Under the pieces are notes generated by a model that did not search any database, had not been told where the DNA came from, and was given only the letters and a program-made list of their open reading frames with translations. A stretch of DNA of 64,000 nt from an uncultured Actinomycetota bacterium (GTDB lineage: Bacteria; Actinomycetota; Actinomycetes; JADGOV01), in NCBI GenBank assembly GCA_963814355.1, contig CAWFCZ010000018.1, positions 637,224 through 701,223 of the forward strand, in the 5' to 3' direction. Below are positions 1 to 64,000 of this stretch, piece after piece. Position 1 is the stretch's first letter. Each line of letters starts with the position of its first letter. The position numbers and the translations under genes were made by a program.

Positions 1-261
1 GGGTCGCGGTTTGAGTGGCACCAGCGTTGAGTCCAGAGATGACGATCGCGATCGGGATGACCAGGACGACGCGAAACAGTGTCGTCAACCGGTTGTGCTC
101 CTCGGGATAGTCCACCTCCAGGCGCGCGGGGTAGCTCGCCGCTACCGACTCGGTGGTCACAGGTTCTCCTCTCTGGTGGGAAATGGGGTCCTGCCGGCGT
201 TGATCCCGCCGAAAGCTGGTCCAGACTGGCACGCTTCAGACGCGTCGTGGCGAACTTCCCG

Positions 262-2476
262 TCAGGCTACGGAAAGCTCCGGCTCCGTGGTGGCAGGCGC
301 TGCGATGTCCAATGCGATGGGTGGGAGCGTGAAGCCCTTGAACGCCATCCAGAGGCCGACCGAGAGCTCCCACATCGCCACCGGAAAGGCCGCGATGCCC
401 GCCCAGGTCGAGAACTGGCCAAAGGCGCCGAACATCGTGGCGGTCGAGGACGCGATGAGCACGGGGGCGCCGATGAGTCCGAGCCTGGGGATGGCGCGAG
501 GAACGAGGCCGGACCGGTACATCAGTGAGCCGAGCAGGAGCGCGTTGACGCCGGAGAGGATGCCGGGGCCGACGAGGTACGCCCAGTTGTGGATCGCGAC
601 GAGGGCGTCGCCGGTGGTGGCCAGCGAGGCCCCGTCTGCTCCGGGGGTTCCGGCCAGGGCCGTTCCGCGCAGCACCGGGCCGTCTTGCGCCGACGCGAGA
701 CGCAACGCCTGCTCGTACGTGCGCATCGCGTCGCGGAGGCGACCTTGGGTGAGCCGGATGTCCGCCAGCGCGACCGCACAACCGAGGGTGTCGGCGATGT
801 ACCCGCCTCGCTCCAGCCTCGCTGTGCACTCGGCGTACATCCGGTGTCCGGCCTCGAGCTGCCCACTCGTCCAGTACGCAAGTCCGAGAAGGCCGGCGCC
901 GCCGCCACGCACCAGATGTGCGTCACTGCCGGCGAGCTCGAGCGCTCGTCGGGCGTGGGTCATGGTGGCGGCTATATCGCCGACGACCAACGCTCGCCCG
1001 GCCCGGTAGAGGGCTGCCAGCGACGGGAGCGCACGAAACTCGGCGTCGTCCACGACAACCATCGCATCCGGCGGGGCCGTTGGTGCCTCGGACAACCCTG
1101 CCGTCGGCTCCAGCCACCGCTCGGCGTCTCGGATCCGCTCCTCGACGCCCTCCAGCTGACCGGTGGTCAGCAACGCCCCGGCATAGTGGACGCTCAGCAC
1201 GGGCCTGCAGCGGAGCACGGGATCGGGAAGCGCCTGGAGCCAGGCGAGCGCGGTCGCCTCCTGCCGCTGTTGGCGCACGGCCGGTAAGGCCAGCTCGACG
1301 AGGTCCGCCGCTCGGGCGAAATCCTGAGCGGCAAGAGCGTGCCCAACCGCGTCGGAGAGGCGACCGTTGCGCTCGTACCAGGCGCTCGCCCGGCCGTGCA
1401 GCTCCGGCAGTCGGTCGGGCTGTTCCGAACGCAGACGCGCATTCAGCACGTCTGCGAACAGGCGGTGGTAGCGGTACCACTGGCGGTGGTCGTCGAGTGG
1501 GACCAGGAAAAGGTTCCCCCGGTCCAGCGCGCCCAGCATGGCTGTGCTGTCACGCTGGCCGGTGACGGCGTCGCAGAGCGGACCGCTCAGCCGACCGAGG
1601 ATGGAGGTCTGCAGCAGGAAGGCCTGTGCCCGGTCGGACTGTCGAGCCAGCCTCCTCGACCAAGTAGTCGACGACGTAGCGGTCGTCGCCCGAGAAGCCG
1701 GCGATGAAGGCGGTGGGGTCTTCCCGGCCCTGCATCGACAGAGCGGCCAACTGGAGGGCGGCAATCCAGCCTTCGGTCCGCCCCTCGAGGGCGGCGACGT
1801 CTTTGGGTGTCAGCCGCAGGCCCATCGTTCCGTTGAGGTAGGCCACGGCCTCCTCGGGGGTAAAGCGCAGATCGGCCGCGCGAGTCTCGACGAGCTGGCC
1901 GCGAGCCCTCAGCCGGGCCAGCGGCAGCAGGGGGTCGGCGCGGCCGGCGATCACCAGGTGCAGCCGCGCAGGCAAGTGGTCGAGCAGGAAGGCCATTTCC
2001 TCCTGCACATCGCGCGAGTCGATGACGTGGTAGTCGTCGAGCACCAGGACGATGTCGCTCGGCGTGGCGCCGAGGTCGTTGAGCAGCGTCGTGAGGACCG
2101 CCTGTATCGGGGGCGCCTGGGGTGCGTGCAGCAGAGCGAGCGCGCTCGCGCCCACCTCCGGCTTCACCGTCCGCAACGCGGCGATCACATACGTCCAGAA
2201 CGTCGTGGGGTCGTTGTCCTCCCGGTCTAGCGACAACCACGCGGCGCCGCGCGCATCAGAGTGCGCGGCGGGTCGCGCAGCCAGCCACTCCGCCAGCAGC
2301 GTCGTCTTGCCGAACCCGGCCGGTGCGGAGACGAGCACCAGCTTGGACAAGGTCCCCCGGTCAAGGCGCTCGCTCAGCCGCGGCCGCGGAACCAGACTCC
2401 CCTGCCACCTAGGGACGTAGAGCTTCGTCTCGAGCAGGGGGGACGGCACGACCGTCACGTGCTGCGAGCGCGCCAC
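262..2476 (-). pseudogene. MalT-like large ATP-dependent LuxR (LAL)-type regulator, truncated. AAA+ ATPase N-terminal part (1550-2476) plus TPR-like region (262-1764). A frameshift lies near 1550-1764. There is no LuxR HTH, and the C-terminus reads through into a DUF4386-like membrane fragment (about 262-500).
   Basis: Walker A motif GFGKTTLL and DDYHVID motif in the 1550-2476 ORF. Continuation in the 262-1764 ORF (LLQTSILGRLSGPLCDAV..WYRYHRLFADVL). The C-terminal residues RSGLVPRAIPRLGLIGAPVLIA resemble the end of DUF4386 proteins. Confidence 0.55.
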
Positions 2477-2701
2477 AGGCGGAGTCTAGGTCCCGATCGG
2501 CGCGTCGCTCCGGCGCCAGCGATCGACGGAGGATGGCCCGGTCGATCTGCCTCAGCACATTCTGGACGCTGAGCGCGCTCACCGGTGCGGCGCAGTTCTG
2601 TCAGGATTGCGGCGCCGGGGTGCCGAACACGACGAGTGCTGGGCCGAGAACCGGCGATCGGGTTGTGCGGCAGCCTCCTCGGCGGGAGCCAGGCGCCGAG
2701 G

Positions 2702-3405
2702 TCAGTCCTCCTTCGGCTGGTAGCGGTAGCCCATTCCTGGCTCGGTGAGCAGGTACCGGGGGCGGGACGGATTTTCTTCGAGCTTGCCGCGCAGCTGGGC
2801 CATGTACTGGCGTGGGTAGTGGGCGACGTCGGCGTGGTTCGGCCCGCGGATGTCGCGGATGAGTTCGCGTTGGGTGATGAGCCGGCCGGGTTGCGGAGCA
2901 GGATTTCGAGCAGGTGCCATTCGGTACGGGTCAGTCGGAGATCGGTTCGATCGCTCTTGCCGTCGCTGGCTGGCCGAGTGACTCGACGGTGAGCCAGGTC
3001 CACGTTGACCGAGCCCAGCGCGACCATGGGAGCGAGTTCGACTCCGCCGTGGCGGCGGGTGACGGCGCGAACGCGCGCAGCCAGCTCGTCGACATTGAAC
3101 GGCTTGGTGACGGAGTCATCGGCACCCGCGTCGAGCGCGCGGATCTTCTCTTTGCTGTTGAGCCGGCCGGAAAGGATCAGGATCGGGACCGGCGTCCAGC
3201 GACGTAGCTCGAGAATCACGTCGACGCCGTCCATGTCGGGCAGCCCGAGGTCGAGCACGATGAGGTCGGGATGTTCGCGGGCGGCCGCATCGAGGGCTTG
3301 ACGGTCGGCACTAGCGGTGAGGACGTCGTAGGACCGGGCCAGCAGGTTCACCCGCAACGCACGGAGGATTTGCGGTTCGTCGTCGACGACAAGGATCCTG
3401 GTCAC
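2702..3405 (-). pseudogene. kdpE: KdpE OmpR-family response regulator, frameshifted. Receiver domain at 2920-3405, winged-helix C-terminus at 2702-2920 in another frame.
   Basis: N-terminus MTRILVVDDEPQILRAL...DLGLPDMDG. The 2702-2920 ORF ends ...RPRYLLTEPGMGYRYQP, a typical OmpR/KdpE C-terminus. ATGA overlap with kdpD at 3402-3405. Confidence 0.7.
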
Positions 3406-5944
3406 GCCGTGGCCAGTTCGGTGACGTCGCCGCCTGGCCGCTGCGGGTGCGCGGAGCGCAGCCGGATGACCATGGTGAGCCCGCCGCCAGGTGTCTCCTC
3501 CGGCGTGAGCGCTCCGCCCATGACTTCGGTGAGCCCGCGGGCGAGAGCCAGGCCGAGGCCCACGCCGGTGGTGTTATCGGTGTCACCGAGGCGCTGGAAT
3601 GGGGTGAAGATGCGCTCCCAGTCCGTGTGCGGGACACCGGGGCCTTGGTCGATCACCCTCAGCTCCACATCGGCCCCGTGGGCGCTGCCGGACTGTCGCG
3701 GTGGTGTCGATGCCGGCGAATACCGCAGCGCGTTCGCGGTGACGTTGGCGATGACCCGCTCGAGCAGCGCCGGGTCGGCGAGTACCTCCGGCAGCACCGG
3801 GGGGAGTTCGATGCCGACATCCCGCGCGGCCGGTCCGAGCGCGTCGAGCGCGAGTGGGACGACCTCATCGAGGCGGGTCGGCTCGGGGAAGGCCGACAGA
3901 GCGCCGGCTTGCAGGCGGCTCATGTCGAGCAGGTTTTCCACCAGCCTGGCGAGCCGGTCGAGGGACTCCCGGGCTGTTGCGATCAACTCAGCGTGCTGCT
4001 CCTCCGTCCAGGCGATGGTTGCACTGGCCAGACTGTCGACCGCGGCCGTCGCCGAGGCGAGCGGCGAGCGCAGGTCGTGACTCACAGCGGCGAGCAGCGC
4101 AGCCCGCATCCGGTCGGCCTCGGCGAGCGGCTTCGCTGCCTGCGCCGCATCGGCAAGCTGCTGCTGCTCGAGTGCGGCCGCGGCCTGCGTCGCGAAGACC
4201 GTCAGTAGACGCTGCTCCTCGGCCCGGGGCCGGTGGCCGCGAATCACCAGCGCGACGCGGTCCTCGCCGATGGCGTTGCCGTCACCGTCCTCGGCGTGGC
4301 GCTCGGTGGTTCACCGAGGCTGGCGACGACCTTCCACTTCTCGATGGGCCCGTTTGGGACGCGTTCGAGCAGCGTGACCGCGTCAAGCGACAACGCCTCG
4401 CGGAGCCGGTCGATCAGCGCGGGCAGGGCAGCCTGCCCGCGAAGGACGCTGCCAGCGAGGGTGGCCAGAGTCTGCGACTCGGCGTTGGCTCGGGCCGCCT
4501 GCTGGGTACGTCGGGCGGCGAGATCGACCACCCAGCTGACCGTGGCCGCGACGAGAATGAACGCGACCAGGGCGATCACGTTGTCGCGTGCGGCGATCGT
4601 CCATCGATGGATCGGTGGCGTGAAGTAGTAGTTGAGCAGCAAGCTGCCGACGACCGCGGCCGCGATGCCGGGTAGGCGCCGCCGGCGAGCGAGACAGCGA
4701 CGACAGCGAGCAGGCACACCAGCAGGTCGCTGGTCAGGTTCAGCTCGGAACGCAGCTGGGCCAGCACAAGTGTGGTCAACGGCAGCAGAACCACCGCGAG
4801 TGCCGCACCGGGCCAACGCCGCCGGGCGCTCAGGCCGCCGGTCAGGTCGGGGAGACGCCTGCCGCGCCCGATCTGTTCATGGGTGACCATGTGCACGTCG
4901 ATGTCGCCGGACAGCCGCACAGTGGTCACGCCGATCCCGGCACCGGAGAAAAACGCAGCCAGGGCGGATCGGCGGGACGCGCCGACGACGAGCTGGGTGG
5001 CGTTCTCAGCCCGGGCGAAGTCGATGAGCGTTTGCGGCACGTTTTCGCCGACGATCTCGTGGTAGCCGCCGCCGAGCGACTCAAGCAGCCGACGCTGTTC
5101 GGCGAGATGGGCTGGGCTGGCGCCGGCGAGCCCGTCCGAAAGGACGACGTGCACGCCGAGAAGGTCGGCGCCACCGCGGGTGGCGATGCGCGCTGCCCGC
5201 CGGATCAACGTCTCCCCTTCCGGCCCACCGGTGAGCGCGACTACGACCCGCTCTCGGGTCTCCCATGTCCCTTCGATGTGATGGTCGCGGCGATATCTCT
5301 GCAATGACTCGTCGACCTTGTCGGCCAGCCACAGCAGCCAGCTCTCGTAGCGCGCTGAGGTTGCCAACCCGGAAGTAGTTGGCCATAGCCGCGTCGATCT
5401 TGTCGGCGGCGTAGATGTTGCCGTGCGCCATCCGCCGGCGCAAGGCTTCCGGAGTGATGTCGACGACCTCGACTTGGTCAGCGGCTCGGACAAACGCGTC
5501 CGGCACGGTCTCGCGCTGTCGGATGCCCGTTATCTTCTCGACGACATCGTTGACCGATTCGAGGTGCTGGATGTTGACCGTGGAGAGCACGGTGATCCCG
5601 GCGGCGAGCAGGCTCTCGATGTCCTGCCAGCGTTTCTCGTGCGCACAGCCAGGCACGTTGGTGTGAGCGAGTTCGTCCACGCAGACCACGTGCGGACGGC
5701 GCGCGATGACCGCGTCGACGTCCATCTCCTCGAACGTTGTCCCGCGGTAGTCGATGATCCGGCGGGGGACGACCTCGAGATCGCCGATCATTGACCGCGT
5801 GCGGGCCCGGCCGTGCGTCTCCACAAACCCGACGACGACGTCAGTCCCGCGAGACTTTCGGCGATGCGCCTCCCCGAGCCTCGCGTAGGTCTTTCCGACG
5901 CCCGGTGCGGCGCCGAGATAGATGCGCAACGTTCCGCAGGCCAT
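3402..5944 (-). pseudogene. kdpD: KdpD sensor histidine kinase, split into at least 4 reading-frame pieces: KdpD N-terminal domain 5081-5944, Usp/TM 4576-5493, TM/GAF 4244-4816, HisKA/HATPase 3402-4247.
   Basis: GAAPGVGKTY P-loop of the KdpD N-terminal domain. H-box SHDLRSPL. HATPase G-boxes DQGPGVP and GVGLGLAL. The pieces are colinear but in different frames. Confidence 0.75.
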
Positions 5945-5954
5945 GGCCGGGCCT

Positions 5955-6854
5955 CTATCGGGTCTGCAGCCGGTCGAGGGCGAGGTTGACCAGCAGCACG
6001 TTCACCGCGGGCTCACCCATGAAGCCCAGTGTCCTCGATGAGCTGTACTTGTTCACGAAGTCGAGCACCGTCGCCAGCGGAAGGCTGCGGACCCGGGCAA
6101 CGCGCGGGGCCTGCAGTCGGGCGTAGGCGACGGAGATGTCCGGGTCGAGCCCCGACCCGCTCGCGGTGACCGCGTCCGGTGGTACCGGGTTGGCCGGCCA
6201 GGCTCTTCCCGGCCCGCGCAGCGCGACGATGCGGCCGATGCGGTAGTTCTCGCCGAACGTCGCACACTGCACCGGGACACCGTCGAAGATCGCCAGGAAC
6301 AGTGTAGCCGGGCAGGCCTGATTCACGCTCACGACCCGTACCACCGCGCCGGCAATGCCCTGCGCGCGGATCACGGACAGGACCGCTCCTACCCCGTCCG
6401 GTGTGCAATAGGGCCTCAGGCCGTCGACTCTTTCGAGTTGGCCTACCGCGATGCTTCGTGCGCAGACCTGAGTCAGCAGTCCCTGCTTGCCGGTGTCGCC
6501 TTTGACGGACGGGTCGGGCGGCGTGTCAACGATCTCTTCCGGTCCGAGGTTCGAGGCGCTGGTGGCGGTCGGATCGTAGCCGTCACCGGCCGCCGAGGGG
6601 CGGGACTGGAAGTATTTCCGGATCGGGTTGCCCTTGCTGTCGGTGAAGGCCTGGCCGATCACCGCTGACCCGACGCCGCCGTTGGCGTCGATGAGGGACC
6701 CGTCCGCGCGGTGCTGCAGGCCAGGCATCTGCACGGCCGCGGTCACCGCAAGCGGGTAGGCGATGCCGAAGATGACCGTGAGGACGAATAGGGCGCGCAG
6801 TGCGGCGACGTGCCGGCGCAGCCAGGCGGGTAGTCGGATGAGCATCACAGTCAC
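5955..6854 (-). CDS. kdpC: K+-transporting ATPase subunit C (KdpC), apparently intact
   Basis: 299-aa ORF. N-terminal TM helix plus conserved KdpC motifs ([15 protein letters not shown]). Lies between kdpB and kdpD in the canonical order. Confidence 0.7.
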
Positions 6855-8954
6855 CGGATTCCGGGGATGAATTGCACCACGAGGTCGATCAGTTTGATGC
6901 CGAGGAACGGCACGACCAGCCCGCCGAGGCCGTAGAGGTAGAGGTTACGGCGCAGCATCGCCGAGGCGTTGCTGGGCCGGTAGCGCACCCCACGCAGCGC
7001 GAGTGGGATGAGCGCCACGATGATGAGCGCGTTGAAGACGACCGCGGCCAGGATTGCGCTCTCCGGCGAGTCCAGCCGGATGACGTTGAGCGTGTCCAGC
7101 CCCGGGTAGACCGCGGCGAACATCGCGGGGATGATCGCGAAGAACTTCGCGACGTCGTTCGCGATCGAAAAAGTCGTCGGTGACCGCGGGTGATGAGGAG
7201 TTGTTTGCCGATTTCGACGATCTCGATGAGCTTCGTAGGGTTGGAGTCAAGGTCGACCATGTTGCCGGCTTCTTTGGCCGCTGACGTACCGGTGTTCATC
7301 GCGACACCGACATCGGCCTGCGCCAGAGCGGGAGCGTCATTGGTACCGTCGCCCGTCATCGCGACGAGCTTGCCGCCCGCCTGCTCGCGACGGATCAGCG
7401 CCATCTTGTCCTGTGGTATCGCTTCGGCGAGGAAGTCATCGACTCCGGCCTCGTCAGCGATGGCCTTGGCGGTGAGCGGGTTGTCACCGGTGATCATGAC
7501 CGCGCGGATACCCATGGCGCGCAGCTCGTCGAAGCGTTCGCTGATGTCTTGCTTGACGATGTCCTTGAGGTGGATGACCCCGAGTACACGCGCGCCCGTG
7601 GGGCCCGTCGCCGCGACCACGAGCGGGGTACCGCCGGCGCTGGAGATCCCGTCCACGACCGGGCCGAGCTCGGCCGCCGGGACGCCGCCCGATTCGCGCA
7701 CCCAATCGCGGACCGCGCTCGACGCGCCCTTGCGGATCTGCCGGACGACGGCGTCGTCGGCCAGGTCGACGCCGCTCATCCGGGTCTGCGCGCTGAACGC
7801 GATGAACGTCGCCTGCCCGAGCTCGCCTTCGTGACGTTCCCGCAGCCCGTACCGGGTCTTGGCAAGCACGACGATCGAGCGGCCCTCTGGTGTCTCGTCG
7901 GCCAAGCTCGCCAGCTGGGCGGCGTCAGCCAATTCCGCTTCGCTGACGCCGGCGACCGGGATCAGCTCGACGGCTTCGCGGTTGCCGAGGGTGATGGTGC
8001 CGGTCTTGTCCAGCAGCAGGGTGTTGACGTCACCGGCGGCCTCGACCGCGCGGCCGGACATGGCGAGCACGTTGCGTTGCACAAGCCGGTCCATGCCGGC
8101 GATGCCGATGGCGGACAGCAGCGCACCGATCGTGGTCGGGATCAGACAGACCAGCAGCGAGACCAGCACGATGCCGGTGACACCGTGCGCGGTCAGCGCG
8201 CCCGAGTCGGGGACACCGGGTTGCTGCGCCTTCGAGAAGATTGCCAGCGGCTGCAGCGTCGCGACCGCGAGAAGGAAGATGATTGTCAACGACGCGAGGA
8301 GGATGTTCAGTGCGATCTCGTTCGGTGTCTTCTGCCGTGATGCTCCTTCGACGAGCGCGATCATCCGGTCGATGAAGCTCTCGCCCGGCTTCTGGGTGAT
8401 CTGCACGATGATCCGGTCGGACAGCACCCGGGTACCGCCGGTCACCGAGGAACGGTCCCCGCCGGACTCGCGGATAACCGGTGCCGACTCGCCGGTGATC
8501 GCGGACTCGTCGACACTGGCGATCCCCTCGACGACGTCGCCATGGCCTGGGATGGACTGGCCAGCCTCGACGATGACGATGTCACCTTGCTTCAGCCGGG
8601 TGGCGGGGACCTGCTCCTCCGGAATCCCGGCGATGTCGCGGCTTGGTGCCCACCGGCGAGCCGGCGGGCGACCGTCTGGGTCTTTGCGCGGCGCAGTGTC
8701 TCGGCCTGGGCCTTGCCGCGGCCTTCGGCGACGGCTTCGGCGAGGTTGGCGAACAGGACAGTCAGCCGTAGCCACGCGGCGGTGATGATCGCGAAGGCGG
8801 TGTGGTCGCGGATCGCCAGCCAGGTCGTGTAGATCGAGCCGATCTCCACGATGAACATGACCGGGTTCCTGTAAAGGGTTCGTGGGTCGAGCTTGCGGAA
8901 CGCGTCCGGGGTGGAGTGCCACAGCATCTTCGGGTCGAGTAACCCGCCCTGCAC
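6851..8954 (-). pseudogene. kdpB: K+-transporting P-type ATPase subunit B (KdpB) with two frameshifts, near 7150 and near 8640
   Basis: DKTGTIT phosphorylation motif, TGDN and [10 protein letters not shown] motifs in the 6889-8991 ORF. True N-terminus ([26 protein letters not shown]) in the 8592-8954 ORF. True C-terminus in the 6851-7123 ORF. Confidence 0.75.
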
Positions 8955-8999
8955 CCGACGTGGCCGACCCGGGGCATCTGCCGCGAGTCATACGTTGCG

Positions 9000-10680
9000 G
9001 CGGTCATCAGTGCAGCCCCTCTGACCCGGTTCCGCAGGTAGTGGGGTGGGGTGCGGCGTGGTGAGGTGACGAATGCCCTTGCTGGTAAGGAGAATCGTGG
9101 TGCTGAAGCCAGCGGTTCTCTGACCGGGAAGGGCACCCGTCCGGTGAGCAGACTACGACGGAAAGCACGTGGTTCCACCAGGGCCCGGGTTCGGCGCGCC
9201 GGGGTGCGGTTGGGACGGCCGGATCCGTCGCTGACCGGCGTCGCGGGTTTGGCGGGTGTGGATGAGCTGGTCGCCGCGTTGGGGGTGGTGCCGGCGTTGG
9301 ACGCGGGTATCGGGGCGGTCAAGTCCCGGGTCCGGGGCGCGACCGCCGGGCAGTTGGTGACCGGGTTGGCGGCGGCGCGGTGGTGCGGCGCCGAGTGGCT
9401 GTCCGGCTGTGACGGGCTGCGGGCCGACGCGGGCAGCGCGCTGCTGACCGAGGCGGCTGTCCCGGCGTCGACGACGGCCGGGTCGTTGATGCGCCGGTTC
9501 GGCCCGGGGCAGATCGCCGGGATCGAGACCGGGCTCGGTGTGGTCTATGACCGCTGGCTGGCGCTGGTGCCCGGCGCTACCCGTGCTCCGCTGGTCACCC
9601 GGGCGCCGAGGATCGACCTGGACGCCAGCGACGTCGAGGTCTACGGCCGGGCCAAGTGCCGGGTCGGCTACACCTACGCCGGGGTGAAGGCCGGCCGGGT
9701 ACATCTGGCGAGCTGGGCCGGCGCCGAGTTGCCGTTGGCGGCCGATCTGATCGCCGGCAACGAGGATGTCCGCCCGGACGCGCCGGCGCTGCTCCGCCGG
9801 GCGCTGGCCGTGCTGCCGGCGGCGGTGTGCGCCCGGCCGCGGCTGCGCGCGGATGCCGGCTACTTCGACGCCGCCCTCGCCCACGCCGCCCGGGACGCGG
9901 GCGTCGATTTCGCTATCGCCGCGAAGCGGAACCCGGCCGCGTGGCGGGCGTACGCGGGCATCGAGGAGACGGCCTGGCGCGACGCCCGGGACATGACCGG
10001 CGCGCAGGTCGCGTCGTGCGGCTACACCCCGGCCGGCTGGCCGGAAGGCACCTACACCATCGTGCGCCGGGTCCGCGTCGACGCCGAGACGATCAGCGCG
10101 GACCCGCGGTCGAGGCGACGGCGGACCATCGCCGCTGACCAGCTGCGCCTCGCGCTCAACCGGCTGGTCGACCATGCCTGGGCGGTCAGCTTCATCGTCA
10201 CCGACATCCCCGCCGACGACGCCGACCTGGTCGGGCTGGAAACCTGGTTCCGCAACCCGGGTCAGCGTCGAGGAACGCTTCCGGGAAGCCAAACTCGGCG
10301 CCGGGCTGTTCCACCTCCCCTCCGCCGACCACACCGTCAACACGGTCTGGACCTGGGCGGCGCTCCTCGCCGGCGCGCTCAACGTGATGCTCACCGGCCT
10401 GACCGGGGCGCAGCCCTACGTGCGCCACCCCGGCCGGGTGCACATCGACACCCTCCGCCGCCACCTACTCACCACCCCGGCACGGCTGATCCGCCACGCC
10501 CGCGGCCTGACCCTACGACTACCCCCCAACGCAACGCGGTCGAACAAACGAACGAAAAAAAAGACCTGACCCTACGACTACCCCCCAACCGCAACGCGGT
10601 CGAACACGTCCTGACCCGGCTGCGCGCACTCCCCGCCCCGGCCTACTGACCGACGACCCCGCCCCTACCACCGGAGACAC
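9000..10680 (+). mobile_element. IS1380-family insertion sequence occupying the position where kdpA should be. Its transposase carries a 1-bp homopolymer frameshift (about 10262) and a 3' tandem duplication. Element ends are not resolved.
   Basis: Transposase ORF 9051-10649 with N-terminal DPSLTGVAGL..ELVAALG motif and DDE-type core. C-terminal part ERFREAKLGAGLFHLPSADH..NTVWTWAALLA is in the 10174-10569 frame. The element sits between kdpB (start 8954) and kdpF (10883). Confidence 0.6.
10506..10606 (+). repeat. Tandem duplication (about 41-bp unit, 59-bp period, A-rich 18-bp linker) inside the 3' end of the IS1380 transposase gene
   Basis: cctgaccctacgactaccccccaacgcaacgcggtcgaaca occurs twice (10506-10546 and 10565-10606). 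The copies are separated by aacgaacgaaaaaaaaga. Confidence 0.8.
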
Positions 10681-10799
10681 CGGACACCACGCCGGACGAA
10701 CCGTCACGCCCAGACACACCCGCCACTATCCGGCCGCGCCAGCACCAAGATCACAGCCCTAACTGCGGAATTGGGTCAGACCGATCACGTTCTCCGCGG

Positions 10800-10883
10800 T
10801 CACAGCTTTTCCGCTCCTCGGACGATCAGTGCGAACACCGTGAAGATCGCAACGGTGAGCAGGATGAAGATGAGGTCACGCAT
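10800..10883 (-). CDS. kdpF: K+-transporting ATPase subunit F (KdpF), 27 aa, intact. Not in the ORF track.
   Basis: Minus-strand ATG at 10883. Translation MRDLIFILLTVAIFTVFALIVRGAEKL followed by TGA. Single hydrophobic helix typical of KdpF. Confidence 0.7.
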   Translation of the reverse strand: MRDLIFILLTVAIFTVFALIVRGAEKL

Positions 10884-10920
10884 GCCTTTCCCCTGTCATC
10901 TGTCGTTCGTTTGCAGGCAA

Positions 10921-10936
10921 GACTCGACGTCGAGTC
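10921..10936. promoter_or_regulatory. Perfect 16-bp palindrome GACTCGACGTCGAGTC, about 38 bp upstream of the kdpF start. Candidate operator within the 536-bp divergent kdpF/methyltransferase intergenic region.
   Basis: Seen directly in the sequence. Position relative to the kdpF ATG at 10883. Confidence 0.3.
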
Positions 10937-11419
10937 AGTTCGCGGAGATCAGCGCGCCGTAGGTGGAGCTGCAACGAGCGCGGTCGCGATCGTTCACCGC
11001 GCAGCCGTACAGCGCCAGCAGTCGCGTGAGATCGCCGCTGCCGTGCCAGCGCGACCGACGACGGGATGCGCGGCCCGTCGCTGTGCTGCTCGTCGACCCA
11101 CCCTCGCACGGCCTCTCCCCAACTCGCCAGACACCACCGTCCTTCAAGCAGTGAAGAAGTTGTCCAGCACCCACCGCAAATTCCCTGACGGACTCCTGAC
11201 GGGTCTCCGCGAAAATCAGGCGAGATCTTGACGGCGGTGTGACGCGGTGGCGGCACGCTCCCCGTACTCACCGGCAGCGATCCGTCTCGTCGTGGCACGC
11301 ACCGCATTCAGCCGGCGGAGCAGTCGGCCGGTGTCGAACGCGGCGACCGGGCCACCGTCGATACCCCTGGGGGTGTATGCTGTCGCGGGGCACCCAGAGA
11401 GCACGCGGAAGGGTGAAGG

Positions 11420-12052
11420 ATGGACGTCGCAACCTGGGACGCGCGGTACACCGGCAGCGACCTGGTCTGGGGAGCAACACCGAACCTCTTCGTCGCCGCC
11501 GAGTTCCAGGGTTACCCGCCCGGTCGGGCGCTGGACATCGCCTGCGGCGAGGGCCGCAACGCGATCTGGCTGGCCACACGCGGCTGGAAGGCCACCGGGA
11601 TCGATTTCTCCCGGGTGGGACTAGACCGCGCAGCCCATCTTGCCGCCGACGCGGGTGTCGCCGACCGGGTCGACTTCGTTGTCGGTGACGTGGTGGCGGG
11701 TCCGCTGCCTCCCGGGCCGTTCGACGCGGTCATCGTCGCCTACCTTCAGTTGCCCGCACCGCAGCGACGGGCAGCGCTGCGCCGCGCGGCGCAGGTCGTC
11801 GCACCGGGTGGGACGCTGCTCGTCGTCGGGCACGACACCACGAACCTCGTCGAGGGTGTCGGTGGGCCGCAGGATCCTGCGGTGCTCTTCACTCCGGAGG
11901 AGGTGCAGGCCGACCTCGCGGACCAGCCCGACCTCATAGCCGACAAGGCCGGGCGGGTGCGCCGGCCTGTGGCGACGCCGGACGGGGAACGGGCTGCGGT
12001 CGACGCGCTCGTGCGGGTCCGGCGGAGAACAGGCGGACGGAGCGGGCGATGA
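11420..12052 (+). CDS. Class I SAM-dependent methyltransferase
   Basis: LDIACGEGRNAIWLA (motif I, glycine-rich) and later motif LLVVGHD. 210 aa. Confidence 0.7.
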   Translation: MDVATWDARYTGSDLVWGATPNLFVAAEFQGYPPGRALDIACGEGRNAIWLATRGWKATGIDFSRVGLDRAAHLAADAGVADRVDFVVGDVVAGPLPPGPFDAVIVAYLQLPAPQRRAALRRAAQVVAPGGTLLVVGHDTTNLVEGVGGPQDPAVLFTPEEVQADLADQPDLIADKAGRVRRPVATPDGERAAVDALVRVRRRTGGRSGR

Positions 12053-12191
12053 CGTGCTGCGCCGCGGGGCTTGCCGCAGGCACGGCGAGGCTGTCCACGG
12101 CGATGCCGACGGGTCGCCGGGCACGGTCACGGTCCCGCTTCGACGACGCGAGCCGCCGGTGCTTCCCCGGTCGCACCGACCGCGTCGGAAC

Positions 12192-12710
12192 ATGCTGGAG
12201 GTAGCTGTGAACGTCTCCGGGCCGATGCCCATCGTTGCCGAGGCCTACCTCGATCGGCTCGTCGACGCCAATGCCCTGCCCTGGATCGAGCACGAGGTGC
12301 CGTTGGTTGGCGGGACGGGCACGCAGGCCGTGAAGCTGCTGCACGCTGATCCGGCGACCGGCGTCTACGCGATGCTCGCTCGTTATCCCAAGGGTCTAGT
12401 CATTCCCCGACATAAGCACCTGGCGCCAGCACATAGCTGGATCCTCCAGGGCGCCTGGCGCTTCGAGGAAAGCCGGCTGACCGCAACGTCTGGGTGCTAC
12501 TCGTATGAGGAGCTGGGCGCGATCCACACGATGCTCATCGAGGAAGACACCGTCGCGTTCCACGTCATCGGTGGGCCGCTGGTCTTCCACGATCCGGATG
12601 GCGGCGTCCGTGAGATGTGGGACTGGGAAAGCACCCAGATCGCGTGGCGGCGGTCGCTTGCCGACGTTGGACTGGCGCCCACTGCCTGGCGGCCCGCACC
12701 CCGCGGCTGA
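12192..12710 (+). CDS. Cupin-domain protein (ChrR-like cupin fold)
   Basis: IPRHKH..HSWILQGAW...EELGAIHT cupin motifs. Start probably ATG 12192 (MLEVAV...). The upstream part of the 12054 ORF is likely non-coding. Confidence 0.55.
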   Translation: MLEVAVNVSGPMPIVAEAYLDRLVDANALPWIEHEVPLVGGTGTQAVKLLHADPATGVYAMLARYPKGLVIPRHKHLAPAHSWILQGAWRFEESRLTATSGCYSYEELGAIHTMLIEEDTVAFHVIGGPLVFHDPDGGVREMWDWESTQIAWRRSLADVGLAPTAWRPAPRG

Positions 12711-13041
12711 CGCGACGATACGAGGGGCCTCCGCTCCCGGTCATTCCGGCCGAGATGCTTGATGAGGTCGAGTTCGGGCCGCCCGATGACCACCTTCCGG
12801 CGCGACGTCATACCACGCACGTCGTCCGCCGAGGGCGCTGGGACCCGGAATGGCGCACCCCTGGACATCGGTGTGGATTTCGTCGACGGGGGCTGGTCGC
12901 CGTTGCAGCACCAGTCGTGACGCGGCCCCGGCGTCGCGCTCATTCGGTGGCCACCACCGGTTAAATCTCGTGACCGTCCCGGGCAGGTCTCACGACCGCC
13001 CATTGGGCGGATTCTGGTGGCCCTTGACAGACGCCCCGGCT

Positions 13042-14949
13042 TCAGTAGCCGACTGTCCGGTAGCTCACCCGAGGCAGCGCGGGGCCGCCAGGTGACAGCG
13101 CAGTCCTGGCTTTTGACTCGTCTGCGAGCTCGGTGAGCAGGAAGGCCGTGACGTAATGCTTGATCACGGCGCGCGCCCGCGTGCGGTCCCACGCGGGGTC
13201 GTCGGAGAAGCCCATCGGAACGAGGGCCGTGATCCGGCGCAGGCGGTCGCAGCGACCCGAGAACACGAAGTGCTCGGCACCGTCGAGGCCGACCTCAACC
13301 TTGCGGATGCTGGATGCCCCTTCATACGCGAGCCGGGTGCTCCAGTCGTACGGCGAGTCGTCGTCGGCGGTGCCTCCAATGACCAGCAGTGGTGCGGTGA
13401 GGGACGCGAGTCCGGGCTCGCCGAACATCGCGGCGTCGCCTGCCAGCGACACCACGGCGTCGACCGGCCTTGGGCCGGCGACGGTCCCACGTGCGTTGGC
13501 GGCGACGACCTGGTCGAACCGCGGCTCCAGGGCGTCGCAGAGGAAGCCGATCGGGTTGTCGTCCTCACGGGCGGTGGCGCAGCCGGCGGTGAAGGCGTCG
13601 GCATCCAGGCGGGCGCCACCGGAGGCGAGCGCGGTGTAGCCGCCGTAGGAATGGCCCACGACGGCCACGGTCCCGGGGTCCACGAGACCGGCGAGGGCCC
13701 CAGCGGAATGGGCCTCGGACTCGACGTACGCCCGGGTCTGCGCGATGTCGTCGACGCGGTCGATCGCCGCGCGCCAGAGGGTCCGCGGGTCGAAGGTCTC
13801 CTCGTGTTGCGGCGCGACCACGACCATCCCGTGGGAGGCGAGGTGCTCGGCCAGCCAGGCGTAGCTGCCGGGCGTGATCGCGAACCCGGACGAGAGCACC
13901 ACCAGCGGGTAGGGGCCTTCGACGACGTCGGGTGCGGCGCCGAGCCGGCCGACCCCCTCGTAGGTGGCCAGTGCGGTCGACACGCTCGGGCCGAGCACGG
14001 TCAGCGCGTAGGAGTAGGTCATCGGGGACTCTGAGGCGGCCGACGCCGTCGCCGGGTACCACACGCTCATCTTGAGTGGGGCGCCTTGTTCGGGTCCGAT
14101 CCGGCGGACGCCGACGGGATGGTCCCCAGGAGCAGCATGACTCAGCCTGGAGTACGTCGACCCGGCCGCGACGAGGTCGGGGGTGGTGAACCCGAACAAG
14201 TAGGCACCAGCCTGCGCCACGAGCCCCGCGAGCACGAGACCGACGAGGCTCGCGACGAGAATGGCCTTGGCGATGGTGCGGCGGACGGCGTTCACGGCGG
14301 GCACCTCCTGACGAAGCGCGGGCTCAGATCCGGGCGTGCTCTGCACGAAATGGCCGACGCCCGCTAGGGCGAGCAGGATTCCGGGCAGCCGGGGCAGGAA
14401 GCCTGAGCGGTGGACGAGCCATCCGGTGAGCACCAGGGACAGCGCGAAGAAGAAGCCCCAGACGAGCACGATGTCGTCGTTCGCCTCCTGGAAGAGCAGC
14501 GCGAGGCCATCGCGTTGGTCGGCCTCGAATGCCGCGAGGTAGCCCGGGTTGGAGACGACCAGCAGGGTGACGACACTGGTGACCAGGCAGCCGGCGGCCA
14601 TCACGACAGCCTCGGCCACCCGTGCCAACGAGGCGGCAAGTGACATCGGCCGGCTGACTGGTCGCAGCAGGGCGTAGAGGACGGCGGCCAGTACGATCTC
14701 GACCAGCACGATCGTGGCCTCACCGGCCATCCCCCAGCGGAACAGGGTTTCCTGGGCACGGATGTTGTCGGCGGTGGCCGCGGCATCGCCGGGAACGACC
14801 AGACTCGACCGGACCAACGTCGACATCGGGTAGACCACGAAGATGGCGAGGTAGAGGCTGCCGGCCAGCTTGGTCAAACGGCGCAGCGGCGGGCGCTCCT
14901 GCGACGTCGGGATGACGGCGGTAGGCGTTGATGTAGTGGTGGCGGTCAT
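13042..14949 (-). CDS. Fusion protein: N-terminal DUF4386-like polytopic membrane domain plus C-terminal alpha/beta hydrolase (dienelactone hydrolase / PAF-acetylhydrolase-like)
   Basis: Several TM helices (LVHRSGFLPRLPGILLALAGVGHF). Nucleophile elbow GHSYGG. Start taken as ATG 14949 (MTATTTS...). Confidence 0.6.
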   Translation of the reverse strand: MTATTTSTPTAVIPTSQERPPLRRLTKLAGSLYLAIFVVYPMSTLVRSSLVVPGDAAATADNIRAQETLFRWGMAGEATIVLVEIVLAAVLYALLRPVSRPMSLAASLARVAEAVVMAAGCLVTSVVTLLVVSNPGYLAAFEADQRDGLALLFQEANDDIVLVWGFFFALSLVLTGWLVHRSGFLPRLPGILLALAGVGHFVQSTPGSEPALRQEVPAVNAVRRTIAKAILVASLVGLVLAGLVAQAGAYLFGFTTPDLVAAGSTYSRLSHAAPGDHPVGVRRIGPEQGAPLKMSVWYPATASAASESPMTYSYALTVLGPSVSTALATYEGVGRLGAAPDVVEGPYPLVVLSSGFAITPGSYAWLAEHLASHGMVVVAPQHEETFDPRTLWRAAIDRVDDIAQTRAYVESEAHSAGALAGLVDPGTVAVVGHSYGGYTALASGGARLDADAFTAGCATAREDDNPIGFLCDALEPRFDQVVAANARGTVAGPRPVDAVVSLAGDAAMFGEPGLASLTAPLLVIGGTADDDSPYDWSTRLAYEGASSIRKVEVGLDGAEHFVFSGRCDRLRRITALVPMGFSDDPAWDRTRARAVIKHYVTAFLLTELADESKARTALSPGGPALPRVSYRTVGY

Positions 14950-15320
14950 GGTTTTTCCTGGGGCTATTGGATGGACAGGTCCTCTCCTCGACTGTCGCGT
15001 TTGTTCATGTGCATTCCTCTCCTCTGAAATGGCTCGTGGATCGCGTGGCCTCCTCACCAACAGCACGCTGGGGGCCCGGGGGATGTACCGGGACCGGTAG
15101 AACACCACCCCGAGTAGCACCAGGTGGATGCCGACGAAGCCGAGAGCGGCGAGGAAGCCAGCGCTGAAGGCTGACCGGGGCATGGATCAGGTAGAGCGTC
15201 ACGGAGAGCGCGACGTCCACGGCCACGATCACGAGCCAGGCGATCAGGCTGAGATTGAACTGGGCGCGGGAGCCGGCGATGTTGTCGGCGGTTGCCGCGG
15301 CGTCAGGCGGGACTGGTAGT
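14950..15320 (-). pseudogene. Short remnant resembling the C-terminal end of another DUF4386-type membrane protein, read in frame upstream of the previous gene
   Basis: FLAALGFVGIHLVLLGVVFYRSRYIPRAPSVLL resembles the ..LVYRSGFVPR..LGVLL.. terminus of DUF4386 proteins. No start or functional context. Confidence 0.3.
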
Positions 15321-15325
15321 CGCAG

Positions 15326-16066
15326 TCATGCGGGATGCCGCGCTCTGGTGTGAGCCAGCGCGGACGGACTGTGACGGCCGACGATCGCCGGGGCTTCCTG
15401 CACCAGCTCGTCGTCGTCGATGGCCTCGACCATGAACAGCGCGAAGTCGACACGCCGGGTCAGGTTGCTGGCCAGTGCGGGGTCGCCGACGTGCCGGCGC
15501 CAGACCGGGAGCCCCTCGCTCTCACCCTCCTCGACGTCGCTGCAGCGCACCACGGTCCACCGACGTTCGCTCGCGAAGACCCGCCGGCAGGCCTCAACCT
15601 GGTCGTCGAGGTCCACCATCCGAGCCAGCCTGGCCAGCCGACCGAAGACCGCGCCGAAGACCCGCAGCTTCCAGGGATACACGTCCTTGCCGTCGCGGGT
15701 GATGTGCCAGCCGCAGGAGAAGATCAGCCGGGCGTCGGCATCGGCGAGATCGAGCACCGCCTGGGCCGTACCGGAGGCGTAGTGCTGCATGCCCCACGGC
15801 GCCAGCACGGTGAGCACCGCGTCGCAGCCGGCCACGGCGCGACCGATGACGTCGCGGTCGTCTGTCCGGCCCGGCACCACGGTGATCCGGTCGCCGAAGT
15901 CGGCGAGCTTCTCCACGCTCTCTTCCCGGCAGACGCCAACGACTCGGTGGCCGCGGTCGAGGCAGTTGCGCACCAGGTAACGGCCCAGCTTTCCGGAGGC
16001 CCCCACGATGCAGACCGTGCGAGGGCTGGTCGATTCGTGCGTCTCCCGGTTCGGGGGCGTCGTCAT
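15326..16066 (-). CDS. NmrA-like / atypical SDR NAD(P)H-binding protein
   Basis: N-terminal Rossmann motif VCIVGASGKLGRYLV. 246 aa. Confidence 0.65.
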   Translation of the reverse strand: MTTPPNRETHESTSPRTVCIVGASGKLGRYLVRNCLDRGHRVVGVCREESVEKLADFGDRITVVPGRTDDRDVIGRAVAGCDAVLTVLAPWGMQHYASGTAQAVLDLADADARLIFSCGWHITRDGKDVYPWKLRVFGAVFGRLARLARMVDLDDQVEACRRVFASERRWTVVRCSDVEEGESEGLPVWRRHVGDPALASNLTRRVDFALFMVEAIDDDELVQEAPAIVGRHSPSALAHTRARHPA

Positions 16067-16386
16067 GTGTCGCTCCCGACCTGTCCGTTGGCGCAGAGCA
16101 GGACGAGACCGGCCCAGATGTACCAGGCGATGACGCCGAGCCCGAAGAGCGTGGCGGGGTGACTATCCAGTTGGAAGGCCAGCGACTCGGCGGGATCCCC
16201 CCGCGTGCCGGTGAAGCCCGCGGGCGCCAGGTGGGCCACCGCCACACCGAAGCCGATCACGTAGGTGACGGTCTCCACAAGCGAGGGCCAGCCACCGGCT
16301 CGCTGCGCGGCCCGCGGGCGGTCCGTCGGCGTCCGGCCCGTGTGCACGGGAGTTGGTGCAGTGACAGTCAGATCGGGAGCGGTCAT
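16063..16386 (-). CDS. Small two-TM membrane protein, translationally coupled to the NmrA-like gene
   Basis: ATGA overlap at 16063-16066. Hydrophobic segments VTYVIGFGVAVAHLA and LFGLGVIAWYIWAGLVLL. Start ATG 16386. Confidence 0.45.
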   Translation of the reverse strand: MTAPDLTVTAPTPVHTGRTPTDRPRAAQRAGGWPSLVETVTYVIGFGVAVAHLAPAGFTGTRGDPAESLAFQLDSHPATLFGLGVIAWYIWAGLVLLCANGQVGSDT

Positions 16387-16649
16387 GGGCCTCCTTCGAT
16401 GAGCGGTGGGGAAAGCCGTGCATGTCCGAGTCTTGATGACGGTGGGTCGGTTGCCCATCGGGGCGCCACCTCAATTTCGTCGCAGCATGCGGTCGCGGGT
16501 GGTGTGTGGATGGGGTGGAGGCTGCATTGCGCGGGGCACATGGCGTGAGCGAGGCTGGATCAGTGAGCGCTTTCTTAACGCGCCCAGCGCTGGGCGCGAA
16601 AACCCATCGTCCGAACTGGGTGCGCCCAGCATCGTGGGGGCCATCGCTG

Positions 16650-17616
16650 TACATGCGCGTGGTTCTCGTCAACAGCTCCGTCCTGCTGCTGGCCGTCCTC
16701 GCCTTGGTCGTCACGCCGGTGACGGTGTCGTTCCCGATCGCGACCGAGCAGGGCCTGGTGCTGACGGTCGGGGCGGTGGTCATCGCCACCGCGAATGCGG
16801 TGCTGCTGCGTCTCAACTTCCGTGGACTCCGGGCAGTGGTTCGCCGCATGGAGACGATCGACGTGCTGAGACCCGAGGAGCTCCTGCCGGAGACCGGCGG
16901 CCCCGAGGCGAAATCGCTCATCGTCGGCTTCAACACGATGCTGGACCGTCTCGAGACCGAACGCCGGACGAGCGCCCGGCGGACGCTCAACGCCATCGAG
17001 AGCGACGCCGACGGATCGGTCGCGAGCCGCACGACGAGATCGGCCAGCGCCTGACCGGAACGCTGCTGGAACTGCAACGCCTGGCAGATGACCTACCTGA
17101 GCCGTTCAAGTCCGAGGTCGGGTCCATCCGGGAACAGCAACGTGCGACGCTGGACGAAGTCGGTGCCCTCGCGTGCAGATGCGCCCAGCCCTCCTGGACG
17201 ACCTCGGGCTGCTCAGCGCGGTCGACGCTCTGGCCGAATCGCTGGACGAACAATCCGTCCGGATCGAGACGTCGCTCCCTCGTGGCCTGAGCGCGCTTCC
17301 TCCGGATCTGGAGCTGGTCGTCTACCGCATCGCGCAGGAGGCGCTGACCAATGCGGTACGCCCCGCGGGGGCGTCCCGCATCGAGCTCGAACTTGAGGTG
17401 CGCGCCGGCCGGCTGACATTGCGGGTGACTGATGACGGCACCGGCTTGTCCGCCGCGACGTCGGAAGGACCTGGGATCCGGGGGATGCGCGAGCGAGCTC
17501 TCCTCGTCGGGGGTCGCCTGCACATTGGCCCGGCCGCAGCCGCGCGGCGACCCGGGCATCGAGGCACCACCGTCCGGCTCGACATTGCGGACCTCACCCC
17601 GGTCGCCCCCCGATGA
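16650..17616 (+). pseudogene. NarL-partner sensor histidine kinase (HisKA_3 + HATPase_c) with frameshifts near 17000 and 17170
   Basis: TM N-terminus (16506-17054 ORF). H-box region EPHDEIGQRLTG in the 16406-17290 frame. ATPase part ELVVYRIAQEALTNAVRPAGAS..DDGTG..GIRGMRERA in the 17173-17616 ORF. Confidence 0.65.
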
Positions 17617-18328
17617 CCGATTCCGGCGTGGCGCGGGTGCTGATCGCCGATGACCATGCCGTCGTCCGGGCGGGTCTCAGGGCGCTGATCGATCGGGAAC
17701 CGGATCTCGAGGTCGTGGCCGAAGCCGCTGACGGACGCCAAGCCCTGCAGATGGGCATGAGTGAGGATCTCGATCTCGCCATCCTCGACATTGCCATGCC
17801 GGGCCTGACCGGCTTGCAGGCCACCCGCGAGATCCGCCGCAGACGCGAGCTGCCGATCCTCATCCTCTCGATGTACGACCGTGAGCAGTACTTCTTTGAG
17901 GCGGTCGCGGCGGGCGCCGCAGGGTACGTGCTCAAGCGCCAGGGCGACCAGGACATCGTCGAAGCTTGCCGAGCCGCTATCGGCGGCGAGCCCTTCGTCT
18001 ATCCCAACGCCCTCAGCGCCCTCATGCGCCGGTACCTCGCCCTGGTCGACCACGGCCAGGACCCAGGTGCCGGACCTCTCACAGCCCGGGAGACCGAGGT
18101 CGTCAAGCTCATCGCGGAGGGGCACAGCTCCCAGGAGATCGCCGACTCTTGTGCATCAGCCTCAAGACGGTGGACCGGCACCGGACCAACCTGCTCGAGA
18201 AGCTCAACATGAACGACCGGGTCCAGGTCACCCGCTACGCCATCCGAGCCGGCTTGGTCGAACCATGCGTGCGCCGGCACGGCCTTGCTCGCGGTTCGTC
18301 GTCCAAACAGCGATCGATTCAATCTTGA
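17613..18328 (+). pseudogene. NarL/LuxR-family response regulator with a frameshift near 18140
   Basis: Receiver domain VLIADDHAVVRAGL..DLAILDIAMPG. LuxR HTH (TVDRHRTNLLEKLNMNDRVQVTRYAIRAGLV) is in the 17966-18328 frame. ATGA overlap with the kinase. Confidence 0.7.
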
Positions 18329-18542
18329 ACGTACCGACCGCACCCCACGAGCCCGACTGAGCAGCGTTTCCCCAGGTGAGCCGTGGAAGGTAGGCCTCCT
18401 CCTGACTGTCTCCGCACTCAGGCACTGGCTTCGACTGCCGATGTCGACGGCCATATCCAGTCGATGCCTGGGCCGCCGTTCGCCGAGGATTCCCGTGGAC
18501 GCTCGCAATCTCTGAGAGCGTGCACCGTCCTGGCCAACCTGG

Positions 18543-19898
18543 TCAGCCTGCGCCGGCAACCGGCCCCGCATCGGCGATCTTGGCGTTTAGGTCCTGTAGG
18601 GCCGCGAGGTAGATCTCGGAGAAGGTGGGGAAAGGCTGGATCGTGTCCAGCAGAACGCTGAGGCTGATCTCGGCGCGGATCGCGAGCGTGGCCTGCTGGA
18701 GCCATTCGCCTGCCTCCGGTCCGATTGCATAGGCGCCAGTCAGGCGAGCCCCATCGCTGAGCAGGGTGAGGAACCCGTCGGACTCGGCGTAATCGTGCAT
18801 GTACGTCGCCGTCTTCGCGACATCGGCGAGTCTGGCTGAGCCGGCGAAGGGCGCCGCCGTCGCACCCACGGCGGCGGCAGCCGGGTCTGTGAACACCACC
18901 CGTGGGACTGAGTCGTAGTTGGCCGTGACGGGATCGCCCAGGATGTTCGCGGCGACGACCCGGCCCTGGTACTTCCCGACGTGGGTCAGCGGCCAGATAC
19001 CGGTCACGTCGCCGATGGCCCACAGCCGGTCGCCCGCGCGAAGGTGTCCGTCTACCGGTATCCCTTGCTGAGTGGGCATGACCCCCACCGTCTCCAGCCC
19101 GATCCCCTCGGTCCGAGGACGTCGTCCGGTAGCGACGAGCAGGCGGTCGCCGCGGAGCTCGCGGCCGTCGTCCAGAACCAGCACGTAGTCGCCCCGCTCG
19201 CGGCGAGCACCAGTCGACTGGACGGCGAGGACGACGTCGATCCCGTCGCCCCGGAGCACGTCACTCAACGCCTCGCCAAGCTTTTGCGGCTCACGCGCCA
19301 GAAGGCGGTCGGCGCCCTCGACAAGGGTGACCTCGCCACCGAGCCGCTGGACCGCCTGGGCCATCTCGACGCCGACCGGGCCGCCCCCGAGCACCAACAG
19401 TCGCCCCGGTACCTCGGTCATGGCAGTTGCCTCGCGGTTTGTCCACAGGCCGTCGAGCTCGCGAAGCCCAGGGATCGGTGGGATGGCGGGATCCGACCCG
19501 GTTGCGAGCACCACGTGGCGCGCCCTGTAGCCGACACCGTCGACGTCGACGGCACCGGGCCCAGCCAGGCGGCCTCGGCCCCGGATCAGGTCGATGCCAT
19601 GGTCACGAAGCCACGTCTCCTGGCCGGAGTCGGAGTGACCGGACACCATGAAGTCCCGCCAGGCGAGAGCGGCGGGCACGTCGACCTCAGCGGTCGCTGC
19701 CGCCTGCCGCGCGGCGTGGACCGCCTCGCCGGGCCGCAGCAACGACTTGGACGGGATGCAGGCCCAGTACGAGCACTCCCCACCCACGAGCTCGCGCTCG
19801 ACCACTGCCACCCGCAGGCCACCGGCAGCCAGCGCGCCGGCGCAGTGCTCGCCCGGTGAACCTGCGCCGACGATGATCACGTCGTAGTCGGCGTTCAT
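18543..19898 (-). CDS. Class I pyridine-nucleotide-disulfide oxidoreductase (Lpd / mycothione-reductase / MerA-like flavoprotein without NmerA)
   Basis: [15 protein letters not shown] motif. Redox-active [13 protein letters not shown] disulfide. Second Rossmann motif [13 protein letters not shown]-terminal dimerisation-domain His/Pro region. Confidence 0.75.
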
Positions 19899-20207
19899 GC
19901 TGGCACGACCCGGCCGGACGTGGCCGTAGTCTTCGCGTTGCGCTTCCGGACACTCGTCATGACGGCCCTCCTCACATAGATTGAGTTCTGAACGATCCCG
20001 ACCTGCTACGGGACCGCTGCGTTTCGCGCCCGAGTATGCCCCTGGTTCGGGTCGACGAACTGGCCTCACCAGGGTCTTCCCCTGGCGCGAGCGGGCGGTC
20101 CCACCGCAAGGTGGAACTGCACCACCAGCTTGGGGGCCGATCGCACCCAGAGGAAGAGAGCACGCCGCGGGAGGTCGCTGGCGTGCGCACGAGAAGGGAT
20201 GTCAGCA

Positions 20208-20848
20208 TGGAGTACCTCGTGACGATGACCACCCGCGTTCCGGACGGCACCTCGGAGGCATCGGTTCGGGACATCCGGATCCGCGAGGCCGCTCGATCGG
20301 GCGAACTCGCTGCGCAGGGGCACCTGCTGCGTCTGTGGCGTCCGCCGGTGCGGCCGGGCGAATGGCGCACTCTCGGCCTGTTCGCAGCTGACGACGACGC
20401 CGCGCTCGACAAGGACCTCGCCTCGATGCCGCTGAGAGTGTGGCGGACCGATGAGGTGACGCCGCTGACGCCCCACCCGAATGACCCGCCAGCTCGACGT
20501 CGCCTGCCGGGGTCACCGGCACCGGAGGGCGGGGGCACCGAGTTCCTGACCACGTGGGTCCTCGACATCCCGGCGAGCACCCCCACCGACACTGTCGACG
20601 CCACGACCGTGCACGAGGCCGAGCGCGCACACCACCTGGCCGAGCGGGGCTACCTCCTGCGGCTGTGGCGGCTCCCGGGTGAGGGTCGAGCACTGGGTCT
20701 GTGGCGAGCCCGGGACTCCGCCGAGCTGCAAGCCCTGCTCGCGTCGCTGCCGATGAATGCGTGGCTACGGGTGCAGACGACACCACTCGCCCCGCACCCC
20801 AGCGACCCGCCGACCACGAGTCGCCCGACCAGGGAGGTCGGTTCGTGA
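20208..20848 (+). CDS. Protein with two tandem muconolactone Delta-isomerase-like (dimeric alpha+beta barrel) domains
   Basis: Two repeats of the pattern GHLLRLWR..G..LGLF.A.D...L...L.S.P......EVTPL.PHP. Confidence 0.55.
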
Positions 20849-21558
20849 CCTATCGGGACCAGAAGGTGGTCGTTGTCACTGGAGGTTCGCGGGGCATCGG
20901 AGCAGGCCTCGTGTCGGCCTACCGTCGGCGAGGCTGGGCGGTCGTGGCCACTTCCCGCACCATCAAGCCTGCTGGGGATCCGGCGGTGCTCACCGTCGAG
21001 GGAGACATCGCTGATCCCGTGACCGCCGACAGAGTCGTCACGGCGGCACTGGAAGGTTTCGGACGCATCGACACCCTCGTCAACAACGCCGGCGTCTTCA
21101 TCGCAAAGCCCTTTGCCGACTACAGCGACGAGGACTACGCGCTTGCCATGGGTGTCAACCTCACCGGATTCTTCTGGCTGACGCAACGCGTCATCGCCGA
21201 GATGCTCGAGCGACACAAGGGCCACATCGTCAACATCACCGCCACGCTCACCGACTACGCCAGCTCCGCCACACCCGCTGTCCTGACCTCACTGACCAAA
21301 GGCGGTCTCGCCTCAGCCACCAGATCGCTGGCCATCGAGTACGCCACCCGCGGCATCCGGGTCAACGCTGTGTCGCCGGGCGTCATCCAGACGCCGGAGC
21401 ACCCGCCGGAGACCTACGCTGGGCTCGCGGCACTTCACCCACTCGGCCGAGTCGGCCAAGTCAGCGACGTGGTCGACGGCATCCTCTACCTCGAGTCAGC
21501 CCCGTTCGTCACCGGAGAGATCCTGCACATCGACGGGGGCCAGATCGCGGGCCGCTGA
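20845..21558 (+). CDS. SDR-family oxidoreductase
   Basis: TGGSRGIG cofactor motif, NNAG, catalytic Y..xK region. GTGA overlap with the upstream gene. Confidence 0.75.
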   Translation: MTYRDQKVVVVTGGSRGIGAGLVSAYRRRGWAVVATSRTIKPAGDPAVLTVEGDIADPVTADRVVTAALEGFGRIDTLVNNAGVFIAKPFADYSDEDYALAMGVNLTGFFWLTQRVIAEMLERHKGHIVNITATLTDYASSATPAVLTSLTKGGLASATRSLAIEYATRGIRVNAVSPGVIQTPEHPPETYAGLAALHPLGRVGQVSDVVDGILYLESAPFVTGEILHIDGGQIAGR

Positions 21559-21614
21559 CCTGACCATCCGCCGTGCGACCGGCACTGTGCCGTCGACCGC
21601 CCTCAGGGGTCGGG

Positions 21615-23345
21615 TCACAAGTCCAGCACGAGCTCGGTGGTCGGCTTCGCCGAGCAGATCAGGAGCTCGTCGTCGCCGGGAGGTTCGAGCGGTGGCGTCT
21701 CGTACGACGCAGCGCCGGACAGCACAGCGGTGACACAGGTGTGGCAAACGCCGGTACGACACGACCACTGCGTCGGTAGGTCGCAAGCCTCGGCCAGCTC
21801 GAGCACCGAGGCGTAGGCGTTCGACCAGGTCGTGGTGAGTCCCGACCGGGCGAAGGTGACCCCGGGACCGGTGCCGGGCGGCCCGGATGGCTGATGCGGC
21901 GTCACCCCGTCGGCGCCGACCATACCGGGGTTGATCGGCGAACGCGAGCCGAATCGTTCGGTATGGATGTGGGTCCGGTCGATGCCGACCTCCGCGAGCG
22001 CGGCCGAGATGTCGTCCATGAACCGCTCGGGCCCACAGACATACACACTCGCGTCAGCGGGGAGGCCGAGACCCGCGATCACCTCCCGGTCGAGCCGTCC
22101 CTCCCTCAGGCCGGACTCGGGGGCGAGCGGCCCTCCCGGATTGGTGTAGTAGACCAGCGCGCGAGCCGACGGCAGTCGCCCGAGAAGGCCACCGACCTCG
22201 GCGGCGAAGGCATGGCTGCCCGCATCATGCGTGGTGTGGATCCACCACAAATGTCGCCGGCTGTGCTCACTCGCGAGCCGGTGGAGCATCGCCAGCAGCG
22301 GCGTCTGACCGATGCCCGCGGAGATGAGCAGCACGGGTTCGGGGCCCTGTTCCAGGACGAAGTTACCGCGCGGCGCTGCGACCTCGAGCCGGTCTCCGCG
22401 CTGCAGGTGCGTGGCGAGATGCGAGCTGACCAGCCCGTGCGCCTCACGCTTCACGCTGATCCGGTAGCGGCCGCCGTCCGGGTCACCCGACAGCGAGTAG
22501 GTCCGGACCGGGGTCGGCTCGCCTGCGCCGGGCACGCGGAGGGTGAGGAACTGGCCGGGCCGGTACGCCGGGAGCGCGCCGTCCCCGTCGAGCCGGAACG
22601 ACGTCACGGACGCGCTCTCGGGAACGACGTCGGTGACCGTGAGCGTCCGAAATCCGGCCCAGGCCGGCGGTGTTGCCGCTGGTACGCCGGCCGGGGCCTC
22701 CGCTCCGTGCTCCAGCATGCTCCGGAACGACTCGCGCCACCCCGGGCTCAACGCCGCGATGTCCAAGGCCGCCTTCAGCCGCTCCACGTCGTGCCCCGGC
22801 AGGTACAGCAGCGCGTCGACGTCGGCCACGCTCACCGCGCGGGGGACTCGTCGGGTGCGCACGATCTCGTCGCCCGCGGCGACGTGTCCCTCAGTCAGGA
22901 CGCGCAGGTAGAAGCCCGGACGATGGTGGGAGACCAACAGCGCGGGGAGCTGCGGTTCTCCCATCCGCATCCCCACCCGGAAGCAGGTGACGCGGGGCTG
23001 GGTGACCTCGAATTCCGCCTCGCCGATGCGGTAGCGGTCACCGATGCAGACCTCGTCGTCGTCGAGCCCTTCGACGGTGAGGTTCTCCCCGAACGCGCCG
23101 TGCTCGAGGTCGTCGCGGCCGAGGAACTCCTGCCAGTGCCGATAGGACCCGACCTGGTAAACGAGCAGGGCTCGCTGCTCGCCGCCGTGCCCGGCCAGGT
23201 CGCCTTGCCCGTCACCCTCGATGTTCAGGCGGCGGACCATGCGTGGCCCAGACACCGGCCGCTTCCAGATACCCGTGTGCACGGTGCGGCCTCGCCACGG
23301 CACGTCCTTCGGCATCCCGACGTTGACCGAGAGCACGGTTGCCAT
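21615..23345 (-). CDS. Three-domain fusion: MOSC domain, FAD/NAD(P)-binding ferredoxin-reductase-like domain and C-terminal 2Fe-2S ferredoxin
   Basis: N-terminus MATVLSVNVGMPKDVPWRGRTVHTGIWKRPV (MOSC). RTYSLS flavin-binding motif. C-terminal CRTGVCHTC..C cluster ligands. Confidence 0.7.
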   Translation of the reverse strand: MATVLSVNVGMPKDVPWRGRTVHTGIWKRPVSGPRMVRRLNIEGDGQGDLAGHGGEQRALLVYQVGSYRHWQEFLGRDDLEHGAFGENLTVEGLDDDEVCIGDRYRIGEAEFEVTQPRVTCFRVGMRMGEPQLPALLVSHHRPGFYLRVLTEGHVAAGDEIVRTRRVPRAVSVADVDALLYLPGHDVERLKAALDIAALSPGWRESFRSMLEHGAEAPAGVPAATPPAWAGFRTLTVTDVVPESASVTSFRLDGDGALPAYRPGQFLTLRVPGAGEPTPVRTYSLSGDPDGGRYRISVKREAHGLVSSHLATHLQRGDRLEVAAPRGNFVLEQGPEPVLLISAGIGQTPLLAMLHRLASEHSRRHLWWIHTTHDAGSHAFAAEVGGLLGRLPSARALVYYTNPGGPLAPESGLREGRLDREVIAGLGLPADASVYVCGPERFMDDISAALAEVGIDRTHIHTERFGSRSPINPGMVGADGVTPHQPSGPPGTGPGVTFARSGLTTTWSNAYASVLELAEACDLPTQWSCRTGVCHTCVTAVLSGAASYETPPLEPPGDDELLICSAKPTTELVLDL

Positions 23346-23567
23346 CGCCTCGCACCCCTTCCTGGGTGGTTGCGGCCATCATGCTCTCGACCCCGAGCAT
23401 CCCGACACGGGTCGGCAGCGCACCGGGGACGTGCGTTGTGGGTATCTGGCCTCCGGGACCGGACCAGTGAGTCTCCCTGGTGCGAGGCGGCGCTGTGGTG
23501 AGACGGCATACCCGAAGAGCGTTTGCACAGTTCAGCGCCATGTTTCAGTCACTACTACGACGTCTAG

Positions 23568-24988
23568 CTAGGGCCCGGCCGAGGCTGCCGAGCACCTGTA
23601 CGTACCTGGCATCGTGCGCGTCCAGGCCACTGTCGGGCAGGGCGGTCGAGAGCAGGTCGGCCGCCCGGGTTCCGTGGACGCCGGGGCGCCAGGTGGCGTC
23701 CTCGAACCCCATCGCCGCGACCAGTCGCAGGTCGGACGGCCGAGGAGCGCCAGCTGTTCGTAGATCTCCCGGGCACGGGGAAAGTTGCAGGACCGCACGT
23801 AGTCGGAGGCAGCCGCCAGCAGGAGGCTCGAGTGCTCCAGCTCTTCGCAGCCGGGCAGCGCAGCCGCGCGCTCGAACCAGCCGGCCGCCTCCTCGAACGC
23901 CAGGCTCTCCTCGGCCAGGCGACCCGCGTCACGGCTGTGCGCCAGTGCCCGGTCGTGGAAGCCGAGCGCGCTCGCAGCAAGGAAATGGTGAGCCAGGCGC
24001 GGGATCAGCGCGGTCGGCCGAGGCAGCCGTTCCAGGGCCTGGCCCGCGCACGCGTGGAGGTGGGCGAGCCGCGACGGCGGGGTGCGGTCGATTACGGCCT
24101 GCCGGGTCAACGAGTGGACGAAGGCGAAGCGGGCTCCGTGCTGATCGACCGGCTCGATCAGGCCCGGGGCGACGGCGGCGTCGACGAACTCCAGCGTGCG
24201 CCGACGGTCGGTCCCGCCGGCTGCGATGAGAGCCGCCAGCTCGAACTCGTCCCCAGGACCGCTGCCTGCTCCAGGATGTTCCGGACCGCCTCCCCCATGC
24301 CGGCGATCCGCCCTTCGACAGTGTCGCTGATCGAGGCCGGCACCCGGTGCCAAGACCGCAGGTCAGACACCGCACCACGGCGTTCCAGGTCCGCCCACAT
24401 CTCCCGGAGGAAGAACGGGTTGCCGCCGGTGCGGTCGCGCAGGAGCGCGGCGGCTGCGCGAGCCTGGTCCGGGGCGAGTCCGGTTCGCAAGGCCACGAAC
24501 TGCGCGATGGCGTCGGTGTCCAAGCCGTCCAGGTCGAGCCGTCGGACTCCCTCGAGCCGGTGCATGTCGGCCATCCAGAGGGAAAGCTCGTCGGACCGGT
24601 CGGGCCGGGTGGTGCGGAACGTCGCGATCAGCAGGATGCGGGCCTCGGTCGACGCGCTCGCCAGGTGCTGGAGCATGCCGAGCGAGGGGAGCTGCGCCCG
24701 CTGTAGATCCTCGAGCACCAGGACGAGCGGGCGGGTTTCCGCCAAGCGGGCGAACAGAACGCTCACGGCCTTGAACAGGTCACGCCGCTGGTCCGCGGCC
24801 CCAGGAGGTCCCTCGACGCTGCGCCGGTGCCGGTCGACCTTGACGGACAGCCGTCGCAGCAGCGCGCTCTCATCGTCGAGCACCTGGCTCAGGCTGCCGG
24901 GTGGGCTGTCCTGCATCAGCTGGTCGAGCAGGTCGGCGAACGGCTGGTAGGGGACGCCAGCCGGACGGGCAACGGCGGCAGGGGCCAC
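23568..24988 (-). pseudogene. Second LAL-type regulator fragment (24158-24988 and 23568-24353 in different frames) lacking the Walker A N-terminus and the LuxR HTH
   Basis: LVLVLEDLQ (Walker-B-like), GNPFFLRE motif and a TPR-like continuation. No P-loop and no HTH. Confidence 0.5.
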
Positions 24989-25031
24989 GACGTCACGTCG
25001 CGGTCATCCCCTGGCTGAAGTCGGCGCCCTG

Positions 25032-25293
25032 GCTCAAATCGGCGCCGAGGTCCCGTCGGGCAGGACGCGCCCGGTCACCTCGACGATCACATCGGCCGGC
25101 AGGTCGGCCCGCTCAGCCGCCATGCGGATCGCCTCCGGAGACGACGCCTCGTAGAGACACTAGGTCTTGCGTCGGTCCGCCGACAGGAACGAGTACAGCC
25201 AACTCACGCCTTGCTCATCGTTGATCCGGTTGATGCCGTCAGCCACCTCAGCGACGCCCTCGAGCGCCTGCGCGAAGCGACGCTCGACCATGA
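25032..25293 (-). pseudogene. DUF4242-family small protein with an in-frame amber codon (25151-25153)
   Basis: MPIFMVERRFAQALEGVAEVADGINRINDEQGVSWLYSFLSADRRKT-TAG-CLYEASSPEAIRMAAERADLPADVIVEVTG... The residues after the TAG continue in the same frame and match the family. Confidence 0.55.
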
Positions 25294-25423
25294 AGATCGG
25301 CATGGCGCCTCCCTGACTGCCCCGGTTTCGCGGCGGCGACCCGGCCGACAGACCTTCCCCGGCATCGACACTACGCCGGCTCATCGCCGGCGACCACAGA
25401 CCCACCGAGCCCACGCGCTGGCG

Positions 25424-26201
25424 CTACTTGACCGATCCGGCCATGACCCCCTGGACGAAGAACCGCTGGAAAGTCAGGAAGACCACGAGGGGGACCACCA
25501 GAGACGGGAACGCGCCCGGTGCGAGGATGTCGATGCTGCTCCCGAATTGGCGGGTCTGGCTTGCGAGGGCGACCGTGACCGGCTCGGTCGACTGGTTGCT
25601 GAAGACCAGGGCCACCAAGAGGTCGTTCCAGACCCACAGGAACTGGAAGATCCCGAGCGACGCGATGGCCGGCAAGCCCAGCGGAGTACGACGCGGACGA
25701 AGATCTCACGGCATCGGCCAGGCCACGGCTCGGCTGGTCGGCGTAGATGAGCTCGAAGGTGATGCCCGAGGCCAGGAACGAGATGGCCATGGGCATGAAG
25801 AGGACGGTCTTGAACACCGTGGCCCAGCGCACGTGCTCGGACAGGACCGCGAAGACCAGGCCGAGGATGGTGACGACCGTGGGTGCGACCACGACCCAGA
25901 TCACGTTGTTCTTCACCGCGCGCAGCGTCGAGGTGTCGGTGAAGATCTGGTGGTAGTTGCCCAGGCCGACGAACCGGCCGACCGCTCCGGCCGGCCCGTC
26001 GGCGAACAGGCTCCGCACGATTGTGTAGCCCAGGGGGTAGAGCAGGATCGCCGCCAGCAGGACCAGCGCCGGGGCCAGGAAGACGAGCGCCACCCACCGA
26101 CGCTCACCCGGCGGCCGCTGGAATGCCCCGGGTGCCGCCGGCGGCGGCGCCGGTTCGGCCACCGACTGCGCGCGGCCCAGGGCCGCCCGCGATGCCACCA
26201 C
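25424..26201 (-). pseudogene. Carbohydrate ABC transporter permease, frameshifted and internally deleted
   Basis: N-terminal half in the 25371-26201 ORF (VFLAPALVLLAAILLYPLGYTI..LGNY). C-terminal ..FLTFQRFFVQGVMAGSVK in the 25424-25675 ORF. The total length is too short for an intact permease. Confidence 0.55.
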
Positions 26202-26243
26202 GGCTGACCCTCCTTCGCGCCGTCGCGTAACCAGCCGAGTCGC

Positions 26244-27310
26244 CTACCAGCCGGTCACCGAGCTGGCGTCCTTCTCCAACTGGGTCTGCGCTTGGGCGAC
26301 GTTCCCGTTGCGCAGGAAGGTCTGCAGGACGGCCCATTCGCCCTTGTTGGGCGTCCCGCCGAAGTCGGCCGGCGCCTAGTCGGACATGTCGAAGCGGAAG
26401 TTGTCGCCGACGGAGACGATCTGCTGGCCCAGTTGGGCGGAGGTCGGGTCGGCGTACGCCGAGGAGGGACGTTCTTGTTGGCCGACAGGACCCCGCTGCC
26501 GGAGGCTCCGACCAGCACCTGAGCGGCCTTGGTGGAGGCGAGGAACTCCAGGAACGGCTGGACCGCAGGGTTCGAGGTGAAGCCCACGGCGAAGTCGCCG
26601 GCGGCCTCCAAGCCGGGGCGGATCCGCCGATCGAGGGGAATGCGAAGAACTTCGCCATCGCCCCGACGTGAGCCGGGTCCTTGTCACCGGTGATAGTCGT
26701 CGCGACGAACGAGGCCTCGTAGAACCATCGCGGAGTAGGGGCTGGCCTTGAACACGTTGTCGACGGAGCCGGTGAAGCCGACCTTCAGCGCATTGGTCGG
26801 GCTGCCGATGATCGCCTTGTCGCCCCAGATCTGCTTCAGCGTGGTCAGCGCGGTAGTGACGGATGGATCCGTCCACTTGATCTGATGGTGGGTCAGCTGG
26901 TCGTACTTGCTCAGTCCTGCCGTGCGCAGGTAGACGTTCTCGAACCAGTCGGTCAGGGTTCAGCCGTCTCCTCCGCCGACGGCGATCGGGACCGTGACGC
27001 CGGAGTTGCGCAGCGTCTGAGCGTCGGAGCTGAACTGGGTCCAGGTCTTGGGTAGCGACGTGATCCCAGCGGCCAGGAAGAGCTTGTCGTTGTACCAGAC
27101 CGTGGACTTGTCGGACGCATCCACCGGGACGCCGTAGAGCTTGCCGTTCACCGTCGCGAGCTTGGCCCACTCGGGCGAGAAGTTGGCCTTGACCTCCTGC
27201 TGGGCTGCCGGGTCGACCGGTTGCAGCTTGCCCGCGTTGCCGTACTGCGAGATCCTGCCTGGCTTGATGCTGTTGGTGGTCCTCCTCCTAGCCTCCTGCA
27301 GCCACTCCGG
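26244..27310 (-). pseudogene. ABC transporter sugar-binding protein, split over at least 3 frames
   Basis: Pieces at 26960-27541, 26376-27170 and 26255-26611. Conserved SBP C-terminus ..VLQTFLRNGNVAQAQTQLEKDASSVTGW ends at about 26244. Confidence 0.55.
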
Positions 27311-28025
27311 GCCTTCTCCCGCCCCGAGCACCGGCACTGCGAGCGGGGATTCGACCGCGGCAACCAGCTGCAGGAGCAGTACCTCGCGACCATCAAGGAC
27401 GTCCGCCCGTCGGTCGTCCTGATCCAAAGCAGCAAGGACCTGGGCTCGGGCGTCGTCCTCGAGCCAGGGCGACATCGTCACCAACGACCACGTCGTCGGC
27501 ACGGCAACGTCCATCCCGGTGACGCTCTCCGGGAGCTCCACCAGTCACCCCGCAACGCTCGTCGGCACCTATCCCCCGGACGACCTCGCCGTCATCCGGG
27601 TAAGCGGCGCCGGCACGCTGCGCCCGGCCCACTTCGCCAACTCCTCCAAGCTCGAGGTCCGGCGACATCGTCCTGGGCAGCGGCAACCCTCTGGGCCTGG
27701 CCAGCAGCGTGACCAACGGGATCATCTCCGCGCTCGGCCGGACCGTCAGCGAGGCGACGAGCGCGGACTCGCCCGGCGCCACCCTCCCCGACACCATCCA
27801 GACCAGCGCCGCAATCACCCTCGGCGGCGTCTGGTCGACCTCTCCGGCCAAGTCATGAGGATCCCGACGCTCGCGGCGACCGATCAGCGGCTCGGTGGGG
27901 GGCCGCGCCAAGCATCGGGTTTCGCTATCTCCAGCAACGTCGTCAAGGACATCGCCGCCCAGCTCGTGGCGGACGGCAAGGTCACCCGGTCGCACCGCGC
28001 CGCGCTGGGCATCCGACCTACCTGA
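27290..28025 (+). pseudogene. HtrA/DegP-like S1C serine protease, frameshifted at least twice
   Basis: SVVLIQSS..LGSGVVLE and ..DIVTNDHVV in one frame. GNPLGL..GIISALGR.. in a second frame. C-terminus ..VKDIAAQLVADGKVTRS. Confidence 0.5.
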
Positions 28026-28160
28026 CCCACACCAGGGCACGCCTTTCCCTGCCCGGCGCACTCGCCCGATGTGCGGTGACCGGACATCGCATGGCCCATC
28101 CGATCACGTCACCCGGCAGCTGGCGAGCCTGAGAACGGCCACCTCCAGGAAGTCTTGTCT

Positions 28161-28178
28161 GGCCGCGCGAAGGCGGCC
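28161..28178. promoter_or_regulatory. Palindrome GGCCGCgcgaagGCGGCC between putative -35 (CTTGTC) and -10 (TAGCGT) elements upstream of ydhR-like copy 1. A diverged copy sits upstream of the paralog at 31491-31508.
   Basis: Seen directly. Conserved in both copies of the segmental duplication. Confidence 0.35.
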
Positions 28179-28221
28179 TAGCGTGGGATAGGACGCGAGG
28201 TGGGAAGAGCGAGGTGGTTCC

Positions 28222-28524
28222 GTGATCATCCAGCTGGTGCGCTACAGATCAGAGCTCAGCTACGACGAGGTGCTGAATCGATTCCAGGAGCGCGTCGACA
28301 GCTATCGCGCCGTGCCTGGCCTCCTGCAGAAGTACTACGTCCACTACACGGAGAGCAACCAGTTCGGTGGCGTGTACGTCTGGGAATCCCAAGAAGCGCT
28401 GCAGAACTGGCGAGAAGGCAAGCTCGCAGACACCCTCGCCGAGACGTATCAGGTCACCGAGGGCCCGACCTCCGAAGGCGCCGAGGTCATGCTGGTCCTC
28501 CGCGGTGAGAGCGACTCGCTCTGA
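28222..28524 (+). CDS. YdhR-like putative monooxygenase (dimeric alpha+beta barrel), intact
   Basis: 100 aa. MIIQLVRY..YDEVLNRF..YYVHYTESNQFGGVYVWES.EALQNW. GTG start with GAGGTGG SD. Confidence 0.6.
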   Translation: MIIQLVRYRSELSYDEVLNRFQERVDSYRAVPGLLQKYYVHYTESNQFGGVYVWESQEALQNWREGKLADTLAETYQVTEGPTSEGAEVMLVLRGESDSL

Positions 28525-29408
28525 CCCGCGTTCCCCGGCGCATGAGCGTGGCGGAAGGCCTTCTCCTCCCTGGGGGTGCCGCGACTCTTGCCGATGCGCG
28601 TTCGGCCGCGAAACGTCGGTCACGCGCTCGCCACCGTCGACTCCTACGTCTCCCACTACTCCTGGTTCGAACGAGCCGCTTCCCTGATCGTTAACGCGGA
28701 GGGCGTCGACGCCTGAGGTTGTGCGATGCGAACCCGATGTGGTACTGCAACAGAAGTAAGAAGTGACACGACACCGAATCCTGTGGTTTCGATCGGTGTG
28801 CTGTCTCGTATCCGAAGGCGACGGCCCAGCCGAAGTCGCCGGATAGCGCCTCGGGTGGTCGTCCCACCGAAGGAGAACGATGTGGCCTGGGTGCAGTAGG
28901 CGTCGTCGTCCAGGTGCTCCAGGACGCAGTCAGCTCGCGGATTCAGTTCAACGAACGACGGTCGCAACGCGTTGGACCGGACGTCCAGAGCGCACTCGCG
29001 TACTAGCACAGACTGGACCGGATGGCCCGACACCCGTGAGCGCGAGCTGGGCCATATGGCACTCGCCCCGTTGAGCGAGCGGTCGTCCCCGGCATGTCGG
29101 CGCCCAGCGGGCGGCATGCGACGACCCGAAGACGCGTCTAGCGGCCGGGACCCGACCACGTCAGGTGGTTGGACCCGCCGCCGGCCGAGTGGATGTCGGA
29201 CTACGCAGGTCAACGTCCGGCGACTTCGAACACGTCGGTTCCCTCGACCAGGACGACGTTGCCGTCAGACTCGGGCTGGGCTACGTGGTGGAACGAGAGG
29301 GAGGGGGCGGCGCAGTTCGAGACGACGACGAGCAGGTCTGACCCTGGTCGCCCTTGACGAGGGTGGACGGCGGAGTTCAATGGAGGAGTGTGACGGGAAG
29401 GAGCGAGA

Positions 29409-29786
29409 ATGAGTGGCCTGGTACGCAAGTTAACCGACGGTGAGTTGCGGGAAGCCGAGGGGACGCCGGCCTTGATGCGGCGCATGGCGTTTGAAGGTGA
29501 CGGCCATTGGTTCGGACACGTGGCAGCGGCCCCCGCGACCATGTCCGGGTGGCACCACCACGGCGACAACGTGACGATGGGATACGTCCTCAAAGGGGGC
29601 ATCACCTTGGAGTTCGGGCCGGGCGGGAGCCAGCAGGTCGACGTCGGTGAGGGCGAGTACTTCGAGGTCCCCAAGAACACGGTGCATCGCGAAGGTAACA
29701 ACGCGCTCGAGATCGGCGAAGTCATTATCTCACGCGTGGGCGAGGGCCAACTCGTGTTTCCTACCGACGGCCCAGACGCGTCCTGA
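29409..29786 (+). CDS. Cupin-domain protein
   Basis: Strong SD (GGAAGGAGCGAGA-ATG). GWHHHGDNVTMGYVLKG...EYFEVPKNTVHREGN cupin motifs. Confidence 0.7.
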   Translation: MSGLVRKLTDGELREAEGTPALMRRMAFEGDGHWFGHVAAAPATMSGWHHHGDNVTMGYVLKGGITLEFGPGGSQQVDVGEGEYFEVPKNTVHREGNNALEIGEVIISRVGEGQLVFPTDGPDAS

Positions 29787-30059
29787 CTCACGCGCTATCG
29801 GCCGCTGCACCGACTCACCACGTGACCCTCGGCTCCAGGGGGCCGCTGCCACGAGCGCCTGGGTCCCGGGGTGAGCTCCACGTGGGCCTGTCATCGGGTG
29901 AGAGTCAGGTTGGGTCGCATCCAGCCGGGGATGACTAGGGAGCGCAGGATCACTTGATGTTGGTGATCGGAAGACTGCCGGCGTTTACGGCGGAGGGACG
30001 GTCCTGTTTGTGTGCCAACCGTCGCTGGACCAGGCTGCGGGACCGCGACACCATGGAAC

Positions 30060-31435
30060 GATGACGCGCGCCATCGCGGCCGATTATCTGGTGGTGGGAG
30101 CGGGCGCCATGGGGATGGCCTTCACCGACGCCCTGACCGACCACGCCGACGTTCGGGTGGCGCTAGTCGACCGCCGTCACAGCGCCAGTGGGCACTGGCT
30201 CGAGGCCTACCCGTTCGTCCGTTTGCACCAGGCGTCGGCGTTCTACGGGGTGGCTTCGATACTCCTCGGCGACGGTCAGGTGCAGGAGCACGGACCGGAG
30301 CAGGGCCTGCAGGAGCGGCCACCCAGGCGGAGGTTTGCGCCTACTACGCTCGGACGCTCGACCGGATGCTGGGCTCGGGCCGGGTGGAGTTCCACCCCAA
30401 CAGCGAGTATGTGGGCGGCCGCACGGTCGTCTCGCGGATCTCCGGTGAACGGTTCGAAGCGCCGGAGCGGTGTCGGGTCGTCGACGCCCGCTACCTGGCG
30501 CCCACCATTCCCGCCGAGGTGCCACCCCCCTTCGGCGTCGCCGAGGGCGCCCGGGTGGTGCCGGTCAACGCGCTAGCGGGGCTTGAGGAGGCACCGCGCC
30601 AGTACGTCGTCGTCGGATCCGGCAAGACCGCGACCGACGCGTGCATCTGGCTGCTGTCGCGCGGTGTGGACCCTGATTCGGTGTGTTGGGTGCGGCCCCG
30701 CGACCCGTGGATGCTCAACCGGGCCGTCATCCAGCCAGATCCCGCGGTCTTCTTGGGAACCGCAGCCGCATCATGCAGGCAGCCGAGGCGTCAACCTCGT
30801 TGGAGGACTTGTTCCTCCGGCTGGAGGATGCCGGCGTGATGCTACGCATCGATCAAACGGTGATGCCGACGATGGCCAAGACGCCGACGCTGGCGAAGTG
30901 GGAGCTCGAGCACCTTCGGGCACTTGAGAACGTGGTACGGCGCGGCCACATCCATAGCGTCGACCGGGGCAGGCTCAGCTTCGGTGACGGAGCTGTGGCC
31001 ATCGCCGACGATGCCCTGGTCGTACACTGTGCGGCCGAGGGCCTGAAGTATCCGCCGTTGGTTCCCGTCTGGCGACCCGAGGCGATCACGTTGCAGCCGA
31101 TCCGGGCCGGCTTCCCGTGCTTCGGCGCGGCAGTCATCGGGTACGTCGAGGGGACCCGCGTCGGGGACACCGAGAAGAACCGACTCTGTCCACCGACGCC
31201 ATACCCCGACTCGATGGCGCAGTGGGCGAGGATGAATGTCCTGGGCACCAAGGCGGCCGAGGCGTATTCGGCTGAGCCAGACATCAAAGAGTGGTCTGAC
31301 CGGGTCGCGATCAACCCGGCACGGATCCCACCCGGACATCCGGGATCGGCTGCCCTGGACAACGCACGCGAACGCTTGGCCAAACACACCCGGTCGGGAC
31401 TGGCCCAGCTCGCCAAGCTGAGTGAGCCGCGATGA
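30060..31435 (+). pseudogene. FAD/NAD(P)-binding oxidoreductase, frameshifted near 30300 and 30770
   Basis: DYLVVGAGAMGMA dinucleotide motif. Second motif YVVVGSGKTATDA in frame +3. C-terminal part in the 30683-31435 ORF. Confidence 0.55.
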
Positions 31436-31550
31436 CGCCAACGGGTCCCGGGCGAGCTTGAAACGGGGCACCAGCAGGCAGTTCTTGCCTGCTCGCGCGA
31501 AGGCGGCCTAGCGTCGATAGACCCCGAGGCGAGAGCGGCGAGGTGGTTCC

Positions 31551-31850
31551 GTGATCATCGAACTGGTGCGGTACGGAACAGAGCTCAGCCACGACGAGGT
31601 AGTGAATCGATTCCAGGACCGAGTTGACGCTACCGAGCCGTCCTTGGCCTCGTGCGGAAGTACCACGTCTACTACGTGGGGAGCAACCACTTCGGCGGCT
31701 TATAGGTTGGGAATCCCCCGAGGCGTTACGAACTGGCGAGAAGGCAAACTCGCAGAGACCCTCGCCGCGGCGTATCACGTTACCGACAGCCCGAACTCTG
31801 AAGAGTCCGAGGTGCTGCTGGTCCTCCATGGTCAGAGTGGTCCTTCTCTG
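31551..31850 (+). pseudogene. Degraded paralog of the YdhR-like gene. Part of an about 380-bp segmental duplication (28147-28530 vs 31477-31860).
   Basis: MIIELVRYGTELSHDEVVNRFQDRVD.. then frame loss and an in-frame TAG. The C-terminal ..NWREGKLAETLAAAYHVTDSPNSEESEVLLVLHGQS is recovered in another frame. The 5' flank cgcgcgaaggcggcctagcgt is shared with copy 1. Confidence 0.6.
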
Positions 31851-32538
31851 ACGTCCGCGGCCTGCGCACGGGCGTGGGGAACGCCTGGTTACGCCGTTGG
31901 GTGCGGGACTCTGCCGATGAGCGTTCACCCGCGTAGCGTCGGTGACGCACCTGGCACTGTCGACGTCCACTTCTCTCTCGTCCCGGTTCGGACGGGCTGC
32001 TCCCCACCGTTCAGCGGAGGGCGTCGACGCATGGAGCTGTGCGATCCGCCCCCCTTGTCGGCGCGGCGACCGAGAAGAGTCCAGCAAGGAGCGTGCTGGA
32101 TCCAGCCGGACGCCGCTGCGGAGTCGCCGCGCAGCGGCAACAGGAACACAAGGCCGATGGCAGCCTACGCAGCCCGGGTAGTCTTGCCTCGGCAACCAAC
32201 CGCTCGGGGGCGAACTCGAGCGCCCGGTCGGCCTGACCCAGCCACCACGTCGAGTCCTGCCAGGCGACCAGGTCATCGCCGGAGAGCTCGCAAAGCCGGT
32301 GAGCACGTGACCATGGCTCGTCGGCTCGGCGAACCCGACGCGCGGAGTGCGCCGCGCGTGCCCGCCGGAGCAACTCGGCCTGATCGCTCACCACCGATCG
32401 TCACCGACCAGCTTATGGACAAGGCCGCAGGGACTCACGACTGTCGCGTTGCGATGGTGAGGAACTTTCATCGACCGCGGAGACGATTGGGTATCCAATC
32501 CGATGCGGGTTCGGCGGTGGGTTCCTAGCGTCGGAGTC

Positions 32539-33499
32539 ATGGACACCGAGCACGTCATGACCCGAAGAGCCAGGAGGTCCCGCGACTCTGGCGATCCGGT
32601 CGCTGCCTTCCTCGATGCCGAGCAGCGGGTCCTCGACCTCTATCGGGTCACCGCGCATCGTCGGTACGTCGAGGTGCCGACGACCGGTGGTCAGGCGCAG
32701 GTGCTGGTGGTAGGTCAGGGGCCGCCGTTAGTGATGGTGATCGGCGGTGCTGTGCCGGCCGCGTTCTGGATCCCGCCGATGGCCCGGCTACCGGGCCGCT
32801 CGCTCTACGTGATCGAGCTGCCGGGGTTCGGGCTCACAGAATCCGGCCGTGTACCTCCCTGCGACGCTGCGGCGGACCGCTGCCGAGTATCTGGCCGGCG
32901 ACCTTGACGTCCTTGGCCTGGAAGCGACTCGCTTCGTGACCCAGTCGATGGGCTCCCTGTGCACTTCGTGGCTGGCGGCCGACCGGCCCGGGACGCTGAC
33001 GTCACAGGTGATGATTGGCTGCCCGGTGTTCTTCCTCGATACCTTGGCGGTGCTGCCGTTCCGGCTGGCCTCCGTTCCCGGCCTCGGGTCGATGCTGATG
33101 GGCCCGCAGAGGCCGTCGACAGCCAACCCCGAGCGGGCGATGCGGACGGTCGGAGAGGATCCGGTGGGGTTCGGCGAGCTCCGCGACGTTCTCCTCGCCG
33201 CGCAGCGGCCGCCGACGTGCACCCCGAGCCTGCTGGCCCTGATGTGTGCGGTGATGAACTGGACCCGACCGCGATCGCAGATCCTGAGCACGCCTGACCA
33301 GCTGCGGAGGATCGGCCATCCGGTGCCGCTGGTCTGGGGGCAACAGGACCGCTTCGGAAAGCCCGAGGCCGGTCGCCGGACCGCCGAGTTGATTTCGGGC
33401 TCCGACCTGCGCCTGGCGCCCGGCGGCCACACTCTCTGGTTCCACCCTGCTGACCAGGTCGCCGAACTAGCCCGCGAGCACCTGAAGGCTGGGTCATGA
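32539..33499 (+). pseudogene. Alpha/beta-hydrolase-fold protein with a frameshift near 32850
   Basis: N-terminal part 32503-32907 (VLVVGQGPPLVMVIGG). Nucleophile region TQSMGS and C-terminal part in the 32849-33499 ORF. Confidence 0.5.
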
Positions 33500-34099
33500 G
33501 CACCGACGGCCCGCTCGTGTTCGGCGCAGCCACGGTGGTCCTCTTCGTCGTCGTCATGACGCTCGAGGGCGTACGGAGGCCCGGGTACGTCGCGGCGTAC
33601 CACACGGGGAGCGAGCTTGAGCTCGGACCGGGCGGCTGGGTCCAGCGTGCGAACTTCCTCCCTGTGGGCTCGGGTTTCGCCGCCGTCGCGGTTGGAGTGC
33701 AGCGCACCCTCCAGACGACCGCCGGCGGTTCTGCTCGGCGTTGCGGCCCTGGGCCTGGTGATGGCCGCGATGTTCCCGCCGGACCCGGTTCGCGGATACC
33801 CGCCCGGCGGATCGAGCCGGACAGCCAGGCCCGAGACCCTGCACGCCAAGCTTCACGAGGTCAGTGGTCCGTTGATGACCCTGGCCCTGTTCGGGGCCTG
33901 CATCGCGGTCGCCCGACGGCTCGAAGGTCTGTGGGTGATCTACACGCTCGCGACCGCGCTCGTCGGCTCGGTCACCACCGTCTGGCTGATCGCCTCCTAT
34001 CGCCGTGACGCCGCCAATACCGGCCTGGTGCAACGGGCGCTGATCGCCACGTACTGGCTGTGGATCACGATGCTCAGCGTCCACCTCGTCATTGGCTGA
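33496..34099 (+). pseudogene. DUF998-like membrane protein with a frameshift near 33720
   Basis: Hydrophobic N-terminus (33496-34008 ORF) continues in the 33617-34099 frame (..TLALFGACIAVARRLEG..ATYWLWITMLSVHLVIG). ATGA overlap with the upstream gene. Confidence 0.4.
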
Positions 34100-34120
34100 C
34101 GACTCGAAGGAGAAGAGACC

Positions 34121-35224
34121 ATGACCAGCCAACACATCGAGACCCTCATCGTCGGCGCCGGACAGGCGGGTCTGGCCACCGGCTATCACCTGACCCGGCG
34201 TGGCCGGGAGGTGCTGATCGTCGACGGCTACCATCGGATTGGCGACAACTGGCGCTGCCATTACGACTCCTTGAAGCTCTACTCGCCGGCGAGGTTCGAC
34301 GGACTCCCGGGCATGGAGTTCCCCGGTGACCCGTGGCACTTCCCGGGCAAGGACGAGGTCGCCGACTTCCTCGAGGAGTACGCCGTGACCATGGAGCTGC
34401 CGGTGCGGCTACAGACCCAAGTGGACCGCGTGGTCCCCCGCGAATGCGGCGGGTTCACCGCCCATCTGGGGTCCGACCGGGTCGAGTGCGACAACCTGGT
34501 CGTGGCCACCGGCACCTTCGGCCGCACGCCTCGAGTGCCCGACCTCGCGGCGTCGCTCTCGCCGGAGATCCGGCAGCTCCACTCCGCGGAGTACAAGAAC
34601 CCGACCGAGCTCAAGCCCGGGACGACCCTAGTCGTCGGCGCCTCGCACTCCGGCTGCGACATCGCCTACGAGGTGGCCGCGGACCGGTCGACCCTACTGG
34701 TGGGACCCGACCGGGGCAACATCCCGTTGGAGTGGGACTCGGCCAGATTCAAGCTGGCCATGCCGGTTGCTGTCTTCGCCTGGAAGCACGTGCTCACCAG
34801 GCGTACGCCGATGGGTCGCAAGCAGATGCAGAAGGTGCGGCACCAGGGGGCGCCGAGCACCCGCGTGAAGCCGCACCACCTGGCCGAGCGGGGCGTGGAA
34901 CGCATCGAGCACAAGGTCACGGGCGTGTCCCCCTCCGGCAAGCCTGTGCTCAGCGATGGGCGGGTCCTCGACGTCGCCAACGTCGTCTGGGCGACCGGCT
35001 TCCGGCCGGACTTCCGCTGGGTCGAAGCGCCGATCACCGGCGACGACGGCTGGCCACGGGAGTACCGCGGCTTGGTCGAGGACGTGCCTGGACTGTTCTT
35101 CTGCGGGCTCTCGTTCCAGTTCTCGTTCAGCTCCATGGTCCTTCCCGGGGTCGGACAGGACGCGGCATACGTCGCCGGCAGGATCGACCAGCGTGCCGGG
35201 GCCCGAGCCCGAGTGACCGCCTGA
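34121..35224 (+). CDS. Flavin-containing monooxygenase (FMO / CzcO-like NAD(P)/FAD oxidoreductase), intact
   Basis: SD GAAGGAGAAGAG. LIVGAGQAGLATG FAD motif. VVGASHSGCDIA NADPH motif. ATGFRPD motif. Confidence 0.75.
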   Translation: MTSQHIETLIVGAGQAGLATGYHLTRRGREVLIVDGYHRIGDNWRCHYDSLKLYSPARFDGLPGMEFPGDPWHFPGKDEVADFLEEYAVTMELPVRLQTQVDRVVPRECGGFTAHLGSDRVECDNLVVATGTFGRTPRVPDLAASLSPEIRQLHSAEYKNPTELKPGTTLVVGASHSGCDIAYEVAADRSTLLVGPDRGNIPLEWDSARFKLAMPVAVFAWKHVLTRRTPMGRKQMQKVRHQGAPSTRVKPHHLAERGVERIEHKVTGVSPSGKPVLSDGRVLDVANVVWATGFRPDFRWVEAPITGDDGWPREYRGLVEDVPGLFFCGLSFQFSFSSMVLPGVGQDAAYVAGRIDQRAGARARVTA

Positions 35225-35305
35225 GGCCGCGTGCGAAGCCCGGTCGCAAGGCCGCACCTCGCCGACGGCGGACGTCATCGAGGCCCGCAGGAAGGACACC
35301 ATGTG

Positions 35306-36967
35306 GCTAGGCTCGAGGTGCACGAGGAGGTGGATGAGATGGAGGTTGTCCAGGATCTCCAACGGGCGCGGGAGGCATACGAGCGGCGCGACTGGGTGGC
35401 GGCGTATCGAGCCCTCTCCGACCTCGACGACACGGAGCTGAAGGCCGAGGACTTCCTGGCACTGCCACCACCGCCTACCTGCTCGGTCGGCGCAACGACT
35501 GTGTGCACGCGCTCTCCAGCGGGCGTATCAGGCGGCCGTGGGGTCCGGGGACCGGCAGGCGGGCGTTCGCGCGGCGTACCTGATGACCATCACCTTGTGG
35601 CAGGCGGGAGAGCTGGCCGTCGGCAATGGCTGGCAGGCCCGGGCCGGGCGGCTCCTGAGCGAGCTCGACAACGATGTGGCCGAGCGTGGCTACCTGCACG
35701 ACCTGGACATGATGGGGCACATCCTCTCCGGTGAGTTCGGTGAGGCGTTCCCACTGGCGCCACAGATCACCGACTGCGGTCGACACCACGACGAGCCGGA
35801 CCTGCTCGCGCTCGGACTGCACGCCGAGGGTCGGCTGATGCTCTATCGGGCTCAGTGGCCGATGGCCTGAAGCGGATGGACGAGGCGCTGGCTGGCGTCA
35901 TGGCTGGCGGGGTGACCGCGGTAACGGCCGGACGGGTCTATTGCTCCACGATCGAGGCCTGCCAGGAGGTCTCCGACTACGGCCGCGCCGGTGCGTGGAC
36001 CCACGCGCTGACCACGTGGTGCGAGAACCAGCCGGGGCTGGTCGCCTTCACCGGGCAATGTGCGACCCATCGGGGCCAACTGCTACGCCTGCACGGCGCG
36101 TACGCCGAGGGGGTCGAGGAACTCCAACGGGCGGTCGACCGATATCTGGCCGTCGGCGGCGACCCCGCCCTCGGACTCGCCCACTACGAGCTCGCCGAGA
36201 CCCACCGACTGCGCGGCGAGTACGACGACGCTGACGCTGGATACCGTCGTGCAGCCGAGCACGGTCATCCCTGCCAGCCGAGACGTGCGCTGCTCTGGTT
36301 GGCCAGCGGGCGACCTGATGCGGCGGCAGCGGCGGTACGTCGGCTGCTCGCCGAGCTCAAAGACCCCGTGCGCCGCTCGCAGATCCTGGCGGCGGCTGTG
36401 GAGGTGCAGTTGGCTACCGGCGACACCGATGGCGCCGCTCAGCTCTGCGAGGAGCTCCGGATGATCGGGGAGACGTTCGGCTGCACCGCCCTTCAGGCCG
36501 CGGGCGAGTACGCCCTCGCGACCGCCGAGCTGGCCCAGGGTGCACCCGAGCCGGCACTCCAGGCGGCACGCCGAGCGGTGGAGGGCTGGTCACAGCTCTC
36601 CGCTCCCTATGAGATAGCGCAGAGCCGGCGGGCAGTCGGCCAGGCGCTGCGCCTCCTCGGTGACGAGGAGTCAGCACTCGCCGACCTGACCGCCGCCAGG
36701 AAGACCTTCGCCGATCTCGGCGCCGGTCCAGCCGAACAGGAGACCGCCGCCCTGCTCGGGGAGGACAGCGCGCCCGGCGGGCTCAGCCCGCGTGAGCTCG
36801 AGGTGCTGCGGCTAGTTGCCGCCGGCAGGGCCAACTCGGAGATCGCCGCAGAGCTTGTGCTCTCGGAGAAGACCGTGTCGCGACACCTCTCCAACATCTT
36901 CTCCAAGCTCGATGTCGGTTCCCGGACCGCAGCGGCGGCATTCGCCTATGAGCACCGGTTGCTCTGA
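35306..36967 (+). pseudogene. LuxR-family regulator (TPR-like N-terminal region plus C-terminal LuxR HTH) with about 2 frameshifts
   Basis: Pieces at 35231-35734, 35538-35870 and 35855-36967. [46 protein letters not shown]. Confidence 0.55.
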
Positions 36968-37064
36968 ACCGGCGCAACAAACTCGGCTCGCTGGACGGGC
37001 ACAGCTCGTCGGTCAAATCAGGTGCAATCTCCAGCGAATGTGTCGTCGGGGTTAGGCTCCCGGT

Positions 37065-38222
37065 GTGGGCTCGGCGCGTGACGACAGCCACACAGCCCAG
37101 CAGGTTCGATTCTGCCGCGGCCGCGATGGCGTGCGCCTAGCCTATGCGTCTCATGGCAGTGGTCCTCCTCTGCTGATCAACTCCTGCTGGCTCAGCCATC
37201 TCGAGTACGACTGGCAGAGTCCGGTCTGGCGTCACTACTTGTCCGACCTCGGTTCCTTTGCGTCGGTGCTGCGCTACGACGAGCGCGGGTTCGGCTTGTC
37301 GGACTGGGACATCGATGACTTCTCCCTCGACGCCCGGCTGGCCGACCTGGAGTGCGTGGTGGACGCGGCCGGGCTTGACCGTTTCGCCCTGATGGGGATG
37401 TCCGGTGGCGCTCCCGTGGCTGTGTCCTACGCTGCGGCACACCCTGAACGGGTCACTCGCCTCGTGTTGCATGGCTCGGCCGTCGTGGGTTGCTTCGGCG
37501 AGACGGGCGACGAGGAGGCCGAAGAGGCCTTCCTGGCAATGATCCGAGCCGGCTGGGCACGCCCCGACAGCCTTTTCCGGCGCATGTTCACCAACATCTT
37601 CATCCCGAATGCCACCGAGGAACAGATGGTGTGGATGGATGAGCTGCAGCGGGTGTCGACCTCGACCGAGAACGCTGCCGCCGGACGCGCGGCCCGGCGC
37701 GCGATCGATGTGACGGCCGAACTACCCCGGATCACGGCGGAGACGCTCATCCTTCACGCTCGCGGAGACCGCGCGTCTCCGTTCCGTTGGGGTCGAGAGC
37801 TCGCGGCCAGGATCGCGCATTCCCGTCTGGTGGCGCTCGAGTCCGACAATCACATCCTGCTGGAGGGCGAACCGGCGTGGGAGGTCTTCCGCGACCAGGT
37901 GCGTGACTTCCTCCGTCGGGACGGACCAACCGCCCAGCCCACATCAACTCTCTCGCCACGGGAGCGCGACATCCTCATCGAGGCAGCCTCCGGGTACGGC
38001 AACGCCGAGATCGCTGCACGCCTCCACCTGAGCGGTCGCACGGTCGAGCGCCACCTTCAGAACGCCTACCTGAAGCTGGGCGTGTCCGGGAAGACCGCAC
38101 GCGCAGCGGCTGTCGCGGCACTCCTGGGCGACACCGCGACGAGAGGCAGGCTACGCGTTGACCGCCAGAGCGCCGACAACAGAGTCGTCAACTTGCGCGT
38201 TGCTGCCGATGCCGACACGTGA
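37065..38222 (+). CDS. Alpha/beta-hydrolase-fold domain fused to a C-terminal LuxR-type HTH (one-component regulator), intact
   Basis: Hydrolase core with GMSGG nucleophile elbow. C-terminal LSPRERDILIEAASGYGNAEIAARLHLSGRTVERHLQNAYLKL. Confidence 0.7.
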   Translation: MGSARDDSHTAQQVRFCRGRDGVRLAYASHGSGPPLLINSCWLSHLEYDWQSPVWRHYLSDLGSFASVLRYDERGFGLSDWDIDDFSLDARLADLECVVDAAGLDRFALMGMSGGAPVAVSYAAAHPERVTRLVLHGSAVVGCFGETGDEEAEEAFLAMIRAGWARPDSLFRRMFTNIFIPNATEEQMVWMDELQRVSTSTENAAAGRAARRAIDVTAELPRITAETLILHARGDRASPFRWGRELAARIAHSRLVALESDNHILLEGEPAWEVFRDQVRDFLRRDGPTAQPTSTLSPRERDILIEAASGYGNAEIAARLHLSGRTVERHLQNAYLKLGVSGKTARAAAVAALLGDTATRGRLRVDRQSADNRVVNLRVAADADT

Positions 38223-38271
38223 GTCGCGCTTCTACCATCGACGACCAAAGTCACTCGCACCAGGAGGACAC

Positions 38272-38751
38272 ATGGTCGCCACCCTCGCCGCAACCGAGAA
38301 GTTCACCAACGACCCCGCGTCGGCCCAGACACGTCCCGTTGTCTCGGCAGTCCTCGCCAACGGACACGCCCGCATCTCAGGGGGACCGTTCAACTGGGAT
38401 TCCGACCTGCCATCGGTCATCGGAGGCACCAACCATGCCCCCAGTCCAACCGCGTACCTACTCGGCGCGCTAGCCGGATGCGCGGTCACGTTCATCCACG
38501 ACACCCTCGCGCCGGAGTTCGAGGTCGTGATCGACGACGTGCGCGCCGAGTCCACCTGTAGCGCGGATCTCGCGGGCCTCGTGGCCCTGGGCGGCCACGA
38601 TCCCGCACTGACCGATCTGAGCCTGGCGATCCAGATCAGCTCGCCGAGTGATCCCGAACGCATCGCCGCGATGCGTCGTGCGTGGGAGGAGCGCTGCCCG
38701 ATCTATCTCGCGCTGCTGAGCCCCAACGCCGTAAGTCTCTCCTTCCGCTGA
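38272..38751 (+). CDS. OsmC/Ohr-family peroxiredoxin
   Basis: SD CAGGAGGACAC-ATG. ..AYLLGALAGCAVTFI.. and ..CPIYLAL.. OsmC cysteine motifs. Confidence 0.7.
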   Translation: MVATLAATEKFTNDPASAQTRPVVSAVLANGHARISGGPFNWDSDLPSVIGGTNHAPSPTAYLLGALAGCAVTFIHDTLAPEFEVVIDDVRAESTCSADLAGLVALGGHDPALTDLSLAIQISSPSDPERIAAMRRAWEERCPIYLALLSPNAVSLSFR

Positions 38752-39006
38752 CCGGCTCACGGATCACTGAGCAGCGCCGGAGCCGCCGGCGTTCGAGCTC
38801 TGCTCCTCCTCGGAAGCGGCGGGTTCGTCAGATTTTCTGTGTAAGGGGCATCGGCTAGTTGTGTTTAGCCCGGATGCACCGCGCAGCTGGGTGAGCGCGT
38901 GTAGTTGATCTTCGTTCGGTGGTTGGTTGTTGGGGGCGTGGCGAAGTTGCCGGTCTGCTCGGCTTTCCACTTGAGTCTCCGGTCGGGCCTGTCGGCGGTG
39001 GACGGG

Positions 39007-39662
39007 TCAGGCTCTGATGGGTGGTCCGGTCGCGGCGGTGAAGAGCCGTTGCCAGGGTTCGGCCCAGGGCCAGGCGGCGGGCAGCCGCAGGGTTGATCGG
39101 CGGGCTGATCGGGTGAGTCGGGCTGCGACGCTGATCAGCTGCCGGCGGATGGTCGCTGTCGTCGCCTTCGTATGAATGGTCGAGGCCAGCGTTCCGACTG
39201 CGCGGGTGAGGTTGAAGGCCATCGCGGCCAGGACGAGCCAGGCCGAGTTGGCGGCGAAGTGCCCCGACGGCAGGTGCGCGAGCGGCCCGTTCTTCAGATC
39301 GGCGATGACCTGCTCGATGATTGCGTGACGGCGGTGATCACGTTCGGCCTGGAGCATCGGCAGCGGGAGTCGGTGAACACCGCGTGGTGGCGCCAGACCC
39401 GGAACAGCTCACCTTGGGCGTTCACCTGGACGTGGTCGGGGTTCTGGTCACGGACTCGCCGCACGATCAGCCGTCCCGTGACCAGCCGGGATTTTGGTTT
39501 GGAGGTGAACGCGGTGAACGGCACCTCGGCGACCTCGGCATGGCGCGTCGATGACCCAGAAGCCCCCCTGGCACCAGGCCAGATTCGAGGTCCCGAGACC
39601 TTGAAGTGGATCCTCGAACTGCACGTTGAGCCCCGCACATACCGACCGACGACTAAGTCCAC
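39007..39662 (-). mobile_element. 5'-truncated IS1380-family transposase fragment (C-terminal about 220 aa, itself frameshifted). A different family member from the 9-10.7 kb copy.
   Basis: ..LIVRRVRDQNPDHVQVNAQGELFRVWRHHAVFTDS.. (39294-39662 ORF) and ..IEQVIADLKNGPLAHLPSGHFAANSAWLVLAAMAFNLTRA..TLRLPAAWPWA.. (39007-39357 ORF). Confidence 0.6.
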
Positions 39663-39840
39663 GCCAACCGCGAGCGCCCAACCTCAGCCCCCGTCGATCA
39701 TGGCGGGGGCTTCTTCATGTGCCTGGCTCCAATCCTCCACTCAGGCCCGTTCAACCCCTCCTCCAGACGTAGATCCCTCCACGGCCCACGCTCAGTGCAC
39801 CATGATCACTAGTAAATCGCTAGAAAATCCGGAAAGCAGA

Positions 39841-39868
39841 AGGGCCATGATCCGGAAATCATGGCCCT
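39841..39868 (-). terminator. Rho-independent-terminator-like hairpin just 3' of the tRNA (AGGGCCATGAT-ccggaa-ATCATGGCCCT, followed by a T-rich run on the minus strand)
   Basis: Perfect 11-bp inverted repeat. The minus-strand sequence after the stem is tttccggattttctagcgattt. Confidence 0.5.
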
Positions 39869-39882
39869 GACCTACACTTATG

Positions 39883-39959
39883 TGGTAGCGGGGGCAGGAT
39901 TTGAACCTGCGACCTCTGGGTTATGAGCCCAGCGAGCTACCGAGCTGCTCCACCCCGCG
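39883..39959 (-). tRNA. tRNA-Met (anticodon CAT), initiator-like. It has a 1:72 mismatch and three G-C pairs at the base of the anticodon stem. CCA is encoded.
   Basis: Reverse complement CGCGGGGTGGAGCAGCTCGGTAGCTCGCTGGGCTCATAACCCAGAGGTCGCAGGTTCAAATCCTGCCCCCGCTACCA folds as a cloverleaf. GGG/CCC pairs flank the CAU loop. Confidence 0.85.
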
Positions 39960-40006
39960 TCGACTCCCCCATCATAGGTCCGCGGGAACGCCCCGGCAAA
40001 CCGGAG

Positions 40007-42982
40007 TCAGCCCGGGGACGTCGTTCCGCTCGGCGTCGTGCCCGGCGACGTTGGGGGCGACGCCGCCGGCGAGGTGCCGGACGCAGCCGGGGAGGGCGCC
40101 GCGGGCGACGGGGTTGCCGTTGCTTTGGTCAGCGCCGAAAGCCGCTGCAGCGCCGCCTGCAGCCGGGTTTGGGCTGCGCCGTACGCGGTGAAGTCACCCG
40201 CTTTGAGGGCCGCCTGGCCGTCGGCGTACGCCTTGTTCGCCGTCGCGATCGCCGTCTTGACCGCCGCGTTGAGGTTGCCGGTCACCGGGCCCCCTCCGCC
40301 ACCGGTCGGCGGTGGCGTCACGGTAGTGGTCTTGAACACCTCGTCGAGCGCAGCAGCCAGCGTCGGCTTGTAGGAGATCACTCCGTTGAACTCGACCAGG
40401 ACCCGCTTCATGGTCGGGTAGGAGGTCGCTCCGGTGGACTTCACATAGACCGGCTCGATGTAGATCAAGCCTCCGCCGAGCGGCAGGGTCAGCAGGTTGC
40501 CGAGGTCCACGTCGGAACCGCCACGCCGCAGCAGGCTCAGCTCGGTCGCCGCCGGGGTGAAGGACTCGAAGTTGTTCGCCACCTGCCCGGGACCGTCGGC
40601 CTGGGTGTTGCTCGGCAGCTGCAGGACGATCATCTTCCCGTACGTCGGCGCCGCCGGGTCGCTGTCGACGGCGATGAAGGCCGCCATGTTCGGCCGGGCA
40701 TTGGCCACCAGGGCGGAGGTCAGGCGGAAGGACGCCCCCGACTCACCGGGCAGCCCCAAGGTCAGGTAGTACGGCGGCTGGTCCGCGCTGCCGGCCTGCT
40801 TGGTGGGATCCGGTGGCACCTTCCAATAGTCGCTGCCGGTGTAGAACGAAGCCGGGTCGCTGACGTGGAACTTGGTGAGCAGGTCGCGCTGCACCTTGAA
40901 GAGGTCTTCGGGGTACCGGAAATGGGCCCGCAACTCGGGCAAGATCGCCGAGGTGTCCTTGATGATCCCCGGGAAGGCCTTTGCCCAGGTTTCCAGGACC
41001 GGGTCCCTGGGGCCCCAGCGGTAGAGGCTTACCGTGCCGTCGTAGGCGTCGACGACGGCCTTGACCGAGTTGCGGATGTAGTTGACTTCGCTTCGCCCCT
41101 GGGCCGCCACCGAGGTCGAGGTACGGGTCAGGGCATCTGCCGTGATGTCCCCGAGCACCCGACGTTCGGAGTAGGGATAGCCGTCACTCGTGGTGTAACC
41201 GTCCAGGATCCAGACAATCTTTCCACCGACGACTGCCGGGTAAGGGTCGCCGTCGACGGTGAGCCAGGGCGCGACCTTCTGCACCCGGGCCCGCGGTTCA
41301 CGGATGTAGAGAATCTTGGAATCGGAGTTGACCCCGCTGGACAGGACGAGGTTCTTCTCCCGGAACCGGTAGGCGTACAGCAACTGCCGCAGCTTCGATC
41401 CCATGTCTACCCCGCCCTTGCCCTCATACGTGCTTTTCCGCTGCCCGCTGGCGTCGCTGGTGGGGTAATCCAGCTCGCGCGGGGTTGTCTTGCCGGGTGC
41501 TCCGACCACCGAGTACGTGGGTGAGTTCTCCCCGAAGTACACCCCAGGCTGGGTAACGTTCAGCTTGCCCTTGACCGGGATATCGCTCTCGTTGAACTGC
41601 GGCTTACCGTCGGTGTCGACCGTGTCACTCGGCGCAGCCACGATGCCGTACCCGTGGGTGTACACCAGATGCGAGTTGATCCAGTTCTGCTGGTTGGGCG
41701 TCAACCCGTCGACGTTGATGTCCCGGACGGCGACGACCTCCTCCTGGTTGGTGCGGCCCAGGTTGTACCGGTCGATGTCCAGCACATCGGGGAACTTGTA
41801 ATAGTTCTTGAAGCCCTGCAGCTGCTGGTAGGTCTGCTGCACGATGTTCGGGTCGAGCAGCCGGACGTTGGTCAGCGTGGGCTTGTTGGCCCGCAAAGCC
41901 TGCAGATCCTCGGACAGCGTCCCGCCGTAGTCTTTGAACACCACGTCGGAACCCGGCCGAATGCCGTAGGCGGCCCGGGTCGCGGCGATGTGACGCTGGA
42001 TGTAGACCCGCTCCTTGTCCACCTCACTCGGCTTGACCTGGAACTGCTGGATGACCGCCGGATATAGCCCGCCGATGAGCAGCGCGCACAGCGCCAGGAG
42101 CCCGAGCCCGATGGACGGCAGCGCCCAGCCCTTGGAAAAGACGTTGGCGAAGAACAGCCCGGCACAGATCAGCGCCACGAACATCAGGATCGTCTTTGCC
42201 GGCAGGACGGCGTTGATGTCGGTGTAGGAGGCACCGGTATTGACGAAGCCCCGGCGGGAGAACGACAGCCCGTAGCGGTCCAGCCAGTACGCCGCCGCCT
42301 TGAGCAGGACGAAGACGCCCAGCAGCACCGATAGGTGCGCCCGGGCCGCCGGGGTCAGCTTGTCGCCCGGGGATTGCAGCCGCAGCCCGCCGTAGAGGTA
42401 GTGGGTGGCGGCCGCGGCGAGCAGGCAGAGCACCACCACGAAGAACGCGAAGCCCAGCACGAACCGCTGAAACGGGTAGGTGAAGGTGAAGTAGGAGATG
42501 TCCTTGTGAAATTGCGGATCGGTCTGCCCGAAGGGGACGGCGTTACGCCACAGCAGCCAGGTGCTCCACCGCGAGGCGGCCGAGGAACCGGCCATCAGCC
42601 CAAGGAGGCCGAGCAGAGCCAGCAACACCCACCGGCGGTATGGGTCCAGTCCGACCCGGTAGCGCTCGAGTCCCTGCTGCTCCGGTGAGAGCGGGCGGAA
42701 CGGGGGCCGGAGCCGGTGGGCCACGACGATGTTCGCCCCGACCAGCAGCGCGGTGATCAGGCCGAAGACGGCGAAGAGCAGCAGACGGGTACGCCACTCG
42801 GTGGTGAAGACCTTGGAGAAGTTCACTGATCGGAACCACAACAGGTCGGTGTAGAAGGAGGTGAAGATGCTGCCCAGGACGAGGACCACGATGCCGGCCA
42901 CGACGATCGGGACCAGCAACTTGGGCCCGCGTCCGAGCCGAGGTCTCGGCAGGCGCTGGCCGGATGGCATACGAAAGGACAT
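40007..42982 (-). CDS. UPF0182-family large polytopic membrane protein (conserved actinobacterial, Rv3193c-like)
   Basis: About 990 aa. N-terminal multi-TM region, large extracytoplasmic domain, Pro/Ser/Thr-rich tail. Confidence 0.75.
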   Translation of the reverse strand: MSFRMPSGQRLPRPRLGRGPKLLVPIVVAGIVVLVLGSIFTSFYTDLLWFRSVNFSKVFTTEWRTRLLLFAVFGLITALLVGANIVVAHRLRPPFRPLSPEQQGLERYRVGLDPYRRWVLLALLGLLGLMAGSSAASRWSTWLLWRNAVPFGQTDPQFHKDISYFTFTYPFQRFVLGFAFFVVVLCLLAAAATHYLYGGLRLQSPGDKLTPAARAHLSVLLGVFVLLKAAAYWLDRYGLSFSRRGFVNTGASYTDINAVLPAKTILMFVALICAGLFFANVFSKGWALPSIGLGLLALCALLIGGLYPAVIQQFQVKPSEVDKERVYIQRHIAATRAAYGIRPGSDVVFKDYGGTLSEDLQALRANKPTLTNVRLLDPNIVQQTYQQLQGFKNYYKFPDVLDIDRYNLGRTNQEEVVAVRDINVDGLTPNQQNWINSHLVYTHGYGIVAAPSDTVDTDGKPQFNESDIPVKGKLNVTQPGVYFGENSPTYSVVGAPGKTTPRELDYPTSDASGQRKSTYEGKGGVDMGSKLRQLLYAYRFREKNLVLSSGVNSDSKILYIREPRARVQKVAPWLTVDGDPYPAVVGGKIVWILDGYTTSDGYPYSERRVLGDITADALTRTSTSVAAQGRSEVNYIRNSVKAVVDAYDGTVSLYRWGPRDPVLETWAKAFPGIIKDTSAILPELRAHFRYPEDLFKVQRDLLTKFHVSDPASFYTGSDYWKVPPDPTKQAGSADQPPYYLTLGLPGESGASFRLTSALVANARPNMAAFIAVDSDPAAPTYGKMIVLQLPSNTQADGPGQVANNFESFTPAATELSLLRRGGSDVDLGNLLTLPLGGGLIYIEPVYVKSTGATSYPTMKRVLVEFNGVISYKPTLAAALDEVFKTTTVTPPPTGGGGGPVTGNLNAAVKTAIATANKAYADGQAALKAGDFTAYGAAQTRLQAALQRLSALTKATATPSPAAPSPAASGTSPAASPPTSPGTTPSGTTSPG

Positions 42983-43110
42983 GGTCGATCCAACGTAGCG
43001 GCAACTGCGCCGCACCGTCCGCAACCGGGGCGCGAATCGCGGCCGAGCCGCAACCTCCGACCCGAAGGACGCCCCGGGGGGCAGCCGCCCATCGAGGCGT
43101 CACGTCCAGC

Positions 43111-44151
43111 TCAACACGTCGGCACCGGACGGCCGGCCCGCAGGTCGGCGAGCCGGGCCAGGGCCTCGGAGAGGGTGGCGACCCGCACCAACTCGAGGCC
43201 GCGGGGCCGGTTCCGCTTCGCCGCTGAGCAGTTCTCCACCGGGGTCAGGAAGACCGTGGCGCCGACGTGCCGGGCGGCGACGACCTTTTGCGCCACACCG
43301 CCGATCGGACCTACCTTGCCGGCCTCGTTGATCGTGCCAGTGCCGGCGATGTGCCGCCCACCGTTGAGTTCGCCCGGGGTGAGGGTGTCGATGATGCCGA
43401 GGGTGAACATCAGCCCGGCGCTGGGCCCGCCCACGTCCTTGAGATTGATGGACACCGTGAACGGCGGATCGGGCCGTTCGGTGGTCGAGACCCCGATGAT
43501 CGGCCGCTTCGGGTCCTGCGGATCGGGGATGGTGCCCAGCACCACACGCTGGGCCTTCCCGGCTCGGCGGATGTCCAACGACACCGAGTGCCCCGGCGTA
43601 CGTTGCCCGATCAAGGTGCGCAGGCTGGCGGCATCGGTGACCACTGTGCCGCCCACCCCGGTGATCACATCTCCGACCCGCAACCGGCCGTCGGCCGGGG
43701 CTCCCTTGGAGACCAGGGCCACCACGACCTGGATGCGGAACGGCACCTTGAGATTGGTCAGCGCCGCGGTGATGGCCTCCTGCTGGGAGTCGACCATTTC
43801 CTGGGTGTTCTGCTGCTCGACGACCTGCTCGCTCTCCCCCGGCGGATAGATCACGTCCTGCGGAAGCACCGCGGCGTGCGGGTCGAACCAGCCGACGAGG
43901 GCCTGGGCGAGCGTCAACTGGTCGGACGGGCCGCCGCGCACCCCCACCGTCGTGAGATCGAGGTGTCCGCTGGTCGGATAGGTCGCACGGCCCTTCACCG
44001 TGATGATCGGCGTGCCGTCGGCACGCTTGCCGAGAGTGTTGGTCACCGGACCGGGCACGAGCTCCACGTACCGCACGGGCAAGGTCAGTCCGACCAGCAG
44101 CAGGATCAACGCGACCGGGCCGGCGGAGAGCAAGGCCGGTCGAGACGACAT
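43111..44151 (-). CDS. Secreted PDZ-domain protein with a Lon-like (S16) C-terminal domain (Rv3194c-like)
   Basis: N-terminal TM/signal. PDZ-like region LRVGDVITGVGGTVVTDAASL. C-terminal Lon-protease-like segment ..DVGGPSAGLMFTLGIID. Confidence 0.65.
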   Translation of the reverse strand: MSSRPALLSAGPVALILLLVGLTLPVRYVELVPGPVTNTLGKRADGTPIITVKGRATYPTSGHLDLTTVGVRGGPSDQLTLAQALVGWFDPHAAVLPQDVIYPPGESEQVVEQQNTQEMVDSQQEAITAALTNLKVPFRIQVVVALVSKGAPADGRLRVGDVITGVGGTVVTDAASLRTLIGQRTPGHSVSLDIRRAGKAQRVVLGTIPDPQDPKRPIIGVSTTERPDPPFTVSINLKDVGGPSAGLMFTLGIIDTLTPGELNGGRHIAGTGTINEAGKVGPIGGVAQKVVAARHVGATVFLTPVENCSAAKRNRPRGLELVRVATLSEALARLADLRAGRPVPTC

Positions 44152-44171
44152 TCAGCCAGCGTACGGCCAGG

Positions 44172-44657
44172 TCAGGGGCTCCCGACCCACTCCGAGCCGC
44201 CGTCGGCGAATTGCTGATGCTTCCAGATCGGGACCTCGGCCTTCAAGCGGTCGATCAAGGACCGGCAGGCGTCGAGCGCAGCCCCGCGGTGTGCGCCGGC
44301 CACCGCCACCACGACAGCCAGGTCACCGACCGCCAGCTCACCCACCCGGTGGACCGCGGCGAGCCGCAGCACCGGGTATTCGGCACGAACCCGCTCGGAG
44401 ACCGCGCGCAGCGCCGAGATCGCTCCCGGATGTGCGGAGTAGCCCAGCGCGGACACCGACCGCCCGCCGTCCTGGTCGCGCACCACGCCGATGAATAGTG
44501 CGATACCGCCGGCCGCCGGGACGCCGACCGCCCGAAGCGCCTCGTCGACCGAGAGTGGGGTGTCGCGAATATCGATTAGCGCAAGAGCGCCGTCGGCCGG
44601 GGGATCGACGCGGGAGCCGACCGGGGAGCTGAGGTCACCGGGCGCCTCGGTATCCAT
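44172..44657 (-). CDS. moaE: Molybdopterin synthase catalytic subunit MoaE
   Basis: ..VAVAGAHRGAALDACRSLIDRLKAEVPIWKHQQFADGGSEWVG, the MoaE signature. Confidence 0.7.
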   Translation of the reverse strand: MDTEAPGDLSSPVGSRVDPPADGALALIDIRDTPLSVDEALRAVGVPAAGGIALFIGVVRDQDGGRSVSALGYSAHPGAISALRAVSERVRAEYPVLRLAAVHRVGELAVGDLAVVVAVAGAHRGAALDACRSLIDRLKAEVPIWKHQQFADGGSEWVGSP

Positions 44658-44723
44658 CGGGCGACCCTAGTCCCGAGAGGGTAGACCCGACCCGGCCGAC
44701 CTCGGCCCGGCTAGCGTGGAGCG

Positions 44724-46160
44724 ATGACGAATACGCCGTTTGGCTTCGGTCCGGGCAGTGGTAGCGGCGGCAACCAGCCGCCCGGCGGCGATCCCTTCGG
44801 CGGTCTCTTCGGTGGCGGCAACCCCGGTGACCTCGGGGCGGCCCTGCACCACTTCGCCGACCTGATGTCGTGGCAGGGCGGGCCGGTGAACTGGGACCTC
44901 GCCAAGCAGACAGCGCTGGCCGCCGCGGGAGCAGCCGACCCCGGCACCACGGCCGCAGAATCCGACGCCGTGGGCGAGGCGATCCGCCTCGCCGACATCT
45001 GGCTGGATGGCAGCACCGCGTTGCCTGCCGGCGTGACCGGGACCGAAGCGTGGAGCCGGCGACGCTGGGTCGAGGCCACTCTGGAGGTGTGGCGGGAACT
45101 CGTCGACCCGATCGCCGCCCGGGTGGTCGACGCGATGGGGTCTGCGCTGGGGGCTTCGATCGGTACCGCGTTGGGTGGCCTGGCCGGTGGCGAGTTGCCG
45201 CCTGAGCTGGCCCGAGCGCTGCCGTCGGCGGAGCCGGGTGCCGCACTGCCGGATCTGTCCCAGATCACCGGACCGTTGCTCGGCATGCTCCGTCAGATGG
45301 GCGGTGCCGTCTTCGGCACCCAGGTCGGGCAGGCCCTGGGCAGCCTGGCGACGGAGGTGGTGTCGGCGACCGACGTGGGCCTGCCGCTCGGGCCGGCCGG
45401 GCGAGCCGCCCTGCTGCCGACCAATGTGGCGGCCTTCGGGGCCGGCCTGGGGGTGCCGGCGGAGGAGGTGCGGATTTATCTGGCGTTGCGCGAGGCGGCC
45501 CACCACAGGCTGTTCAGCTCGGTGGGCTGGCTGCGGGCCCGGTTGCTCGGGGCGGTCGAGGCCTACGCCCGGGGCATCAACGTCGACATGGATGCCCTCC
45601 AGGCGGCGGTCGCCGACCTGGATCCGACTGACCCGGCCGCCTTGCAGGACGCGTTGACCGGTGGGATGTTCGAACCTCAGACGAGCCCGGAGCAGCAGGC
45701 AGCGCTCGCCCGGCTGGAGACCCTGCTCGCCCTGGTCGAGGGCTGGGTCGACGAGGTGGTGGCCGCCGCCGCGCAGGGCCACTTGCCGGCCGCCGCCGCG
45801 CTGCGCGAGACGGTTCGGCGGCGGCGGGCCAGCGGCGGCCCGGCGGAGGAGACCTTCGCCACGTTGGTCGGGCTGGAGTTGCGACCCCGACGGCTGCGGG
45901 AGGCCGCCGCGCTATGGGAAGCGCTAGGCACCGCTCGCGGGCCGGAGGGCCGGGACGCGGTGTGGGCGCATCCAGACCTGCTGCCGGCGGCGGCAGATCT
46001 GGATGACCCGGCCGGGTACGCGGCGGGCACCGACCGGCTGGACCTGAGCGCTCTGGAGGACACTACCGCTGCGACCGAGGCCGGCCCCTCCGACGCCGCA
46101 CAGGGGCCGCCCTCGGGCGAGGGGGACGTCCCACCCGAGGCAAATACGCCGCCAGCCTGA
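44724..46160 (+). CDS. DUF2342-family zinc-dependent metalloprotease
   Basis: Gly-rich N-terminus, ..LALREAAHHRLFSSVGWLR.. region typical of the family. 478 aa. Confidence 0.6.
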   Translation: MTNTPFGFGPGSGSGGNQPPGGDPFGGLFGGGNPGDLGAALHHFADLMSWQGGPVNWDLAKQTALAAAGAADPGTTAAESDAVGEAIRLADIWLDGSTALPAGVTGTEAWSRRRWVEATLEVWRELVDPIAARVVDAMGSALGASIGTALGGLAGGELPPELARALPSAEPGAALPDLSQITGPLLGMLRQMGGAVFGTQVGQALGSLATEVVSATDVGLPLGPAGRAALLPTNVAAFGAGLGVPAEEVRIYLALREAAHHRLFSSVGWLRARLLGAVEAYARGINVDMDALQAAVADLDPTDPAALQDALTGGMFEPQTSPEQQAALARLETLLALVEGWVDEVVAAAAQGHLPAAAALRETVRRRRASGGPAEETFATLVGLELRPRRLREAAALWEALGTARGPEGRDAVWAHPDLLPAAADLDDPAGYAAGTDRLDLSALEDTTAATEAGPSDAAQGPPSGEGDVPPEANTPPA

Positions 46161-46176
46161 TCGCGCTCGGTTCGGA

Positions 46177-46692
46177 TCAGTCCGCGTCGGGCGCCAGGGG
46201 TTCCTCCCGTGCCCCGCGCGCCACGGCCGTGGCGTATCCCTCCAGGTAGCCACGCGCCCGGGCGGCCTGCGGGTAGCGATCGACCAACCGCCAGAAGCGT
46301 GCATCGTGCTCAGCGATCAGCAAATGGGCCAGCTCGTGCACCAGGACATAGTCCAGGACCCAGCCGGGCATAGCGGCCAGCCGGTCGGAGACCCTGATCG
46401 TGCGCTCGCCGATCGTGCAGGACCCCCACCGGCTGTGCTGGTTGCCGACCCACCGGACGCTTGCCGGCGGCGGTGCTTGGGCCAGATGTCGCTCACGCAA
46501 CTCTGCGGTCCGTCGGGTCAGGCTCCCGTCGCTGAGCCGCCGCCGGTCCTCCCGGGCCGCCAGCCGGGACAGCATGGACTCCACCCAGCGCTGCTCTTCC
46601 ACGGCGGACAACCCGGCCGGCAGCCGGACTATCGTGCGGTCGCCATCGCGATAGGCCGATACGGTCCGCCGGCGTCGGGGGCTGCGGATCAC
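46177..46692 (-). CDS. YgjP-like (DUF45) metal-dependent hydrolase with HExxH
   Basis: ..WGSCT..ERTIRVSDRLAAMPGWVLDYVLVHELAHLLIAEHDARFW... Start assumed at GTG 46692. The long upstream extension of the ORF is non-coding repeat DNA. Confidence 0.55.
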   Translation of the reverse strand: MIRSPRRRRTVSAYRDGDRTIVRLPAGLSAVEEQRWVESMLSRLAAREDRRRLSDGSLTRRTAELRERHLAQAPPPASVRWVGNQHSRWGSCTIGERTIRVSDRLAAMPGWVLDYVLVHELAHLLIAEHDARFWRLVDRYPQAARARGYLEGYATAVARGAREEPLAPDAD

Positions 46693-46792
46693 TTCGACCC
46701 GCGACTCGGCAGGCTCCGGTGTCCACGACTGCTCGCTGGATTCTGGGCTCACCCGCGGAACGGTAGCCGAGCCGTCTGGCGCACTTTTCGTC

Positions 46793-46932
46793 GTCCACAG
46801 CCGGTTGGGTGTGTCAGTGCAGGTCGGGCGCACCGGCTCGGCGCAATTCACAGCTGCGTCCACAGCGGGTGTCGACGCCGTCCACAACCCCCGGGCGCTC
46901 GCTGTCCACGACCTCCACAGCGCTGTCCACAG
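46793..46932. repeat. Array of six GTCCACAG-like direct repeats (46793, 46858, 46880, 46904, 46913, 46925). Four of them are spaced about 21-24 bp apart. The array lies in the intergenic region upstream of the DUF45 gene.
   Basis: Seen directly: cGTCCACAGc, cGTCCACAGc, cGTCCACAAc, tGTCCACGAc, cTCCACAGc, tGTCCACAGg. Confidence 0.7.
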
Positions 46933-47090
46933 GTCGGGGGCCGGGTCGGTTGACGGCGGGGACCGAGCCCACTTAGCGTCGCTGGCGACGAAGCCCCTGG
47001 ATCCAGAGGTCGACGTTCGCAAGGGGAAGGCGAGCGGACGGGCGAAGGTACCGGGGGCTTCGGGGTGCCAGGGGTCGGGTCATAGTGGGC

Positions 47091-47903
47091 TCAGCGCCCG
47101 GAGAATGTCGGCCGCCGGTGCTGCCGCGCGGCTGCCACCCCCTCCCGCAGGTCTTCGGTGGTCAGCGTGACCGCCTGGGCCAGCGCCTCCCACTCCAGGG
47201 CGTCCGCCACCGAGGCGTGCCCCCCTCGCGCCAACGCGACCTTGGTCAGCCGGATCGCGACCGGACCCTGCGCCGCGATACTGCTGGCCACGGCGAGCAC
47301 CTCGGACAGCAGCCGGTCATCGGGCCGGACGCCGTTGAGCAGCCCCATGGCCGCTGCCTCCTGGGCATCCACCTGACGACCGGTGAAGAACAACTCCCGG
47401 GCTCGCGGCAAGCCGACTGCCATCGGCAGCAGCCAGGTCGCGGCCATGCCGGGATGCATGCCCAAGGTGGCAAAGGGCATCGCAAAATGCGCGGATTCGC
47501 CGCCGTAACGCAGGTCGCAGGCCAGCGCGAGGCACAGCCCGGCGCCGATCGCCGGTCCGTTCACGGCAGCCAAGACCGGAACCTCCAGTTCCCGGATCGA
47601 CAGCCAGTCCCGGTAGAACGCCGACATCCGATCGCGCTGGGCATCCACCGAGGCATCCGGCTCGCCGACGATCCAGGACAGGTCCCCGCCGGCGCAGAAC
47701 GCCGGAGGTGCCCCGGTGACCACGACGCACCGGACGCTCCGGTTCCCCTGCAGCGCGCCGACTTCCTGGACCCACGCGGCGGTCAGCTCGACGGTCATGG
47801 CGTTGCGCCGCTCCGGCAGCGCCAGGGTCAGTACGACCACGCCGTCGTCAAGGTGCTGTACGCGCAGCGGAGACCCCTCGGCCACCGGCACCTCCTGGTC
47901 CAT
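47091..47903 (-). CDS. Enoyl-CoA hydratase/isomerase (crotonase) family protein
   Basis: ..VVTGAPPAFCAGGDL.. oxyanion-hole motif. Start ATG 47903 (MDQEVPV...). Confidence 0.7.
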   Translation of the reverse strand: MDQEVPVAEGSPLRVQHLDDGVVVLTLALPERRNAMTVELTAAWVQEVGALQGNRSVRCVVVTGAPPAFCAGGDLSWIVGEPDASVDAQRDRMSAFYRDWLSIRELEVPVLAAVNGPAIGAGLCLALACDLRYGGESAHFAMPFATLGMHPGMAATWLLPMAVGLPRARELFFTGRQVDAQEAAAMGLLNGVRPDDRLLSEVLAVASSIAAQGPVAIRLTKVALARGGHASVADALEWEALAQAVTLTTEDLREGVAAARQHRRPTFSGR

Positions 47904-48029
47904 GAACGCACTCGCCCGGGCTGTAGGCGGAGAGTAGCCGCAACCGGCCCGACGGTCGCCCGGCGGGTCGGCAAGCCCGACACCGGAGGGGATTGCCGGT
48001 AAGGTGACGCCGAGTCGAGGAGGCTGAGC

Positions 48030-48182
48030 GTGGCAGATACCTACAACGGTTATTGCGTGAAATGCAAGGAGAAGCGTGACTTCGAGGGTGAGGTGCGCGA
48101 GACCGAATCCGGACGTCGCATGGCCCAGGGGCCATGTCCGGTCTGTGGGACCAAGATGAATCGCATCCTCGGCAAGGCCTGA
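48030..48182 (+). CDS. 50-aa zinc-ribbon mini-protein (DUF5679-like, CxxC..CxxC). Not in the ORF track.
   Basis: GGAGG SD then GTG. VADTYNGYCVKCKEKRDFEGEVRETESGRRMAQGPCPVCGTKMNRILGKA. Confidence 0.55.
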   Translation: MADTYNGYCVKCKEKRDFEGEVRETESGRRMAQGPCPVCGTKMNRILGKA

Positions 48183-48312
48183 CCGAACGGGACCACCGGC
48201 GCGGAAGGCCCGGAGCGGACGGCCAGGGGACCGGTGCCTGTGGATGACCGTCGGCACCTCGGAGACAACTTTGCCAGGGTGGCGGGGCCAAACCCCGGCA
48301 CCTGGAGTGCAC

Positions 48313-49335
48313 ATGCGTCCGGTCTTCACCACGGCCCTGCGGCGCCGCTGGCGTGACGAGGAGACCCTGCAGTTCGGGACGGACCCAGCGGTCGCGGTCG
48401 TGCTCACCGGACTGCGCCCGAGTGACCGTGCCGTCCTCGGCTTACTCGACGGCGTCCGCACTGAGGACGAGATTGTCGCGGCCGCCGCCGGTTGTGGAGT
48501 CGCACCCGGCGACGCGCGCCATCTGCTGGGCACCCTGCACCGGTCTGGCGTGTTGGAGGATGCGGGCTCCTCCGTCTCGCTACAGCTGACGCCCGCGGCG
48601 GATCGCGAACGGCTGCGGTGTGAACTGGCTCAACTCTCGCTGTCCTGCGCCGAACCGGGCGCTGCCTCCAGGGCGCTGAGCGCCCGGCGACACGCCCGGG
48701 TCCTCGTCCTCGGCGGGGGTCGACTCGGGGCGCCGATCGCGGCCCTGCTCGATGCGGGCGGGGTGGGCAGCGTCGAGGTGTGGGACCCGGTTCCGGCCGG
48801 CCCGGCAGACGCCGTGCCCGGCGGTCTTCGGAGCACAGACGTCGGCCGGCCCCGCCAGGACGCCGTTGTGGACCTGGTGAGCCGGGCTCGGATTCGCCGA
48901 CGCAGCGGCAGCCCGCTCGATGTCGCCCTCGTCGTCCTGGCGCCGCCACCGAGCCACGACGTCACCACGGCGGAACGGCTGCGGCGCGACGGCGTGCCGC
49001 ATCTCGCCGTCGACACCGTCGATGGCGCCGGCATCGTCGGTCCGCTGGTGCTGCCGGGCCGATCGGCGTGCCTACGCTGCCTGGAGGCGCACCGCCGGGA
49101 CCGGGATCCCACCTGGGTGGCCGCCGAGGGCGATGGTCGGCCGGAGACCGCCGGCAGCGCGCTGGCGGTGGCCATCGCTGCGCTGGCCACGATGCAAGCC
49201 CTGACCTTCCTCGACGAACCGCACACCGGTACCGTCCCGGCGACGCTCGATGGCACCCTGGAGCTACGGCCGCCGGATTGGCGGCTTCGCCGCCGTACCT
49301 GGCCACCGCACCCGGACTGCGGCTGCGCCGGCTGA
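48313..49335 (+). CDS. ThiF/MoeB-like E1-type adenylyltransferase-family protein
   Basis: Rossmann VLVLGGGRLGAPIAALLDAGGVGSVEVWD. CLRC and C-terminal CGC zinc motifs. Confidence 0.5.
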   Translation: MRPVFTTALRRRWRDEETLQFGTDPAVAVVLTGLRPSDRAVLGLLDGVRTEDEIVAAAAGCGVAPGDARHLLGTLHRSGVLEDAGSSVSLQLTPAADRERLRCELAQLSLSCAEPGAASRALSARRHARVLVLGGGRLGAPIAALLDAGGVGSVEVWDPVPAGPADAVPGGLRSTDVGRPRQDAVVDLVSRARIRRRSGSPLDVALVVLAPPPSHDVTTAERLRRDGVPHLAVDTVDGAGIVGPLVLPGRSACLRCLEAHRRDRDPTWVAAEGDGRPETAGSALAVAIAALATMQALTFLDEPHTGTVPATLDGTLELRPPDWRLRRRTWPPHPDCGCAG

Positions 49336-49369
49336 GGCGACGTGGGCCGGCAGGACGCAGAATGGAGCC

Positions 49370-50920
49370 GTGAGCGACCTTCCGCGGTGGGCCATCGGGC
49401 GATCGGCGAAGCTGGCCAGCCTGCCCCTCGGGTTCGCCGGGCGAGCGACGCTGGGAGTCGGCAAGCGCCTCGGCGGGCGCCCGGCCGAGATCGTGGCGAC
49501 GGAGGTGCAGCAACGCACCGCCGATCAGATCTTCCGTGTGCTGGGCGAGCTCAAGGGCGGAGCGATGAAGTTCGGGCAGGCGCTGTCCGTTTTCGAAGCT
49601 GCGCTGCCCGAAGACATCGCCGCGCCGTACCGGCAGGCCCTCACCAAACTCCAGGAGGCCGCGCCGCCGCTGCCCGCGGCGAGCGTGCACCGGGTCCTGG
49701 CCGAACAGCTCGGCGGTAACTGGCGCCGGCGCTTCCGTGCGTTCGACGACCGGCCGGCGGCTGCGGCTTCCATCGGCCAGGTACATCGCGCGGTGTGGGC
49801 CGACGGAACGACGGTGGCCGTGAAAATTCAGTACCCCGGCGCCGGGAAGGCGCTGCTCTCCGACCTCAACCAGCTGGCCCGGATCGCCCGGCTCTTCGCC
49901 GTCATCTCCCCCGGCCTCGACGTCAAGCCGCTCATCGCCGAACTCAAGGCCCGGGTCGCCGAGGAGCTGGACTACTCACTCGAGGCCGCCGCACAACGTG
50001 CGTTCGCGGAGGCATACGCGGACGATCCGGATTTCCGCGTGCCGCGAGTGGTCGCCAACGCCCGCCGCATACTCGTCACCGAATGGGTCGACGGTACGCC
50101 GCTGTCCGCGATCATTCGGGACGGGACTACGGGGGAGCGCGACCGGGCCGGGCTGCTGCTGGTCCGGTTCCTGTTCTCCGGCCCCAGCCGGGCCGGCATG
50201 CTGCACGCCGACCCGCACCCGGGAAACTTCCGGTTGTTGCCGGACGGACGGCTCGCGGTGATCGACTACGGTGCGGTGAACCGGCTGCCCGGCGGACTGC
50301 CCCCGCTCATCGGCGAGGCCACCCGGCTGGTGATGGTGGGCGACAGCGAGGCCGTGCTCACCCGGTTGCGCGGCGAAGGATTCGTCTCCCCCGATGTGCA
50401 CGTCGACCCGGAACCGATCCTCGATTATCTGCGGCCGATCATCGCACCGGTCACCCAGGAGACCTTCACGTTTTCCCGCGAGTGGCTGCGGGGCGAGGCG
50501 GTACGCCTGGCGGACCCGCGGTCACCGGCCGCGCAGTTGGGCCGCCAGTTGAACCTGCCGCCGTCCTACCTGCTCATTCACCGGGTCACCCTGGGCGGCG
50601 TGGGCGTGCTGTGCCAACTGGGCAGCACCGGAGCCTTTCGGGCCGAGATGGAACGCTGGCTACCCGGGTTCCGCGCGAGCCCGGTCGCCGAGCCGAAGCT
50701 GAAGCGGCCGCGGGCGCCCCGGCGCGTTCCCACGCCGGAGCAGACCGCGATCGTCGAACCGCCGGTGGAGGACACTGTGCTGAGCCCTCCGGCGGATACA
50801 TCCTCGGCGCCCCGGTCAGTGCACAGCGGCCAGCGCCAGGCGCGCCCGACCGGACGCGCTCTCCGCTCGCCGCTGCCATCGGCGAGCGGCGACGACGCGA
50901 GCCGACCGACTGTCCAGTAG
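49370..50920 (+). CDS. ABC1/UbiB-family atypical protein kinase (Rv3197-like)
   Basis: ..LGELKGGAMKFGQALSV.., ..AASIGQVHRAVWADGTTVAVKIQYPG.., ..HADPHPGNF.. motifs. Start GTG 49370. Confidence 0.75.
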   Translation: MSDLPRWAIGRSAKLASLPLGFAGRATLGVGKRLGGRPAEIVATEVQQRTADQIFRVLGELKGGAMKFGQALSVFEAALPEDIAAPYRQALTKLQEAAPPLPAASVHRVLAEQLGGNWRRRFRAFDDRPAAAASIGQVHRAVWADGTTVAVKIQYPGAGKALLSDLNQLARIARLFAVISPGLDVKPLIAELKARVAEELDYSLEAAAQRAFAEAYADDPDFRVPRVVANARRILVTEWVDGTPLSAIIRDGTTGERDRAGLLLVRFLFSGPSRAGMLHADPHPGNFRLLPDGRLAVIDYGAVNRLPGGLPPLIGEATRLVMVGDSEAVLTRLRGEGFVSPDVHVDPEPILDYLRPIIAPVTQETFTFSREWLRGEAVRLADPRSPAAQLGRQLNLPPSYLLIHRVTLGGVGVLCQLGSTGAFRAEMERWLPGFRASPVAEPKLKRPRAPRRVPTPEQTAIVEPPVEDTVLSPPADTSSAPRSVHSGQRQARPTGRALRSPLPSASGDDASRPTVQ

Positions 50921-51027
50921 CGCCCTGCGCTCGGCGTCGCGCCGGCGGGCCCTGGCCAGGTCTTCATGCAACAGCGACATCGTGGTACTCCTGCCTGGTT
51001 GATTGTTCGTGGACACAGCCGCATGGG

Positions 51028-51300
51028 TCACGCGGCAACCTCTTTGCGTGGCCGACCCCGGGGGCGCTTGCGCGCGTGCACGGCGCCGGCCAGAATCAGC
51101 TCCCCGCCCCAGACACCCCACGGCTCCTGGCGTTCAAGCGCGGTCAGCAGGCATTGGGACTGGACGGGGCAGGGGACGCAGACCGCCTTTGCGCGCTCGA
51201 CGTCGGCGGGTGATTCGGCGAAGAACAAATCGGGATCAACACCCTTGCAGGGCAGGGTTGCGCCCTTGCGTTGGCTCGGGCCGGACTGGACCTGTTTCAT
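51028..51300 (-). CDS. whiB7: WhiB7 (WhiB-like Fe-S transcription factor with C-terminal AT-hook)
   Basis: LPCKGVDPDLFF..C..CPVQSQC..EPWGVWGGE core and C-terminal RKRPRGRPRK AT-hook. About 91 aa from ATG 51300. Confidence 0.85.
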   Translation of the reverse strand: MKQVQSGPSQRKGATLPCKGVDPDLFFAESPADVERAKAVCVPCPVQSQCLLTALERQEPWGVWGGELILAGAVHARKRPRGRPRKEVAA

Positions 51301-51367
51301 GATCGGGTGCCACCTCCTCGTGGACTCGGTTCTTGGAGGGGTGAATCGCGGATTTGAGACAGCGAAA

Positions 51368-51397
51368 GGCCGTGAATCCCGGTTGGGTTTCACGGCC
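51368..51397 (-). terminator. Leader attenuator hairpin within the whiB7 5' UTR (GGCCGTGAA-12 nt-TTCACGGCC, then a U-rich tract)
   Basis: Perfect 9-bp stem. Minus-strand downstream sequence tttcgctgtctc. Located between the uORF and the whiB7 start. Confidence 0.6.
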
Positions 51398-51502
51398 TGG
51401 AGGCGCAGCTTCGGAGGAGGACTATCCGGAGGGTCTCCAGGCAGCGGGCCGCGCCGGGCCGACGAACACGGTCGGCAAGAGCCGCACGTTCGACCCGCCG
51501 GT

Positions 51503-51583
51503 CACTCGGTTACGGGCAGCGGCGCGGTTGGCCATCAGGTCCGCGCGCAGCCCGGCGCGCTTCGGCGCGATGATGTTCCGCAT
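51503..51583 (-). CDS. whiB7 leader uORF (26 aa, MRNIIAPKRAGLRADLMANRAAARNRV) with GGGAGG SD
   Basis: SD plus ATG plus ORF sit upstream of the hairpin. Upstream is an AT-rich stretch (gagaaaaattcg) next to a TTGCTC -35-like hexamer. Confidence 0.5.
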
Positions 51584-51705
51584 CGAGGCACCTCCCTATG
51601 CTGCGCGGCGTGCGGCGGCCCGATGCCGCCGTGATGTGAGCAGTACGGTACGGGTCCGAGCGCCTGTGAGCAAACGAATTTTTCTCAGCGCCGGACCGAT
51701 CCCGC

Positions 51706-53769
51706 CTAGCTGCTCCGCTCGGCGGGGCCGGCATCGGCTACCACCATCTCGGAGCCCACCCCGTCGGAGCCCACCACGGCCAGCACGCCCGGGCCGTAGT
51801 CGTGCAGCTTCCGCGCTCCGATGCCGCCGATGGCCGCCAGCTCGGCCAGGGTTCCCGGCTTGACCCGCGCGATGGCGCCCAGCGTCGCGTCGGTGAATAC
51901 GCAGAAAGCCGGCTGCTTGCGCTCTCTCGCCTGTTCCAGGCGCCACCGCCGAAGCCGCTCGAACAGCGCACCGTCCGCCGGGGCTGCCGGCCGGTGTCCG
52001 GGCCCTTCCCGATTCCGGCCCCGGGAGGGCGGGGTCGGCCGTAGGCCATCCAGGAACCGGCTCGGCGACCGCCCCCGCCGCCCACCCGGGGCCCTGGACA
52101 GTGCCCAGGACAGGGCGAGATGGCGCTGCGCCCGGGTGATGCCCACGTAGAACAGCCGCCGCTCTTCGGCGATCTGGGCGTCGGTGGTGGCATAGCTGAT
52201 CGGCAGCGTGCCCTCGGTCAGCCCGACCAGGAAGACGGCGTCCCACTCCAGACCCTTTGCGGCGTGTAGGGATGCCAGCGCGACCCCGTCGACCGGTGGC
52301 GCGTCCTGAGCCGCCGCCCGCTGGGCCAGTTCGGCGGCGAAAGCGGGCAGGTCGGTCTCGGGCTCGGCAGCCGCCATGTCTTCCGCGAGACGCACGATGG
52401 CGCCCACCGACTCCCAGCGCTCCCGCGCGGCTCCGGGGCTCGCCGGCGGTGTCCGGGACCAGCCGGCCGAGGACAGCACCGCCTCGACATCGGCGACCAA
52501 CCGGCCGCTCGACCCGCCGGCGTCCCCTGCCGAGCTCGGGGCCGGCTCCTCTCCGAACCGGCCGGCGGCCCGCAGCAACACCATTGCCCGGCGCACCTCG
52601 GGTCGTTCGAAGAACCGCTCCGCGCCGCGGAGCAGGTACGGCACCCCGGCGTCGGCAAACGCCTGCTCGTAGGCCTGAGACTGGGCGTTGATCCGGTACA
52701 GCACGGCGATGTCCCTGGCCGCCGTCCCGCCAGTGATCAACCGTTGGCAGGCGGCGGCGGTGGCGGCCGCCTCGGCGGGCTCGTCGGGATACTCGCGAAA
52801 GGTCGGCGGCGGGCCGGCGGGCCGCTGCGCGGTCAGCGGCAGGCGCTCACCGACCGGCCCGCGGTTGCGGACCGCATTGGCGAGGGCAACGACCTCCGGG
52901 GTCGAACGGTAGTCCCTGACGAGCCGTACCACGGTGGCGTTCGGGAAGCGCCGCGGAAACTCCAGCAGGTACGACGACCGGGCGCCGGTGAAGGTGTAGA
53001 TCGTCTGGCCGGCGTCGCCGACCACGCAGAGGTCGTCCCGGTCGCCGAGCCAGGCGTCGAGCAACTGCTGTTGCAAGGGGTTGACGTCCTGGTACTCGTC
53101 CACTACGAAGTACCGGTAACGGCCACGGACCTCGGCCGCGACGTGCCGGTTGTCCGAGATCACCCCGGCCGCCAGCAGCAGCAGGTCTTCGAAGTCCACC
53201 ACTCCTACGGCGGTCTTGACCTCCTCGTACGCGGCCGCCACGGCGGCCACCTCATCGGGTGGTAGCGGCGGCTGACGGCCGGCCCGAGCGGCGGCCGAGG
53301 AGTAGGCCGTGGGCGCGGTGAGCGATGCCTTGGCCCACTCGAGCTCCCCGGTCAGGTCACGCAGCACGGTTCCGCCCACCGGGCGGTGCAGGGTGGTTGA
53401 CGCCGCCTGGGCCACCAGCCGAAGTTTGCTGTCGACCACCCTCGGCAGGGCGACGCCGAGCGCCTTGGGATAGAAGTAGCCGAGCTGACGCAGAGCGGCG
53501 GAGTGGAAGGTCCTGGCCTGCACCCCCGGCACGCCGAGTGCCCGCAGCCTGGTGCGCATTTCGGCCGCCGCCCTGGTGGTGAAGGTCACGGCCTGAATCT
53601 CCGATACCGGCACGGCCCCGGAGTGCACTGCGTAGGCGATCCGCGCGGTGATCGCCCGCGTCTTGCCCGTGCCAGCTCCGGCGAGTACGCAGACCGGACC
53701 GCGAACGGCTTCGGCGACGGCCCGCTGCTCGCCGTCCAAGCCGGCCAACAGGTCGGCGCACACACTCAC
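51706..53769 (-). CDS. uvrD2: ATP-dependent DNA helicase UvrD2 (UvrD-like with C-terminal HRDC domain)
   Basis: GAGTGKT Walker A, UvrD motifs, C-terminal ..AFCVFTDATLGAIA..LAELAAIGGIG.. HRDC. Adjacent to whiB7 as in mycobacteria. Confidence 0.85.
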   Translation of the reverse strand: MSVCADLLAGLDGEQRAVAEAVRGPVCVLAGAGTGKTRAITARIAYAVHSGAVPVSEIQAVTFTTRAAAEMRTRLRALGVPGVQARTFHSAALRQLGYFYPKALGVALPRVVDSKLRLVAQAASTTLHRPVGGTVLRDLTGELEWAKASLTAPTAYSSAAARAGRQPPLPPDEVAAVAAAYEEVKTAVGVVDFEDLLLLAAGVISDNRHVAAEVRGRYRYFVVDEYQDVNPLQQQLLDAWLGDRDDLCVVGDAGQTIYTFTGARSSYLLEFPRRFPNATVVRLVRDYRSTPEVVALANAVRNRGPVGERLPLTAQRPAGPPPTFREYPDEPAEAAATAAACQRLITGGTAARDIAVLYRINAQSQAYEQAFADAGVPYLLRGAERFFERPEVRRAMVLLRAAGRFGEEPAPSSAGDAGGSSGRLVADVEAVLSSAGWSRTPPASPGAARERWESVGAIVRLAEDMAAAEPETDLPAFAAELAQRAAAQDAPPVDGVALASLHAAKGLEWDAVFLVGLTEGTLPISYATTDAQIAEERRLFYVGITRAQRHLALSWALSRAPGGRRGRSPSRFLDGLRPTPPSRGRNREGPGHRPAAPADGALFERLRRWRLEQARERKQPAFCVFTDATLGAIARVKPGTLAELAAIGGIGARKLHDYGPGVLAVVGSDGVGSEMVVADAGPAERSS

Positions 53770-53899
53770 CCGACCATCCTCTCAGCCGGGCGGGGACCGG
53801 CCAGCGCGGTGGATCCGCGAGCCGGGAAGTTCAGCCCCGCTCGCCCGGTTGACGCCAGTGATGCCGCCATCGAAACCGTCGCAGCCTCTTGGAGCCAGT

Positions 53900-54163
53900 G
53901 TGGACCAGGGCAGTCATGATCGACAGCTTGTGATCTACAGCACGGTCTGGTGCGGCTACTGCACCCGCTTGAAGCGACAGCTGGAGCGGGCCGGCGTCCC
54001 CTTCCGCAACGTCGACATCGAGCAAGATCCGGCCGCTGCCGCCTTTGTCGAGCAGGCGAACGGGGGGAGCCAGACGGTACCGACGGTGCATTTGCCGGAC
54101 GGCGCGACGATGACCAATCCCAGTTTCGCCCAACTTCAGCGGGCCATGGCCCAGCCCGCATAA
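53900..54163 (+). CDS. Mycoredoxin / glutaredoxin-like protein
   Basis: ..VIYSTVWCGYCTRLK.. CGYC active site and ..TVPTV.. motif. Start tentatively GTG 53900. Confidence 0.7.
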   Translation: MDQGSHDRQLVIYSTVWCGYCTRLKRQLERAGVPFRNVDIEQDPAAAAFVEQANGGSQTVPTVHLPDGATMTNPSFAQLQRAMAQPA

Positions 54164-54194
54164 GGTCTGCGAAAACTCCTTCTATGGTCCACCA

Positions 54195-55160
54195 TTGGAC
54201 CCTGACTGGTCGTCAAACGCGGCCGGTCATGAACCATGGCTGCTCGCCGATCCGGCGTGCGGCCCACCTCGTAAACCGGTGGTGACGGGCGTGACGATCG
54301 CGGCGGGGTTGGACTCTCCGGTGGTCACGGCGGCGCTGACCGCGACCGCCACGGTCACCGGGATGGAGGTCGTCTTCATCGGTGGGCTCACCGAGGAAGA
54401 CTTCACCTTCCAGCGGGTGCTCGGGCACTGGGAGGGCCTCGCCGAAGGCCTCACCCGCCCCCGTGCCGACTCGTTCTGCGCCCGGCTGCTGGCCGGCGGC
54501 CCCACCGCCACCGCCGATGCTCGGTCTGAGCCGGCCTATGCCTCGGTGACCCAAGTAGCTCACCGCGAGGTGCGGTCCTACGTTGGCGTCCCGATCCGGG
54601 ACGCCACGGGTTGCGTCCTGGGCACGCTGTGCGCGGTCGACTCCTCCTCGGTCCCGGTCACCGACGGGGCGGTCGCCATTCTGCGCGATCTCGCAGACCT
54701 GATTGCGGTCCACCTGCGCACGGTGCCGCCGCCCGGCGTCGTGATTCGCCGGACCGGCCTCGGCTGGCAGGTGGAAAGCAACCCGGGCGAGGCGGCGGAC
54801 GGCGCAACGGCGCCGGAGTCCGACTTGGTCACCGCTCTGACGCTTGCCGACCTGGTGGCCGCCGAAGTGCCGCCCAGCCCGCCGCGGCGCCCGGAGACGG
54901 AACTGGACGAGGTCGGGCGGCTTCGCATCCTGGTCGACCAGTTGGAACACGCCCTGACCGCTCGGGTCGCGGTCGAACAGGCCATTGGAGTGCTCTGCGA
55001 GCGCTACCGTCTGGCGCCGCGAGCGGCCTTCGACCGACTCCGCAGGGCGGCCCGCTCGCGTGGGCGGCGGGTGCACCACCTAGCCGGGGAAGTCGTGGCT
55101 TCCTCCTCGAGGGCCGGGATCCCGTTGCCGCCCGAGTTGGCGCCGCGCCGACTGTCCTAG
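54195..55160 (+). CDS. GAF-domain plus ANTAR-domain RNA-binding regulator (start uncertain)
   Basis: GAF-like region (..VRSYVGVPIRDATGCVLGTLCAVD..). C-terminal ANTAR ..RVAVEQAIGVLCERYRLAPRAAFDRLRRAARSRGRRVHHLAGEVV. Confidence 0.6.
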   Translation: MDPDWSSNAAGHEPWLLADPACGPPRKPVVTGVTIAAGLDSPVVTAALTATATVTGMEVVFIGGLTEEDFTFQRVLGHWEGLAEGLTRPRADSFCARLLAGGPTATADARSEPAYASVTQVAHREVRSYVGVPIRDATGCVLGTLCAVDSSSVPVTDGAVAILRDLADLIAVHLRTVPPPGVVIRRTGLGWQVESNPGEAADGATAPESDLVTALTLADLVAAEVPPSPPRRPETELDEVGRLRILVDQLEHALTARVAVEQAIGVLCERYRLAPRAAFDRLRRAARSRGRRVHHLAGEVVASSSRAGIPLPPELAPRRLS

Positions 55161-56084
55161 CGTTGCCGGTCGGCCCGACCCGCTCGCCCGGTCGCCGTTA
55201 TCCACCCACCGCCGCAGCAGCCAGTGCGCGATCGACACGGCTGACGGGGTGCCGGCGCTGCCGTCGAGGATCTCCGTGCGGTGGAACCAGTACGCCTCGG
55301 CCAGTTCAGCAGGATCCGGCCGCAGCTGCGCGTAGTCGGCGCGTGCGGTGAAGCCGAGCATCAGGCTGGACGGCAATGGCCAGGGCTGGCTACCGGCGTA
55401 GCGGATCTCCGTGACCTCGAGGCCCACTTCCTCGGCCACCTCCCGGGCCACCGCCTGCTCCAGGGACTCGCCGGCCTCGACGAAGCCGGCCAGAATGCTG
55501 AACCGGCCGGCCGGCCAGGACTGACCCCGACCGAGTACCACCCGGTCCCCGCCGTCATGCACCAACATGATCACGGCCGGGTCGAGCCGGGGAAAGTATT
55601 CCGAGCCGTCCGCCGGGCAGCGCCGGACCGACCCACCGGCGGCACTCTGCGTCCGTGCGCCACACCGCGGACAGTGCGGCATCGTGGCATGCCAGTTCGC
55701 CACAGCCACGGCGTGGGTGAGCAGGCCAGCGTGGCGATCGTCGAGGAGTGCCCCGACATCGCGCAACCCCATGAGCCGGGCGGCGCCCGCCGGGGCACCC
55801 GGCAGCGGCCCGGCCACCGCGAAGTATGCCGTCCCCGCGTCCTCCCCCAGGTACAGCCGCTCGCCGCGCGGCATCCGTCCGGGAGCGTCCAGCACGAGAC
55901 TCGGTGGATCTGCCGAAATGTCGACCAGCGCCCGCCCGTCGTCAATGACGAACGCCCGGGTGGACGAGTCGCCCCAGGCGCGAGCCAGGTACGCCTCGTC
56001 CGTGCGCCGGTGTGTCGCCCGGTTGACACCGCGCCTGGCCAACGCCGGCGGAGGATCCGGCGGCGGGGCGGCCGTGCTGACCAT
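55080..56084 (-). CDS. nudC: NADH pyrophosphatase NudC (Nudix), with a C-terminal extension that overlaps the 3' end of the ANTAR gene by about 80 bp
   Basis: CPRCG..C zinc ribbon. Nudix box ..GFVEAGESLEQAVAREVAEEVG... Confidence 0.75.
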   Translation of the reverse strand: MVSTAAPPPDPPPALARRGVNRATHRRTDEAYLARAWGDSSTRAFVIDDGRALVDISADPPSLVLDAPGRMPRGERLYLGEDAGTAYFAVAGPLPGAPAGAARLMGLRDVGALLDDRHAGLLTHAVAVANWHATMPHCPRCGARTQSAAGGSVRRCPADGSEYFPRLDPAVIMLVHDGGDRVVLGRGQSWPAGRFSILAGFVEAGESLEQAVAREVAEEVGLEVTEIRYAGSQPWPLPSSLMLGFTARADYAQLRPDPAELAEAYWFHRTEILDGSAGTPSAVSIAHWLLRRWVDNGDRASGSGRPATLGQSARRQLGRQRDPGPRGGSHDFPG

Positions 56085-56182
56085 CTTCGGGCTATCCCCG
56101 CTGGCACGGCCGTCAAGCACGCCGGGCGCGCCGCCGGTCTCGATGACTCGGCCGCGACGAGAAACGCGGCTAACGTTCGGGG

Positions 56183-57079
56183 GTGCGCCTGGCCACGTTC
56201 AACCTGCTGCACGGTCGATCCGTCGAGGACCAGACCGTCGACCCGGATCGCCTTCGAGCTGCCGCGAACCAGCTGGACGCGGACGTTGTGTGCCTTCAGG
56301 AAGTGGACTTCCGGCAAAGCCGGTCCCATCACCACGACTTGACCCAGGTGGTCGCGGACGCGATGGATGCGCCGGCGTGGCGCTTCGAGCCGACCCTGGT
56401 CGGCGTACCGGGTGGCGCCTGGCGCAAACCGGGTCGGCACGCCTGCGCGGCTCACAGTTCGGACAGTGCGCCCGGCGCGGATGGCCCGCTGGGTCCTGGC
56501 GGGGGCGATTATGGCTCGAGGCAACCGATGGAGGCGGCGTACGGCGTCGGCCTGGTTTCCCGCCATCCGGTACGCCAGTGGCAGGGCATCCGATTTGCGC
56601 CCGCCCCGATCCGGGCCCCCGTCCTGATGCCCGGCACCGGCCGGCCGATGCTGCTGGTCGACGAGCCCCGGGCCGGGCTCGCCGCCGTCCTCGACACACC
56701 GGAGGGGCCGCTGACCGTGGTCTGTACGCATCTGTCCTTCGTGCCCGGCTGGAACGTGCGCCAGTTACGACAGTTGACTGCGGCGGTTGCCGACCTGCCC
56801 GAACCGCTGGTCCTGCTCGGCGACCTTAATCTGCCCGGGTCGGTACCCCGGCTGGTCACCGGCTGGCAGCAACTAGCCCGGGTGGCGACCTATCCCGCGT
56901 GGCAACCGCGAGTCCAGCTCGACCACGCGCTGGCCCGGGAGCCGGGTTGGACGCCGACCACGGTGGACGCGGTACGCCTTCCCCTGTCCGATCACCGCGC
57001 CCTGCTGATCGACACACCGTTGCCGACTCCGGGCCGGCGCGTGTCGACCTCGCCTTTTCAGCGGCGCATGGGAAGGTAA
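56183..57079 (+). CDS. Endonuclease/exonuclease/phosphatase (EEP)-family protein
   Basis: ..ATFNLLHG..DVVCLQEVD.. N-terminus. C-terminal ..LSDHRAL... GTG start. Confidence 0.65.
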   Translation: MRLATFNLLHGRSVEDQTVDPDRLRAAANQLDADVVCLQEVDFRQSRSHHHDLTQVVADAMDAPAWRFEPTLVGVPGGAWRKPGRHACAAHSSDSAPGADGPLGPGGGDYGSRQPMEAAYGVGLVSRHPVRQWQGIRFAPAPIRAPVLMPGTGRPMLLVDEPRAGLAAVLDTPEGPLTVVCTHLSFVPGWNVRQLRQLTAAVADLPEPLVLLGDLNLPGSVPRLVTGWQQLARVATYPAWQPRVQLDHALAREPGWTPTTVDAVRLPLSDHRALLIDTPLPTPGRRVSTSPFQRRMGR

Positions 57080-57171
57080 CCGGGATAGGTCAATCGTGGG
57101 GGGAGCCGCCGGTGCGTCACGGTCGCGCCGCTCACACTCCGCGGTGCCGCGAACCCGCGGATCTCGCCGTG

Positions 57172-58290
57172 AGGTTGGGATCCGGTGTGTTCGCCGGCGC
57201 GCTCGCCGCCGGACTGCTGTCCTGTTCTGCGGCCGGATCGGACCGCCCGACCGTCGCCGACGCCCGCGCCTCGCCGGTCGGTACTCCCGCCGCAGGGCGC
57301 AGCCAACCCTCGACCCTGCCGGTTGACCCGTCCCACAGGCGGTCGGACCGACCCAACACCACGGTGCGACTCGCCTTCGGTGGTGACGTGCACTTCGAAG
57401 GCGCCGACCGGGCCCGGTTAGCGGCGAACCCGGCCACCGCGTTCGGTCCGGTCGCCACCCTGCTGCGTGCGGCCGACCTCGCGATGGTGAATCTGGAGAC
57501 GGCGGTCACCACGCGCGGCACACCGGCGGCGAAACGATTCGTTTTCCGTGCTCCGCCGGCGGCCTTCGCGGCCCTGCGCGCGGCGGGGGTCGACGTGGTC
57601 ACCCAGGCCAACAACCACGGCATGGACTACGGCCCGGTCGGATTACGCGACTCGCTGGCCGCTGCCAAGGCGGCCGGCTTCCCGGTGGTCGGCATCGGTA
57701 CGGACGCCGGCGGAGCCTTCGCACCGTGGACCACGACGATTCGTGGGGAACGGATCGCGGTCCTCGGTGCCACCCAGGTGCTGGACGCCAATCTTGTCTC
57801 GGCGTGGACGGCGGGACCGGACAAGCCGGGGCTGGCATCGGCGAAAGACGTCCCTCGAATGCTCGATGCGGTCCGTGCCGCCCGGGCCAGCGCGGATGTC
57901 GTGGTGGTCTACCTGCATTGGGGCACCGAGATGCACAGCTGCCCGACCGACGCCCAGCAGAACCTGGCGAAAGCCGTGGCCGCCGCCGGCGCCGACGTCA
58001 TCGTCGGCTCGCACGCCCATGTACTGCTCGGTGGCGGTCGGCTGGGCGCCAGCTACGTCGATTACGGGCTGGGCAACTTCGTCTTCTACGCCCGTAGCGG
58101 GCCGACCCTCTCCTCCGGCGTGCTGACGCTCACCCTCGACGGGCGGACGGTACGCTCCGCCCGCTTCGACCCGGCCCGAATATCCGGCGGAGTGCCGGTG
58201 CCGCTCACCGGCGCCGCAGCGGCGGCCGCGGGGCGCGCCTGGCAGCGGCTACGGGACTGTTCCGGACTGCAACCCGTTCCCTCGTCGTGA
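57172..58290 (+). CDS. CapA/PGA_cap-family metallophosphatase lipoprotein (start uncertain, 57113 or 57172)
   Basis: Lipobox AAGLLSC. ..ANNHGMDYG.. and ..GSHAHVL.. CapA motifs. Confidence 0.6.
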   Translation, partial: RLGSGVFAGALAAGLLSCSAAGSDRPTVADARASPVGTPAAGRSQPSTLPVDPSHRRSDRPNTTVRLAFGGDVHFEGADRARLAANPATAFGPVATLLRAADLAMVNLETAVTTRGTPAAKRFVFRAPPAAFAALRAAGVDVVTQANNHGMDYGPVGLRDSLAAAKAAGFPVVGIGTDAGGAFAPWTTTIRGERIAVLGATQVLDANLVSAWTAGPDKPGLASAKDVPRMLDAVRAARASADVVVVYLHWGTEMHSCPTDAQQNLAKAVAAAGADVIVGSHAHVLLGGGRLGASYVDYGLGNFVFYARSGPTLSSGVLTLTLDGRTVRSARFDPARISGGVPVPLTGAAAAAAGRAWQRLRDCSGLQPVPSS

Positions 58291-61200
58291 CCCGTTCGGT
58301 GAGCCTGACACTCCGGCGTCGCCTGGCTCCTCCGCAGGCGCCGCCGCGCACACGGGCAGCGCCTCGACCAGCCGGCGTAGCCCGGTCTCGTCGAGGAGGT
58401 CGATGGGTGTGACCGTGACGTTGTCCCGCACATAGTGGAAGCCCGCGCGCACCCGATCTGGACGAACCCGCTTCAGCTGTGCCCATGCCAGCCGGTAGGC
58501 GGCCAGTTGCACCGCAGCCGCGCCCGCCCCGGCCGTCGACGGCTGCGCCCCGGTCTTCCAGTCGATCACCGTCCAGCCACCGTCCGCGTCGGCGAAGACC
58601 GCGTCCATCCGGCCTCGGACGGCGGCTCCGCCGATCCGGGTGTCGAAGGGCACTTCCACCTCGACCGGTGTCCGGGTCCACCAAGCACTGCGCGAGAAGG
58701 CGTGCTGCAGCACGGCCAACTCGGCATCGGCAGCCGCGCCTTCGTCGCCGGCACCGGCAAGCTCATCGAGGTCCAGCAGTTTTAGCTGGCCGTAGAAGGT
58801 TTCCAGCCAGGCGTGGAAGGCGGTACCCCGGCGGGCGGCCGGAGTCGGGCGTTGGGGCAGCGGGCGACGCAACGCCCGGGCCAGCGACTCCGGGTCATCA
58901 GCCAGCCGGACCAAATGGGTGACGCTGAGGCGGTCCGGTACCACTACCTCGCGGACGGCGCCGGCCTCCTCGGCTGCCGTGTCACGTTCAGCACGCAGCA
59001 GCCGAGCCTCCGCCGCCCACCGTTGGGCCAGGCGGGCGTCCTCGGCACCGCCCGGGTACTCGCCGCCGCGCCCGTCGTCGACTGCCGCGCCCATGGTGAT
59101 CTGCGGCGATTGCGAGGCGGCCTCGACGGCCCGGGCCGCCTCGCGCAGCGCCTCGTAGGCCGGGCCGCCCGGCGGTTCCGGCCACTGCGCGGTCGGTGGG
59201 CTCGCGTGCTGCGGATTGGAAGCGTCGGCTGCCGGCTCCGGGCACCAGTGCGTCGGGGCCGCGCCGCCGGCCGCCTGCGACGCGGCCGTGATCTCGGTGA
59301 GGAAGACCGACGGGCCGAGCCGGCTCTTGCCCTCCCCCCACCAGAAGCCGGAACACAGCACGACCCGCGATGCCCTGGTCAGCGCCACATAAGCCAGTCG
59401 TCGCTCCTCCAACTCCTCCCGCTCGCCGACGGCCGAGTCGAAGGCGCCGGCATCGGCGGCGGTGAGACCGGCGAGATGAGGGAGGTCGGCGGCATCGCCA
59501 CGCAGCGGAAAGGGCAGCAGCTTCGCGTTGTGCGTCCACTTCGTACTGACTCTCGGGCGGGCCGGAAAGATCGCCGAGGACCCGCCCGACGCCAGCCCGG
59601 GAACCGCTACTACCGGCCACTCCAGGCCCTTCGCTGCGTGCACCGTCAGAATCTTCACGCTGTCCCCAGAACCGACCCGCCCGGTTTCGAGGCCGAATTC
59701 CTCCTCCTCCGCCGCCCTGAGGTAGGCCAGGAAGGCCCGCAGCGACGGCTCCTCCGCCTCGCCGGCGAACTCGACGGTGGCATCGGAGAACGCGTCGAGA
59801 TCGGCCCGGGCGGAGATCGCATCCGCGCCGCCCCGAGCGGCGACCTCGACATCAAGACCGAGGGTACGTTCCACGTCAGCCACCAGATCCGGCAATGGTT
59901 GATCCACCCGCTGGCGCAGTGCGGCGATCTCGTCCCCGAAGGCCCGCAGTCGGGCGTACGCCGTGACCGAGAACGCCGTGTCCGGCCCAGGGTCGTCCAC
60001 TGCCTCGACGAGGCTTCCCAGCCGTCCCTCGTCCGACGCCGCGACCACCTCGGCTACCGAGTCGGCGCCAGCCGCTTTGCCTTCCGCGCGCGCCGTCGAC
60101 TCGTCTTCGGCGGTCCCGTCCCGAGCCAGCCACCGAGCCCGATCGCCGAGCGCCACCAGATCACGGGCACCGACCCGCATCCGGGGAGCGGTGAGCAGCC
60201 GGATCACGGCGTCGTTGGCCGAGGTGTCCTCCAGAATTCGCAGGACGGAGATCACATCGAGTACGTCGGGGACAGTGAGCAGCCCACCCAGCCCGACCAC
60301 CTCGACCGGGACCTGCCGAGACTCCAGGGCGCGGCGCAGCAAGGGAAACTGAGACCGCTTCCGGCAGAGGACTGCAACATCACCTGCAGTGAGCGCAGCC
60401 TCGGCCGGCACCGAGCCATCCGACCCCGAGCCGGCCGGCACCGAGGCGGCAAGGAGCCCGGCGATCCGGTCCGCGACCCAGTCCGCCTCGGCCATGGTGG
60501 TCTCCAACAGCGCGCACTCGACGCGACCTCGACCCCGCCCGTTCTCGGTCGGGCGAAGCGCCGGCACGTCGGGGTCGCTGGCCCGCAGTGGTTGCGCCAG
60601 CCGGTTGGCGACGCCGAGGATTGCCTCGGCGTTGCGGAAACTGGTCGCCAGGTGGCGCACCGGAACCGCTCGCCCGGCAGCGGCGAAGTGCTGCGGGAAC
60701 CGGCGCAGGCCGCCGGCACCGGCCCCCCGCCAGCCGTAGATCGACTGGCACGGATCACCGACCGCCGTCACGGGATGGCCATCGCCGTAGAGCGCCCGAA
60801 GCAGTTCTCGCTGGGCATGCCCGGTGTCCTGGTACTCATCGAGCAGGACGACCGGGTACCGCGAGCGCTCGATCCGGGCGACCTCAGGGTGTCGGAGGGC
60901 GATCCTGGCGGCCAGGGCTACCTGGTCGCCGTAGTCGATGACGCCGCGGGCGGCCTTGGCGGCCAGGTAGCCCTCGACCAACGGCAGCAGCGCCCGCGTG
61001 ATCGCCGTGGTGGCCGCCAGCCTGGTGACCATCGGCGACCTGCCCTCGTAGCTGGCCACTCGGGCGGCCCAGCGCTCGATCTCGGCGCGCAACTCGCCAG
61101 GCGTGCGCAGGTGCTCGGCCAGTTCACCCGCGAGTGCCAGTACCGCATCGGTCACCCACGGCGGCCCGTTGGGCACGTCGTCCATCGGGCCGGCGTAGGC

Positions 61201-61653
61201 ACCGACGACACCGGCCGCCAACTGCCACTGCACCGCCGGAGGGATCAGTCGGGCGCCGGGTTCGGCGGCCTCCCGAAGCGCATGCTCGGCGACCAGCCGC
61301 CCGGCATAGGCGTGATACGTCGACACAGCCGGCTGCCCGTCGGGGTCACCGTCCGCCGCCCCGAGCAGGCCGCGAACCCGCAGGGCGTCGAGCCGGCGGC
61401 GGACCCGAACGGACAGCTCGCTGGCCGCCTTCCGGGTGAATGTCAGCCCGAGCACGCCTTCAGGGGCGACCAGGCCGTTGGCCACCAGCCAGACGACTCG
61501 GGAAGCCATCGTCGAGGTCTTGCCGGAACCGGCGCCGGCGATCACACCAGCCGGTGACAGCGGCGCCGCGATCACCGCGGCCTGCTCCGCCGTCGGACAT
61601 TCCACCCCGAGGCGGTCGGCCAGCTCGCTCGGCGAGTACCGGATAGGCGTCAT
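58249..61653 (-). CDS. adnB: AdnB-type helicase-nuclease subunit (UvrD-like ATPase plus RecB-like nuclease)
   Basis: GAGSGKTSTM Walker A, UvrD helicase motifs, C-terminal nuclease motif ..DAVFADADGGWTVIDWKTG... Start ATG 61653, an ATGA overlap with adnA. The upstream 240 codons of the 58249-62373 ORF are out-of-gene. Confidence 0.8.
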   Translation of the reverse strand: MTPIRYSPSELADRLGVECPTAEQAAVIAAPLSPAGVIAGAGSGKTSTMASRVVWLVANGLVAPEGVLGLTFTRKAASELSVRVRRRLDALRVRGLLGAADGDPDGQPAVSTYHAYAGRLVAEHALREAAEPGARLIPPAVQWQLAAGVVGAYAGPMDDVPNGPPWVTDAVLALAGELAEHLRTPGELRAEIERWAARVASYEGRSPMVTRLAATTAITRALLPLVEGYLAAKAARGVIDYGDQVALAARIALRHPEVARIERSRYPVVLLDEYQDTGHAQRELLRALYGDGHPVTAVGDPCQSIYGWRGAGAGGLRRFPQHFAAAGRAVPVRHLATSFRNAEAILGVANRLAQPLRASDPDVPALRPTENGRGRGRVECALLETTMAEADWVADRIAGLLAASVPAGSGSDGSVPAEAALTAGDVAVLCRKRSQFPLLRRALESRQVPVEVVGLGGLLTVPDVLDVISVLRILEDTSANDAVIRLLTAPRMRVGARDLVALGDRARWLARDGTAEDESTARAEGKAAGADSVAEVVAASDEGRLGSLVEAVDDPGPDTAFSVTAYARLRAFGDEIAALRQRVDQPLPDLVADVERTLGLDVEVAARGGADAISARADLDAFSDATVEFAGEAEEPSLRAFLAYLRAAEEEEFGLETGRVGSGDSVKILTVHAAKGLEWPVVAVPGLASGGSSAIFPARPRVSTKWTHNAKLLPFPLRGDAADLPHLAGLTAADAGAFDSAVGEREELEERRLAYVALTRASRVVLCSGFWWGEGKSRLGPSVFLTEITAASQAAGGAAPTHWCPEPAADASNPQHASPPTAQWPEPPGGPAYEALREAARAVEAASQSPQITMGAAVDDGRGGEYPGGAEDARLAQRWAAEARLLRAERDTAAEEAGAVREVVVPDRLSVTHLVRLADDPESLARALRRPLPQRPTPAARRGTAFHAWLETFYGQLKLLDLDELAGAGDEGAAADAELAVLQHAFSRSAWWTRTPVEVEVPFDTRIGGAAVRGRMDAVFADADGGWTVIDWKTGAQPSTAGAGAAAVQLAAYRLAWAQLKRVRPDRVRAGFHYVRDNVTVTPIDLLDETGLRRLVEALPVCAAAPAEEPGDAGVSGSPNGSRRGNGLQSGTVP

Positions 61654-64000
61654 CGGCTGTCCCGGACACCTTCGGGCTGCAGCGGACAGCTGGTCCGGGC
61701 GGCACAGTTTCGGCAGTGGTCGTTGACGCTGGCTCGAAAGCGTGGGCCGGCCATCTCCGCGGTCACCACCTCGAGCAGATCGGACACCCAACCCGGATCC
61801 GGGTCTTCGGCGAGTGGCGGCTGGCGCTGCCCGGCAGCGGTCCGCTTGTAGGAGCACTTGCCCAGCTGAACCAGTTCCGCTCCGCCGGGCGTGGTCAGGC
61901 CGCGGTCGGCGAAGGCACCCAACGCGACGGCCAACTGGTACACGCCCAGCTGGGGATGCCGGGCGAGCTCGGCGTCCTTCGGTTTGCTGCTCCCTGTCTT
62001 GAGGTCCACCACCACTGCGCGGCCGTCGGCGTCCCGCTCCAGCCGGTCGACCCGCCCCCGGAGCACCGCATCCCCGGACGGCACCTCGAACGGTGCCTCC
62101 ACCGCGAGCAGACGCCGGTCGTTGCCTCGATGCCAGGCCAGGAACTTGCCCAACTGCTCGACCGCCAGCGTGCGCTGCGCCCGGGCATACCAGGGGCTGC
62201 CGAACTCCAGCCGCGCCCAGACCGCGTCGAGACCCCGGATCAAGGCCCGTTCGTCGACCTGCGGGTCGGCCGCCAACGAGGCGAGCGCGTGGACGACATT
62301 GCCCACCTGTTGCGGCGGCCCGCCCGGTCCCCCGCCACCGGCCGCCCGCTCCAGCAGCCAGCGCAGCGGGCACCGGCTGACGCCCTCGACCGCAGACGGC
62401 GACACGGTCATCGTCATCCCCGGCGCAGTTACCGGCTCGGTGCTCGACAGGGCCGTGAGGGCATGCCAGTGCGCCGGCGAGGCACCGGCGACCCCGGCGG
62501 CGGCCAACTCAGCCAACTGTCTGGCGGCGGCCGCCCGCAACGGCTCGGAACGGGCGCCGTCGACCAGCACGGCGCGCAACTCGGCGACCAGCGAGGGCAG
62601 ACTCAGCGGCCTGGGCGGCGCGGCGGGCGCCGCGTCGTAGCCGGGAAGCAACTCGTCGAGGAAGCGAGAGGGCCGTTGCTCGACGTCCTCCACCCCGCCG
62701 ACGGCGGTCACGATCAACCGGGTGCGGGCCCGGGTGACGGCGACGTAGAACAACCGCCGCTCCTCGACCAGCAGCGCCTGGCGCGCGCCCCTACCGGACG
62801 GGTCCCCCCCGGCGATGGCCGCGACCAGGTCCTCGCTGCCCAGTACGGAGCCGCGGGGGCGCAGGTCCGGCCAGCTCCCGTCCTGTACCCCGGCCACCAC
62901 GACGACGTCCCACTCCAACCCCTTGGAGCGGTGCGCGGTGAGCAGCCGTACCGCGTCGCCGCTGGGCGCCTGCTCGGCCAGGCTGTCCCCGGGTATCTCC
63001 CGGTGCAGCACGTCCTCGAGGAACAGCACCGCGCTGGCCCCCGGCAGCCGGTCGGTGAACCTGGCCGCCGCATCGAACAGGGCCAGTACGGCATCCAACG
63101 CCCGATCGGCCGCCGCGCCGAGTGCGCCACCGGCGGCGGAGGCCGCCTCCCAACGAGCCGCCAGCCGGCTGGCGGCCCACACCGCCCAGAGCACGTCCTC
63201 GGCGGTCCCGCCCGACCTCCCGGCCTCCGCAGCCGCGGCGAGCAGCCCCGCCACCCGATCCAGCGCGCCGCGCACCTCCAGCGGCACCGCGGCGCGCTTT
63301 CCCGGGTCGCGCAGCAGATCGGCCATGGGCTCCGCCCGGACGGTACCGAGGGCCGGCACCGGTCCGTCGCCGGGTGGGCCACCGCCGCGCGGCGGGCCGG
63401 CGGGGGATGGGCCGGCGTCAACGACCGGCGCACTGGACGCAGGATCGGGCAGGGTCCTCCGCAACCGTCGCAGTCCGACCGCGTCGAGACGACCCAGCGG
63501 GCCGGTGAGCAATTCGGCGGCGGCTGGCTCGGTGAGAGTTTCCGGCCTCAGCGCGCACCGCAGCGCCAGCAAGAGCGGCCGGACCGCCGGGTCACCGGCC
63601 AGGGGCGCCTCGTCACCGGCGACGGCCGTGGGCACACCTGCGGCCGCCAGGGCGCGCCGCAGCACCGGCAGGGCGGCGGGGGCGGAGCGGACGAGGACGG
63701 CCATCCGGGCCCACGGCACGCCGTCGAGCAAGTGCGCCCGGCGCAGTTCGTGGGCGATCAGGGCCGCTTCGGCCGTCCGGCTGGCGGCCAGCCGCACGGT
63801 CACCGTCCCGGTGGGCCGGCCGACCGTCGCCAGCTCGCGATGGGTCCGACTAACGCGACCGGCGGGCAGCCGGGCGGCGACCCGGCGGGAGGCGGCCAGC
63901 AGGGTGGCACCGCTGCGCCGGCAGGTCCGCAAGGCGACCACCGCTGCCGGCCGGCCGGCAGCGGTGCGGAACCGATGAGGGAAGTCCAGCACGTTGCGCA
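61650..64000 (-). CDS. adnA: AdnA-type helicase-nuclease subunit, 5' end beyond the window (partial)
   Basis: Degenerate UvrD-like motor domain. C-terminal RecB-like nuclease ..RVDRLERDADGRAVVVDLKTG.. and C-terminal Cys cluster CRNCAARTSC. Confidence 0.75.
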   Translation of the reverse strand, partial: RNVLDFPHRFRTAAGRPAAVVALRTCRRSGATLLAASRRVAARLPAGRVSRTHRELATVGRPTGTVTVRLAASRTAEAALIAHELRRAHLLDGVPWARMAVLVRSAPAALPVLRRALAAAGVPTAVAGDEAPLAGDPAVRPLLLALRCALRPETLTEPAAAELLTGPLGRLDAVGLRRLRRTLPDPASSAPVVDAGPSPAGPPRGGGPPGDGPVPALGTVRAEPMADLLRDPGKRAAVPLEVRGALDRVAGLLAAAAEAGRSGGTAEDVLWAVWAASRLAARWEAASAAGGALGAAADRALDAVLALFDAAARFTDRLPGASAVLFLEDVLHREIPGDSLAEQAPSGDAVRLLTAHRSKGLEWDVVVVAGVQDGSWPDLRPRGSVLGSEDLVAAIAGGDPSGRGARQALLVEERRLFYVAVTRARTRLIVTAVGGVEDVEQRPSRFLDELLPGYDAAPAAPPRPLSLPSLVAELRAVLVDGARSEPLRAAAARQLAELAAAGVAGASPAHWHALTALSSTEPVTAPGMTMTVSPSAVEGVSRCPLRWLLERAAGGGGPGGPPQQVGNVVHALASLAADPQVDERALIRGLDAVWARLEFGSPWYARAQRTLAVEQLGKFLAWHRGNDRRLLAVEAPFEVPSGDAVLRGRVDRLERDADGRAVVVDLKTGSSKPKDAELARHPQLGVYQLAVALGAFADRGLTTPGGAELVQLGKCSYKRTAAGQRQPPLAEDPDPGWVSDLLEVVTAEMAGPRFRASVNDHCRNCAARTSCPLQPEGVRDSR

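Follow-up and report, generated by a model that had tools for sequence, protein, structure and literature searches.

Nearly all mechanistic work on whiB7 has been carried out in Mycobacterium. Attenuation mediated by a uORF (upstream open reading frame) and autoregulation through the AT-hook of the protein have been described for whiB7/wblC (PMC3905903; 10.1101/2023.06.02.543512), and two other reports also belong to the literature on this mechanism (10.1101/2025.10.10.681568; PMC13236596). Attenuation of whiB7/wblC is also treated in PMC11550727, citing Lee, Lee & Roe 2022, and the mycobacterial leader is the subject of Burian et al. 2012, Lee, Lee & Roe 2022 and Poulton et al. 2023/2024. In the 64-kb stretch of DNA analysed here (the window), the leader of whiB7 is very likely a control region of this same whiB7/wblC type, with an auto-activated promoter, a uORF and a terminator/antiterminator switch. 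It is an ordinary instance of an already known control region and its novelty is low. All of the leader features claimed in an earlier note on this DNA were found on the minus strand, to which every feature located below belongs, with two details corrected (the length of the uORF and the U-tract).

The regulated gene (51028..51300, 90 aa) is a true WhiB7/WblC orthologue. Its product carries a WhiB domain (Pfam PF02467, E = 2.2e-17), and in an alignment of 28 orthologues the four cysteines of the Fe-S-cluster type (C18, C41, C44, C50), the AT-hook RKRPRGRPRK (residues 77-86) and all but the final glutamate (E67) of EPWGVWGGE (residues 59-67) are invariant. The Pfam match, the cysteines and EPWGVWGG agree with the previous reading of the gene as whiB7 with a C-terminal AT-hook. 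The EPW motif and the G[VI]WGG turn form the contact to region 4 of SigA (PMC3905903). The gene order uvrD2, whiB7 and a convergent ABC1 kinase gene is the same in close relatives, and so is the ribosome-binding region of whiB7 (51301..51319), in which GAGGAGG (51319-51313) and a 12-nt spacer are invariant.

Direct reading of the sequence bore out the AT-rich block that had been placed beside TTGCTC and TACCGT hexamers. The block GAGAAAAATTCG (51675..51686) ends 1 nt (2 nt counting the A/T core) upstream of the -35 hexamer of a SigA-type promoter (51645..51673), which consists of TTGCTC (51673-51668), a 17-nt spacer and the -10 hexamer TACCGT (51650-51645). The hexamers are conserved in close relatives, and among 58 other actinobacterial whiB7 loci, which served as our comparative set, 50 have an A/T block ahead of TTGnnn; the gap between block and -35 at other actinobacterial whiB7 loci is 3-4 nt. 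On the two strands of the window (128 kb), the pattern of AT-block, -35 and -10 occurs a single time, at the whiB7 leader. A scan of 50500-52500 for strict sigma-70 consensus promoters made no call at all and so left the whiB7 leader promoter unmarked. From the role reported for such blocks (PMC3905903), we infer that GAGAAAAATTCG is bound by the AT-hook of WhiB7, which would make the gene autoregulated. Transcription is predicted to start near 51638. The untranslated part of the leader folds into a 5'-proximal stem-loop (CGGCGGC-AUCGG-GCCGCCG, 51613..51631), which may act as an mRNA stabiliser; by eye, its stem is kept despite base changes in relatives, for example as CAGCGGC/GCCGCUG in locus L082.

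The uORF comprises 53 codons and a TAG (MRNIIAPKRAGLRADLMANRAAARNRVTGGSNVRLLPTVFVGPARPAAWRPSG, 51422..51583), as indicated by its reading frame and by its relatives, and its Shine-Dalgarno sequence AGGGAGG (51591..51597) stands 7 nt ahead of the ATG at 51583. A uORF of 26 codons with a consensus Shine-Dalgarno (51503-51583) had been proposed; the Shine-Dalgarno and the start codon hold, while the length and the end were wrong because the TGA used (51504-51502) belongs to the +1 frame. In the frame of the uORF, 51505-51503 reads GTG, and no stop is met until the TAG at 51424-51422. A uORF was found in all 58 other whiB7 loci, in 52 of them with a GGAGG Shine-Dalgarno, and its stop precedes the hairpin by 17-38 nt, the 24 nt of the window being the median. 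In close relatives the uORF has 50-57 codons and shares both the frame and the C-terminus AAW[RS]P[SF]G*, and the sole length difference in an alignment over 26 uORF codons is one extra codon, TTC, in locus L084, a multiple of three. Conservation of the uORF, which had been named as a check, is therefore present, and translation of the uORF appears probable from these comparisons.

An alanine-rich uORF (25-40% Ala) has been reported as universal, as a described and non-defining property (10.1101/2023.06.02.543512). With 19% Ala, the uORF of the window lies below this range; close relatives have 14-19%, and the two long neighbours uvrD2 and the ABC1 kinase gene have 14-18%, relative to which the uORF showed no significant enrichment (P = 0.34). 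The alanine sensing of mycobacteria is therefore not evident here. In the comparative set, 44 non-mycobacterial loci have a median of 14% and 13 mycobacterial ones a median of 31% (range 23-40%); on this comparison, alanine enrichment looks like a mycobacterial trait and not a universal one. As raw percentages, arginine makes up 17% of the uORF, against about 10% for the genes around it.

Between the uORF and whiB7 lies a hairpin with its tail (UUCGCUGUCUC, 51355..51398), which we predict to be a Rho-independent terminator with a U-run of only UUU and a U-rich tail. A perfect 9-bp hairpin followed by a U-tract had been described at 51368-51397. The stem was confirmed, with arms GGCCGTGAA/TTCACGGCC at 51397-51368 that can be extended to 10 + 3 bp (51398-51367), and the U-tract in part: three U's follow and then CGCUGUCUC, the paired U at 51367 completing the UUU run. 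The energy of the hairpin is -23.5 kcal/mol (z = -6.2), and none of 200 shuffles was as stable. A consensus terminator scan (50500-52500) did not call the site, because its rules demand a shorter loop and a longer T-run. In an alignment of 30 taxa, pairing holds for 95% of the cells and four pairs show compensatory change, and the core GGCC[GA][CU]G[GA]... is conserved in other whiB7 loci, so that the hairpin covaries and, as the earlier note had asked of it, is conserved in orthologous leaders. A second, similar hairpin at 39866-39843 (minus strand) was considered as another element of this kind and turned out to be the terminator after a tRNA-Met gene.

The hairpin might instead be a constitutive terminator or insulator, for uvrD2 or for a stand-alone gene encoding a 53-codon small protein, with whiB7 transcribed from its own promoter. 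Automatic callers indeed call the 53-codon ORF as a gene, and thermodynamically the hairpin prevails in all folds. However, the distance from the hairpin to the Shine-Dalgarno of whiB7 is about 65 nt and a scan finds no promoter-like site there. Moreover, the uORF peptide is not conserved beyond its last 6-7 residues, which coincide with the RNA stem, and between taxa it varies in length from 35 to 160 codons; in Frankiales, where the stem is altered and AWS has become PRG, the pairing is retained and the peptide is not. Constitutive termination also leaves both the fixed spacing between stop and hairpin and an alternative helix at this site unexplained, and we consider it very unlikely.

The alternative helix, which the earlier note had not identified, belongs to an antiterminator hairpin (51395..51442), recognised by local folds, compensatory variants and RNAalifold. 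Its outer stem of 8 bp pairs GCCUGGAG (51442-51435) with CUCCAGGC (51402-51395), and its inner stem pairs CGGA (51428-51425) with UCCG (51415-51412). The uORF stop UAG (51424-51422) opens the apical loop, and the 3' arm shares 4 nt (51398-51395) with the base of the terminator stem. Folding had been suggested as a check for terminator versus antiterminator alternatives, and both helices were found, the whole-leader minimum free energy (MFE) structure showing the terminator only. At -17.8 kcal/mol, the antiterminator is less stable than the terminator (-22.9 kcal/mol), and the weakest among four relatives compared; with or without a masked ribosome footprint, it was absent from whole-leader MFE folds, in which the terminator was always there. 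Thermodynamics alone therefore cannot discriminate between the two states. As long-range GC pairing dominates the whole-leader folds, we relied on local folds of the nascent RNA, in which the antiterminator forms in the window and in three relatives, and on comparison.

A single 8-bp helix in one GC-rich sequence is not significant (p about 0.25; single-sequence tests about 0.1-0.5). A column-wise count of antiterminator pairs in a MAFFT alignment (A2) gave 76% paired, no better than shuffles, and was replaced because many rows of the alignment have the 3' arm shifted by 1-2 columns. The replacement tests were a position-constrained helix search in each sequence and RNAalifold at clade level. 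The former detected helices of at least 7 bp at the antiterminator position in 27 of 58 loci versus 2.9 expected from shuffles; the latter, on 7 close relatives, recovered the outer and the inner stem with 3 compensatory pairs. Compensatory variants occur in loci L025, L030, L032, L036 and L071, with arms such as CCUCGAGG/CCUCGAGG, CCUCAAG/CUUGAGG and CCUGGUG/CACCAGG. Over the comparative set, the antiterminator occupies at least three different registers, while the terminator core that they surround is invariant. A putative anti-antiterminator, GGCGCGGC:GCUGCGCC (51456-51449 with 51410-51403), folds in the window and was dropped because the helix was not recovered in L082 or L084.

It is also conceivable that control is mainly translational, with the CUCC segment at 51344-51336 sequestering the ribosome-binding site of whiB7 and the leader hairpin modulating RNA stability only. 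In a single-sequence fold, CACCCCUCC pairs with GGAGGUGG, and close relatives show hardly any variation in the CUCC and the whole ribosome-binding region; however, ribosome binding as such explains this invariance equally well, and RNAalifold on 7 relatives neither recovered the pairing nor revealed compensatory change in the region. Since translational control would leave the conserved terminator/antiterminator pair unexplained as well, we regard it as very unlikely to be the main mechanism. An anti-Shine-Dalgarno hairpin before whiB7 is possible in itself, yet it is without covariation.

The element was also recognised by a profile of sequence and structure. A covariance model (R1) built from 25 leaders of other taxa, a set that left out the window and its close relatives, gave one full-length match in the window (51446..51354, 53.8 bits, E = 5e-12), while the next locus reached 17.5 bits and the same hairpin read on the opposite strand 22.9 bits. 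Rfam release 15 holds no family for the whiB7 leader, and its search returned chance matches only (E > 2). The claimed architecture of a translation-sensing attenuator is thus supported by both the R1 match and the layout shared with other whiB7 leaders.

The switch most likely acts in the way known from mycobacteria and Streptomyces, which here would run as follows. In the basal state, the SigA-type promoter (51673-51645) would fire weakly to give a leader of about 340 nt, in which the strong Shine-Dalgarno would drive translation of the 53-codon uORF. If translation is unimpeded, the leading ribosome should reach the UAG at 51424 and cover the 5' strand of the antiterminator (51442-51425). 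With this strand inside the ribosome, the 3' strand (51402-51395) would be free, so that the GC-rich hairpin 51398-51367 could form and RNA polymerase would terminate around 51366-51356, ahead of whiB7. In the induced state, translation inhibitors or uncharged tRNA may make ribosomes stall or lag earlier in the uORF, and the GCCUGGAG:CUCCAGGC antiterminator would form first; as this helix ties up the lowest four pairs of the terminator stem, beside the U-run, polymerase would read into whiB7. Newly made WhiB7 would then bind SigA region 4 and, with its AT-hook on the A/T block upstream of the -35, amplify its own transcription. Under this model, changing GCCUGGAG to GCCACGAG should abolish induction and a compensating change in CUCCAGGC should restore it.

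Rho and translated uORFs shape premature termination in M. tuberculosis. On this precedent, translation of the uORF could protect the transcript from Rho or mRNA decay, its loss triggering Rho-dependent termination. Translation inhibitors, however, are known to induce whiB7, the reverse of what such a mechanism would bring about, and a conserved GC-rich hairpin with a U-run and a covarying antiterminator are hallmarks of an intrinsic attenuator, which renders a role of Rho or decay extremely unlikely. The whiB7 switch, which joins an auto-amplified promoter to a ribosome-sensing attenuator, is intact in an uncultured high-GC actinobacterium distant from the model species, so that this organism can be expected to have inducible intrinsic resistance against drugs that target the ribosome.

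The small gene after whiB7 is the sole item here that could open a new question. A conserved, unannotated ORF of 54 codons (50816..50980) begins 47 nt downstream of whiB7. Its differences at codon positions 1, 2 and 3 (77:49:241) reveal purifying selection. The product is arginine-rich with an invariant AARRWQRRAE motif, is predicted to be a single long helix and falls into no family of Pfam or NCBIfam. Of the ORF's named relatives, the nearest comes from a Frankiaceae MAG. The ORF adjoins whiB7 in Streptomyces, Kitasatospora, Nocardioides, Kribbella, Frankiales, Pseudonocardiaceae and the organism of the window, and is found beside whiB7 in most non-mycobacterial loci. No terminator-like site was detected between the whiB7 stop and the small ORF, and the two are probably co-transcribed, which would place the ORF under the same attenuator. 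Tentatively, and with the odds somewhat against it, the attenuator may control whiB7 and the 54-aa gene as a two-gene unit, whose second product could serve the WhiB7 response as a partner or effector that has yet to be described.

Compared with the described leaders, the locus resembles that of M. tuberculosis and M. smegmatis, which has an AT-rich block closely preceding a SigA-type -35, a long leader, a uORF with a strong Shine-Dalgarno whose stop lies about 20-25 nt ahead of the hairpin, the hairpin core GGCC-R-Y-G-R...Y-C-R-Y-GGCC and a WhiB7 with EPW and AT-hook. The mycobacterial antiterminator, however, pairs GUCCGUGG with CCACGGAC and takes up about 11 nt of the terminator arm, against 4 nt for GCCUGGAG:CUCCAGGC in the window; besides the richer alanine content of their uORFs, mycobacteria differ in that no 54-aa ORF was detected beside whiB7 in the Mycobacterium loci. 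The leaders of Streptomyces coelicolor wblC (SCO5190) and of related Streptomyces and Kitasatospora share the order of promoter, uORF and hairpin, a CCCUGGAG...CUCCAGGG helix at the position of the window's antiterminator and the small downstream ORF. They differ by an additional, longer sequence that mimics the 3' arm of the terminator, UUCCGCGGCCCUG, and can cover 11 nt of the 5' arm, and by a distance from hairpin to whiB7 of about 250 nt compared with about 65 nt in the window.

As in the trp and ilvB attenuators and in M. tuberculosis ilvB1 (PMC13236596), the position of the ribosome would select between mutually exclusive antiterminator and terminator hairpins, and a ribosome at the stop codon would mask the 5' strand of the antiterminator. 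In contrast to these classical attenuators, the uORF lacks a series of regulatory codons that specify a single amino acid, and no conserved '1:2' anti-antiterminator helix was found in the whiB7 leaders of the relatives compared; being long (53 codons), the uORF would make the element sense general translation speed. Relief of premature termination or of ribosome-binding-site occlusion by a drug-stalled ribosome is also known from the erm leaders and from rli53/lmo0919 (PMC11550727). Those systems use short leader peptides with specific arrest motifs, each for one resistance gene, whereas the whiB7 element controls a transcription factor that amplifies its own expression and then turns on a regulon.

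The gene at 51300..51028 on the minus strand, which also carries every leader element described here, encodes a 90-aa protein that matches Pfam Whib (E = 2e-17) and contains four cysteines, EPWGVWGGE and the C-terminal AT-hook RKRPRGRPRK, in agreement with its earlier assignment as WhiB7. Four Cys, an EPWGVWGG-type turn and an AT-hook are the hallmarks of WhiB7 (PMC3905903), and all of them are invariant across 28 aligned orthologues, the exception being the final Glu of EPWGVWGGE. A UvrD-type helicase gene with an HRDC domain (uvrD2) lies upstream on the same strand and a convergent ABC1 kinase-like gene downstream, and this gene order is kept in close relatives (WhiB7 identity 73-84%). For comparison, 80 whiB7 loci were fetched from named genomes and MAGs, all encoding an AT-hook WhiB7; a simple hairpin pattern yielded 58 loci, which were used for the uORF, promoter and antiterminator counts, and terminator pairing was assessed on a 30-taxon alignment.

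The AT-rich promoter element proposed in the earlier note can be read directly from the sequence, with the A/T block GAGAAAAATTCG (51686-51675), the -35 hexamer TTGCTC (51673-51668), a 17-nt spacer and the -10 hexamer TACCGT (51650-51645). The layout (A/T block, 3-4 nt, TTGnnn, 16-18 nt, TAnnnT) recurs in 50 of the 58 leaders and occurs only once on both strands of the 64-kb window (69.7% GC), at the whiB7 leader itself.

The uORF had been described as 26 codons long with a consensus Shine-Dalgarno sequence (51503-51583). Its Shine-Dalgarno sequence, AGGGAGG (51597-51591, 7 nt before the ATG), and its ATG at 51583 stand, but the frame runs on to a TAG at 51424-51422 and comprises 53 codons; the TGA at 51504-51502, which would end it at 51503, belongs to the +1 frame. 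All 58 leaders contain a uORF (35-160 codons, median 67), with a GGAGG Shine-Dalgarno in 52 of them, and the gap between stop codon and hairpin is 17-38 nt (median 24, exactly the value in the window). The uORFs of the close relatives L082-L085 (50-57 codons) share the frame and the C-terminus AAW[RS]P[SF]G*, and the sole length difference over 26 aligned codons among close relatives is an extra codon, TTC, in L084, a multiple of three. Many non-mycobacterial uORFs terminate in ...AW[SR]PP[VI]*, including a di-proline.

The 9-bp arms of the hairpin, GGCCGTGAA/TTCACGGCC (51397-51368), were noted earlier as a perfect stem with a U-tract; the arms hold and extend to 10 + 3 base pairs (51398-51367), but the U-tract amounts to UUU followed by CGCUGUCUC, and a consensus terminator scan makes no call at the hairpin. 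Its folding energy is -23.5 kcal/mol (z = -6.2; none of 200 shuffles folded as well). The core GGCC-R-Y-G-R...Y-C-R-Y-GGCC lies 93-273 nt ahead of the first WhiB7 cysteine codon in the 58 loci. Pairing is 95% intact over the 30 taxa, with compensatory changes at four pairs, and the window contributes its own, GUGA/UCAC replacing GCGG/CCGC. Both the uORF and the hairpin are conserved in orthologous leaders. When a covariance model was trained on 25 leaders, with the window and its close relatives left out, it matched the window once at full length (51446..51354, 53.8 bits, E = 5e-12). Apart from this hairpin read on the opposite strand (22.9 bits), the runner-up is an unrelated tRNA terminator at 17.5 bits. 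Rfam holds no family for the whiB7 leader element.

The earlier note had not identified the antiterminator. Its outer stem pairs GCCUGGAG with CUCCAGGC (51442-51435 : 51402-51395), and the 3′ arm shares 51398-51395, the lowest four nucleotides, with the terminator stem. The inner stem is CGGA:UCCG, and the apical loop it closes begins with the three bases of the uORF stop codon. In a single-sequence test one 8-bp helix does not reach significance in GC-rich RNA, so support for the antiterminator is comparative. The search was confined to the final 30 nt of the uORF and the 15 nt around the terminator base; a helix of at least 7 bp turned up there in 27 of the 58 loci, where 2.9 would be expected and none of 100 shuffles exceeded 8. 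The arms covary across taxa: CCUGGAG/CUCCAGG in most, CCUCGAGG/CCUCGAGG in three Frankiales loci, CCUCAAG/CUUGAGG in L032 and CCUGGUG/CACCAGG in L025. In the Frankiales the peptide reads PRG instead of AWS but the pairing is retained, which indicates that the RNA rather than the peptide is conserved. For seven close relatives, RNAalifold recovered the outer 8-bp stem together with an inner stem of 5 bp, in which three pairs show compensatory change. The antiterminator never appears in minimum-free-energy folds of the whole leader; nascent RNA, before the terminator 3′ arm exists, folds into it in the window and three relatives (-20 to -34 kcal/mol). In the window it is weaker than the terminator (-17.8 versus -22.9) and the weakest of the four relatives compared.

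These features, together with the covariance match, support the translation-sensing attenuator suggested earlier, through the following putative mechanism. Transcription would start near 51638 (predicted) and ribosomes would load at the strong uORF Shine-Dalgarno, the outcome being set by how far the leading ribosome travels. Unimpeded, it would arrive at the UAG at 51424. With the antiterminator 5′ arm placed 11-18 nt 5′ of the stop codon, a geometry matching L019, L047 and L062, the ribosome would then hold this arm and the whole inner stem inside it or at its exit. Its front edge would leave a gap of about 13 nt to the terminator, allowing this to form and end transcription before whiB7. 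Stalled or lagging translation would halt the ribosome earlier in the uORF; the antiterminator could then form and remove the four base pairs beside the U-run, and polymerase would read on into whiB7. SigA-bound WhiB7 would contact the A/T block, which directly precedes the -35 hexamer, through its AT-hook and so amplify its own synthesis.

It is unlikely that the hairpin is a constitutive terminator and that whiB7 has a promoter of its own, because a consensus scan of the 65 nt from the hairpin to the whiB7 Shine-Dalgarno shows nothing resembling a promoter. Purely translational control through an anti-Shine-Dalgarno segment is likewise improbable, as such pairing shows no covariation. Neither these two nor a Rho-based mechanism, also unlikely, would explain the covarying antiterminator and the fixed spacing. 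Two further segments, UUU(U)CGCUGUCUCAAA after the terminator (51353-51366) and the whiB7 ribosome-binding region GACCGAGUCCACRAGGAGGUGGCACCCGAUCAUG (51301-51335), are almost invariant in relatives with strongly diverged uORFs, and no covarying structure in the relatives' alignment accounts for this.

Downstream of whiB7, after 47 nt, lies a 54-codon ORF, MSLLHEDLARARRRDAERRALLDSRSARVVAARRWQRRAESASGRARLALAAVH (50980..50816, minus strand), with an AGGAG Shine-Dalgarno; in the same frame, a GTG at 51031 overlaps the stop codon of whiB7. Identity in close relatives is 78-85% (68-76% over longer aligned ORFs), and the counts of differences at first, second and third codon positions are 77:49:241, a third-position bias which argues that the ORF is protein-coding. 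By tblastn, about 40 fetched loci carry it right after whiB7, sometimes as two tandem copies, among them Streptomyces, Kitasatospora, Nocardioides, Kribbella, Frankiales and Pseudonocardiaceae; it adjoins whiB7 in most non-mycobacterial loci and was not found in the fetched Mycobacterium loci. The product, predicted as a single long helix (pLDDT 96), belongs to no Pfam or NCBIfam family and bears no label beyond 'hypothetical protein'. The ORF is probably co-transcribed with whiB7; in S. coelicolor, genes flanking wblC are reported to be co-regulated with it (PMC4398421). In the window it was missed by the gene caller of the protein collection, and it shares about 105 nt (50816-50920) with the 3′ end of the ABC1 kinase ORF (49250..50920, plus strand). 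The overlap recurs in L082; in L084 and L085 the kinase stops before the small ORF, so the low-complexity C-terminal tail of the window's kinase may be non-functional.

Elsewhere in the window, a terminator hairpin (39866-39843) comes after a tRNA-Met gene (39959-39883, minus strand); 39007-39840 then holds a lower-GC stretch and a truncated ORF (39357..39007) whose product, by eye, looked like a transposase C-terminus; the site beside tRNA-Met may be an insertion site.

Attenuation by a uORF and autoactivation by WhiB7 form the published model (PMC3905903; 10.1101/2023.06.02.543512; 10.1101/2025.10.10.681568; PMC13236596; PMC11550727, citing Lee, Lee & Roe 2022). An alanine-rich uORF has been reported as 'universal' (10.1101/2023.06.02.543512), but this does not hold in our locus set, where median alanine is 31% in 13 Mycobacterium-type loci versus 14% in 44 other actinobacterial loci, with start codons in distant taxa assigned automatically. 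The uORF in the window, at 19%, is close to its two long neighbours uvrD2 and the ABC1 kinase (14-18%; P = 0.34). Alanine enrichment thus looks like a feature of one lineage and not a universal one. One terminator core is combined with at least three antiterminator registers by clade: CCUGGAG:CUCCAGG at the stem base; GUCCGYGG, paired with the terminator's own 5′ arm, in mycobacterial and pseudonocardial loci; and, in a separate group, GUUUGGGA paired with the inner stem and loop (loci listed: L001, L031, L038, L046; L002-L018 and others; L011, L065, L078). Overall, the leader element in the window is an orthologue of the well-studied whiB7/wblC system.
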